Assembly (NCBI RefSeq): GCF_009914755.1
Contig: NC_060940.1
DNA: 64,000 nucleotides
Source: the human T2T-CHM13v2.0 reference genome, Homo sapiens
Direction: 5' to 3' (one strand)
Position 1 is the first letter of the stretch, and the number at the start of each line of letters is the position of its first letter. Below are positions 1 through 64,000 of the stretch, in pieces. Both the position numbers and the translations under genes were made by a program. Under the pieces are notes generated by a model. It searched no databases, was not told the origin of the DNA, and was given only the letters and a program-made list of their open reading frames with translations.

Positions 1-129
1 GCCTGGCAAGACAGTCAGGAAGGTGGCAGCTGCCCTGATTCAACCTTCCTCCTAGTCTATCTACTGCCTCTTCCTCCTCCATTCCCCAGTGACTCCATGA
101 AACTTGTGTTCACAAACTTGAAAAATTCA

Positions 130-434
<305 letters not shown>

Positions 435-620
435 TTCACTGAGGAGATGTGGTAGATGGCTTAGAGGTCAATGTTATAGGTCAATGTCCCTTAGGTTGAA
501 CAGCACCTGTGTTGCTGGGTCTGCAATGTTGAGGACCCCGTGATGGTCTTCAATAAGGCTGGGGCGAAGGGGCTAAACCTCACTATCGTGTGCAAGCTCA
601 CCCCAGGCCTCAACAGAATT

Positions 621-750
621 TATACATATAAAATTTATATGCATTACATGTTTACATATGTATGTATACATGTACATGTATATAGTATACATATGGATAT
701 ATTTATATAAATATGCATATATACCTATACACATATACACATACATCTCT
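621..750. repeat. (TA)/(TACA)-rich low-complexity microsatellite
   Basis: Alternating TATA/TACA/TATG tract. Confidence 0.85.
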
Positions 751-2655
751 CATATTTAAAACAAAATAGAGCAATTAAAAGAGGAAAAAAACAAAGCCAA
801 CACACACGTACCCCTACCACCACCACTACGAACACCAACACGCCCCCACAGGCAAGATCTTGTCCCAAGTTTCTGAGAAACGTCACTTAATACTACGTAA
901 TCTCGAAATGATGGGGTCTGCCTACTGGCTTTGTCTGGAGACTGGACTCCAGCTGCTCTCCTAAACTGTCCTTGTCACCTTCTCATCAGGAGAAAAGGGG
1001 AACGTAAACATGAACCACACCAGAGATGGGCTATCCAGTGAGGCTGATATCATCTCAGGCGCCACCGACATCTCTCTCCAGCATTCTGTCATCTTATGAT
1101 CAACTATGTAACTCCAGACATCCAGGGGAACCTGAATCCTAGAACTAGATGTCCCCAAATAAGTGGTTTCTCTGTAAAAGTCAAATGTGGATCACAAAAC
1201 AAATGTGAGGGGAGTCCCAGGAAAGCCAGTTGCATAAGGGTGTCCTCAATTAAATTCTACACACGTCAATTTTTCCCCAGGGAGGGCGAGGCAGAGCTGA
1301 GAACAACATTGGACTGGACAGACTCAAGGCAGGGAAGAAATGGAATTTTCGCTCTTGAGATTCAAATTCCTGAGTCATAGTTGAAATCCCACTGCTATAA
1401 TTGTTTTAATACACTGTCTCCACACACACAAAAAGACGCCTTTAAAAAGTTGCACTGGCTTCCAGATTCCCTGGTTAAAACCCTCCCTTCTCCTGGACGC
1501 TCTCAGATACAAGCTGTGTTGAACTCACTAGCAGCTGTCACATTCTGGCACTTGCTTGGGCTGTGACCAGAGCAGTCTTCCGCCCAACCAGGGAAGGCAC
1601 AGGCTCTGCCGGCAGAGCAGGGGTTAATGGAAGCTGACCGCAGCACAGTTGTTAAGGTAATCAATACCACTGAGATACTAAAGCAGTGTAAGCCACAATA
1701 TTGATTGCCAAGCAGATGATAAAACTGTTTATTATGATAATTGCAGGGTCCCTGCAAGATGCTCCCAGCGCTTCCTAAAGCTGTTTACAAAACTAATAAA
1801 GATTTGCCATTTCAAGGTCTTCCATTTTTAACCACCCCCCACCCCGCCAACTCCCCACAATCTCCCACTCCCAAAAAGCAGGCCTCACCCCTGGGCGGTT
1901 AACATGTTCTTCCCAGGGACAGGCACTCCATGGCCCGTCCTGGGTGGAGCTTCACTCTCAGATTCTCTAAAGAACAGACTGTCCTTCTCCACCCTCACCC
2001 TGCCCCCAGCTTCAGGAAGGGGAGGACGGAAGCACAGCCGACAGCCACTCAGGGCCTTCAGATTTCCTCCTTAGGACCCGCCATGTGATAATTATGGGGT
2101 TTTATCGATGGAGGGGGGCTGCTCAGGGCTCCTTGGGCTGACATCCATTTGTTCTAACACATTTAAGAAACCACACCACCTTGGTTTGTAATTAAAACTT
2201 CTCTGGAGAACTTGGTGGCCATGAAGCTAACTGAACATGGTCAAATGCTGATTGTAGAATGCATTTCCGCCAACACTACTCAACTGTGACTTGGGCTGCT
2301 GAACTGGGCTTGGGTCCCAAGTTCTATCATGCCCAAGGCACCCATTTAGTTTTTATTAGCAGTGGAAATTAACTCCTTCTTGGTCACAGACACCACCGTT
2401 TTCCTCGAGACGCAAGTTATTGAATTATCGGCACCGTCTCCAATGCTGTCACCTCATGTTCAAGAGGAACTGCAATGCAGACATATTTTTCAATATAAGT
2501 AGGCATCTCGCAGGTAGTATAATCATGTTCTTCGGACCTCTTAGGGGAAAGCCACTGGGTCCTGCGATTAAGGATGGCAGCCCCAGGACTTCAGGGCTCT
2601 GCAAATATACCGAAGGTGTGTTTTCAGAGTGTGAAATGGAAAAAACATAGAACCC

Positions 2656-2965
2656 AGCCAGGTGCAGTGGCTCATACCTGTAATTCCAGAACTTTTGGAG
2701 GCCGAGTCAGACAGACCGCTTGAGCCCAGGAGTTTGAGATCAGCCTGGGTAACACGACGAAAACAAAACCCCACCTCTACGAAAAACACAAAAATTAGCA
2801 AGGTGTGGTGGCGAGCACCTGTAGCCCCAGTTACTCGGGAGACTGAGGTGGGAGAATCACCAGAGTCCAGGAGGCTGAGGCTGCAGTGAGTTGTGGGAGC
2901 TGTGATCCAGCCACTACACGCCAGCCTGGGCAACAAAGTGAGATCCTGTCTCAACACAAAACAAA
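2656..2965 (+). mobile_element. Alu (AluJ-like)
   Basis: Alu 5' consensus, CTTGAGCCCAGGAGTTTGAG, A-rich tail. Confidence 0.92.
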
Positions 2966-4686
2966 GAACTCAAGTTTTAAGGAGAACTCAGTAGTCATTC
3001 CATCAGCAGCTAGAAGGCAAGCACCCATCCCTCACTCAACTCTCATAGCAGCTAAGAATATTTTACCTGTAATAGACTTCTACAGCACTAGGCCTTCAAA
3101 ACAACATTTGCAATTGAAGGGACACCACTTTGAGAGCTGACAGGCCAAAGTAAGATGATGTGGAGGCTGCTTCCACCTCCCACCCTCCCCGATCAAAGCA
3201 TGGAGAAATCATTCACCAGTGCTCCTGGTCTCCGTTGCCACTGCCACCTCAGTTTAGGTAGAGGGACCTCTACCTGCCCTATTTTCTTCCCATTCAGCTG
3301 CAACCAGCAGCTCTGGGAGGTCATTGCCCCCACACTGTGCCTGTGTACACATGTATGCTTCAATGGTGTGGACCAGTACAGACATGCAGCTCCTTTATAG
3401 ACATCTGGTTCTGCCCCACCTACTCCCAAACACACAGAAATCAGAACACTGGAGCCAGTTTTATGTAGAGTATCATTCGTTTGCCAAAGACCTTGCCATG
3501 AACTCATGGATACCACAGCATGGCTGGAAGGGATGCACCAGGGATTCCTTTAACCTGGCTACCTGCTCTTAGAGGAACTATTTGGCAACCAGGAATGGCC
3601 GGAGGGAATCTGAGGCTTCCCTAGGACTGCCTTTCATGAATCACCTGCTCCTAGGCAAAGTGGCAAAGGACAGACAAACGCCACCTACTGAACTCCAAGC
3701 TGGACGCCCTATTCATTCACATATGCTCACGGGGCCCATGTTAACAAACACCTCCCTGGATTTGATACCAAAAGAAAGTTTAATATTATATGTGGCTAAT
3801 TCTGCTGTTACCTTTTAACCTCACTTGCACATATCTGTCCTCCCAACAATAACTTCAGCAAAAAACATACCCTAAGAACAATATGGTCCACACTTGGAAA
3901 CCCGCCCAACAGGGCCAGTCGAGCCTGCATAAGTGCTAAGAACCATTTAGGAGCACTGTAAACCATTAAGGCCATTAGCTCTAATTTGACCTCCACAAAA
4001 TACATCAACCCACTAGGAACAAATTTAGAAGCTTTCCAAAGTCAAGTTCTCAAAACCTGAAAGGCTCATAAGCACAGTCTAGGGCAGGGAACAGCCAGCC
4101 AGTCCCGGAGCTACTCTTCCCGCTCCCACCTTTCCTGCAGCTGACTGAAGGGTGCATGCTTAGCTAGTACACGGACCCAAGATCCTTCTCCAGCCACTGG
4201 ATCAGGAAGCTGTGGCCATCGAGGGGTCGATATGCAGGCTGGAACCCGCCAAACATTTCTGATTAAGGGATTCACTCCAGCCTTCCTCTGAGCTCACACC
4301 ATATACAATCTTCCCTCTGCACTGCTCTAAATCACTTCTTTTCAAATAACGCGGATTTCTGGATTCATTTCCAAGTGATCCTGATTGGACTTCAATCGCA
4401 CTAACTGGGTCCCTGCAACAGGTCAGGGTTCACCCAGTCTTTCAATCTATAAAGGCAGGTATCATGTACATTAAGAGCCATGATTCCCCCACATTAATAC
4501 ATGTGTCAACACAATAAATAATTTCTCCAACAAAACTTATAACCATCAGCATATGCTATAAATTTAAATTGCAAAATCATCATAATTTTTCATCTTTATT
4601 CTTCACTGATAATTACTGACTGCATTTTTTAATACTGATGGCATCATCTTGATGAGGAAGCAGGCAATGAAATAAACTACGGTACT

Positions 4687-4992
4687 GGCTAGGCACAGAG
4701 ATCACACTTACAATTCCAGCACTTTGGGAGGCCAAAGTGGGAGGATCACAGAAGCCCCTGAGTTTGAGACCAGCCTGGACAACATAGGGAGACCCCATCT
4801 CTACAAAAAATACAAATATTAGTAGGAAGTGGTGGTGCACACCTGTGGTCTCAGCTAAGAGAGGCCAAGGCAAGAGGATCACTTAGCCCAGAAGTTTGAG
4901 GCTGCAGTGAGCCAAGATCACATCACTGCACTCTGGCCTGGGCAAGACAGCAAGACGCTGTCTCAAATTAGAAAAAAAAAAAAATTAAAACA
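4687..4992 (+). mobile_element. Alu (old AluJ-like)
   Basis: Degenerate Alu dimer with A tail. Confidence 0.9.
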
Positions 4993-4993
4993 G

Positions 4994-5328
<335 letters not shown>

Positions 5329-6489
5329 CTAAGAACACGCATACTAGGTAAGTGGACAGTGCACATGGATAAGTCAACAATCCTTCAGTTGCTTCAATGA
5401 CAAAAACATACCACATACTTATTTCACTCATCTTTCCAGGGCAGAAGGAAGAAATAAGTGGGAAGAATATGGGCCAAATGAGTTAGCAGTAACAGGAGAA
5501 GCAAGATGCAGCACACAGAGTTCTACAGCCCAGGAAGAATTGCCAAAAGCTGAGTAATCCATTCCAGCTCCACCCTGCATGAATTTCCAGGTATCAAATT
5601 ATATGTTAATTATGCGGACGCAGAGTTATATGTGGGGAAGTGGTGTTAGTCAGCACCCAAGGGGTGGAAATTCAGTAAAAATTTAGTTTTGTCAAGTATG
5701 TTTCATGCACAGGCCTGGGGCTCCTCTGGCTCAGGAAAAGAGAAAGCAGGAGTCAGGAGGCCCAGACCTTTCCCTAACAGGGTCCCACAGCCAATTCGCT
5801 GGCCCTCTCTAGACCAACTTTCCCGAATTATAAAATACCACAAGGTTTGGGTTTTTTTCCCCCCACCGTTTCTGTTCAAATCAAAAAGCGCTAAGTCCTG
5901 GCTGATTTCTGACTCAGCCAGTCAAAAGAGGGACACGCCTCCCTAACTGCAGGAGGGTGGGGAAGGGCAGCTGCACTCAGTCCGATGGAGGGGAAACCAG
6001 TAAACCCGTCCCTTGGCACTGTCACTTGGCAATTTCTGAGGTTTAAGACGACACGGCGTTCTCCCAGGTCCTGGCCTGTAAATGCCAGGGAAACGCATTG
6101 TACTTGTGAAGAGAGAGAACACAGAGTTTCGAAACTGCTCTAAAGCCCATGTCTCAGGCTGCAAGAACGTTATCAGTCTCACACATCGTGCCCCTGCCTC
6201 CAAGGCCCCCATCACCACATACTGATCTTGCCCTGATTTGAAGCGGGCGGGAGAGAGCTATGGGGAAGTCCAGGCCTGTCCCAGCCACGGATGGGACAAA
6301 CAGACAGGAACTGAGTGCTGAAGACCTTGCTGTAGCTGCTGAGCGATCTTAAAAGGGATCCACCCTGGAGGAGCTGAGCACCCTCTTCTTTCCAGTTCTC
6401 CTCACTTTAAACGATTTTTGTCTAATAATGTACCCAACAGGCAGATATCAGAGAAGCACTAAACTAACACCTTGAAATGGGTCAATAAT

Positions 6490-6800
<311 letters not shown>

Positions 6801-6874
6801 GAGAAATGGGTTAATGACAAAGAAGTCCTATACACAGCATAGTATGTACTGTATAGCATTAGGATAATATAGTA

Positions 6875-7190
6875 TAGCAGTCCCTGCTTATCCGAGGCTT
6901 CATCTTCCATGACCTCAGTTACCCACATTACAGTACAGTAAGATATTCTGAGAGAGAGGAGAGACCATATTCCCATAACTGTCATTACAGGATATTGTTT
7001 TAATTGTTCTATTTTATTATTAGTTATCACTGTTAATCTCTTACTGTGCCTAATTTATAAATTAAATTTTATCATAGGCATGTAGGTAGAGAAAAAAACA
7101 TAGTCTACCTAGGGTTTGATACTATCCTCCCTCTCAGACATTCCACTAAGTGTCTTGGAATGTCTCCCCAAGGATAAAGAGGGACTGCTG
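6875..7190 (+). mobile_element. MER44A-like (Tigger7-derived TcMar MITE)
   Basis: Terminal inverted repeats TAGCAGTCCCTGCTTATCC ... GGATAAAGAGGGACTGCTG; internal TTAATCTCTTACTGTGCCTAATTTATAAATTAAA typical of MER44. Confidence 0.85.
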
Positions 7191-7199
7191 TCGTGGCTA

Positions 7200-7570
7200 G
7201 GAGTATATGCTCTGAGCTGGCATCCCAGCGCAGAGGCCATTTAACAGCAGCAAATTTGCTACAGACTTTGGGCCTCAAGTTCATCACTCATATGATGGGT
7301 GTAGGATCATCTTTACCCCATAGGGTTGTAAGGATTAATGAGACAGTGAAGTATTTAGCACAGTAGATGCTTAATAGGGGTTAGCTATTAATGCTTATAT
7401 TAATATTTATTAACATTTATACAGACAAAGAACATGTTCTCATGTCATTTGCATAGCAATCCAACAAAGGCCGTATTCTCACTTTTGAGGCTCAGAGAAG
7501 CAGAGAGACTTGTCCATGGTCACACACAAGTACTCAGACTTCCAGGCCAGTGTCTTTTCCATCATCTTTT
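7200..7570. mobile_element. Two degenerate MIR fragments in opposite orientations
   Basis: CATAGGGTTGTAAGGATTAATGAGA (MIR core, +) and GAGGCTCAGAGAAG...ACTTGTCCATGGTCACAC (MIR, -). Confidence 0.65.
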
Positions 7571-8648
7571 TTCAGGGTGTTTCACCCACGCAACACTGGC
7601 CAGGGGCTAGATGGTTCCAGGTGGGAGTGGGTGAACTTTGTACATTCTGGTCATTAGCCAGTCAATGTTTATCTGAGCCAATCCAACCAGCACGAGCCTG
7701 TGATTCCTCAGACACAATTGCTCGGGATGATGCTAAGGTGGGTATTTGTGGTTATAACGGAGGATCCCGTGAAAAGAAAAATGTAAAGCAAATAATACAG
7801 TATAGGCAGTACAAAGAAACAACAGAAATGATGCCCTGAGTTGGGGGCAGAGGGGTCTCTTCCACTCTCAGAGGCTGTCGCCGAACTGATCTTTCTCACA
7901 TAGTCAACCATTAAAAGTCCCCAACCCACAGGTCCTAGTTTCTTCTAAGTATCCATCTCCCTCCTTGCTAGAGCAGAGCCTCCAAAATGAAAGCGTTTCT
8001 CCGCCTTCCTCCAGGCCTCCTGAGAAAGGTTATGAGATGGGTTATCAGCCTCTCTGACCTCTGCAGCCATCAACAGCACTTCTGCCTCTCCCATCCCCCA
8101 CAGCGAGGATCCTACAGCCCAGAGCCAGCTTCCCTGCCTTCCCCCATTAATGCCTTTCCCCTCCAACAGCTATCACAAGAGGGCTGTTTAGTGAGAGGAC
8201 CTCCGGCTGACCTTTGCTGACAGGCTCCAAGCTCTCCCTGTAAACGGATCTAATGTGAGGCTGGGTAATTAGCAACCAAGTAGTAATTGCAGCTTCTAAC
8301 TATGCTCGGCCAAGATTGCAAAAATTCCCTAGGGGGGTGCCTCCTAGGGATCCCAACCCACACAAAGGCATTTACTCACAGCCAAAAGAGGGGACTCAGC
8401 CACATTTCTCATGGAGGCCAGCACTTCTCTAGGTCTTAATTAAAGTGGCACCCATGTAAAGAGACAGACAGCAAAAGGAAATTAGCAAATAAAGGAGACT
8501 GACCAAGAAAGAAATGTATGGCTTGCTTGGAACAGCCCATTCAGAAAGGTACAACCTCTCAAGGTGGATGGCCGTGCACACGAAACTCATTCCAGCCGCG
8601 GAAGGAAGGCACCAAAGAGCCTTCGAGGGGCATCAAAAACTGCAGAAA

Positions 8649-9021
<373 letters not shown>

Positions 9022-9714
9022 CTATCACCCACTCAACCAAAATCACTCCTCACCCAAGCACCCTGTATGGCCCACTGTTCGCATCACAAGATTCTAGATG
9101 CCAGGCCATGTGGTCTATGCTAAGAGATCCGTAGTATCATCTGCTATGATTTGGTGATTCCACCAGACCTGTCCACAGGCCCCCCTACCGTTAGCTGCCT
9201 ACATGTATTAACATGTTTCAGAATAACGTGCAAAATCCCCATTGAGAAATAAAGATGTGAGCACTTCCAAATAGAGCAGCTGCCCTCCTCATGACTCTAA
9301 AAATACCTAAAACTGCACAAAAAAGAACATTGTCAGACGAAAAGAATCATCCCTCCTCACTCTAACAGGACAACAAGCGATGCCCAACAGCACAGCAGCG
9401 CCTGTTTCATCCTTCCTAAGAAAACCCTTTATTTTTCAAGCCCACCACTCCCCACTCCAATTTCCTTTATCTGTTTTGTACTTAAAAAGTCACTTCACTG
9501 AACTGCTGTTTGCTCACGATAACTCCTGAACCTCTGTCCTCAGGAGAGGCGGCAAGTTCAGGGGGCATGGTAGCTTTCCCACGTGGACCAGACTTTCTGC
9601 CAACCTGAATTACACCCTAGACGTCTTCAAACTTCATTTCCTCTGCCACTGTGCTGCCCGATCCCCCAATGCATTCGGGGCTGTAGAGACTCTCTGGGTT
9701 GAATCCAGTTATAA

Positions 9715-10050
9715 AAACCAGGGTAGCAGCAGCCGAGTGCACTAATTCACCCTCCATTTCCTTCTCCAAACAATTAATATACTTAATAACTCCAGCCCCG
9801 ACGACAGATTTCTCAGACACCCCTCTATTAACCTCTCCCCGCTACAAGCAGTGGGTCTCCACCAGAATTCTTCTGTTCCCTATCACTTAATCATTTTTTA
9901 ATCCACAACAAGGACTTTGTGCCACACTGTGGTTTTGTTCTCTCTTAATCTTTTATAAGGGACCTTATCAAAAGCTTTTAGAAAATACAAGTGAATTTTG
10001 CCTACCAGGTCATCTTTATTATTTTAGAATTCTTTATGAAGAAATTATAG
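9715..10050 (-). mobile_element. Ancient CR1/L3 LINE reverse-transcriptase remnant
   Basis: Minus-strand translation fragments IHLYFLKAFDKVPYKRL, WIKK*LSDREQ and GVSEKSVVG...YINCLEKEMEGELVHSAAATL are collinear with CR1 RT motifs (YLDFxKAFDKVPH, WIxNWLxDRxQ, GVPQGSVLGP, FINDL, FADDTKL). Confidence 0.75.
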
Positions 10051-11479
10051 ACTTTAACATTGTAAATGAATATTTAAGACTCAGCATTCACTTAGACATG
10101 CAAGTCTGGCTCAGGTTATATTTAAGTCGCTGTATTACTTCCACCTTCAGAAGGATTCTTGTCTGCCTCCTGGGATGGAATGACTTCCCCTCCCCAAGCC
10201 CCCAGGTGCCATTTCTGGGATTCCCCCAAGACTTTCTGGACCAGCTGAAATTGAGTCCATATTGAGTACCAATGGGACTTAGAGTGCATTAACAGAACCT
10301 CAAACCAAGGAACAAAAGTCATCGAGCCAAGGGGGCCTGGCTATGGCAGCCTATCCGACTCCTACCTCCTCTACCTTTCCCCAGGTGGATGGCAGGGAGC
10401 AGCAGGCTCCCCTGCCTCACAGCTGGCCCGCACATCTGCAGGGAGCCAATGACAGCTTCTTGATGTTGACATCACTTAGGCTGCCTCCTAACACTTGTTT
10501 GTTGTAGCTATTATTTCTAATTAGCACTTCTCAACAGAACCAGTGCTCAGCACCAAGGTTCCTCCTGACGGAACAATTAAAGAGGCACAAGGGGCGGGGG
10601 TGTTTCCTAAAATTATTCTCTTGGCAGGTTTCAAGGTAAATCATCTAGTCAAATGCACATCTCTTCAAGAGCTGCCTGTGGACAGGGTTGAAAAGCTGTA
10701 GCAATATTCCGGAACCCCTGTTTGAAAGCATTCCCATCAAGTTAAATGAAGGGTTAAGGTAATCCAATTACACCAATGTGTTTTCCTGATCACCAGGGGA
10801 ATCCTCAGCCTTCCCCGTAATCTGCTCCTAACGCCCCATTTAGTCCAATGCTGCACTCCAATCACCAAAAATGTAGACAGGGTTCCCACTCCTACAGCCA
10901 GATGAGAGGTGCCTGCCCCTTCTCCAAAATGGGATGGTGAAATTAACACATTTCAGAAAATATTCTACAGAGTCCAGAGTCCAGGGCACGCTTTATCCTT
11001 GAGGAAAATAATAAATGTCGAGTCCTAATGGCATGTCAATTAAAGGGGTCACCACAAACAAGCTGTTCAAACTTTCCCCTCCACTCTTCACCCGTGCCTC
11101 TCCAATCTGGGTGCCCTGGAGGACGGAACGGGAACTGCAGATCCAGGCACTCCATTATGGCAACCCAGCAAGCAGTTCAGCACGGACTTAATGAGCTCTT
11201 GGAAGGAAACAGGAAGTCTATAAAGTAATTTAAATAACTTCCAGTCCTGAAATAAAGGAAATTAAACCGCTGGCACAAACCTCTCTGATGGACACCTTCT
11301 TTGTCCCTCCGATCACAACTACAACTACAGCGGTCATATTGCTCTCCCCAAGACCAGGCCCCAAATTCCCCTAATATGAAACACAAAGGCTGTCAGTCCT
11401 CAGAGCTCTCCAAGCTCCTGCAGAGGCTTAAGCCATGGATGTGGCATGGTGTGCAGCAAGAACACGGGAATCCGCCCAC

Positions 11480-11610
11480 AAACCCCGCGCTGGGTCCTGC
11501 CACTCCCTAGCTGCAAGACCTTGGGCCAATCATGCAACTTCACAGGGCCTCAGCGTTTCACCATCAACAAAGGAAAGCTCTGGGCCTGGCCAAATGACTT
11601 CTAAGATTAT
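11480..11610 (+). mobile_element. MIR fragment
   Basis: CTGCCACT...AGCTGCAAGACCTTGGGC...GGGCCTCAGCGTTTCACCATC MIR core. Confidence 0.65.
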
Positions 11611-11778
11611 TAAGAGGGTCAAATGAGCACATATGAGAACAGCGCCAATTGAAAACACAAATAAACGTCGGTATTTTCCAGCTGCCCAGGGCCTTAGGCT
11701 CCAGAATTTCTCGATGTTCTGCTCAGGAGGCACTGTCCTATCTTGGTAATTATGAAGGCATATTCATACGTTCTTTTA

Positions 11779-12095
<317 letters not shown>

Positions 12096-13591
12096 ATTAA
12101 TTCGTTCTTTTGCTTCTCCTAAGCCCCTCAGTGTAGATACTTATTTGCATGGACAATGATCAGTCCAACTAAGCATGATTTTCTTATCAGCAGAGACTGT
12201 GTCTTCTCATCTTCTGTAAACCAGTGTGCCCAGAGCCAGAGCACCAAGCAGCCAAGAAGCTGGTCCTCAATAAAGGGCTAGAATCTATAACCCATGCAGT
12301 TATCCAGACATCCTTAAGCACCAAAATGCTAACAACTATCCATCAACTCTCTACAAAAAGAGACAAACCTAATAACAAGATAAATTCCATAACTGGTTGT
12401 GAGCCTACAAGGCGGGGAGGGGCTGGGGGCGTGGGAACCCCGCCTGTGCAACTCCTTGCATTACCAGGCCCTGCCCTGAGTGCAATCCAACCACGGAGTT
12501 CTGGCAGTTTCACCTGGTAAACCTAAGCTGCTGGATGCTAAGGACTGTTTCTGGCCACAGAGTTAAGTTTACTTTGTTGATAATAATCAGCCAGATATGG
12601 ACTGGTCTGACCAGTACTCCGGATCCAGGATCACAAAGAAAAGACAAACTTAAAAGAAGCTTAAGGTCAGCCTCGTTTTGCTAGCCCTCTAGGTATTACT
12701 ACTGACAACTGGTATGGTCAACCCTTGACCCCTAAACTGGTAAAAGCCAAGAGTAAGGCTGGACATTCAGTGTGGCCAAGAAAGCTACCCAGCTTCTGGG
12801 CAGAAGCGCAAGATCCTGGTGCTCCGGAAAGAGAACCGTTGGGCCCGGCTCAAAAACAGACCCTCCCAAACCAACCCTGAGAAAGGAAATCACAAACAGA
12901 AATCTAACTTTTCTATAAGGGCACACTGCACAAGTGTTCCTGCAGCTTCACAAACAGGTTCTGTGGGAATCTGCTCTATCGCTCCCATCTGTCACTGGCG
13001 GGGTAAGATCTGTCTTGCATATCATGGCGGTCTCCATCCCACTGGAGAATTCAATGGTGCTGTCTTGCCTATGGGCTGTGAAACTTGAACAACCGGATTC
13101 TGAGGGTCCAGACGTCTCTGTTTGAGCAACAGCTGCCTTCCTTTAAAGGTCCCACAGTTGAGCAATAGAGTTCTTTACTCAAGAGGGCTGTTCCAAGTCT
13201 TGAGTAACCACCCTTGCCCTCAAGGGTTCCCCAGGGTGAAGCCCCATTGCCTCTGCCTCACCAAGGAGGCAGCGACTCAGTCTTCTCGCTGCACATCTGT
13301 CTCCTCACTTTCCAGTCAGATCACAGCCAGTGGGACACAATCTGACAAAGTTCTGTCTAAGGTGGGGTAATCTGAAAAGCAAATACAGATCATCTCCCCC
13401 CAGACTTATTCACAGCACTCCCCACTGGAGCCAGGTTTGACTTTCCACAAAGTTCACTGGCCAGAATCATAACCCACACATCTATGGCTCTTCCTTCTTT
13501 AACCATCTTTCATGTAAATCCTTCATCTAAAAGGGGAACCACCTATCTATGAACTTTAAATTTCCCAGTATCCATGTTAAAAAAGGGGAGG

Positions 13592-13905
<314 letters not shown>

Positions 13906-13912
13906 AATTCAA

Positions 13913-14239
<327 letters not shown>

Positions 14240-14944
14240 TCATTGTAATATGTCTTATTTAACCGAATCTGTCTACACATTATTTCAAACGTAATCGATC
14301 TAGGTTTTATTAAGACAGTTTCCCCTTGTTTTCCTACTAAGCCTGGGAAAACTGGTATGCGTTCCACACTCACAGTATGGCTCAGGGCGAACCAGCCACA
14401 TTTCGGGTGCTTAGGGGCCACATACTGCAGTAATGTAAAACCCTGGCTTCCTCTAATCATGAGAACCTAAAACATAACTCTGATCTGGCCCCACTGTAAT
14501 AATTCATGCTTGTAGTTCTCACTCACAGACTTTACAGAACTTACCGCTGCTCAAGACTCTTTCCCACGGCATTAACAATTATATTTGGGTGACATGTCAA
14601 GAAGTTAAGCTGCCCGGGCCTGGAGTTAACAGATTTTCACAGAATTGTGTACAACTTATCTGGTCCATCAGATCGTCTCTCTGGGGCTTGTCCACCATTA
14701 AACTAGACCCCTGGGGTTTCTTAATTTAAAATCCTCATAACCCTTTAACTTGAAAACTCACTGTCTTTGCAATGACATGTGGTTAACTCTGTAGTAGCCA
14801 CATAAACATCTCCTCATTCTTAAACAGGAGACTTCCATTTTGACCTAATCTGAGATTATTCTGAATTATTTCTGCCCTAGTCACATGTACGCTACAGACA
14901 TGAGATTACACAGAATAATCAACTGAGGTGGTGCCTACACAATC

Positions 14945-15249
14945 TTTTGTTTTTTTGTTTTGAGACAAAGTCCCGCTCTGTCGCCTAGGCTGGAGTGCAG
15001 TGGCACCATCTTCCCTCACTGCAACCTCCGCCTCTCAGGTTCCCAGGTTCAAGCAATTCTCCTGCCTCAGCCTCCTGAGTAGCTGGGATTATAGGCACAT
15101 GCCGCCACACCCGGCTAATTTTTGTATTTTTAGTAGATACAGGGTTTCGCATGTTGGCCAGGCTGGTCTCGAACTCCTGACCTCAAGTGATCCTCCCACC
15201 TCAGCCTCCCAAAGTGCTGGGATTACAGGCATGAGCCAACATGCCTGGA
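14945..15249 (-). mobile_element. Alu (AluS-like)
   Basis: T-rich tail then GAGACAAAGTCCCGCTCTGTCGCC...CAAAGTGCTGGGATTACAGGC. Confidence 0.93.
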
Positions 15250-16748
15250 TACCTGGAAAATCTTAAGGCACAAACAAACACAGGACAAATCCACAGGCTT
15301 GGGAATCACTATAAGCAGAAGAAAAATGTCCACAGGGCATAAACTTTGGAGGCATGCTCACAGCAACCGCTAACCAGAAAACTTCGCAGGCTCAGTCCAG
15401 ATCTGGGTAGGATTGGCTCAGGGGTGACCCATCTATCCTGAGAGCTGTCAGGACCCCATCCTATTGGGCACGATACAAGTCAGACATGGGACAGCCTTCG
15501 ATGCCAGCGTGGGCAGGGGTCTCACCTGAGCCCACGAGACCACACACACTTTGGCAGCAACTCTTGAATCAGTCAATTTTCTTCACACCATAAGTACATA
15601 CTTCACTCTCTCCGCTCAGCAGCTGCACCTGCCCTATCTGGTGGAGTGGAGGACACTGGCAAGCTGAAAGCTTCTGCAGGCTCATCCATCCAGATTCAGC
15701 TCTAAGAGCAGGGCAACCCGGGGAAAACGGAAACATACAGAAAACAGTTCACTTCTGGCTTGTCGCTTTGGCTGCAGGCAAGAGAAGGTGTGCACAGAGT
15801 TTTGAAGGAAAGACTGGAATGGGCTGACACTGGGCTTTGTTCCCGGAGCCCCATGGGGACAGGGCTGGCTTCCGAACCTAGAAATGCAGAGAGCTGCTCT
15901 CCAACAGGTGGAGGGCCCACCCGAGTAAGTATCCCGGGCAGAAGAACAGAGCAGGCACCACTGTCTGTCAACACCAGGCTCGGCATCCTCCCATCCCCCA
16001 GGGTCCCTCGACCTGTCCCCAGGGCACTGGAGAGAGGAGGGAGGGACGAAGGGCACGCGGTGAAAGGAAGGAAGGAGGCGCCTCTTCTTGGCGAGCTGAT
16101 GGGTGTGAGTGGTGAGCATGAATTAAAAAGCCATCCGGGAACAATGGTCTTTTCATATTTGGAGCCTGTTCTGCACAAAGCTCAGCTTGTTCTAGTGGGA
16201 GGACTCTGCTTTCCATTTTTTTCCTAACTCATTTCCTAGGGTTGTGGCAATGTCTGGCACTCGGCTCAACCCAATAGAGTATCCTTTAACTGAAGGATGT
16301 GCCAGGCAGGCCTCCTCCTTGACTTCGTAAGTGGTGGCATTGAGACACACAAAAAGGGACAACTTCAGGAAGCTTTTCTGTCTCGACCCGTGGGCTCCCG
16401 AAGAGCTCCTGGGTGTTTCTCTGAATAGCTGCCTAACCCACAGAAACACACACTGGATGTTTTCAGCGGCCAAACACCCATTTCCCTCTCAAATTACGCT
16501 AGACATGCCACACCCAGCAGACACTCCAAAGCCTAACTGGAAAAGGACAGCGGATGGGCGTCAGATCATGTGACAAGACCTTCCTCCACGTTCGACACAC
16601 TCCTGGAGTCTCTGCTGAACCCCACAAACCCCTTAGGCAAAGCAATTTTGAAACTGGGGGTGGAGACAAGAACAGCAGCCAACACTAAGCAATGAAGCTG
16701 TTCCTGACACTTGAACAAACTGTCGCCTCACTCAGTCCTTATGATCCC

Positions 16749-17290
16749 TGGTGGGCAGCCTCTAAGCCAGATCCTCCAATCCCACCCCGTGGCATTCACA
16801 CCCTTGTGTAGTCCCCTCCCCTTGGGAGTGAGTAATACATAGGGACTCACTTCTTACCAACAGCATGCAAATGGAATAGGACAAATGTGATAGGACACCA
16901 CTTCTGAGATGAGGCTGCAAAGAAACCGTCATTTTAGTCGTCTGCACCCTTCTCCTCCTCCTCTCCCTTATGGAAGCCAAGTGCCCCATTGTGAGCTGCT
17001 CTGTGGTGAGACCCACATGGCAAAGAACTGAGAGCAGCCTCCAGCCAGCAGCTCTTGGGGAAATGAATCCTATCAACAACCGTGTGTGTGAGCACAGATT
17101 TCAGTCTGTCCCCAGTCAAGTCTTCAGATGAGACCACGGCCCCAGGTAAACACTTTGACCTTGCAGCAGGGGACCCAGCTACGCCACAGCCCGATTCCTG
17201 ACCCACAGAAACTGTAAGATAATAAGTGCTTGCCATTTTAAGCTACTGAACTTAGGGGTAATCTGTGATGCAGCAATAGATAACAATACA
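16749..17290 (+). mobile_element. MLT1 (MLT1F-like) ERVL-MaLR solo LTR
   Basis: CCCACATGGCAAAGAACTGAG, CCTGACCCACAGAAACTGTAAGATAATAA, 3' end GCAGCAATAGATAACAATACA. Confidence 0.85.
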
Positions 17291-17324
17291 CATCTCCATT
17301 TTGCAAATGAAAAGATATAATGGA

Positions 17325-17640
17325 GGCCAGGAGTGCTGACTCATGCCTGTGGTCCCAACACTTTGGGAGGCTGAAGTGAGAGGATCACTTCAGCCCAGAG
17401 GTTCAAGACCAGCCTGGGCAAGATAGCAAGACTCTGTCTCTACAAAATTTTTTTTAAAAAAAGGTTAGCCAAGTGTGGTGGCACATGACTGTCGTCCCAG
17501 CTATTCAGGAGGCTGAGGTGGAAGGATGCCTTGAGCCCGGGAGGTCAAGGCTGCAGTGAGCCCTGACTGCACCACCACGCACTTCAGCTTGGACAAGACA
17601 GTGAGACCCTTCAAAAAAAAAAGGGGGGGAAAGAAAAGAA
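17325..17640 (+). mobile_element. Alu (AluJ-like)
   Basis: Full dimer; TSD-like AAAAGATATAAT / AAAATATATAAT. Confidence 0.92.
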
Positions 17641-19064
17641 AATATATAATTTTGGCCAGTAAGTAGCAGAGATTCTCACTTAGGCCAGACTGACTCTCTC
17701 TAGCCACCTTCCTCTCACCATGTGGCATTACCTATCAAGCCCACATTCCGGTCCATAGACCAGAAAAGCAGCAAAACTCCCTGGGCCTCTCTCCATCCTC
17801 ACAGATGACAGAGACACCTAACAGTCATGCCCCCAAATAAAAGGATACCAGATTGCTTTGGAATTTTAGGGTTGAAGAAAGAGTGAGGAGAGAATCCAGT
17901 CTAACTTTCTTTTACAGATAAAGCATCTGAGACCCACAGCCATAAAGTAACGGACATGGAACTCAAACCCCCGCCAGGATAGCACGTGACTCTTTAGGGA
18001 TTCCAGGAAACTTCTACTCAAACATGCTGAACAAGCTTCTACTTCTCTGGCCAGGAGAACTCCATCAGTAACTCTGGTCTTCTCTTTTGGCACACCAAGA
18101 TTAATGCTCTGTGGTGGCTGGCTCCCCTGGCACTTGGCAGCTTCTCCTATACCTGCCCCCTAAGTCCTTCCACAAAGTGACGAGATAGAGAAGGTAGATC
18201 AGAGCGTCTTCTCCTTGGTTAATACCAGAATCGACATATCACATATCACAACTGCATACTGCCCACCCAGCTTATGCTGAGGTGTGATCTAAGTTTGCTT
18301 TGAAATTCAGTGACATATCAGAAAGACAGCACACACATTTCCATCAAGACAGCTAACTTGGGCAAAGGTGTTCTCAAGTACCCAAGGCGATTGATTCCAC
18401 AAGCTTGCAGATCACTAAGACTTCCACTATTTTTACAAACACATACCATAGATGCTTACAGTAAATATCATAAATAATTAAAGCTAAGTAGCCTAAGGAC
18501 ATTTTGTGAAGCATCTTTGCTGCTTTTCTTTAAATTAGGTTCTCGCTAATTCACAAGATTGAATAATCTCCAAAAAGCCTCCAAACACAGCCACAGGCCA
18601 GTGCTATTTAAGTGATTCTACATTTTTGCAAACTTTTAAGCACATATTTTCTTCTCATGACAAAAAGTAATAGATATTCACTATGCGGAGCTCAGAAAAC
18701 AAAGTATTAAAAGTAGCCTGTACTTCTACCAGCTGGAAATAGCCATCAGTCATATGTAATTCTTTAGCTTCTCTTCTATGCATATTTTAAAAATTAAACT
18801 GAAGTCCTATAGTCCACAGAGTTCCTTTCATTCCATTTACATCACTGTTTTCCCACATTTATAACCAGGAGGCAGGAGTTTTAAATAGCTGCATAAGCAT
18901 CTACCATATGGCTGCACCACAGTTTAAATCAATCCCCTGTAAGATTTTTCAGATAGTTTCCATTTTTCACTATTATAAATGTCTGTTATAAGTGTCTGTA
19001 GCAAAAATCTTTATGTATAAATTTCCTTTGCACGACTCTCAGGGTTTCCTTATTACAAATGGAG

Positions 19065-19185
19065 TTGTCACCAGTCCTGATCCGGGTATTAGACGTAAGA
19101 TAATTAAAGGGAAAAAAAAAAAAAAACCATCAGACAAAGACTCCGCCCTTGTGAAGCTTAGATTCTAGCAGGGGAAACAATCAAG
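19065..19185 (-). mobile_element. L2 3'-end fragment
   Basis: CAGACAAAGACTCCGCCCTTGTGAAGCTTAGATTCTAGCAGGG resembles the reverse complement of the L2 tail. Confidence 0.55.
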
Positions 19186-19199
19186 GATAATACATTTTT

Positions 19200-19525
<326 letters not shown>

Positions 19526-19945
19526 GGATAATACATTTTTTTAATTGTATAGTATTTTACTAGTGGCATATGGTATGGTCAGAAATGCAGAGGCAGAACA
19601 GAGTGAGGGGGTCAGGAATTCACGGGGGGAAAAGCTACACATTTAAATAAACCTTAAAGTTTCTTGACACATACTGCCAAATGATCCTCCAGAAAGGGTA
19701 TACTAATTTTTATACCCAATAACCAGATCAGGGTATTTGCTTTTTTTTTTTTTCCACTTAGTTCAAAAAAACAAAACAAAACAAAAAAAGCTCAACCTTA
19801 CCAGTAATCAAATACGTTAAAACAATGAGGTCTCATTTGGCTCTTCAAATGGGCAGCCTAGATTTATTCTTCATGAATTGTCCATTTGTGTTCTTTGCCC
19901 ATTTATCTCTTTTTATTTTTGTTTACCACAATAATAACTACATAA

Positions 19946-20413
<468 letters not shown>

Positions 20414-21014
20414 GTTTCATTCATTTTTAAGAGCTCTTTATATATTAAGGATTTAGGACACACTGTCAATTCCATGTGCTCTAAACACCTTTTCACAGTT
20501 TGTCATATGCCTTAAAATTTTGTGATTAGTGACCAGCATGCACAATTTTTTTTAAGTAGACTACATCAATCTTTTCTATTACAATTTCTTCCCCACAAGG
20601 CTTAGGCCTAATATTCCTCACTGCCCTATATTCAGATCAATATTAACCTATATTTTCTTCTAGCTCTTTTGTGATTTTAGTTTTACTTTTACCTCTCCAA
20701 CTCACCTGGAATGGATGGTAACATATGCTATGAAAAATGGCTCTAACCTAATTTTTCCGCCATTTGGCTATCTAACTGTCCTACAACCATTTATTGCATA
20801 ATTTTATAATACGAGAGGCAGTGAAGTGCAGTGATAGAGATCACTGGTTTTGCTGTCAGTTACATCAGTGTCCAAGTCTGGCTGACTTTGAGCCTGTTAC
20901 TTAAACTCCCTGAGCTTCGGTTTCCTTCACTATAAAATGAACTATTAGTAATGTATTAGTAGTATCCAATTCATCTGGTTTTTATGAGGATTAAATAAGT
21001 TCATATAAAGTCTT

Positions 21015-21608
<594 letters not shown>

Positions 21609-22142
21609 TCAGCATAATGCTTGGCACTTAGAAGTTCTGAAGCGTTATGTGAGCTGTTACTCTGATTCCTCTCACTTAACATGAAATACAACCTTTACCA
21701 GACACATTTCTATTTGATTCCATCCCACTGAGTGATCTCTATATTTTCTAACCAGTTTTTCCCAGTATATGAGAAAGCTAATTATCTTTTAAAATGTTAC
21801 GTTGTAACTGAACTCCTTAATTAAATTTAAATGTGTCTTGGGCCACTAGGAAGACAGTAACATCTGGAAATAATTTTCTTTGTTTCTTTTTAACCATTAT
21901 TTGACTTTGGTTTGTCCATCCTGACCAGTTCAATAAGGTAGGAAAAAGAAATTAGCAAATTAGTATATTCCATAGTCTCCATTGTGTTCCCAGTTTCAGA
22001 ATGTTGCCTCTCATGATTCATCACTAAGTCTGAGGGTGTTGGCTGCCTGTTTCTTCATTGAGAAGTCAATGCATCCTCTTTCAAGCTTGAGTTTTCAAAA
22101 TTCTAAGCAGACTAGGAATAAGGGTAGAAAATTACCAAATGC

Positions 22143-22409
<267 letters not shown>

Positions 22410-22410
<1 letters not shown>

Positions 22411-22508
22411 CAAAGAAAGAAAAGAAAGAAAAGAAAAAAAAGAAAGAAACGAAAGAAAAGGAAAGGAAAGGGAGGAAGGAAAGAGGAAAGGAAGGAAAGG
22501 AAGGAAGG
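22410..22508 (+). repeat. (GAAA)n/(GGAA)n polypurine tract derived from the Alu tail
   Basis: ~100 bp almost pure A/G. Confidence 0.9.
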
Positions 22509-22547
22509 TGATCAAATGTATCTCTCACACACATACACACAGACAGA

Positions 22548-22866
22548 CAGCTGTCCCTTGCTATATCTCCCATAGATCCCGAAAATCTGAGGATAGTCAA
22601 GTCCCTGATATAAAACAGCATAATATGCACAACCTCCTGTATACTTTAAATCATCTTTTGATTACTTATAACACCTAATGCAATGTAAATGCTATATAAA
22701 TATTTGTTAAACTGTATCATTTAAGGAATAATGACAAGCAAAAAGGCTGTCGAGTCCACAGGTCCTTTACATGTTGAGTAAAGACCCAATTTTTTCCCCA
22801 AATATTTTTGATTTGCAGTTGCTGGAATCTACAAATGCAGAACGGGTGACTATGAAGGCCAACTAT
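22548..22866 (+). mobile_element. MER2 (Tigger-derived TcMar MITE)
   Basis: TCAAGTCCCTGATATAAAA, TATACTTTAAATCATCT...GATTACTTATAA.ACCTAAT.CAATGTAAATGCTAT. Confidence 0.85.
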
Positions 22867-23243
22867 ATTATGTTTTTCTTCTTGGCTCTACATACATGAT
22901 TATTTCAAGAGAAGACATTCTGATATTAAGCCCCTTCTTACATTTCCAGGATAAATCCTATGTGGTTATGATTCTTTTAAAATGCTAAATTCAATCTGTG
23001 ACTGTTTTATCTGGCATTTTTGCATCTCCACTCATGTCGGAACTCAATCTTCAGCTTTCTTTTTGTGTAACCTTTGTGATGGTGTTGGTTCCCAGAATTA
23101 TGCTAGCTTTGTCAAATCAACTGGGATGCTTTACCTCTTTTTCTATTCCCTGAAACAGTGTATTTAGCAGGCAATTATAGCATCCCTCTAAGTTTAAAAT
23201 AACTTATCCTTTAAACTTCTTGCATCCAGAGCCCTCCTCATAA

Positions 23244-23550
<307 letters not shown>

Positions 23551-24707
23551 AGAACTTTTTTTTTAATGCTCAGCTTCTTCCCCAGTTTCTGATTTAAAGT
23601 TTCAGACATCCAAGTCATTTCCCAACAGCCATGTCACTGGGATTTTCAAAGGTGTTGCATTTTAAGTTACTGTGTTTTACATTACAAAACAATTACTTCA
23701 AATGCAACTTACATTTGTTACACTTTTTCTATCATATCAATTCCTTTTTAGTTTTCTGTATTTGGGGTTTTCTCTTTTCTCTTTTCTTAATTAAACATGA
23801 TAGTGATTTGGTCTACTTCCTTGGCCTTTTTTCCCAAATAGCTTTTAGATTTATCAATTCAGTGTTTTTATCTGTTTTTCTAATTCATTAATATCACTTT
23901 TATCTTACAATTCTTTTCTCCAGCTGTCTTTAGGCTTGTTTTATGCTTTCCAAGTTTGAGTTGAATACTTAATTCATTTATTTTCATTTTCTTTAATAAT
24001 GTTTTAAAGCTACAAATGTGCCCCTGAATATAACTTTGGTAATAACCCATACATTTAGATATACAGAGTTCTCAATATTTCCTAATGATCCTGTAACAGT
24101 AACTTCATTTCCTCTTTGACCCAAGTGTGATTTAGGAGAATATTTTTAAATTTTCAAGTAACTGGATTTCATTAACATGTTTAAGTATTCTATGGAGGAT
24201 AAAAACATCTCTGAAAGGAGATGAAACTCTGGCAAATAAAAAAAAACCTTTTAAATAGAAAACACGACAATGTTAAAAGTGAAAAATGACTCATATAATG
24301 CTGTGATGGCCATATCTACAGACACTCCTTGTAGAAGGGATATAACCACCATTGGTCCTGGGGCACTGAGAGATCTGAGTGTAAGCAACACAAGGAGAGA
24401 GGGAAGAGGATGTTAAGTCTCTGTGCCTTCTGAAAATTTTATCTTGGGCATATGCTGCTTGCTTATTTCAGAAGCAAAGTCACCCCTCAATAAATGGAAT
24501 AAAACCATCCCAGATACACCATCTAAGTATATAACCAAGTAAACTTCCATATTTTTTTGATGAAATTTAGAGATGGCTTCAATTGAGTAAGACTTGGCCC
24601 CAAGATGATTACATCTGTGACTAAAGAAGGCAGGAGGGAAAAACAATAATCTCTAATTCTGCAATCTCCAAGTTCAGAAGAATTGAGAGCTACAAGAAAA
24701 ATAAAGT

Positions 24708-24713
24708 ATATAC

Positions 24714-24746
<33 letters not shown>

Positions 24747-24756
24747 TATATATATG
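24708..24756. repeat. (TG)n/(TA)n microsatellite
   Basis: Directly visible. Confidence 0.92.
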
Positions 24757-25538
24757 TTAAAAAGCTTAATGAGGTTCCAACTGGGCTATTTTGAAACCTA
24801 AATGTCAGGAACATGAAGCTGAGGCAGTACAGTAGCCAGTTCCCTGTATCTCCTTACGCAGCCTTTCCCATTTTACAATTACTACATCTTGTAGATCTTG
24901 CCTGCTACAGACCTTAAAACGCATTTCAATCCCAAATTAATTGAATTAACTTGTGCTTATAAGCATCATACCGTATCAACTCCCTTCCTTCCCACAAACT
25001 TTGTAGTGCCAAGTTAAAAAGAAAAGAAAAAAAAATGGACTCCATAAATCAGTTTTCCAATTTACGTTGAAGAAATCTGTTTCCTACTTTCTAATTTCTG
25101 CAACTGGGAAATTCTGTATATTATGTTACCATATAATGAAGGATGCCGGTAAACAGAAATCCACACGCCTGCACACACAACAGATTACATTGTATGTAAT
25201 TGCAAACACCACCAAGTTATGTACTCTTGGGAGCATTATTAGTGAGATGTGGTTATTTAATGCTTCATCTATTTAAAAAAAAAACTCATTCCATATGGAT
25301 GAAAAATGAGTATACTAGCCTGAATATGGGAAAAAAATAGAAAATGTAATCATATATTACTTAAAATCTATAACGTTTTATGCAAAGATAAGGTGTTAGT
25401 ACCAAACTTAGGCATTCAGAATGTCTCAAATACAATATCATGGGCTAATTGCTGGCTACCAAAACCTCCATCCCCCAGCAGCAGATGGCAGGGCCAGCCT
25501 TTTGTACTTTACTTGACCATTTAAGAAACTCACAAAGG

Positions 25539-25843
25539 GGCCAGTCATGGTGGCTCACACCTGTAATTCCAGCACTTTCAGAGGCCGACGCAGGCGAATC
25601 ACTTGAGGTCAGGAGTTCGAGACAAGCCTGACCAAAATGGCAAAACCCCGTCTCTAGTAAAAATAAAAAAATTAGCAGGGTGTGGTGGCGCACGCCTGTA
25701 ATCCCAGCTATTCAGGAGGCTGAGGCAGGAGAATCATTTGAACTCAGGAAGCAGAGGTTGCAGTGAGCCGAGATTGCATCACTGCACTCCAGCCTGGGTT
25801 ACAGAGCGAGACTCCCTCTCAAAGAAAAAAAAAAAAAAAAAAA
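25539..25843 (+). mobile_element. Alu (AluS-like)
   Basis: Full dimer; TSD-like AAACTCACAAAGG / AAACTCATAAAGG. Confidence 0.93.
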
Positions 25844-26594
25844 CTCATAAAGGTACACAGCACCTGGGGGCTTCCATTAGCATCAGAACACCCACGGAGG
25901 CACGCCCCATGGGAAGGTGGCACTCAGCTCCCACCACAGAGCAAGGCCCTTTAACAGCGAAGATGCTGCAGGGCACTGCTACTCGCCCTGCTGGGGAGAA
26001 GCCACCCAGCAGCCACCCTAGGAGCCTGGCACAGAATGCCCAGCTGTGGGGAAGGAAACTGTGCCACCTGCATCGCCCATGTGCCAAATGGAGTTCAAGA
26101 CTCTGCACCGTTCCCCATTCATCCCCACGAGAGGTTCAGCAGCCACTGCCGCTAAAACAAAAGACGGATGACAGGAAAACCCGCTGGCCTTTGGCCCATT
26201 CCCTAGCAAAGGGGAAGTGTAAAAGTGCAAAGGGGAAAGTGGGCCAGCTGCACTAATCCCTCTTTGTCCAGCAGTAATTAATAGTATAATCCACATTTCA
26301 GATGCATTAAAGCGAAAATGCTGCATTATCAGAGAGCCCGGCACACAGCCTCAGGGCAGAGCCTCCCTGCTGACCTGCAGAACCAGGTTACCTCATCTCA
26401 GCCTCCTCCTCTCAGGGGAGCTGACTCTAGACACCTCATAAAAGGACCGAGCTGGCAGCCAGAAGTCTCCACTCTGCCTGATGTGCTGTGTCTGTCTTCA
26501 GAAACCACCCACTCCAGAGCCAGTCCTTTGGGCACACGAGTTCTACTCCAGGAGACATTTACATCAAGTTCTACTCTCTGACCAACATTGAACA

Positions 26595-27230
<636 letters not shown>

Positions 27231-27260
27231 AACACTGCATATATTAATATCACAAGTCTG

Positions 27261-27537
27261 GGCTGGGCGTGGTGGCTCATACCTGTAATCCCAGTACTTT
27301 GGGAGGCCAAGGTGGGCAGATCACGAGGTCAAGAGATCGAGACCATCCTGGCCAACATGGTGAAACCCTGTCTCTACTAAAAATACAAAAATTAGCTGGG
27401 CTTGGTGGCGCTACTCAGGAGGCTGAGGCAGGAGAATCACTTGAACCTAGAGGCAGAGGTCGCAGTGCATGGATATCATGCCACTGCATTCCAGGCTAGT
27501 GACAGAGCAAGACTCAATCTCAAGGAAAAAAAAAAAA
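27261..27537 (+). mobile_element. Alu (AluSc-like, internal deletion)
   Basis: GATCACGAGGTCAAGAGATCGAGACCATCCTGGCCAAC; TSD-like ATCACAAG. Confidence 0.92.
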
Positions 27538-28075
27538 TCACAAGCCCCCCTGTGGATTCTTAAGCTTTAAGCTAACTCCCCTCCCCCCAAAATACTGGGA
27601 TAATAAATGCAACCAAAATTAAGATGCCCCTCCTCAACTCAATTCGGTGGGATACCTTTTTTTATCTTGGTGTTATTTGGGTATTCTGCACTAATTCTGG
27701 GGCACCAGGTAAGTTTCTATCGAGGGGTAGAAGCTGACTTCTGTCCCCGTCCCCCAAGACCAAAGAGGAAGCCTCTTCTGCCACCACTGAAATACTATCT
27801 TTAGAGGAAGGCATGCTATTAGCTCATCAAGCACAAAACACATTCGAGCTAAACATTACAGTCAAATGTCACAGCCACTTCAAAATAGAGGTACCCAAAA
27901 AGGCAGTCAGTCTTCTCAGCAGGGCTTTGAAACCACTGCCAACTGAGAACTTGATCTCAAGTCTTCCAACACCAAAACACCTGGTGGAATAGGTACAACT
28001 AACGGGCAGACAGCCTCAAACTCCATTCAGCTCCACAGCGCCTCTCCATGACCACTGCAGCTCAACCTCTGTGCT

Positions 28076-28789
28076 GGGAAGTGCATGCATAGGATGGAGC
28101 CATGTTTCTAGAACCATCAGAGACAAATTTTCTACTACAAGTGATACTGCACATGACAGTTTATTCCTTGGCTGGCCTCTGATAGTATGCATTTGAACCA
28201 TATGGAATCACCATTTTTTTATTAAATTAGAGCTGTTAAATAATAACATCATGGAGGAATGTGTTAGGTTCTGGGCAAGGATCTTAAATACACAGTTTTG
28301 GAACAAGTGTAGGGAGGGGCCCAAGCCCACGGCCGGTGCCCAACGGTGGCTACACACTACAGCAGCAACCGGCCTTCATCCTCCAAGTCCTCCTTGGAAT
28401 TTGGGTGAAACTACTTATATCTTAATCTAGGCAGCTGGAGATGAAGACAAAGACAAAAGAGAAGAGGAGAGAAAAGGAAAATAATTTGATAGAAGTATTT
28501 TCCATCCCAAATTTTGAGATCCTGGCACGAATGATATAATCTAGATACCCAACAACCTATACTTGTTCCAAAATCGTGCTGTTAAGATCCTTGCCCAGAA
28601 CCTAACACGTTCTTCCATGATGTTATTAACAACTCTAATTTAATCCAAAAATGGTGATTCCATATGGTTCAAATACATAGTATCAGAGGCCAGCCAAGGA
28701 ATGAATTGTCATTTGCAATATCTCTTGTAGCAGAAAATGTATCCATGCTGGTTCTAGAAACATAGCTCCATCCTATGCACACACTTCCC
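28076..28789. repeat. Long inverted repeat: arms 28076-28313 and 28556-28789, 242 bp spacer
   Basis: Hand alignment of the left arm to the reverse complement of the right arm: 27 substitutions and one 4-nt indel over ~234 bp (~88%), e.g. TTCCTTGGCTGGCCTCTGATA / TATCAGAGGCCAGCCAAGGAA and GTGTTAGGTTCTGGGCAAGGATCTTAA / TTAAGATCCTTGCCCAGAACCTAACAC. Confidence 0.97.
28140..28434 (-). other. Candidate cryptic terminal exon (acceptor in the hairpin loop, AATAAA at 28223-28218 and 28165-28160)
   Basis: Minus strand TTTTCCTTTTCTCTCCTCTTCTCTTTTGTCTTTGTCTTCATCTCCAG|CTGCC with ~85 nt AG-free upstream zone; three TGTA motifs then two AATAAA; no transcript evidence available. Confidence 0.35.
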
Positions 28790-29072
28790 CCAGGACTCCT
28801 GGACTGCCAAAGGCAGCCTATAAGCCATCAACTAGCAACTGGACATTTCATCTGGGCGCTCAGGAGGTACAGACCTACCAATCACGGGAGTGAAGGTACC
28901 CAGGCCAAGGGGCTGTACAAGAAGGGCAGAGAGGAGGCCACCATCCTGAACACATCACAGACTGCCCATCTGTGCCCTTCAAGTGACCTCTAAAGTGTGG
29001 TATCAATCTCCACTGAACCTTTGCTCTTATTCCCACAACACTTGGATTCTTTCTTTACAGGGACCCATGTGA

Positions 29073-29429
<357 letters not shown>

Positions 29430-30098
29430 TGACTCTTTGGGCCTCACCAAAATACAATTTCACAAAATAATGTCACATTATTTGGGGGAGGGGAGAGGCC
29501 ACCAAATTTCATCTCGAAGCCTCTTCCCTCATTTCCAAGGAAATAGGCATTGTTGGAACAGGTAAGGCTGTAATATTTGGTTTAGCTTTGCCCTCCTGAG
29601 CCACCTACCTCTAGAGGCACGTGGGGGTCTCTTTCTTTGCCAACTGCACCAATTCCTCCACAGGACCGTGCAGTAGCTGAATAACAACCCCCGAAGACGC
29701 CCACATCCTAATATCCGTAACCTACAAATATGTTACCTTCTACAGCAAAGGAAACTTTGCAGATGCGATCAAGTGAAGGATCTTTGGATAGAGGAGATGA
29801 TCGTGGATTATCCAGGGGGCCTGATGCAATCACAGGGGTCCTTACAACAGGGGCAAAGGAGAGGACAGAGTCAGGCAGAAGAAGGAGATGTAACAGAAGC
29901 ATGACACAGAGTGATGTGAGGAAGGGGCCATCAACCCAGAAATGTGGGGGCCTCCAGAACCTAGACCATGCAAGGAAATGGGTTCCTCCTCGAAACCGCT
30001 ACGAGAAACCAGCCCTGCCAACACCCTGACTTCAGCCTACTGAAACTGATTTCAGACTTCTAGGCTCCAGCTACAAGGCAATCAGTTTGCGGTTTTTT

Positions 30099-30607
<509 letters not shown>

Positions 30608-30836
30608 TATGTGGTAACTTCTTACGGCATCAAGAGGAAACTAGTATAGCCATCTGGAGAAAGGGGGACAGAACCACTGGACACACAGAAGCAGGGGTGT
30701 CCCTGAAGGGTTCACCCTACCAAGGGGTTCACACTACCCTCCTTCTCCAGACCCTAGGGACCAGCTGAAACCTCTCTTTCTCCATCACCAAAAATTAGGA
30801 CCAAAGGCCTCAGATGCTGTAATCAAGAGCTGTGTC

Positions 30837-31140
30837 TTTTTTTTCTTTTTTTTTTTTTTGAGATAGGGTCTCACTCTGTCTCTCAAGCTGGAGTGCAGTG
30901 GTGCAATCTCAACTCACTGTACCCTCTACCTCCCGGGCTGAAGTGATCCTCCCACCTCAGCCTCCTGAGTAGCTGGGACTACAGACGCCTACCACCGTGC
31001 ACAGCTAGCTTTTGTATTTCTTGTAGAGACAGGGTTTTGCTGTGTTGCCCAGGTTGGTCTCTAACTCCTGGGTTCAAGTGATCCACCCACTTCAGCCTCC
31101 ATAAGTGCTGGGATTACAGGCGTGAGCCACCACACCGGCC
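30837..31140 (-). mobile_element. Alu (AluJ-like)
   Basis: Reverse dimer; TSD-like GCTGTGTCTT / GCTATGTCTT. Confidence 0.92.
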
Positions 31141-32739
31141 ACGAGGGCTATGTCTTAGGAGAGGTGTTCAGTGGAGTATCTTAGCATTAGACAGAAAAAA
31201 CCTCCCATCCTGGCCTACCGCATTTGAGATTTATAAATATCCAAATTAACCAAGGAAACAACAGAAAAACAGTAGTTGGACAAAGAGTTTGTGTGTGCTA
31301 CATGTTTATTTTATCTAATAGGAGACACCGAACTAGAAACATCTACATTCAAGAAGAATCCCTGGATCCACAGTTCCTTTTATCAATTCACAAAAGCCAG
31401 GCCGAGCCAACCTTACCCAATATATTCCACAGGTGGGCCCGCCTGAAGCCTCGCTGTGATGCCAGGCAGCCAGCCTGAAGAACTGGAAAGCCAGGGCCCG
31501 TGCACGCTGGGCTCCTGAAGACAAAGGAAACAGAATGGCTCGGGAAGGCCGTGGCACCCTGCCCGCCTCCGTGGTAGCCTGGGGCCACTGGATCTTGCTG
31601 TCTCCGCAGCACCTGAGAGGTGTGAGCCAGGCAGCCAACCACATCAGAAGCTGGCTGCCGGCTGCCCCAATTGCACAACACCTCCAGGGGAGCCAGCTTT
31701 CCAGGACTGGGTTTTACACACCATAGGGGCACTGGCCATGTTGACCCAGTCAAGGCATGGCACCTTGAAGAATGGCCCACGCAAAGACCGGCCATATGGA
31801 CAGAAGGCATCCTGCCACAGAGCGATTTCTGAATCACCTCTATGCAAAGAATAGTCTTCTCTCTTACGCAAAGGAGATCCCATCACCACCATCTCATTTC
31901 TATCCCAGGCTCCTCCAGTTCTCTTTCAATCACAAGCCAGACTACCCAACCACTTAACTCTCTAGGCCCAGATATGACTTAATTCTCCCACTCCTGCATG
32001 TTTGTTGCCACTTCCCCATTTTGTGTTAACAATTAACCTGAAGTATTATGTTAACAATTAACATGAATTGTGTTTTGGTTTTTAAGGTCGGAGTAACTAG
32101 GATTACTCAATAGGATTTAAATGTTCAATTTTAGCACACATGTACAAGGCGCTACTTTGTACATGACAAGATGAAGTGGTTTAAAAAAAAAACAAAACAT
32201 AACCACCTTTCACAAAGGGTTCTCATTCAGCCTCCTGCTTGTGAAAGATACGACTTTGAATAGTGAAAGTCCCAAGAAGGGTAATTCAAGCAAAACTGGT
32301 TTCTAGTTTGCCTTGATTCAAATTCTTTATGCTACTTGACCCATTTCTCTTTTCCTCTTGCTTCTCCTGATGCCTCTCAAAATAATAATAAACCAACCCC
32401 AGAAATAGAATCCTGTCTTCCTTAGATGTCACCATATGACTAATTTATGGCCTTTGTTTAAAGCCCTTACACCAGAGTTGACTCCAGTAATTTCCTCCTC
32501 TTCTATTTGAATGTCCATTTACAGCCTCTCTGTAACCTCTGGGTGAACTGAGAATGTTCTCTGTGCCTCTCATGATGTGGATTCGCACCCTGGTGACAGC
32601 AGAGTGGCTCCGAGCAGAATCTCCCCATTACAGCTGAAGCCCACTGGGACCCTACCCAAGTTCACGTGTATATCCCAAGAGAGTTTGCTGAACACTCCTT
32701 ATGCCTTAATGCACCTTTGAAAAAAAAAAAGACTAAGGG

Positions 32740-33044
32740 GGCTGGGCGCAGTGGTTCATGCCTATAATCCCAGCACTTTGGGAGGCCAAGGTGGAAGGTT
32801 CACTTGAGCCCAAGATTTCAAGACCAGACTAGGCAATATGGCAAGACCTCATCTCTACAAAAATAAAAATAAATCAGCCAGGCGTGGGGGCATGTGCCTG
32901 TGGTTCCAGCTGCTTGGGGGTGCTGAGGCAGGAAGATCACCTCCCTCAGCCTTGGGAGGTTGAGGCTGCATGGAGCTGTGATTGTGCCACTGCAATCCAG
33001 ACTGAGCAACACTGCAAGACTCCCATCTCGAAAAAAAAAAAAAA
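32740..33044 (+). mobile_element. Alu (AluJ-like)
   Basis: Full dimer. Confidence 0.92.
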
Positions 33045-33755
33045 GGCAAAAAGATATCAAAGGCTGAGTGGGCAATTTGAATGTGTTCCCAAGACGTGAT
33101 GGGAATTTTCTACGTTTGGATTCAGGGGAGTGGGGTCTTAGTTTTGCTCTCATTCAGGGAGGTGGGTCCCAAAAAATATCCCCTGTTGGCCTTAGGAGGA
33201 GGAATACTTGAAAGGTATATCTGAAAATGCTCCAAGTTTTTTCCTGCCCCGCTTTCCAGTGGTGCCCTTCGCCAAGTCATGAAAACTCTGCCAACACTGT
33301 TCTCTCTCCAGCACTCACCTGGGCTCCCCACCAATGTCTTGGCTGCCGTCACGACTAAATAATGCCTTCTCTTCTTCCCCTCCACCCACCCCTCTCTGGT
33401 CTTTAGCACAACCTATCAGCTGACTTCTCCAACTCCAGGGAGCTAGACCACATAGTCCTCCACCAAGAGCTTTGCTAGCTTAGCACCCCACAGATAGAGC
33501 TCGTCCAGAGAATTGTCCAACCATCCATTAAAATATCCAAGTGGCCCCAGTGTGCCAGAGACTGCTCTCTCTGCACTAGGGCTAGGGGTAAGCAGCAAAC
33601 CAAACAGGCTAAGACCTCTGCCACCTGCATAGAGCCCATGCCTACTGTCTGACCCATCCCTACCTCTGCAGATGCTCCTTAATTCCCCACTTTTACTCTC
33701 TCCTCTTCAGAAAAGGATTTCCTCCTTTTGGATGAAAATTTGATTTTTTCGATGA

Positions 33756-34095
<340 letters not shown>

Positions 34096-34122
34096 TGATC
34101 TTATAAAATAAATTAACTCTAA

Positions 34123-34490
<368 letters not shown>

Positions 34491-35117
34491 TTATCATACT
34501 CTCTTCACTCTGAGAATCTGAACTGTCTCCCTGAAGGACTGAAGCTAGCCTCTGTATAGTCTAAATGCTAAAACTGGCTGTCAGTTTCCTCAATGCTTGC
34601 CACTGTGATTTTATTCTGAAAGCTACAGCTCTTCTCATTCAAAGGTTACCCTCCCTCCTAACCAACCCAGAAAGAACTCACTACCCAGCTCTGCTTGCAC
34701 CCTAGTGTTGGGGCTCAAGCTTCCGGTTCCGCTAAGACTCTGACCTCGCTTCTAAGGACACACACCTCAGAGGCCCAGAGCTCCGCTGTATCACACACTC
34801 ATTGTCACATCCCTCGATGCATCATTCCCAGAATCCTCAAGGCTGTCACTGGATGAAAGAATAAAACAGCAAAACATCCGGCACCTTTTCATCCTGGCTC
34901 AAGTCAAAAGAGTTGGGATTAAAGCCACTTGTGACTTTCAAAAGCTATCACTACGAGGCAAGGACCGAGTGGCCAGTTCGTTTCAGAAAGTGGCCTGATG
35001 CTGTTGAAACTGCCAGCTGCCAGTGGACGTGAGCCTCACTCCCACTTTATAGTCTCAGGAAGGTGGCTCTCAGGACATGACGCCAAGCCCCAGAAGGGCC
35101 TCTGAATCCTCCACCAG

Positions 35118-35190
35118 CGTGTGCGTGTGTGTGTCTGTGCATGTGTGTGTGTGTGTGTGTGCGTGTGCGTGTGTGTGTCTGCACGCGCAC
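35118..35190. repeat. Interrupted (TG)n/(CG) alternating purine-pyrimidine microsatellite
   Basis: Directly visible. Confidence 0.92.
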
Positions 35191-36677
35191 CTGAGTGCAC
35201 ATGGGCTGCCTGGTTTACAGGCCACCACAACCCTTCCACCAAGTGTGAACACACATACACTTCCTTACCAAGGTGCCCACCGGAAACCCCTGCCTGGACC
35301 CCTGCAGCCCTCCCAGCCACACTGCAGCATCGAGGGAACAGCACTTTGCCTCCCCAAACCTGCCCTGGCTACTGGGTGACCCCGCTCTGCTATCCCCACC
35401 TTCACCCTGAGATGCACAGACTGTCTGCTCTAAAGGGCATGAACCTGGAGATTGTGAGTCATCACGACGCGCAGGAAGCAACGTCTCAGTCCAAACCCTG
35501 AGCCCGTTCCTAGAGAGCCTTCTCCGCTCTCTCACCCCTCATCCCACGTAGAGCAATCAGGGCTCACCCGCCCCCTTCCCTTTCTCTATGGCTTCTTCAA
35601 GATCTCCTCATCCATCTGCCCACAACTGGAACTGTTTATTTGTTTAGCCCACTGGTAAGAAAAATGAGAGAGCGGGCTGGCATTCCTGGCTGGGCATAAA
35701 CACGTTTTTAAAAAATGTCTGTTCCAACTCTGTCTGGGTCCCGTACTGAGCCCTTTAACCTCCTGCAAGCGCCATGGAGACATTCCATGGGAACTATCAC
35801 CATTCGTTATCATCGCTGAAAGACAAAATCCACTGTACCCTGCAACATCTCACACAGATCCTTCACATTCTTGGTTTGAGAGCTGACTATGCAAGAAAAA
35901 GGAAGCACCATGACTGTGGGAAAGGCCACTGTCACCAGGACAAGAGGCACCAGCAAGAGCCCTGCATCAATTACTCTACAGAGGCACCGGGAGGCCTGAT
36001 TTTAATTTTTTAAAAATACATTTAATGAATCACATACGCAAACTTTACATTGGCAGAACACTCCCTTAGGATCATGAGCAAATTTCTGATCAGATCAAAT
36101 AGCAAACTGCCCAAGGAAACCACGAAGAGGGGTGATGTTGCTATCACACTATCAAAAAGTAAAGACATACTTCTGATTTCTCACAAGAAATTTCCCAACA
36201 AAAGCTCTCTGTCTTAGATTCCGAAAGAAAAACATCCCCCACACAGAGTGTAAGGGCCAAGAATGGCCTCACCATATGGGACAGCTTCTGAAATACACAG
36301 AAAACGGGCAACGCGGGACCCATGGGACAAACCACTGTGTAGCCAGCTGCCCCGGCCAGGCCCGTGGTGTTGACTTTGGCAGTGCTTGTCGACCATGACT
36401 CAGCAATAGTCATCGAAACTGAAATCAAGTGGAACTGATCAGTTCAGACCTCCAATGTTGAGTTTGACTCAACGATTCTTCAATGCCCCTGGTCTTCCTG
36501 AAATTCTCCATTTAAATATTTACTGGTTTAAGGGTAAAGTCAGGGAGGCACGGGCATGGTTGTTGGACCTTTTCTGTCTTATCCTATTCAAATCTGGCTG
36601 AACTGAGTAAAACGTTATGCAGCAGGATGTCTTCCTATATAATCCACTTCATCCCGCCCCCCCAATACTCTTCCATA

Positions 36678-36845
36678 GGGGTTCAAATGCAGATCTGAAC
36701 CAACTGCTCGATGATCCCCCAAAGCCATTTAGTCTCTGAGCTTTTCTCATCTACAAAATGAGATGTGTCCCCACTCTGCATACCGTATAGAGCACCTGCA
36801 AGGATTAGTTGAAAGGGTATAGGCCCAAGGACTTTGAAAAATGAA
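36678..36845 (+). mobile_element. MIR fragment
   Basis: GGGTTCAAAT...TCTCTGAGC.TTTCTCATCTACAAAATGAG. Confidence 0.65.
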
Positions 36846-37194
36846 GCTCCTTAAATTATTTTCCCGATGTCCTCAGACAGACTTGGCACCTTACCCTTTT
36901 ACTCATAATTAAAGATTTGAGCAGCTAACTCAGAGGCCTAATTGTGATGCTAAGTAGACATATAGTGGCTCAATAAAAGGAAAGACTGAAGGGGTTTAGA
37001 GCAGCGAGGAAAGACAATCGAGGAAACGGGGCTCGAGGTTCTGGGACGAGGGCCTGCTGAGCTGGCCAGCCCAGCCAAGGCCACAGGGATACAGTCCTTC
37101 CAGTCACTCAAGTTAAAAATCTTGCAGTCACCCTTGACTCTATGTCCTGTCTTGTCCCATATCTCCCTTCAAAATCTATCCAGAGGATAAGCAC

Positions 37195-37762
<568 letters not shown>

Positions 37763-37764
37763 TC

Positions 37765-38030
37765 TTTACTCAAATGTCACCTTCTCCGAAAGCCTTTCTT
37801 CACTGTGTCCACCGAACCTGCCAACTACTGCTCACCCCCTGCCCTCGTCCCGCCTCCTCTCCACAGCATTTAACATCATCCAAAATACTATAATGCACTT
37901 AGTAATGATGTCCAGTGAGGGAGATGAGGTAGTATAAGCTCCAAGCAGACAAGCATTTCTCTCTTTTTTTGCCCCCATTGGAGTATCACCGGCACCAACA
38001 ACAGTGTCTGGCACACATGGGACTCTCAAA
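37765..38030 (+). mobile_element. L2 3'-end fragment (a further piece lies near 37100-37190)
   Basis: CTCAAATGTCACCTTCTC, TAAGCTCCA, ACAGTGTCTGGCACACATGGGACTCTCAAA. Confidence 0.7.
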
Positions 38031-38224
38031 CAAAAGGTCAAGGGCAGCCCAGGGAAGCCCCAAGGCTGGAAGCTCTCGCTGAGAAAGCCAGGCTGGGAGA
38101 AGCCCGTCTCCCTGAGTCAGGCCTGCAAGCCAGGCAGGCAGATGGTGAAAGGCAGGAGGGAGAGGAGCCACTGCAGGCCCCTGGTCAGCAGAACAAGAAG
38201 AATACGGAGCCGGGAGTTTGAGGG

Positions 38225-38429
38225 CAGCACCACTGATATTCAGGCTGTGTCATTCTTCGTTGGGGATGAGGGTGGCTGTCCTGGGCATCGCAGGATGTTT
38301 AGGAGCATCCCTGGCCTCTACACTGGATGCCAGTAGCATCCTCTCCCCAAAGTGTGACAACCAAGAATGTCTCCAGACTGCCAAATCTTGGGGGGAGGAA
38401 GCAAAATCACCCCCTACGGAGAACCGCTG
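38225..38429 (-). mobile_element. MER20 (hAT-Charlie)
   Basis: AGGATGTTTAGGAGCATCCCTGGCCTCTAC...GATGCCAGTAGCA...GTGACAACCAAGAATGTCTCCAGAC...GCAAAATCACCCCC...GAGAACCGCTG. Confidence 0.88.
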
Positions 38430-38737
38430 AAACTGAGTTTCAGTCCAATGACGGCCCACATGCCACGATCCCAGACAGCACAGGGCCAAGCAGGTAACAC
38501 AAATGAGCGAAGTTGGCTGGGAAACAGGACGTGGTAGGGTAAGAGCTGGTAAGCAACAGTGAGCTCTGGCAACCTAAAAAGTAGATGTTCCTTCCACAAG
38601 GGGCAGTCACCACCCTGTTCTAGCCAGGTTTTGCCCTGAAGACCCAAAATGGCCAAATCCCCCGATTTTTTTTTTCAAGAGAAGGTTTTAATACTGATTT
38701 TTCTGTGAAATGTGCCCATGTTTAAAACATAGTATGT

Positions 38738-39077
<340 letters not shown>

Positions 39078-41856
39078 CTAGGTTTTGCCTACAAGCTAAG
39101 ACTGTGCAACCTCCGCACAGAGACTGCCTGGAGGTGGAAGGGGCTGGAGGGAAACCCCCCTTAGGAGCCTGCTGTCATCTAGACACAAGGGGCCTGGAGC
39201 AGGCCTGTGAGGGTAAGGGGCGGAGGGAGGAAAGGCTGGATCCCAGAAACTCTTAAGGTGAATAAGATAAGCACAGCAAGACAAGTGTGCACACTGTAAT
39301 CATAAGCCACGAGGGCCAAAGCAACAGCCAATGCCCCCGGCTCCCTCCCACGATGCGCTACAGGCAGCACTGTGCTTACGCAGGTCACACACCTAGGAGC
39401 CGGAAGACCCCTAATGCATCCTTCAGGTAGGACCCTCTGCTTTGCAGAAAACCAGCGCTTAGAAAAGGCTTAAAGTGAGTATTTTGAAGACGGCTGGAAT
39501 CAGAGCTCAAATCCATAACCTCAAAGGCTTCATGTCATCTTGCCACCACCCACGCCAATCCTTGAGCCTAGAGTAACGAAGAGAAAGGCTGCAACGACCA
39601 CACACACCACGACGTCAGCCCAAAGGCCACGTGGCTCCATCCACGGCAACAAAATGCAAGGGAGCTCCGAGGGACACTTCCGTTTCAGGACAGGCTTACG
39701 GGGAGGACACCAGCTCCTCCCACCCTATCTGTAGACTGGGTAGAAGGGCTTCTTTTGAGCGCTCTGTCTTCCCAGAGAAGGACGTCCTGGAAACAAGGCA
39801 CGTGCAGTATTACCATTAAACAACATGCACATGCCAGTGGCGCTAAATAAACAGCAGAGACAGAGGCTGCCTCACCCACTTGCTCCATAGTCTGCATCGA
39901 ATCAAGGTCACTGGAGACAAGGTAAAGTCCACAGAGCCCCCTCATCTCACATCCACACAGCTTTGCTCCTCCTGAAAGAAATGAAATAGCTGGAGTGTTT
40001 TGGCAAAGAAACGAAGAGGCAGGTGAGCAAGGAGAGATGGGGGAAGGGAGGGGCGAAAGAAGAGAAGAGGCAGCCCCATCTCCCAGCTGGGGAGAAACTT
40101 CCAGATGGGAGGCAGCAGACGCCACTGAATTGATGGCCAGTCTCCACCAAGCCTCATCATGCCCCGCAGGCAAAGTCTCCACTCCCCTTCCTTCCCCCAG
40201 CCACGGGCAGGAGGCACCACCCATGAAGACTGAGTCTGAGATCATGCACCATTGACTACCCAAGCCCAATTCTTCCTGTCCCTGATCTCCAAGTGGTAGC
40301 TGCAAATAAGCCCACGTGAGTTGCACTGAAAGGATCAGGGCACTGGTTCTCGAGGACTGGGAATGCAATGATAAAACGAAATCTCACCAGCACTCAGTAA
40401 AGCCAGATCCAATGGCAGCCTTGGGCTGGTCACCCCTAAACCGCCATGTGTCAGTCGGGTTCCGCCTCCCAGAAGCGGGTTACCCTGATTTGTGAGCTGA
40501 TTATTCTAGAAGACTCCAGGGTCTGAAAGTATCTCAACAGGTTGGCTATGTAAAAACACAGTCAATCAAGCAGCCAGACACTTTGCAGAGAGACTCCACT
40601 CCACGAAGAATTACAGGAGGACCAGAGGGTCTGGCTGTGCCGGATCCCACAGCTCAGCGGCTACATGTCCCCCAGAAGGTGGGCCCAGGAAGGCCCTGCA
40701 CCTTGTATGGGAAGCTCTCTACTCCCCAACACAATACCCCTCGGCCTTGACTGCCCCTTAGACACCGCCTGCCTCCTGGAGACGAGACATTCCTCAGCCC
40801 TCTCCCACATATGATCTCCGCATGTATCCATTATAAGGATCTAACTTTTTTATGGAGAGGAGAAAGTTCCCACATGCAGAAGACTTACACCGCAGGGGGA
40901 ACGAAGGGAGGGTCATTTAGCACTTGTTGAAAGAAGATGAGTATGAGAGCAATTGGGAGGAGAAGAAAATGTCATGTCAGCTATGAAAGTTAAACAGGAA
41001 CGTTCCCCTCCCCACAACGACCGCCCTGCACCGCCCTGCCCCAAGTCCTTCCCAATGCGGCGGCAGCCACCAGCCCATGCAGGACTCACACATGGGCAGA
41101 CACCCAAGTTAAGAGAGGGGGCCCGGGAAGGGGAGGGACACCATGGTGGTTTGCAGAGCTCCACCTCTGGGAATGGATTTGATGTCAAGTGTCAGCAAGT
41201 AAATTGCTATTGGCTTCTCAATAAGCAGCAGCAGTGAGTTAAGTGTTTCCCCGTATTGTGGAGCCCTCACGGACTCGATACAGCAGTATTGACAGCACAA
41301 TCACACAGTAATCCAGGGTCCTCTAATGCCTACACTTCCTCAATGAAAATACACTTTCCACTTGGACATCAGCCCATTAGCTTTGGGCTGGAATCTCTGG
41401 CCTCCTTATCCCTCCCCCAGGCACCCCTGGGCTGCAGGTCTGGCATCTGGCCCCCTGACACCCCAGCCAACATGAACATCCCAGCCAGAGTATTGTCAGG
41501 GCCCAACCGAAAAAGATAAACAGTCAGAGACCTACAGGAAAAGGCCTGCTCTCCCTGTCTATAAATCACTGGTGGGAAGGAAAGAAAAGTGATCCAACTC
41601 TTTCAGGATAAAAATCACAGCGGTCACTGAGGAAAATTGATGTTCCCTTGCAAAGCGAAAGATGTTCTCTCCGGGAAGATGCATGCCTTCAAGTTTTCAG
41701 ACAGACTGAGACTCAAACTTCACCCAATGTGACACAGGATTGAGACAAGTTATGTGACCTCCACAAAGCTCAACCTCTCACGCCAGATTCGATGCTTCCC
41801 AAAAGGAACACACCCATGTCTTGGCAGTCTCCGATAGGCTGAAATAGTAGAGGGTC

Positions 41857-42499
<643 letters not shown>

Positions 42500-42539
42500 T
42501 CATTTAATAGTAAACACTTTGCAAATGCAAGCTATGTTT

Positions 42540-42705
42540 CAAAACCATTTCTCATCCATTTTTATTTGACTCCCAGCACACCCTGGAATCGCTGGGGGAG
42601 AAGATTTTATTCCAGAGACCAGTGAAACACAGGTAAAGGAGAACTAACGTGACTTACCCAAGGTCACACAGCTAGTTAGCAGTAGATTTGGAGCTAGAGC
42701 CTAGA
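42540..42705 (-). mobile_element. MIR fragment
   Basis: GTGACTTACCCAAGGTCACACAGCTAGTTAG. Confidence 0.75.
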
Positions 42706-43033
42706 CTAGGGTTGGCAAACTTTTCCCATAAAGAGCCATGTAACTATTTCAGGCCTTGCAGGCCACGCATTCTCACTGCAACTACTCACCTACACCACAT
42801 GATAGCATGAAAGTGGTCACAGACAAAACACAAACAAGCAAGTGCTGCTGTTTGCCAATGAACATTTAGGAACACAAATATAAATGTCACATATTGTCAG
42901 ATGTCCCATAATCGTATTCATCTTCTGATTCTCCACCAGCCATTTACAAATGTAAAAGCCATTCTTGGTTGGCAGGCCATGCCAACATGTGTTGGGTCGG
43001 AACTGGCCCGCAGACTAGAGTTTGCCAATCCCA
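42706..43033 (+). mobile_element. MER58B-like (hAT-Charlie)
   Basis: TIRs TAGGGTTGGCAAACT ... AGTTTGCCAATCCC; CATTTACAAATGTAAAAGCCATTCTT. Confidence 0.85.
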
Positions 43034-46000
43034 GATTGCTGGGAGACTTCTCAATATCTACTAATAGAATACCACAAAGCCAAAAAAAGACAAACCGTGA
43101 TCATTCCCAGGCTTATTACAATTTTAACTCTCCAGTCCAGTCAAAATTGCTTGCCTAGCAAACACCAAACGTAACCCAGGCTCCAGGTATCTGACAGCAA
43201 TACAGCTTGCGCATGCAGGCGGGGTGTTCAAACTTCTCTAGAAAACAATGCCTTTTTATGGGAATGCCTTTTTATGGGAATTGTTGCACAAAATTTCAAG
43301 TTAAGAAACTTTCCATAAATACACAACGCATGCTCTAGCCACAGCTGGTTTCATATGCTAACTGCAGAAGGCATTTCCGAAAGCAGCATGTGAAGAGTCC
43401 TCCTTAAATACAGCATTAGGGAAAATGACACCCTCTATCCTCCCCACTGCCCCCACCACCAAGAAGGAATTTGGGTCTGTGTTCAGTAAGAAGAAATCTG
43501 GCCAGAAAGGGGTTAATGCCCTTCCAGGCTGGGATCTGATAAATGGCTGTGCAGAAAGCAGGTTCCCTCACTTTGAGATATGATGTCACTAACCTTTATT
43601 GATCCACTATCAGAGAACTTTGCTTATCTCTCTCCTGTGATATACTGCCCCTCCTGTGCTCAACTAGTGTTTAATACACTGCCGGGTGCCTTGCACTCCT
43701 CATCGCTCAGCACTGCAGAGAGAGGCTGCCACGGGGACCATATTTCACAGAGCCGGGCCTTCCCAGCACAGACGCCTCCCAGAGTCAAGGGGAGCCAGCA
43801 CCCACCTCCCACCTCCTCCCAGGCCGCCAGGTCCCAGCTGCACCGAGACAGTGGGTCGGGTCAGGGCAGGGCAGGATAGGACACGGCCCCTCCGGGACCC
43901 TGCGGCTTCTCCTTTTTTTGGGGGAGTGTGGGGACAGAGCTTCAGTCCCAAGATTCCCCTTTTTTCCACCATGAAGACAACTGTCAGCCATGTTCATGTG
44001 GGAAAACATAAGCACCTCCGAGTCAGACCTCCTATTTAGAGAAATGAGCTTCCTGTTTTTCCCCTTCCAAGGTCTCAAGACCTCAGTCCACCGGGAGGTG
44101 GAAAACACCATCCATCAAGGTGCCGGACAGTTGTTCGGGAGAAGTCCTGCCAGGAAGAAAGCCAGAGAACATGCCCAGGTGTGGCCAGGCAGGCTCAGAT
44201 CCCCAAGAAGAACAGGGCTCCAGAGCCCGGGGCAGTGTGATGCTGGGGCTGCCACACACCGGGTTTGGGGTTGGTCGCTCCTCCTGCCAACCCACAGGCT
44301 AAGGATGCATCAGGCACAGCCTTGGCCACACCCAAGGGTGGGGAGAGCCCCAAAGCACCAACAGACAGGGGACGATTGTTAGAACTCAAGACACAGAACT
44401 CCATCTCCAATAACCTCAACCGCTCGGAGGGATTCTCAAGCTCTGCCAAGACCCCCACTGGTGGCTCTCCAAGAAGCCCATGGTACAGGCTTTGCTTCTC
44501 CGGGCCCATCCCTGGGAAAGGGGGCAGTGGGCCGCCCAGAAAAAGTGAGCAGGGGCCCTCCCACAGCCCCGGGGCACCCAAAATTTGCCTAATTGAACAT
44601 TAACAAGTTGCTACAATAAAGTTCCTCTGTTGTGAGCAGGGAAACCTTTTCGGCAACAACAACAGAAGTCTTGTTACAAACTGCTCTGAAAGCCAGGCTT
44701 CAGCCTCGACAGGTGTGAACAAGATTTCAACACCTCCTACAATACAATGCAATCCAAACAAAGGGGAAAGTCAATCCCAGCCTCCTGAGGTTTCTGCTTG
44801 TCTAACATCTTCTTCACTCACTCAGCCCAGGGGAGCCAAGTGCACCTTCCTCAAGCCCAGCAGCAGAGAAGACCTCACCAAAGGTAGACCCTCTCCACTG
44901 CCTCAACATGGGGCCATCTTGGCTGCCCAGGGGCAGTTCTGAAAGTCTCTGCTAGGAACAGGAGTCCTTTCAATGGCTCCCACCTGCTCCTGGGACCCCA
45001 AGGCCCCTTCTATCACCTCCCAAATGCAGCTAGCATCGATGAACCACACTGGCGTGTTTCCCACATTTCCTCACCTGGGTTCGCCATCACCTTCAGCCTC
45101 TTGACAGGTAAGGAGAGTGAAAAAGAGGAAAATGAGAAACGCTCCTTGGTCACAGGGTCCATGCTGCTCCTTCTACTAAAGGGGACACAAGAGCCTCCTA
45201 AAGCTCCCTTCCCTGAAATGCTGGAGAAAAGCTGAGACCTCAGGACTGGATATTTTATTTAAAAACTTTTTGTGAGTGATGCCACAGGTAGAAACACACA
45301 AGAAGTGTGTGTTGGACGACGGAAGGAATTATCCCTCCCATTGATTTTTCGCTCTGGAGTATGAGAGAGAAAACAGCATTTATCTGGAGATTTCTTCCCA
45401 AAGCCAACCACATAAACGGGACTTGAAAAGAGCTTATCGGACAAACGATTTGCTCACAAGGCCATCGCCCAAGTGGGAATCCCAGCAGGGAACTCGATCA
45501 GCCCCACTGTTCCTGCGTGGACATCTTTAGGTGGCTGTTGTCATTACTCAACTTCATGCCAACGACAGAGAGGCTGGCCTGGGAAGTGGCAGAGGGGAGA
45601 CATTGGCAAAAATTACAATGGACAAAAAATGAGTTCTTTCTCTGTCATGTCTCTGCTCCAATAAGGAGAATGCAAAATGTCAACAAAACAAATTCCAAAA
45701 AAAGCAGCATGCACATAAACACACTTGAATCCTTCCTAATGTATCTTGGGACTCCTCTTTGATCCTCTAATTTTCCACAAACTCTTAGGCATGTTTTGTT
45801 TTAATAAGTGATAAATACTAATAACCCAACATCTAATCCAAACACCCATTCTCCTCCCAGGGCAAAGGAAAGGCTATTCACAAATTTTTTAAAAGTGGAA
45901 GACAGCCATAAAATATGCCAGGATAATCCCCAAGACCGGCTACTCTCAACTTTCTCTACCTCCAATCTTGGAGCCCACCCAAGGGCAAGAGTGGCCTGGA

Positions 46001-47843
46001 GACTCGCTATAAAATGTATGTGACCACCACAATGGAATTGCTTTGCCAGACATTTTTACTAATGAATCTCATAGCACGGAGACAGATCCCATATAAGGAG
46101 TTAAGCAGGTTCATTCTCCTCCACGCTGCCCCTTCACCTACCAGATAAGCAAGGCAAGTGCCCCCAGTTCCATGGAAGGAGAGCAGACCACAAAAAGGTT
46201 AGAAGGCTCAAGTCCTCTTTCCAGGTAGCTGGGAGGATGTAACTGGTGAGGCAGGAGATTAGAAATATCGGCAGCCTCTAAGTAAGACTTTAATTTACTG
46301 GCAGATCAATAGAGCCGGGGTTATATTGGCAAAGTGTCTACAGCTCTATTGACTCACGCAATGCCTCTTATCAATTTATCAGAAATCTGGAAGTCAGAAG
46401 ATATTGTTTGAAGGGAAAAGAGAAAAAAAAAAAGAAGAAGAAACAGGAAGCATGAGTCCAGAGCTAGAGCAGTTAGAAACTAGGGTCCCCAGTGACCAAC
46501 TTGCTACCAAGAGTTTCGTACCAATGTGTCTCCTGCAAAGAAGGCTAATATGATACATTTGGAGTTAACCTGCCTCCCTTGCACGCCCCTCTCAGCCTTC
46601 TCAGGGATTCCATTTTCCATAAACCTTGTACCCTGGGGAGGGGGTGAATCCTACTGAAGCTGGTCTGGGATTTTTGTTTTGTGTTGTGTCTTAGCAAGGA
46701 GCAATTCCTTCCTTAGGTTCAGCCATACTCGTCCAAGTTACAGAAGATCCACACTTCTCCACCCCTTGTGTGGTTTCCTGCTACCTCTCCATTCTACTGC
46801 AGCCAGAATTCCTAGCCTTGGCTTCTTTCTTACCAATCCATAAAAAGATTTCTTTTTAGGTAAATAGGATATTTATCTCAGCATCCCAATACTCCCAAGA
46901 GGTCACAAGGATCTATCAGACTAACAATGGCACTTGGTCTCAAGAAGCGTAAAGAAAACGAACTCAAGTTCTATAAATCATCACAAATGTTTTCACAAAT
47001 AATTAATCTTCGTTTGAAAATGTTTTGAAATATCCCAGGTAGCCGACCAAAAAAGCCTGGCGGCGGGGGGGGAAGTAAACATTCACACTTCACCAAACCC
47101 AAATGTTCACACCAGCGAAGGAAGGAAGGACGCAGGAAAACACGAAGTTCCCGAGTGTTTCTAGCCAGTAACTCTAGGGGGCAGGTCGGGGAAGAAAGAG
47201 AGGGTTTGGAGCATTCCAGGTATCAGGAGGCCAAAGGGAAAAGCGATTTTCCTTGGTTTGGAGGAACCACAACCTGCTTTTGATGATCCATTTTGGTCCC
47301 TGCCTCATACAACAAATTTCTGCTTAATTGCTGTTTTGCATTTCGTGGAGACATCGAGTAAACAGTACTTAAGTGTTTCCAGACAAAAACAATAACTCAC
47401 TAATGACTAAGGCACTGCTAATTAAAATGCCCCCATGATGGCGTGACTGGACTCAGAGCCACCACAGCAAACAGAACGAGCTGGGCCTTGAATGCATGAA
47501 CCAGAACGCGGGCGTGCAGGGCGGAAGATCCTCTGCTCCTTCCTCTGCAGGTCACCACGGGCCCTCTGGCTGAAAAGAAGGCCCACTGTGACCCTTGCTA
47601 GAAGGAGAGGGCAGAGGTGTGGAGAGAATGGGAGGAGTTAGAGTGGGGAAGGGGGGTGAAGGCACTGAGATTTCAGAGGGAAGGCAGCACCCCAATAGAA
47701 TGCACATTCTAGAACCTTATAAGAGTAAGTGGCCTGGCATTGCCTCAAAACTTTATGAGCTCCTGAGAGCCCCTAAAGAAAAAAAAAATGTGTCCTACTC
47801 TAGTAGGGAGAAAATAAGAAGATGTGTTAAAACTGGCCAAATA

Positions 47844-48129
47844 GGCTGGGCGCAGTGGCTCACGCCTGTAATTGCAGCACTTTGGGATGCCGAGGAGACA
47901 GGGAGATCCTGTCTCTACAAAAAATTAAAAAATTAGCCAGACGTGGTGATGCATGCCTACAGTCCGAGCTACTCGGGTTGCGGGACTGAGGTGGGAGGAT
48001 CGCTTGAGCCCAGGAGATGGAGGTTGTAGTGAACCATGATTGTATCACTACACTCCAGCCTGGGCGACTGAACAAGACCCTGTCTCAAAAAACACAAACA
48101 AAAGCAAAACAAAAAAACAAAAACAAAAA
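47844..48129 (+). mobile_element. Alu (AluJ-like, deletion in left monomer)
   Basis: Alu start and right monomer, (CAAAA)n tail. Confidence 0.9.
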
Positions 48130-50822
48130 CCTGGCTAAAGACCCTTTCCTAGTGACCACAGTCATACAAGGCATCCATTCCTAACTACCCTTTTAAAAAG
48201 AAGATTCAGAAAGAACAAAAAAACCAGAGGTATACTCGACCACCTGCCCAGTGCTAAAGGATTTCTCAACGCCATAGTCAGACTTCACGAGCGCATGCGA
48301 CAAAGTAACAGGAACCTAGAAAACTTCTCTTCGTCCCCAAAAAGAGACCAAAATAACTAGCCTTCCCCAGAGCGGGCAGCTTTCCTCTTCAGTGCTCTTC
48401 AACTTTCAGTCCTACAGATGGGGGCCTCCCAACATCACTTTTTAAAGCTCAGCATTTAAAAAAAGAACAGGAAAAAAAAAAAGTAGAGACATCCCAGAGT
48501 CCACACGCTTGCAAAGGACTTTCTCTTCCTCCTCCTCCCCCCAGCAGGTTAAAGACCTGCTAGTTAGCAACGAGAGCGGGTGGAGGACAGTCATTGGAAC
48601 CACAGGGGCCTAATACCCATTTGTATTCACACTCAGACCCTTTAAGCATATAAAACCGGAGAGGTTGAACTGTTTACATTCACCTAATGCTCCAGTAAAC
48701 AAATCAGAGCCCCAGTGGAGGGGGTTTCAGGCAGGGCTGCGGCCAGACCCCACTGGGTGCCAGGCAGCAGGAGCAGGATGGGGAAGGAAGAAGGTAGATG
48801 CATGGAAAACAGAAGCCAGGCTCTCATCCCAACCCACTCGAGTTTCTCCCCAAGCCTGGGCCCTCCTTGACCCCACGCGACAGGGGAGCAGCCCTTCCAG
48901 GCCTGAGCTCCACCACCCTCCATGGACAGGTGACCTCAGCTGCCAGACACCTCCTTACCCCCTACCCCCAGTACCCTGGAGCCCTGCCAGCACCCCCACA
49001 TAACCCACCAATGACCTGGAGAGGAGGACAGAAGAGGAACGGCCTTGCAAAGCACCTGGAGAAAAAGGGGTTAAATGCCCAGTGTCTGACTGAGGGAGAA
49101 ACTTCCCCTCCCTTCCAGGCGCCTCCGAGGGTTCGTCCTCAACTACTATTGTTATTCAAGAACTGCGTCTTAGCTGAGCAGCTCCCCCGCCGCCCCCCAG
49201 CACTGGGTCTTGACAGAAGTGAAGCGGGGCTGCCTGGTGTCCCAGCACAGGGCCTGATCATATCCTCTAAAACGTGAACAGTTTCAACTTGACTGGGGGG
49301 AAAGGGGGCAGGCGGGGGGTGGGGGGGGACTGGCACTCCTTTTAAATGCAGATTTGAACTTTTCACCCGGGGTCAGACAGCTGCGATGCTCTGTCCCCAG
49401 CAGAGGCCAGCGCCGGGGCCCCTTCCACCTCACACTTTCACAGTTTTTTTCCTGCCTGCCAGGAGGCCAGCCTGTTAAAGGAATTCGATACCTCCCTCCC
49501 TCCAAACCCAAATCCACACCCGCTTCTCAGCTTACCAGGGGCACAAATCCCACTGGCATCCTAGAGGAGAGCCTCAAATCGTAGGAGGCTGGCTGGGTGC
49601 TCTGGGAACAGCAATGGCAAAGGAAAATTGTTGTTGTCACATGTATTGACCAAGGAACGCTAAGGTCAACAGTGAGAAGACTCCAGGACTTCCCGGCCGC
49701 TCTGAAAGCATCTGAAAGCAGCATCTTCTCTAGGGTACATTTCACAGTGGCGCTTTCTGCTAGAAGCCAGCAGACAGTTCTCCTTGCTATTTCACTGAGA
49801 AGAGCTGTAATGGTACCAAGGCTGAAATCATTTAGTTTTGAAAAGAAGTCACTTCTGGGTGAACAAGAAAAACTGTAACGAACTTAAAAAAAAAAAAAAG
49901 TCTAGGATGGGACTGCTTGCCTCCATTACACCCCTGATTCTCATGCACAAGGTTGTTTCTGAGTTTTCCATGTCACCCTCTGTCCCTCCATTTCTCCTCC
50001 TCCAATGGGAGACGCCCACTGGTCCTCGACTAGGGAAGGTTTCCATTCCGCGGCATCAAGATAAGGCAAGAAAGCAGAAATCCAAATAAACACTAAGAGA
50101 AGAAGGCGAGGGGAAGTTTCTTGCTGGAATCGGTGACCCTCCCAACAGTGGCAGCTCCTACAACTCTCATCTTGGGGGGCACTAGAGCCTCTAAGAGAAA
50201 GTCCCCTCCAAGCAATGCACCACACAGTCCCTGGACTAGCCAAACCGGAAGCCTGTGTGTGTGGTGCTAGAAATGACTGTGAAGTCAGAAAAACCACACC
50301 AATTACCTACAGGTAGAAGGTTCTAGATTCATGCCTTCCTCCTGCCCCAAACTAGCAACCCACCACGGAGAGGGTGAAACGAGCATTTCTAGAGGCTCCC
50401 TGCAGCCCTGTCTGTGATTTCAGTAATATACATGAAGCAGTAAGTCTGTTGTAACAAACACACTAGCACTCACAGGAATGAATGAGAGTGGGGCTGTCCC
50501 CTGAGGAGGTGGCCCGTGCCTTGCTGCCACTGCTGGTCTTCTGCCTCTGGGAAGGTTTTCACAGTCAGGTGAGCACCCCCACCTGTACGCCAGGAAGCAG
50601 TTTACAGAACACTGGCACCCCAATGTCACAGTTCTATCTCCTAACAATCTCATGAGCATGTCGGGGGAGCCAGGCATTTCTGACCAAACCCGCTGTGTGC
50701 AGACTGAGCCTGCACCCATTCCCCAGTAAATGCAAGCAGCTGGTCACAGGGGTGATGGCTGACTTGGCTCCATCAACAGAATGTCTCAGAAGAGCACAGG
50801 GCAGCAATCTTTTATTCCAGAG

Positions 50823-51135
50823 CTGCACCATCCACTAGGTAGCCACCGACCCTTGTCACTACCGAGCCTGTGACATGTGGCTTGTCTCGATAGAGATGTG
50901 CTGAAGGTATAAAAATACAGGACTCCAAAGATTTGGTACAAAAAAAAGGGATGTAAAATATCTCATTAATAGTTTTATTAATATTGATTACCTGTGGAAA
51001 TGATAACCTTTTGGATATACTGGGCTAAATGTATTATGAAAATTCATTCCACCTGTTTCTCATTGTTTAATGTGACTAATAGAAAATCTAAAATTACCTA
51101 CGTGGCTTACACTGTATTTCTACTGGATGGTCCTG
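50823..51135 (-). mobile_element. MER33-like (hAT-Charlie)
   Basis: GGTAGCCAC, ATGTAAAATATCTCATTAATA, TTCCACCTGTTTCT, AAAATTACCTACGTGGCT. Confidence 0.85.
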
Positions 51136-51388
51136 TTTCAGAACCTCTGCCTGTCTTTCAACTTCAGATTCAGGCGGGATTCTAAGTGTTCTCGGATATG
51201 ACTGAGACAGACTTCTCTTGTCTGTCTTGAACATCTCCCTAAAGCTACAATGTACTGGCTCCCAAATGATACTTTTAAATGGGCTGAACAATCTTAGTAT
51301 CCAACAACTCACTGCCAAACTCAAGTATAAACTAAGAAAAAATAAATCACTTCTGGGACCCACAGCGTGCTTTTAAAAAATAATAATA

Positions 51389-51712
<324 letters not shown>

Positions 51713-51877
51713 TTACTGTGGTTTAATACCAGGACTACCCACGAGGCTTGTCCAAAAGTAAGCCGTCTCCTACTCCAGCCTGATTTCTTACTATCAAGAG
51801 AAGACTTCTCCCTTTTAACTGCCCTTCTGTAAAATATGCCCAGCAGGGGCCTGGTGTCCACCTTCTCCCCCACCCCA

Positions 51878-51951
51878 TACACACACACCACACAGCACAC
51901 GCGTGCGCGCGCATAGACAGACTCTCTCTCTCTCTGTCTCTCTCTCTCTCT
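51878..51951. repeat. Compound (CA)n-(CG)n-(CT)n microsatellite
   Basis: Directly visible. Confidence 0.85.
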
Positions 51952-54261
51952 ACAACTGGGGAGGGCTGGGGGAGGAAGGTGCAGGCAGCACAGATGTGGC
52001 CCCTTTCCTATTAGAAAGTCCCTATTCTGCCACTAGGGATCACAAGGCCAGTCTCATTTCTCTATGTAAATGAACTTTTTAGCCACCTCCTCAAAGAAGA
52101 AAAGCTGCACAGATGCGGAAGGCCGGTCCAGAGGCACACAATTACAGCCATTTGCATTCCTCCAGCAGCCGGATTAGCACAGGAATGCGCTCTGCAGCTT
52201 TGTGGGGGGAAAAGGAGTTTAGGAAGAAAGGGATGGGTGGGGGGATGTATTTCTCCCTGGTCTGTCCACCCAAAGCTCTATGATACGCTTCCACTTCTGT
52301 GAGAGTCAGAAAGTGGAAATAACTCCTGCTCAGCTTCTAAAGAGGGGGAGGTTGAAAAGGCGCAGGGAGGAGGAGGGAGGTGGAGGTAGAGGGTAGAGGA
52401 AGAGGAGGGGAGAGGGGCCGGCAGGAGAGAGGGAGGAGGGGGACTGGGTGTATCAGGGGAACTGCCCCTCCCGGCGCTTTGATCCCCTCGGTCGGTCGCT
52501 AGGAGAAACCAACTTTTCTCCTTGGGTTAATCAAAACCAAATTACTCAGGAATGTGGCAGGACAGGTCTGAACTTCCAGGTCCCTTTGTCTTTGAGGATT
52601 TAAAATGAAAAAAAATAAAATTGTTAAAGCAGATGGCCGTGGCCTACTCAAGAGGTGAAGCGAAGAGTCTGAGGGAAGTCAGACCACATCTCTCACCCTC
52701 CAAAAAAACACACCCGCAAACTTCCTATGCCAATTTATTGTGAGAGAAGTTATTTTTGTAGACAACATCCAAAAATCAGAAGAACTGCCCATTTCATCCT
52801 TACTGCTGCGCAAATAAAAGACCCTCACCCCACCCTCCCATCAACTATACCTTGTCAAAGTACAAATACAAGAGAACCCCAGATTTAAGATACACCCGTA
52901 TATCACAACCCGACTATTAAAAGCGGAGTCCAAACTAGCTCAAGAACATACGTTTTCCAAACACAAAGTTTGGGAGTATTTTTCAGTGTAAAGTTCTTCC
53001 TTAGGAATACTGGGGTAAGGAGGTATTCAAATATCCGGTTGCTATTCAAATGCATCCATGAAATTTCATGGTTACTGTAAAATTCTGCATCTCTTTAAGT
53101 TCTAAGAAAAGCGGTTTTTAGGGAATGACTCAGAGGAGAGATGAAATGTCCCACTGAGTGACATAAGATCCCACTGCTCATCTGTCGTCTAGAAAAAGCG
53201 AAGAACCTGCCACCCAGGGCTGTTCTGTTTACTAGGAAAGTCTGCTGGGTGTGCTGGCCAGCCCGGCGACAGTTTCAATAAGTCAAGAGGCAACAGGAAA
53301 AAGCTGACCTCAGAGATGAAAGAAACCTGGGGCTTGGAGCTATATTAAGGCCTCCACACCTCCTCCCCGGCTCACAGCTCTGGCAAGCTTGTGGCACTGT
53401 ACAAGATGGGGGCCTGCACTTCAGGCTCCTGGAAACTCTAGAATGCAACACCCTGGCATGTGCTATCATTAGGGACAGTAAAAAGTGACACAGCCCAGGG
53501 CACCCAGGAGCAGAAATATGAACAGCCCTTCGTGTGTTATAAAATGCTGCTATGCTTCACTGTAAAACCTGGCTGACCCCCATGTCCCCCACCCACCCAA
53601 AAAAGATAAAATAAACAAACAGAGCACCACCGGTTAAGCTATAGAGCCAGGATTCAAAAGATAAAGTGAGACCAACACACAGCCATGACTACCAGCTTGC
53701 CATAAATCGTAACTGGCCCCAGGCATACGGTTATCTGGGAAGCTGCACACCAACTTTTAAAATACTCTTCACCTTATCTTTAAGCCCAGTCAAACACACA
53801 CATACATCACCCTTCTTAGATCTCGGCCATTAGTATTCCATTTAGACTTTCCAAAACAAGGTCATCCCAGAGGGTCCTTCCCCTCTTTCCAGTCACAGCT
53901 GTGGACTTTCATCCCCTTGTCCAACAAAAGGGACCTTGTACACAAAATTAACCTGAAGCATTAGTCTGTGTGGTGCGAGAGTCCACGGGGCCCTCGGGAT
54001 ATTGACTCCCCCACCCCCCCAACTATCCAGGCTCAGCCCAAAATCCTGTCTAGAGGGCTTCCCCACTGTGGAGGCTGGGGGAGCTTCCCTAGAGATTAGA
54101 GACCCTGCCCCTTCAGAATCCGCTTCTCAGCTGCAGCTGTGCAGCCAAGGAAGGCCTTACCTTTCAGAGAATAAACAGAAGAAAAAAACTTCCTCCCTGA
54201 CTCAGTAACAGTAGAAAACGACCTGACGTCATGGCTGCAAAGGCCCAGAATCATCTGAGAA

Positions 54262-54495
54262 CTAAGCCATCCAATATGACGGCCACAACTGCACGCGGCT
54301 TCTGAGCACTGGACATGGGGCTGGTTCTGAGCGTTGAGACCAGAACATCATGGTGAAATCGTGGGTTGCTGAAAATATCTGTTTTAAAGTTAATTCCACC
54401 TGTTTCTTTTTACTTTTTATGAATGACTACTAGGAAATGTACAATTACATATAAGCTTGTACTCTCTCTCTCTCTCTCTCTATTGGACAGCACTA
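54262..54495 (-). mobile_element. MER33-like, internally deleted
   Basis: TCCAATATGACGGCCAC...TTAATTCCACCTGTTTCTTTTTACTTTTT...TATTGGACAGCACT. Confidence 0.8.
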
Positions 54496-54546
54496 GAGAG
54501 GTGCAAATGTTACCACCTCAAGTGCTAGCACATTACCATGCTCTAA

Positions 54547-55038
<492 letters not shown>

Positions 55039-55227
55039 CAGATTCTTCATTTTTAAATGCCAAAAAGACCAGTGTAAAATTGAGCAAACAGCATCATCTG
55101 GTATCAGGTGGAATCACATACGCAGAGGCTGCTCAACTCCCAGGCTGCAGTGAAGGTGTCTAAATGGGGGGAGTGGCCGGGAACCTGCCATTGTTTTAGA
55201 CCAGGAGAAGCAAATGTAACCTCTATT

Positions 55228-55430
55228 TCAGGTGTTCTTAACTGGAGGCGATTTTGCCTCCCCAAGGGACAGTGGGCAATTCCTGCAGACATTTTTGATT
55301 GTCACATCAAGGGAAGAAGGTGCTACTGGCATCTAGTGGGGAGATGCCAGGGATACTAAATGTCCTACAATGCACAAGGTGGCCCACTCCCCCCAAAAAC
55401 AATTATCCCCAAACATCAACAGTGCCAACA
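55228..55430 (+). mobile_element. MER20 (hAT-Charlie)
   Basis: TTCTTAACTGGAGGCGATTTTGCCTCCC...GGTGCTACTGGCATCTAGTGG...TCCTACAATGCACA. Confidence 0.9.
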
Positions 55431-55473
55431 CACAACCAGGAAGTGACCAGGCCTGAGATCCACCCAAGTATCT

Positions 55474-55613
55474 CTTTTTTTATTTTTTTATTTTTAGTAG
55501 AGATGGAGTTTCACCACGTTGCCCAAGCTGATCTCAAACTCCTGAGGTCAGGCAATCCTGCCTAGGCCTACCAAAGTGCTGGGATTACAGGCATGAGCCA
55601 CCATGCACAACCC
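55474..55613 (-). mobile_element. Alu left monomer / FLAM
   Basis: Single reverse monomer. Confidence 0.85.
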
Positions 55614-56594
55614 AAGCAAATTTTTAATACTCAGATATCCAGGAGCAGGAGGGGACATCCCTTTGCAAAATGGCTTCTCTCCAGAGCTCGGAACTGGTCA
55701 TAAGTTTGAGCGGTATAAGCAATGTGAGGAAATGAAAATACTACTAATAATTTAAAAACTATAATCGCTTTGTCGCCAGACTGGGTTGAGTGTCAAGGGT
55801 TGATTATGTCTGGGCAGCTCTGTTTTTCAAGCTAGTAGGTAAACATGGGGCTTAAAACTCAAAGCAACATAAGGCAGGCTCCCCCACAAGCAAGAGTAGG
55901 CCTCTAACAGAGAGTCTGAACTGGGGGAGTCACTGGCATGCCCAGTTCACCATGCCTGACCACACAGGCTAGGCCTGGGTGCCTGTGACAGGCAACGGAG
56001 CAGCAAAGGAGCTGTGATGGGGCCTGCAGGTATAGGAAGGGGACAGGGCAAGGGACAGGCGAGGCCAAGACAGGAAGAGCGTGGTGCTGAATGAGAACAG
56101 CCCAGCCAGGCTGGGAGGCCGAGCAGGAGGGGGTAGAGGGGAGGCACATGATAATTAACTCTGCAAGTTGATAGTATTTGCATATAAATGCCTCCACAAA
56201 TCACTACAAACAAGCCAGGACAAGTCAGGCCTATTAGCATACACAAGCCAGCCGGGGAAGGCCTCTCTAGGTGGGTCATTGAGTAGGCTGCTCACTTGGA
56301 GGGCCGCCTGCCAGCCTGGGGAGGGGGACAGAAGGGGAGGGCTGGGGTGGATGGGGGACACTGTAACTATTTCAGACTCTTTCACTTCTGAACACGGTTG
56401 CAAAGATGTCAAAAGGAGTTGGCTCTATTTCCACCCCATGGGGAAGAAGAGAATTGCTGGACCTTTTAGTTTATTTCTTCCAAGGTGGTAAGAAACGAAA
56501 GGTAGCAGAGGCCATCAGTAGCAAAGAAAGAAATGAAAAGGGCGTGGAGATGGCAGCCAATATCCGGAGAAGCTTTTCAGTATGTGAAGTGGTA

Positions 56595-56720
56595 TGAAGC
56601 CCTGATTCCTATTTCATTTACTTCCCACTACAAATGTAAGGTATGCATTAGGCCCATTTTACAGACGAAAGAAGTGAGGCCCAAAGAGGTTAAATTACTG
56701 GTCCAAAGTCACACAGCTCA
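56595..56720 (-). mobile_element. MIR fragment
   Basis: CCCATTTTACAGACGAAAGAAGTGAGGCCCAAAGAGGTTAAATTACTGGTCCAAAGTCACACAGCT. Confidence 0.8.
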
Positions 56721-59700
56721 GGCCTCACCAGAGGGTGTAACACTGATGGCCTCAGCAGAGGGTGTAAGGCCCATAGCAGAGGAAAGAGCAGAGGCCACCT
56801 TTCCAAAGAGTGGGCTTTTTTGATTCACCTTTGCTTCTCCCATTCACTGTTGAGTCCCCATTTGAAGGGGATTCACAAGCAGTGCTCTGGTCCTCAGCCA
56901 GACCCTGCCCTGTTTTATTCTGTAATTATTTCCTACCTTCAAACAAACAATGAGGAAGACCACACCTCCCTCCAGTTACACATCTGGGAGTCCGCACCAG
57001 GATTTCCTCTGTCACCCAATTTTTCCACTGTCTGGACAATTTTTATAGTTTCACCAGCAAGGGCAAAATATATTGACAGTCCTTTCCCACAAGGTGTAAA
57101 AGTTCTCTGCTTTCCCCAAATATACCTCTGGATTTCCTATCTGTTGAAGGAAAAACCAGCTTCGACTGCCTCCGTTAAAAAAGGGTGTGCAGGGCTGAGG
57201 TGACCCTACTACCGTCATTTCTGCCATTCTTTACTTGAACAACATTTTTTAAGTGGGCAAAATACTATCTTATGAAAAACAAACCAACAGGGGCCCAGGT
57301 AACACACATTCATATAGTCAGTTACACAGACTGAAAGTCTTCATCAATGCCCATCTCAATTACGTTATCAAATAACATAAGGGGACACTATTCAAGATTC
57401 CATCAGAACAGAGATGGCATTTAAAAGCAGTCGCTTGAGTAGTGACACCAACCTCCTGCCGCACACACTGAAATCCATGAGCCTCTTCTAAAGTGTCCAA
57501 AAGTTGACCTGACACTTTAACGCTGATGCAGATACTCCACAAAAAAAAGCGGAGCTGTTAAAAGGGAAGCAGAAACCATTCCTCCAGTCAAGGCCAAATG
57601 TACATTAAGAACCAAGGCCTTGAGCCAAAGAGCATTTTAGGAAGCAGGGCCTTAAATGGTGGAAGAGGCTTGCATTGCTTCTTGAGTAGTTAAGAACAAT
57701 TGTTTAAAAAAAGAAAAAAGAGAAGTTGGGAGATGGAGAAGAAAGGCACCCATGTGTTCTTCAGCAACTTCCACGGGACAAAGATGTTGGGAAGGGAGAA
57801 GTCATCAGAAATAGGCCACTCAGGAGACTGGAAGCATGGGGAGCAGCTCAGTTCATGTCTACACATATGTGGTTTTTATAGACTTTCAGGAGTTTAAATG
57901 CTTCTGAAAAGCGATGTTTGCATACTGAAGGGAGACAGACTTCCATATTTGAACAGGCACTTATATGACTTTTTCAGGGGATGCAGGGCTGAGATCAACT
58001 ATCAGATTAAGCCCCTTGGTCTTTCTGCACTCGGCTAATCTGCCTCCTGCCTCTCCACTAAGGAGATTCAAATGAGAAGACAGAGGCAGTCGCCTCTGAA
58101 CTAGAATCTTCCTACTGAAATGCAGAGCCTATGATAGAAATGGGCACCGGGGACCATCTATCCAAAAGCCAGCCTAACCGATACACTCAGAAGAATTTTT
58201 CTCCAGTCACACTCCTGGATGGAGTCAGGAACAACCAAGAAACAAGCAAAACTGTTCTTTTGCCTCCTCCTTCCTGAAAGAACCCCATCAAGAAGCCTAC
58301 ACATGACCCCTCCAGTGTGTAAGCCCCAATCATGCCTAACCACCCCAAATCACCCCAAGTACTCAGCCCTACTCAATAACTAACACCCTCTCCCATCTAC
58401 ACAGAACAGCGGGTATAGGCAGTCACTGACTCCTGCCCTAGAAGCATCGGGCGAGGGGTCTCACTCCCAGATCAAAGGTTTGTGGCCAAGATAACTTTTG
58501 GGACAGTGGATGAAATCAGCAGCAGATGAAAACTCCACAGCCTTTTTCAGAGTCCAGTGGAGCCAGTTCTCCCACTTCCAGTCCAAGTCTCCCTGCAGAT
58601 GACTGAAGGTGATCCATACATTCCTAACTGCTGCCCCGAAAGACCCACTTACAATTAAACTCCAGGTCACCAGTTAAGAAAGCCTTTAGGCCCCTTATGT
58701 CATTAGCTTCCTCCCAGAAACCAAGCAGAATAGAAAGTGAGAGGCATCCCAGCACCGGCCCATCTTCTCAAGGTGTGGCCTTGCAAGGGAGTTTCAGTGG
58801 CTTCATCCCAAACCACCAGCAGCCAGGAGTAGGGGTGGGAGTGCGGCAGATGTTTTGCCCGCCTCACTGGAAGCTTTAGACCTGACTCCAGGGAGGGAAA
58901 AGGATGGACAAATCTCAGAGGCAGCACATGTGTTAATACCAAAGCTCAAAGAACACACAGCAGAACCACCTAAGACCTCCAGGACACAGCAAGCCAGCTA
59001 AGGCCCCTCTGGAAAGGTACACATCAAACCCCCCACACAGTAATCCTCATGTTGAGACTGCTGTGGTGACCCTCTGATGGACAGGGAGAGGGGGTCACCC
59101 AAAAGGCAGATGAAGCCCAGGCATTTTGCTAAGAGGCCCGGGCTGGAGTTAAAACCAACAAAACAGAAGTCTTGCTTCAAAATGGGGCTGAATTTGCCAT
59201 CTCGCAAACTTTCTATGTCTCCCTCCCTGTTTTTATTTGAGCCCTTATTCTTGTAAAAGCAAGAAACTCCATGAATGAAGGCTGAAAGGCAGAAACGTCA
59301 AAGAAAGAAAAAATCCCCTTTAAATGTTAAAAGCCAAAGTACTTTCCTTGGGCAAATAACTCTCTAGAGACACCCCCATCACTGCCTAGACCACGGCCTT
59401 GTCCTCACCCACCTGTCCCCTGGCCCAAAGAATGAAAACCAGAAACATTCCAGTCGTTTCCCTACTTCTGAAGCTTCAGCTCAGTGCTGCTGTCAATCGG
59501 CACTAAGCCTTGCTCTGCACCTCTGTCCTCAGTTTCTGTCCATATCAAAGTCATTTACCATATTAGCCCAAAGAAGCCCTCCAACATCTGATTGCCACTT
59601 TGCACATGTTCAAAGAGATCAATCTGGCAGTCAACTTTAAATCATAGAGAAAAGCCCTCTGACAGTTGTTGATTTTGTAGTGCTTCTCTTTAATCTGGAT

Positions 59701-60380
59701 TTTCAAAGTGGCTTGCCAATGAGCCAAGATTTCTGCCTGGGTCTCTCCCTCGGGGCGGTTTGACACAACCGTAGCTTCTGTGTGCTCCTTTCTCAATCTG
59801 AGTGGCCTGAGGACACAGGACACTGTGCTTTGGACAGAACAGGCGCCCTTTATGATTTAAACTAGCTCCTGCCAAGGAATTCCCTTGCCTAGATTCTATT
59901 AAAACTGGGTTCCCATTTCCCCTGACCATAGTTTTTTAACTCAGGCAGAGGACGGTGGTTCTGAGCTGTGCTGTGATTTCTAATAATAACCATTACCACC
60001 AAATTCTCATACCAGAGCATTTGGATACCCCTATGAGGTTCACTGTAATGGAATCTGCCTTCCTGTTGTGTTTTTACAGTAACGCCCCCATCCTGGTTAA
60101 TTGCACCAGCCTTAGGAACCAGAGCAAGCCAACAGGCCCAAACATCACAGAAATAGGCCAGGCTAACAGCAAGCAATCATTTTAATAACAAATGAAAGCA
60201 TAAACCACAGCACATACTGTACTTCTTCAGGTTACTGACAGGCATCTTCAGTGTGCAGTACGAGTGAGGGTGAGATGGAGTTTATATAAGTTTGTTCAGA
60301 CCAGAATCATTGCTGCCTACTTGTAAGTCAAGGCTAAATCCTTAGAGCTGAGAAACAAGTGAGTTACTCTTAAAAGGTGA

Positions 60381-60705
<325 letters not shown>

Positions 60706-61424
60706 AAAAGGTGAGTTTTATAAAGACAGCTCACTTTCTTCCCCTTTAAATAATTCAAGCCAGTTCCCTACACTTTTACAAAATGTTGCTTAGTCACTTA
60801 AATATTTACTTTTTAAGATGACACTGTTACAACTCTGCAATAAAAATAATTTCTTAAGTAAGGGTCTGCTCTGAGCCCTGAAGCATTTCCAGATTCTTAC
60901 TGATACTTTGTAGGTGGAAGAAAAAAAGCTCCTACCCCTGAAAGATACACCAAAAAGGAACAACTGCACACAGTGACAATAAGGACATGTTTCCTGGATG
61001 CTAGAACTAAGCCACATCACCACTAGCCCTAGAAATACTTTTCCAGCAGTCTGTAATCACAGATTTATTCTAATGAACTAACCACTTTTGGGTCACCAAA
61101 GATGAGCCAGGCCGGTCCTGGGAGTGTCTAGCAAGCATCATTTAAAGTCATAATGATGAAAACTAAATCTCGCTTATTTTAGCTCCTTGCCACTGGGCTG
61201 TCCAATTGGCACTGAGTTGACACAGCAGTTAAATTCAACCTCAAAGCAGCAAGAAGGCAGGCACTTCACTGTCCTGGTGGGAAGAGCCAGGCAGGGGCCT
61301 GTGGAGGGCACCGTTTTAGATGGGCCTTTCCAACCCTCCCTTAACATTCATTTGTGCAAACAAAAAATGGAAGAAAAGGAACCAAAATTAAGTTTCAGGT
61401 GGTTGGGGAAGCAGCATGGATTTA

Positions 61425-61425
<1 letters not shown>

Positions 61426-61467
<42 letters not shown>

Positions 61468-61468
61468 G
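61426..61468. repeat. (TTA)n trinucleotide microsatellite, ~14 units
   Basis: Directly visible. Confidence 0.95.
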
Positions 61469-63533
61469 AATAGTTAGCAAGTGTTTCTCAATAGTTCCCT
61501 GTTCATCAACACTGTTTTCAGGAGAAATGGAAAACAGTAGCTCTATTTCATAGAAAGTACAGCCATTTCAAAAAAAAAAAAAAAAGTGGGGGGGGGTTGT
61601 TGAGAGAGGGAAGTGACCCATGTCATAAAGACAGAAGGTCTCCAAGTCACTTAATTCCTTGTGATTCTGAAAGGGCTGTTTTTAAAGTCTAAAAGTGCTC
61701 GCTTCTGCATCTGCTCCATGTTGTTAAATAACACTTGTGTAATTAAATAAAAGAGCCAACTGTGACCCCAGCCCACTCTGAGAGGCACTTTACATGCTTT
61801 CTGAAAACTATGCTGGAAACACCATGAGGAGAACTCCTTAGTCCTGTAATTTAGCAAAGGGAGAGAGAAAAAGTTTCTTTTGGCCATCATAGCTACACAC
61901 TCTCTGAAAGGGTGCCTGCAGGGTCTCTGCAAAACAGAATGAACACAAATACAGGCGTGCAAACATCCAGGTATGTACCTCTCTGTGAAGACCCCATTCT
62001 TGAAACCCTTCAATTATTTGGAACCGTGGTCTCCTGACTTCCCTCACACCTCACTTTTGCCTTCATTGTTTTTCATGTTTGAGTAGCAAGAGGGATTCAG
62101 AATCTCAGGCTGCCAGTGGCTGTTCTGATAACAAGGAGCAGACTCATGTTTCTTGCTACGGCCTTTCTTGATCAGGTTACCTTGGAAGGTGTATGTTTTC
62201 CTACCCAATGCAGTCCCCACCACAGCACTCTCGTGTCCTCCTCCAGCCCAGCCTCCTGGAACTCGTGATTTTCAGGGTTTCCCTTGAAACCTATCCAGAA
62301 ACCACAGCCATTAACTGAACGTGAAGATTTGACACCTCCTGAATTCAGGAATGAGGGAACTCGAGGGGCCAACTCTACAAACTCGCACCTGCTGCTTGAC
62401 GGCAAGGAAACAGAGTTTCCCCAGCTAGGGTGAGCTTTAAATTATACACTATTTATTTAGTGACTTGTCTCCAAGGATCTCAAAGCATAGAGAGAAATAA
62501 GATGATGTGTAACTTTCTCACAATCTACCTTCAAGGCTTTGCCCTGGTGCATTCTGACAAGCAGGACCCAGTATGAAGGAGAGGCCTTCCTTCTGTGCCC
62601 AGGCAGAGCCATCTGTTCTCTCTGGGGTTTTCTGTCAGTGGCTTTAGGGAGTCTTCAAGGACTGTTAAATGACACAGAGGGTGGGGGGAGGGATGACCCT
62701 CCTGGATTCACCTGCTCACGGCTTTCACTTAAGCCAGTTTAACACAGGAGGTACCACTGTGCCACGCAATTCCCTCTTAGCACACACCATGCGTGAGCTG
62801 CAGTCTTTGCCCTCCAGGCCTTTTCCTATCATAACACAGGTGTGTCCAAGGCAGAAAAGAACATTTTCCAGAAGGTTCGTTTCCCTCCAAGCCTACAATG
62901 CTTCTTTTTGTTGTTATTGTTTTTCTGCTACTGACCTAAACATAGGCATTCCTCCTCCTAACAGGATAAAAATCTTGACTCTCTCCTTTGCATCAGCTCC
63001 CCACCCCGCCCCTGCCCAAGGAAATAAATGCTCTGACTTTTCCAAGAGTGCGAAAAAACTAAAATTAGAGGGTGGACAAGATGATCTCCAAAGGTGCCCT
63101 CCAGCTCCAAAACTCTGATTCTCCCTTTAATTACTCCACAAGCGCATTCTTCACATTGTTTCGAACTGACCAGCGACTTCTCCAGGGCTGAAAAGCGTGC
63201 ATTTTTAGGCGGAGGCACCCAAACTTCTAAATGACACCAGTACCACAAGTATTCAGAAGGCAGGAACTAATCCAAAAGCAGACTCAGGAAAGGAGGAGGG
63301 AGGGGAGGACAGAGGGAAGGGAAGGAAGGAGGAAGGAAGAGCTTTACTGTGTGCCCAGCAGAATTTAGGCGCTCTCACCCTAGGTAGGTGGCAACTGGAG
63401 TCTGGGAGTTCAAGTGCATCCAGCCTGCCCTTCCCCCACACGCCCCAAGAGAATGGGAAGTTCAGCCAAGACTCGCAGCACCTGCCCGCGGCTCCAGGCC
63501 GGCTGCGCGGACCCGGAGGGAGGCTGCACTCAC

Positions 63534-63748
63534 CTGGCACACCAAGCCTCCGCGCACCTCCGGAGGGAGGCGGCACTTGCAGGTCCGGGGGCCGCGCCGC
63601 CATGCGCAACAACGGGAAATTCCAGTGGCACCCGAGCCCCGAGCTCACCCACCCCAGGCGGCATGCTCCCCACCTCCCGCTGGCCCCAGGACTCGGAGGT
63701 GGCTCTGGTCAGGAGCAGGGGGCCCGGAGACAGGGGAGGGGAGCTCAT
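63534..63748 (-). CDS. Upstream ATG/ORF in exon 1 (MSSPPLSPGPLLL...), open through the splice donor; uORF or N-terminal extension
   Basis: GCCGCCACCATGA context (63757-63745); 71 codons + 2 nt to the donor without a stop; translation unproven. Confidence 0.35.
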
Positions 63749-64000
63749 GGTGGCGGCAGGGCTGGCGGTCGGCCCGTCCCCGGAGGGAGGTCCCCGGGAC
63801 GCGGCGGGGATTCACCCACGGGGCGCGGCGCTGGCGTCCGGGTCCCCGGCCTGCCCGCCGCCGCCGCCTCCTCCTCTGCCGCCGCCCGCCCGGAATCGCT
63901 TTATGTAAATGAAGCCCAACTCGCAGTTTGCAGCGCGCACCGCCCGGGGAAGGGGGGCGGGCGGGGCGGGGGGCCTTCGGGGATCCACATTACACAGCAA
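63534..64000 (-). other. ZFHX3: First exon (5' leader) of the minus-strand host gene, probably ZFHX3; 5' boundary not determined
   Basis: Consensus donor GCCAG|GTGAGT at 63534/63533 inside the CpG island; gene name from recollection. Confidence 0.7.

What the first reader, a model, noticed from the sequence alone, without database searches (positions are those of the whole stretch)
28076..28789. Long non-Alu inverted repeat able to form a ~235 bp RNA stem in the intron
Arms of 238 and 234 bp around a 242 bp loop share ~88% identity and match no repeat family I recognise. There are no obvious short TIR/TSD ends. Of 27 substitutions, 11 become G-U wobbles in the minus (host-sense) RNA versus 6 in the plus RNA, and 10 are transversions. 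The mild bias favours a sense-strand stem but is not significant alone. Such a stem is a substrate for ADAR, possibly Drosha/Dicer, and for cruciform or inversion events. Its persistence could reflect selection or arm-to-arm gene conversion.
Basis: seen in the sequence. Interest (0 to 1): 0.85.

Follow-up and report, generated by a model that had tools for sequence, protein, structure and literature searches.

The report
Single-copy intronic inverted duplication in ZFHX3
A real 714-base inverted repeat in a ZFHX3 intron is most likely an old, one-off inverted duplication of unique DNA that is decaying neutrally, so it is one more ordinary predicted double-stranded RNA.

Summary
The arms are 28076-28313 and 28556-28789 with a 242-nt spacer. 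They share 207 identities and differ by 27 substitutions (17 transitions, 10 transversions) and one 4-nt indel.

Either strand folds into a ~235-bp stem. In the whole T2T genome each arm matches only itself and the other arm. The spacer and both flanks match only themselves. So this is not a MITE and not a pair of dispersed repeats.

The one link to a repeat is a 28-nt mid-arm piece. It resembles one terminal repeat of an ~80-nt mariner-type MITE family, probably a solo end that was duplicated with the rest.

Arm divergence (K2P 0.127) suggests a single inverted duplication roughly 30-65 Myr ago, using recalled substitution rates.

Nothing points to selection or gene conversion. The 11:6 G-U bias is not significant (p=0.33) and lies in the direction that transcription-associated mutation bias predicts. 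Identity runs are about what random decay gives by my estimate, and stem energies differ by 3% between strands.

It fits the catalogued class of non-repetitive predicted dsRNAs (PMC11838218). Cross-species alignment and editing data could not be checked. Interest is low.

The parts
28076..28313 (.). Left arm of the inverted repeat (238 nt)
   Evidence: In the whole genome it matches only itself and the right arm. A+C on the + strand is 0.466, opposite to the local strand asymmetry. This is a weak hint that it is the inverted copy.
28314..28555 (.). Spacer / loop (242 nt), single copy
   Evidence: Matches only itself in the genome. The two halves share only a weak 24-26-nt internal inverted match, 28398-28421/28488-28513.
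28556..28789 (.). Right arm of the inverted repeat (234 nt)
   Evidence: A+C on the + strand is 0.547, like the window mean of 0.537.
28193..28220 (+). 28-nt piece in the left arm that resembles one terminal inverted repeat of an ~80-nt mariner-type MITE family
   Evidence: Pattern search, family loci, and nhmmer profile hit with E 3.6e-5 at profile positions 8-35 of 85. The family was found starting from this same piece, so the E-value is not independent evidence.
28645..28672 (-). The same TIR-like piece in the right arm
   Evidence: nhmmer hit with E 1e-5 at profile positions 8-35 of 85.
28455..28481 (+). Uninterrupted 27-nt purine run inside a purine-rich stretch of the spacer (44 of 48 purines at 28437-28484)
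   Evidence: Any role as a replication-stalling site is my speculation.
27262..27538 (+). Alu-like element flanking on the left. With the one at 29088-29391 it forms an inverted pair that brackets the repeat.
   Evidence: Sequence read. Inverted match 27501-27535/29091-29125 (I3).
29088..29391 (-). Alu-like element flanking on the right
   Evidence: Sub-threshold Rfam Metazoa_SRP hits at 29103-29250 and 29269-29385 on the minus strand. The hub lists a masked stretch at 29071-29391.

Best explanation
A ~235-bp stretch of ordinary single-copy intronic DNA was copied once, in inverted orientation, about 240 bp from its source. That stretch already contained a short solo end of an old mariner-type MITE. 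The event was a local inverted duplication. By inference it arose through a replication template switch, fold-back synthesis or break repair, tens of millions of years ago in the primate lineage. Since then the two arms have drifted apart by ordinary neutral substitution to 11.5% mismatch. The element lies in a ZFHX3 intron and is transcribed on the minus strand. There the pre-mRNA should fold into a ~235-bp, ~88-92% paired hairpin. This is a plausible nuclear ADAR substrate that is discarded with the intron. Shown here: the structure, its uniqueness in the genome, the lack of transposon hallmarks, and the lack of any strand-specific or conversion signal. Inferred: the duplication mechanism, the date, which arm is the copy, and editing in vivo.
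For: (1) Each arm matches only itself and the other arm in the 3.1-Gb assembly. The first look found 2 candidates and both were scored. The spacer and both flanks match only themselves. (2) The search does see diverged copies. A 14-kb query gave 87,983 candidates, and the matches scored from 39 of them were 72-86% identical. A 101-nt MITE query returned 14 other loci at 79-93% over 40-72 nt. (3) A scan for the 28-mer shared by both arms, with up to 3 mismatches, found 6 places. Two are the arms, and the reversed control found 0. A family 6-10% diverged would keep 3 or fewer mismatches in 92-70% of its copies. (4) The 4 other places belong to an ~80-nt palindromic MITE. They resemble the arm over only 26-57 nt. 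Outside the seed, 35-283 of 300 shuffles score as well in the 8 comparisons. (5) There is no flank extension and no TSD. None of the 8 ORFs tested has a Pfam match, and there is no Rfam family in the repeat. (6) Substitutions look neutral: transitions to transversions 17:10, 2 of 27 in CpG context, K2P 0.1265, longest identity runs 28/27/22. (7) The two strands give nearly equal stems. (8) Template switching is a documented way to create reverse-complement copies and new hairpins in one event (PMC8794818, abstract and passages).
Against: No outgroup genome could be examined. The derived state, the date and the identity of the copied arm are therefore inferences. The composition hint gives a likelihood ratio of only about 3.3. 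The published template-switch events I saw are much shorter, with the largest pattern 59 bp. No junction microhomology can be read after 11.5% decay. The DNA search is weak for very old families: a MIR-like control returned only 4 other copies. An ancient low-copy family therefore cannot be excluded by search alone. Each arm does contain a 28-nt transposon-end-like piece. No expression, editing or dsRNA data were available.
Confidence: 0.75

Rival explanations
1. It is a relic of a non-autonomous DNA transposon with long terminal inverted repeats. The family is low-copy or very old, and the arms were kept alike by intra-element conversion.
For: The overall shape is arms plus an unrelated centre. 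Each arm holds a 28-nt match to a mariner-type terminal repeat, oriented inward as in an element. The age implied by 12.7% divergence overlaps the last DNA-transposon activity in primates (Hsmar1 active about 50-37 Myr ago, PMC8327481 passage). The DNA search is weak for ancient families.
Against: No other copy exists in the genome. The TIR-like piece sits mid-arm, with 117 nt of repeat outside it and 93 nt inside. It lacks the family's terminal bases and the other 57 profile positions. There is no TSD and no TA at the ends. No identity run is longer than I estimate for random decay.
Confidence: 0.07
2. It is a selected, primate-specific RNA hairpin in the ZFHX3 pre-mRNA. It could be an ADAR or Dicer substrate, or a regulator of splicing or transcription, with pairing maintained by selection on the sense strand.
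For: It is the best-paired inverted repeat of 100 nt or more within 3 kb in the window (15 pairs). There are 11 versus 6 G-U wobbles favouring the sense strand. The sense stem is 10 kcal/mol more stable. Its size, pairing and loop resemble edited non-repetitive dsRNAs.
Against: The bias has p=0.33 and is predicted by neutral strand asymmetry. The energy difference is 3%. There are 10 transversions and 6 A-C mismatches in the sense stem. No Rfam family is present. According to PMC11838218 Table 2, conserved dsRNAs are short (median 65 bp) and less paired (passage), unlike this one.
Confidence: 0.05
3. It is two independent insertions of the same dispersed repeat in opposite orientations, like an inverted Alu pair.
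For: This is the usual origin of long inverted repeats in human introns. The other 14 pairs in the window coincide with Alu-length masked stretches (and the hub table).
Against: Neither arm has any other relative in the genome. The arms also begin and end at exactly matching points.
Confidence: 0.02

Closest known systems
Non-repetitive predicted intramolecular dsRNAs of the human genome (dsRNAscan catalogue, Andrews & Bass preprint, PMC11838218)
   Same: It is an einverted-type inverted repeat in a pre-mRNA intron. Its length (~235 bp), pairing (88% Watson-Crick, 218 of 234-238 nt paired with G-U) and loop (242 nt) resemble the edited non-repetitive class. That class has medians of 144 bp, 87.5% and 509 nt (Table 1 passage). 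Its score would be far above their threshold of 75 (method section).
   Different: I could not check whether this locus is in their tables or browser, or whether it is edited. It is longer than their medians. It does not meet their 'long and highly paired' criterion of >300 bp and >96%.
Long inverted repeats (LIRs) of human introns, as defined for Lirex by Wang, Leung and colleagues (PMC5414712; FEBS J 2009 seen only as a reference-list title)
   Same: The stem is >30 bp, the mismatch rate is <15%, the spacer is <2 kb, and it lies in a long intron (criteria).
   Different: With 11.5% mismatch and a 242-nt spacer it is probably not recombinogenic by their measure. I did not compute their delta.
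Hairpins created by template-switch mutations (PMC8794818; PMC10710096 seen as a listing only)
   Same: A reverse-complement copy of nearby sequence creates a stem in one event. No transposon is involved.
   Different: The published events I saw are tens of bases, up to 59 bp. This arm is about 4 times longer and sits 242 nt from its source. The ancestral state was not reconstructed here.
Inverted Alu pairs (IRAlus)
   Same: Comparable arm length and pairing, an intronic location, and the expected fate as an ADAR substrate. Such pairs surround this element.
   Different: The arms are unique sequence and derive from each other, not from a dispersed family.
MADE1-type mariner MITEs and solo ITRs (PMC1784062 abstract; PMC8327481 passage)
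   Same: A 28-nt stretch in each arm matches one terminal repeat of an ~80-nt palindromic mariner-type family. Solo ITRs are common relics (5252 for Hsmar1).
   Different: Only 28 of ~236 nt per arm match. The family is not the source of the 235-bp arms. I could not name the family. No Rfam family hit the motif in 4 of its loci.

Membership tests
MITE / non-autonomous DNA transposon with long TIRs | Multiple dispersed copies in the genome | tested here: not met
   The arm queries find only the two arms. The 28-mer scan with up to 3 mismatches finds 4 other places, none alike beyond 26-57 nt.
MITE / non-autonomous DNA transposon with long TIRs | Target-site duplication flanking the ends | tested here: not met
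   The bases next to 28076 and 28789 share no direct repeat and there is no TA. Direct comparison of the flanks is at shuffle level, with 203 of 500 shuffles as good.
MITE / non-autonomous DNA transposon with long TIRs | Family-specific terminal motif at the very ends of the element | tested here: not met
   The only transposon-end-like piece lies mid-arm at 28193-28220 and 28645-28672, not at the ends.
Inverted pair of dispersed repeats (IRAlu-like) | Each arm is a member of an interspersed family | tested here: not met
   No Rfam SRP/Alu-type hit lies inside 28076-28789.
Long inverted repeat (Lirex definition) | Stem >30 bp, mismatch <15%, spacer <2 kb | tested here: met
   Arms are 234/238 nt, 27 of 234 aligned positions mismatch (11.5%), and the spacer is 242 nt. 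Criteria are from PMC5414712.
Non-repetitive dsRNA (dsRNAscan class) | Arms do not intersect annotated simple repeats, LTR, LINE, Alu or other SINE | tested here: inconclusive
   No RepeatMasker track was available. By genome search the arms are single copy. The only repeat-like piece is a 28-nt DNA-transposon end.
Edited dsRNA (ADAR substrate) | A-to-I sites on both arms in RNA-seq | not testable with these tools
   No editing database or RNA-seq was available.
Template-switch / fold-back inverted duplication | Outgroup species carry one arm only, and the second arm appears as a single insertion | not testable with these tools
   No other vertebrate genome is held.
Template-switch / fold-back inverted duplication | Arms closer to each other than to anything else, with sharp ends and no transposon hallmarks | tested here: met
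Known miRNA / structured RNA family | Match to an Rfam covariance model | tested here: not met
   cmscan at E<=1 over 27500-29400 gives 5 hits, all at 29103-29400 in the neighbouring Alu-like element.
Putative MDA5-type immunogenic dsRNA (criterion of PMC11838218) | >300 bp and >96% paired, and present in a mature transcript | tested here: not met
   About 235 bp, 88% Watson-Crick, and intronic by the hub's gene table. Criterion.

The most novel reading that the evidence does not exclude
The hairpin is a primate-born, single-event 'de novo' long dsRNA that has acquired a role in ZFHX3. It might act as a nuclear ADAR/dsRBP docking site or a small-RNA source that tunes processing of the intron following the exon at 63534-63910. 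If so, pairing on the sense strand would be under weak selection. It would also be the longest documented template-switch-born stem.
Probability: 0.05. Interest if true: 0.55.

Novelty: new member of a known kind. Interest (0 to 1): 0.2.

Why it matters
As it stands it matters little. It is one more long intronic inverted repeat in an intron that already holds many, and it is of a kind that whole-genome catalogues list by the hundred thousand. It has some value as a clean example. A ~235-bp stem was made from unique DNA in one step, it can be dated from its own arm divergence, and transposon history does not confound it. With primate alignments it could serve as a natural clock for how fast a long perfect dsRNA decays in a transcribed intron. 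It could also test whether strand-asymmetric mutation alone produces the G-U excess that is often read as selection.

Tried and rejected
1. Transposon or MITE origin was rejected. There are no other copies, no TSD and no terminal motif.

2. I followed the 4 extra hits of the 28-mer scan. They are copies of an ~80-nt palindromic mariner-type MITE. They match the arm only over one terminal repeat. None of the 4 has an inverted pair longer than 31 nt within the 1.2 kb around the match. This explains 28 nt per arm, not the repeat.

3. Extension of the repeat into the flanks was rejected.

4. A decayed larger palindrome running through the spacer finds only a 24-26-nt internal match.

5. A coding or transposase relic was rejected: 0 of 8 ORFs tested (8 of the 12 ORFs of 40 aa or more listed) hit Pfam at E<=0.1.

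6. A known RNA family was rejected: none in the repeat and none at the MITE motif in 4 loci.

7. I tried to decide which arm is the copy from strand composition. The result is only a weak hint that the right arm is resident, with a density ratio of 0.267/0.081.

8. Literature: a search for ZFHX3 + inverted repeat + intron gave 7 papers, none about this element judging by title and abstract start.

The Lobachev 2000 paper is not held, so what I say about spacer length and repeat stability is recalled. The family name of the MITE could not be established from the papers opened.

Full report
**Observation.** The inverted repeat is exactly as described. The repeat finder returns two collinear blocks, 28076-28239/28626-28789 (164 nt, 88%) and 28241-28313/28556-28628 (73 nt, 89%), split by one indel. 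A local alignment of the left side against the reverse complement of the right side gives arms 28076-28313 (238 nt) and 28556-28789 (234 nt) with a 242-nt spacer. There are 207 identities, 27 substitutions (17 transitions, 10 transversions) and one 4-nt gap. The wobble counts are 11 G-U in the minus-strand RNA and 6 in the plus-strand RNA. The minus-strand RNA of 28050-28820 folds at -436.3 kcal/mol against -213.9 +/- 8.3 for shuffles (z -26.7; 0 of 20 shuffles as good). The repeat ends sharply. For the 150-nt and 50-nt outer flanks, 284 and 440 of 500 shuffles score at least as well as the real pair. The bases next to the ends share no direct repeat.

**Is it a repeat family?** The window's own assembly (3.1 Gb, 24 contigs) could be searched.
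- The left arm matches only itself and the right arm at 87%. The first look found 2 candidates and both were scored.
- The right arm gives the mirror result at E<=10.
- The spacer, 536 nt of left flank and 296 nt of right flank each match only themselves.

I ran three sensitivity controls.
- A 14-kb query around the element gave 87,983 candidates. The matches scored from 39 of them were 72-86% identical, and all listed rows fall in Alu-length stretches.
- A 101-nt query from a MITE locus returned 14 other loci at 79-93% over 40-72 nt.
- A 221-nt piece that I recognise from memory as MIR-like returned only 4 other places.

So copies of roughly 80% identity or better would have been seen, but members of very old families mostly would not.

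I also scanned for the longest block identical in both arms (28 nt), allowing up to 3 mismatches. This found 6 places, of which 2 are the arms. The reversed-pattern control found 0. The i.i.d. chance expectation is 0.04. A family whose copies had diverged 6-10% would keep 3 or fewer mismatches in 92-70% of copies. A primate-age family therefore does not exist.

**The four extra hits.** They led to a side result. They and 13 further loci align as an ~80-nt palindromic element with mariner-like termini and two terminal repeats of roughly 33-37 nt around a short centre. This is the same architecture as MADE1 as described in the abstract of PMC1784062. I could not establish its name. Rfam shows nothing at the motif in 4 of its loci.

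A profile of the family (85 positions) hits the 64-kb window only at 28193-28220 (+) and 28645-28672 (-), and only with profile positions 8-35. That is one terminal repeat, without its first bases and without the other half. These E-values are not independent, since the family was found from this very piece.

Outside the seed the arm is unrelated to the four loci. In 8 comparisons, 35-283 of 300 shuffles score as well, and the direct alignments span 26-57 nt. None of those four loci has an inverted pair longer than 31 nt within 1.2 kb of the match.

The piece lies mid-arm, with 117 nt of repeat outside it and 93 nt inside. The simplest reading is a solo terminal repeat that already lay in the DNA when it was duplicated. 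Solo ends are common relics: 5252 for Hsmar1 according to a passage of PMC8327481. It explains 28 of about 236 nt per arm and nothing about the origin of the long repeat.

**What it is.** The arms are much closer to each other than to anything else, have matching sharp ends, carry no TSD or terminal motif, and lie in single-copy sequence. This makes a locus-specific inverted duplication the best explanation.

The mechanism is inferred. Candidates are a replication template switch, fold-back synthesis, or break repair copying the complementary strand about 240 nt away. Template switching is documented as a one-step source of reverse-complement copies and new hairpins (PMC8794818, abstract and passages). 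However, the events seen there reach only 59 bp, so this one would be about four times larger. No junction microhomology can be read after this much decay. A 27-nt pure purine run (28455-28481) in a purine-rich part of the spacer could have stalled a fork. That is speculation.

Which arm is the copy? The window has G+T above 0.5 on the minus (sense) strand in 8 of 8 bins. On the plus strand, A+C is 0.547 in the right arm, 0.570 in the spacer and 0.466 in the left arm, against a window mean of 0.537 (sd 0.046 for 234-nt windows). About 7% of windows are as low as the left arm. This favours the right arm as resident and the left as the inverted copy, but only about 3:1.

**Age.** The K2P distance between arms is 0.1265, and only 2 of 27 differences are in CpG context. 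With recalled neutral rates of 1.0-2.2e-9 per site per year, T = K/2mu gives about 63-29 Myr. This range falls within primate evolution. It is a prediction, not a result, because no other vertebrate genome was available.

**Selection or conversion?** I find no sign of either.
- The 11:6 wobble bias has binomial p=0.33.
- Its direction is what neutral transcription-associated asymmetry predicts. Mammalian introns show an excess of A->G over T->C on the non-template strand and a stationary excess of G and T (PMC2927911 passages). In a hairpin read on the sense strand, A->G turns A-U into G-U, while T->C gives A-C. The window shows that compositional asymmetry.
- Arm duplex energies are -346.8 (minus) and -336.5 (plus) kcal/mol, a 3% difference.
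- The longest helices with G-U allowed are 41 (minus) and 47 (plus).
- Identity runs of 28, 27 and 22 nt match my estimate of about 27 for the longest run under random 11.5% mismatch, so no conversion tract is visible.

Persistence needs no special explanation. From memory of Lobachev et al. 2000 (title seen; paper not held), inverted repeats are destabilising when nearly identical and separated by about 20 bp or less. This one has a 242-nt spacer and 88% identity.

**How it works now.** By the hub's gene table ZFHX3 is on the minus strand and the only exon in the window is 63534-63910. The element therefore lies about 35 kb into the following intron and is transcribed in the minus sense. The pre-mRNA should form a ~235-bp stem (218 of 234-238 nt paired by RNAduplex) with a 242-nt loop.

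There are 4,597 edited among about 497,000 non-repetitive predictions. This element fits that profile and exceeds their detection threshold by a wide margin. It is very probably already in that catalogue, which I could not check. It fails their criterion for MDA5-type ligands (>300 bp and >96% paired), and being intronic it should not reach the cytoplasm.

The intron is already rich in such structures. There are 15 inverted pairs of 100 nt or more within 3 kb in this window. This one is the best paired, and the other 14 fall on Alu-length masked stretches. An inverted Alu-like pair brackets it. No Rfam family and no Pfam domain (0 of 8 ORFs tested) is present.

**Comparison and novelty.** It works like an inverted Alu pair or any long intronic inverted repeat, and it meets the Lirex definition. 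It is not a member of any transposon family by the tests above. It is a new member of a known kind: non-repetitive, locus-specific long inverted repeats. I found no paper on this element. One search (ZFHX3 + inverted repeat + intron) gave 7 papers, none relevant by title or abstract start.

**Limits.** There was no cross-species alignment, repeat library, editing data, small-RNA data or population data.

**Verdict.** Interest is 0.2.

Noticed in passing
L008-L024 (17 loci of the own genome), e.g. L020 and L022 around position 400: A dispersed ~80-nt palindromic mariner-type MITE family, with termini beginning TTAGGTTG and ending CAACCTAA. Copies are 79-93% alike over 40-72 nt. It is not matched by any Rfam family at the motif in the 4 loci tested. 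I could not establish its name.
   Followed up: partly
window 27262-27538 (+) and 29088-29391 (-): Alu-like elements in opposite orientation bracket the repeat about 1.55 kb apart. The same RNA could form an outer Alu stem around the inner hairpin. A further Alu-like element in minus orientation ends near 27225.
   Followed up: no
window 1-64000: G+T on the minus strand is 0.515-0.549 in all 8 bins of 8 kb. This is the compositional signature of long-term transcription of ZFHX3 from the minus strand.
   Followed up: partly
window 28437-28484: A purine-rich tract (44 of 48 nt) with a 27-nt uninterrupted purine run sits in the spacer. It could in principle form a triplex. Any link to the duplication is speculation.
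   Followed up: no
window 19354-34372: Fourteen other inverted pairs of 100-175 nt and 76-85% complementarity lie within 3 kb of each other, all on Alu-length masked stretches. This part of the intron is dense in potential dsRNA.
   Followed up: no
window 29103-29400: Sub-threshold Rfam hits to Alu-derived miRNA families (mir-1268, mir-3135, mir-1972) and to Metazoa_SRP. All are below gathering score and lie within the neighbouring Alu-like element.
   Followed up: no
L017 and L018 (C12:114542148-114543011 and C12:114518765-114519613): Two copies of the MITE 23 kb apart, in opposite orientation, share their flanking sequence as well (output). This suggests a local inverted segmental duplication there.
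   Followed up: no
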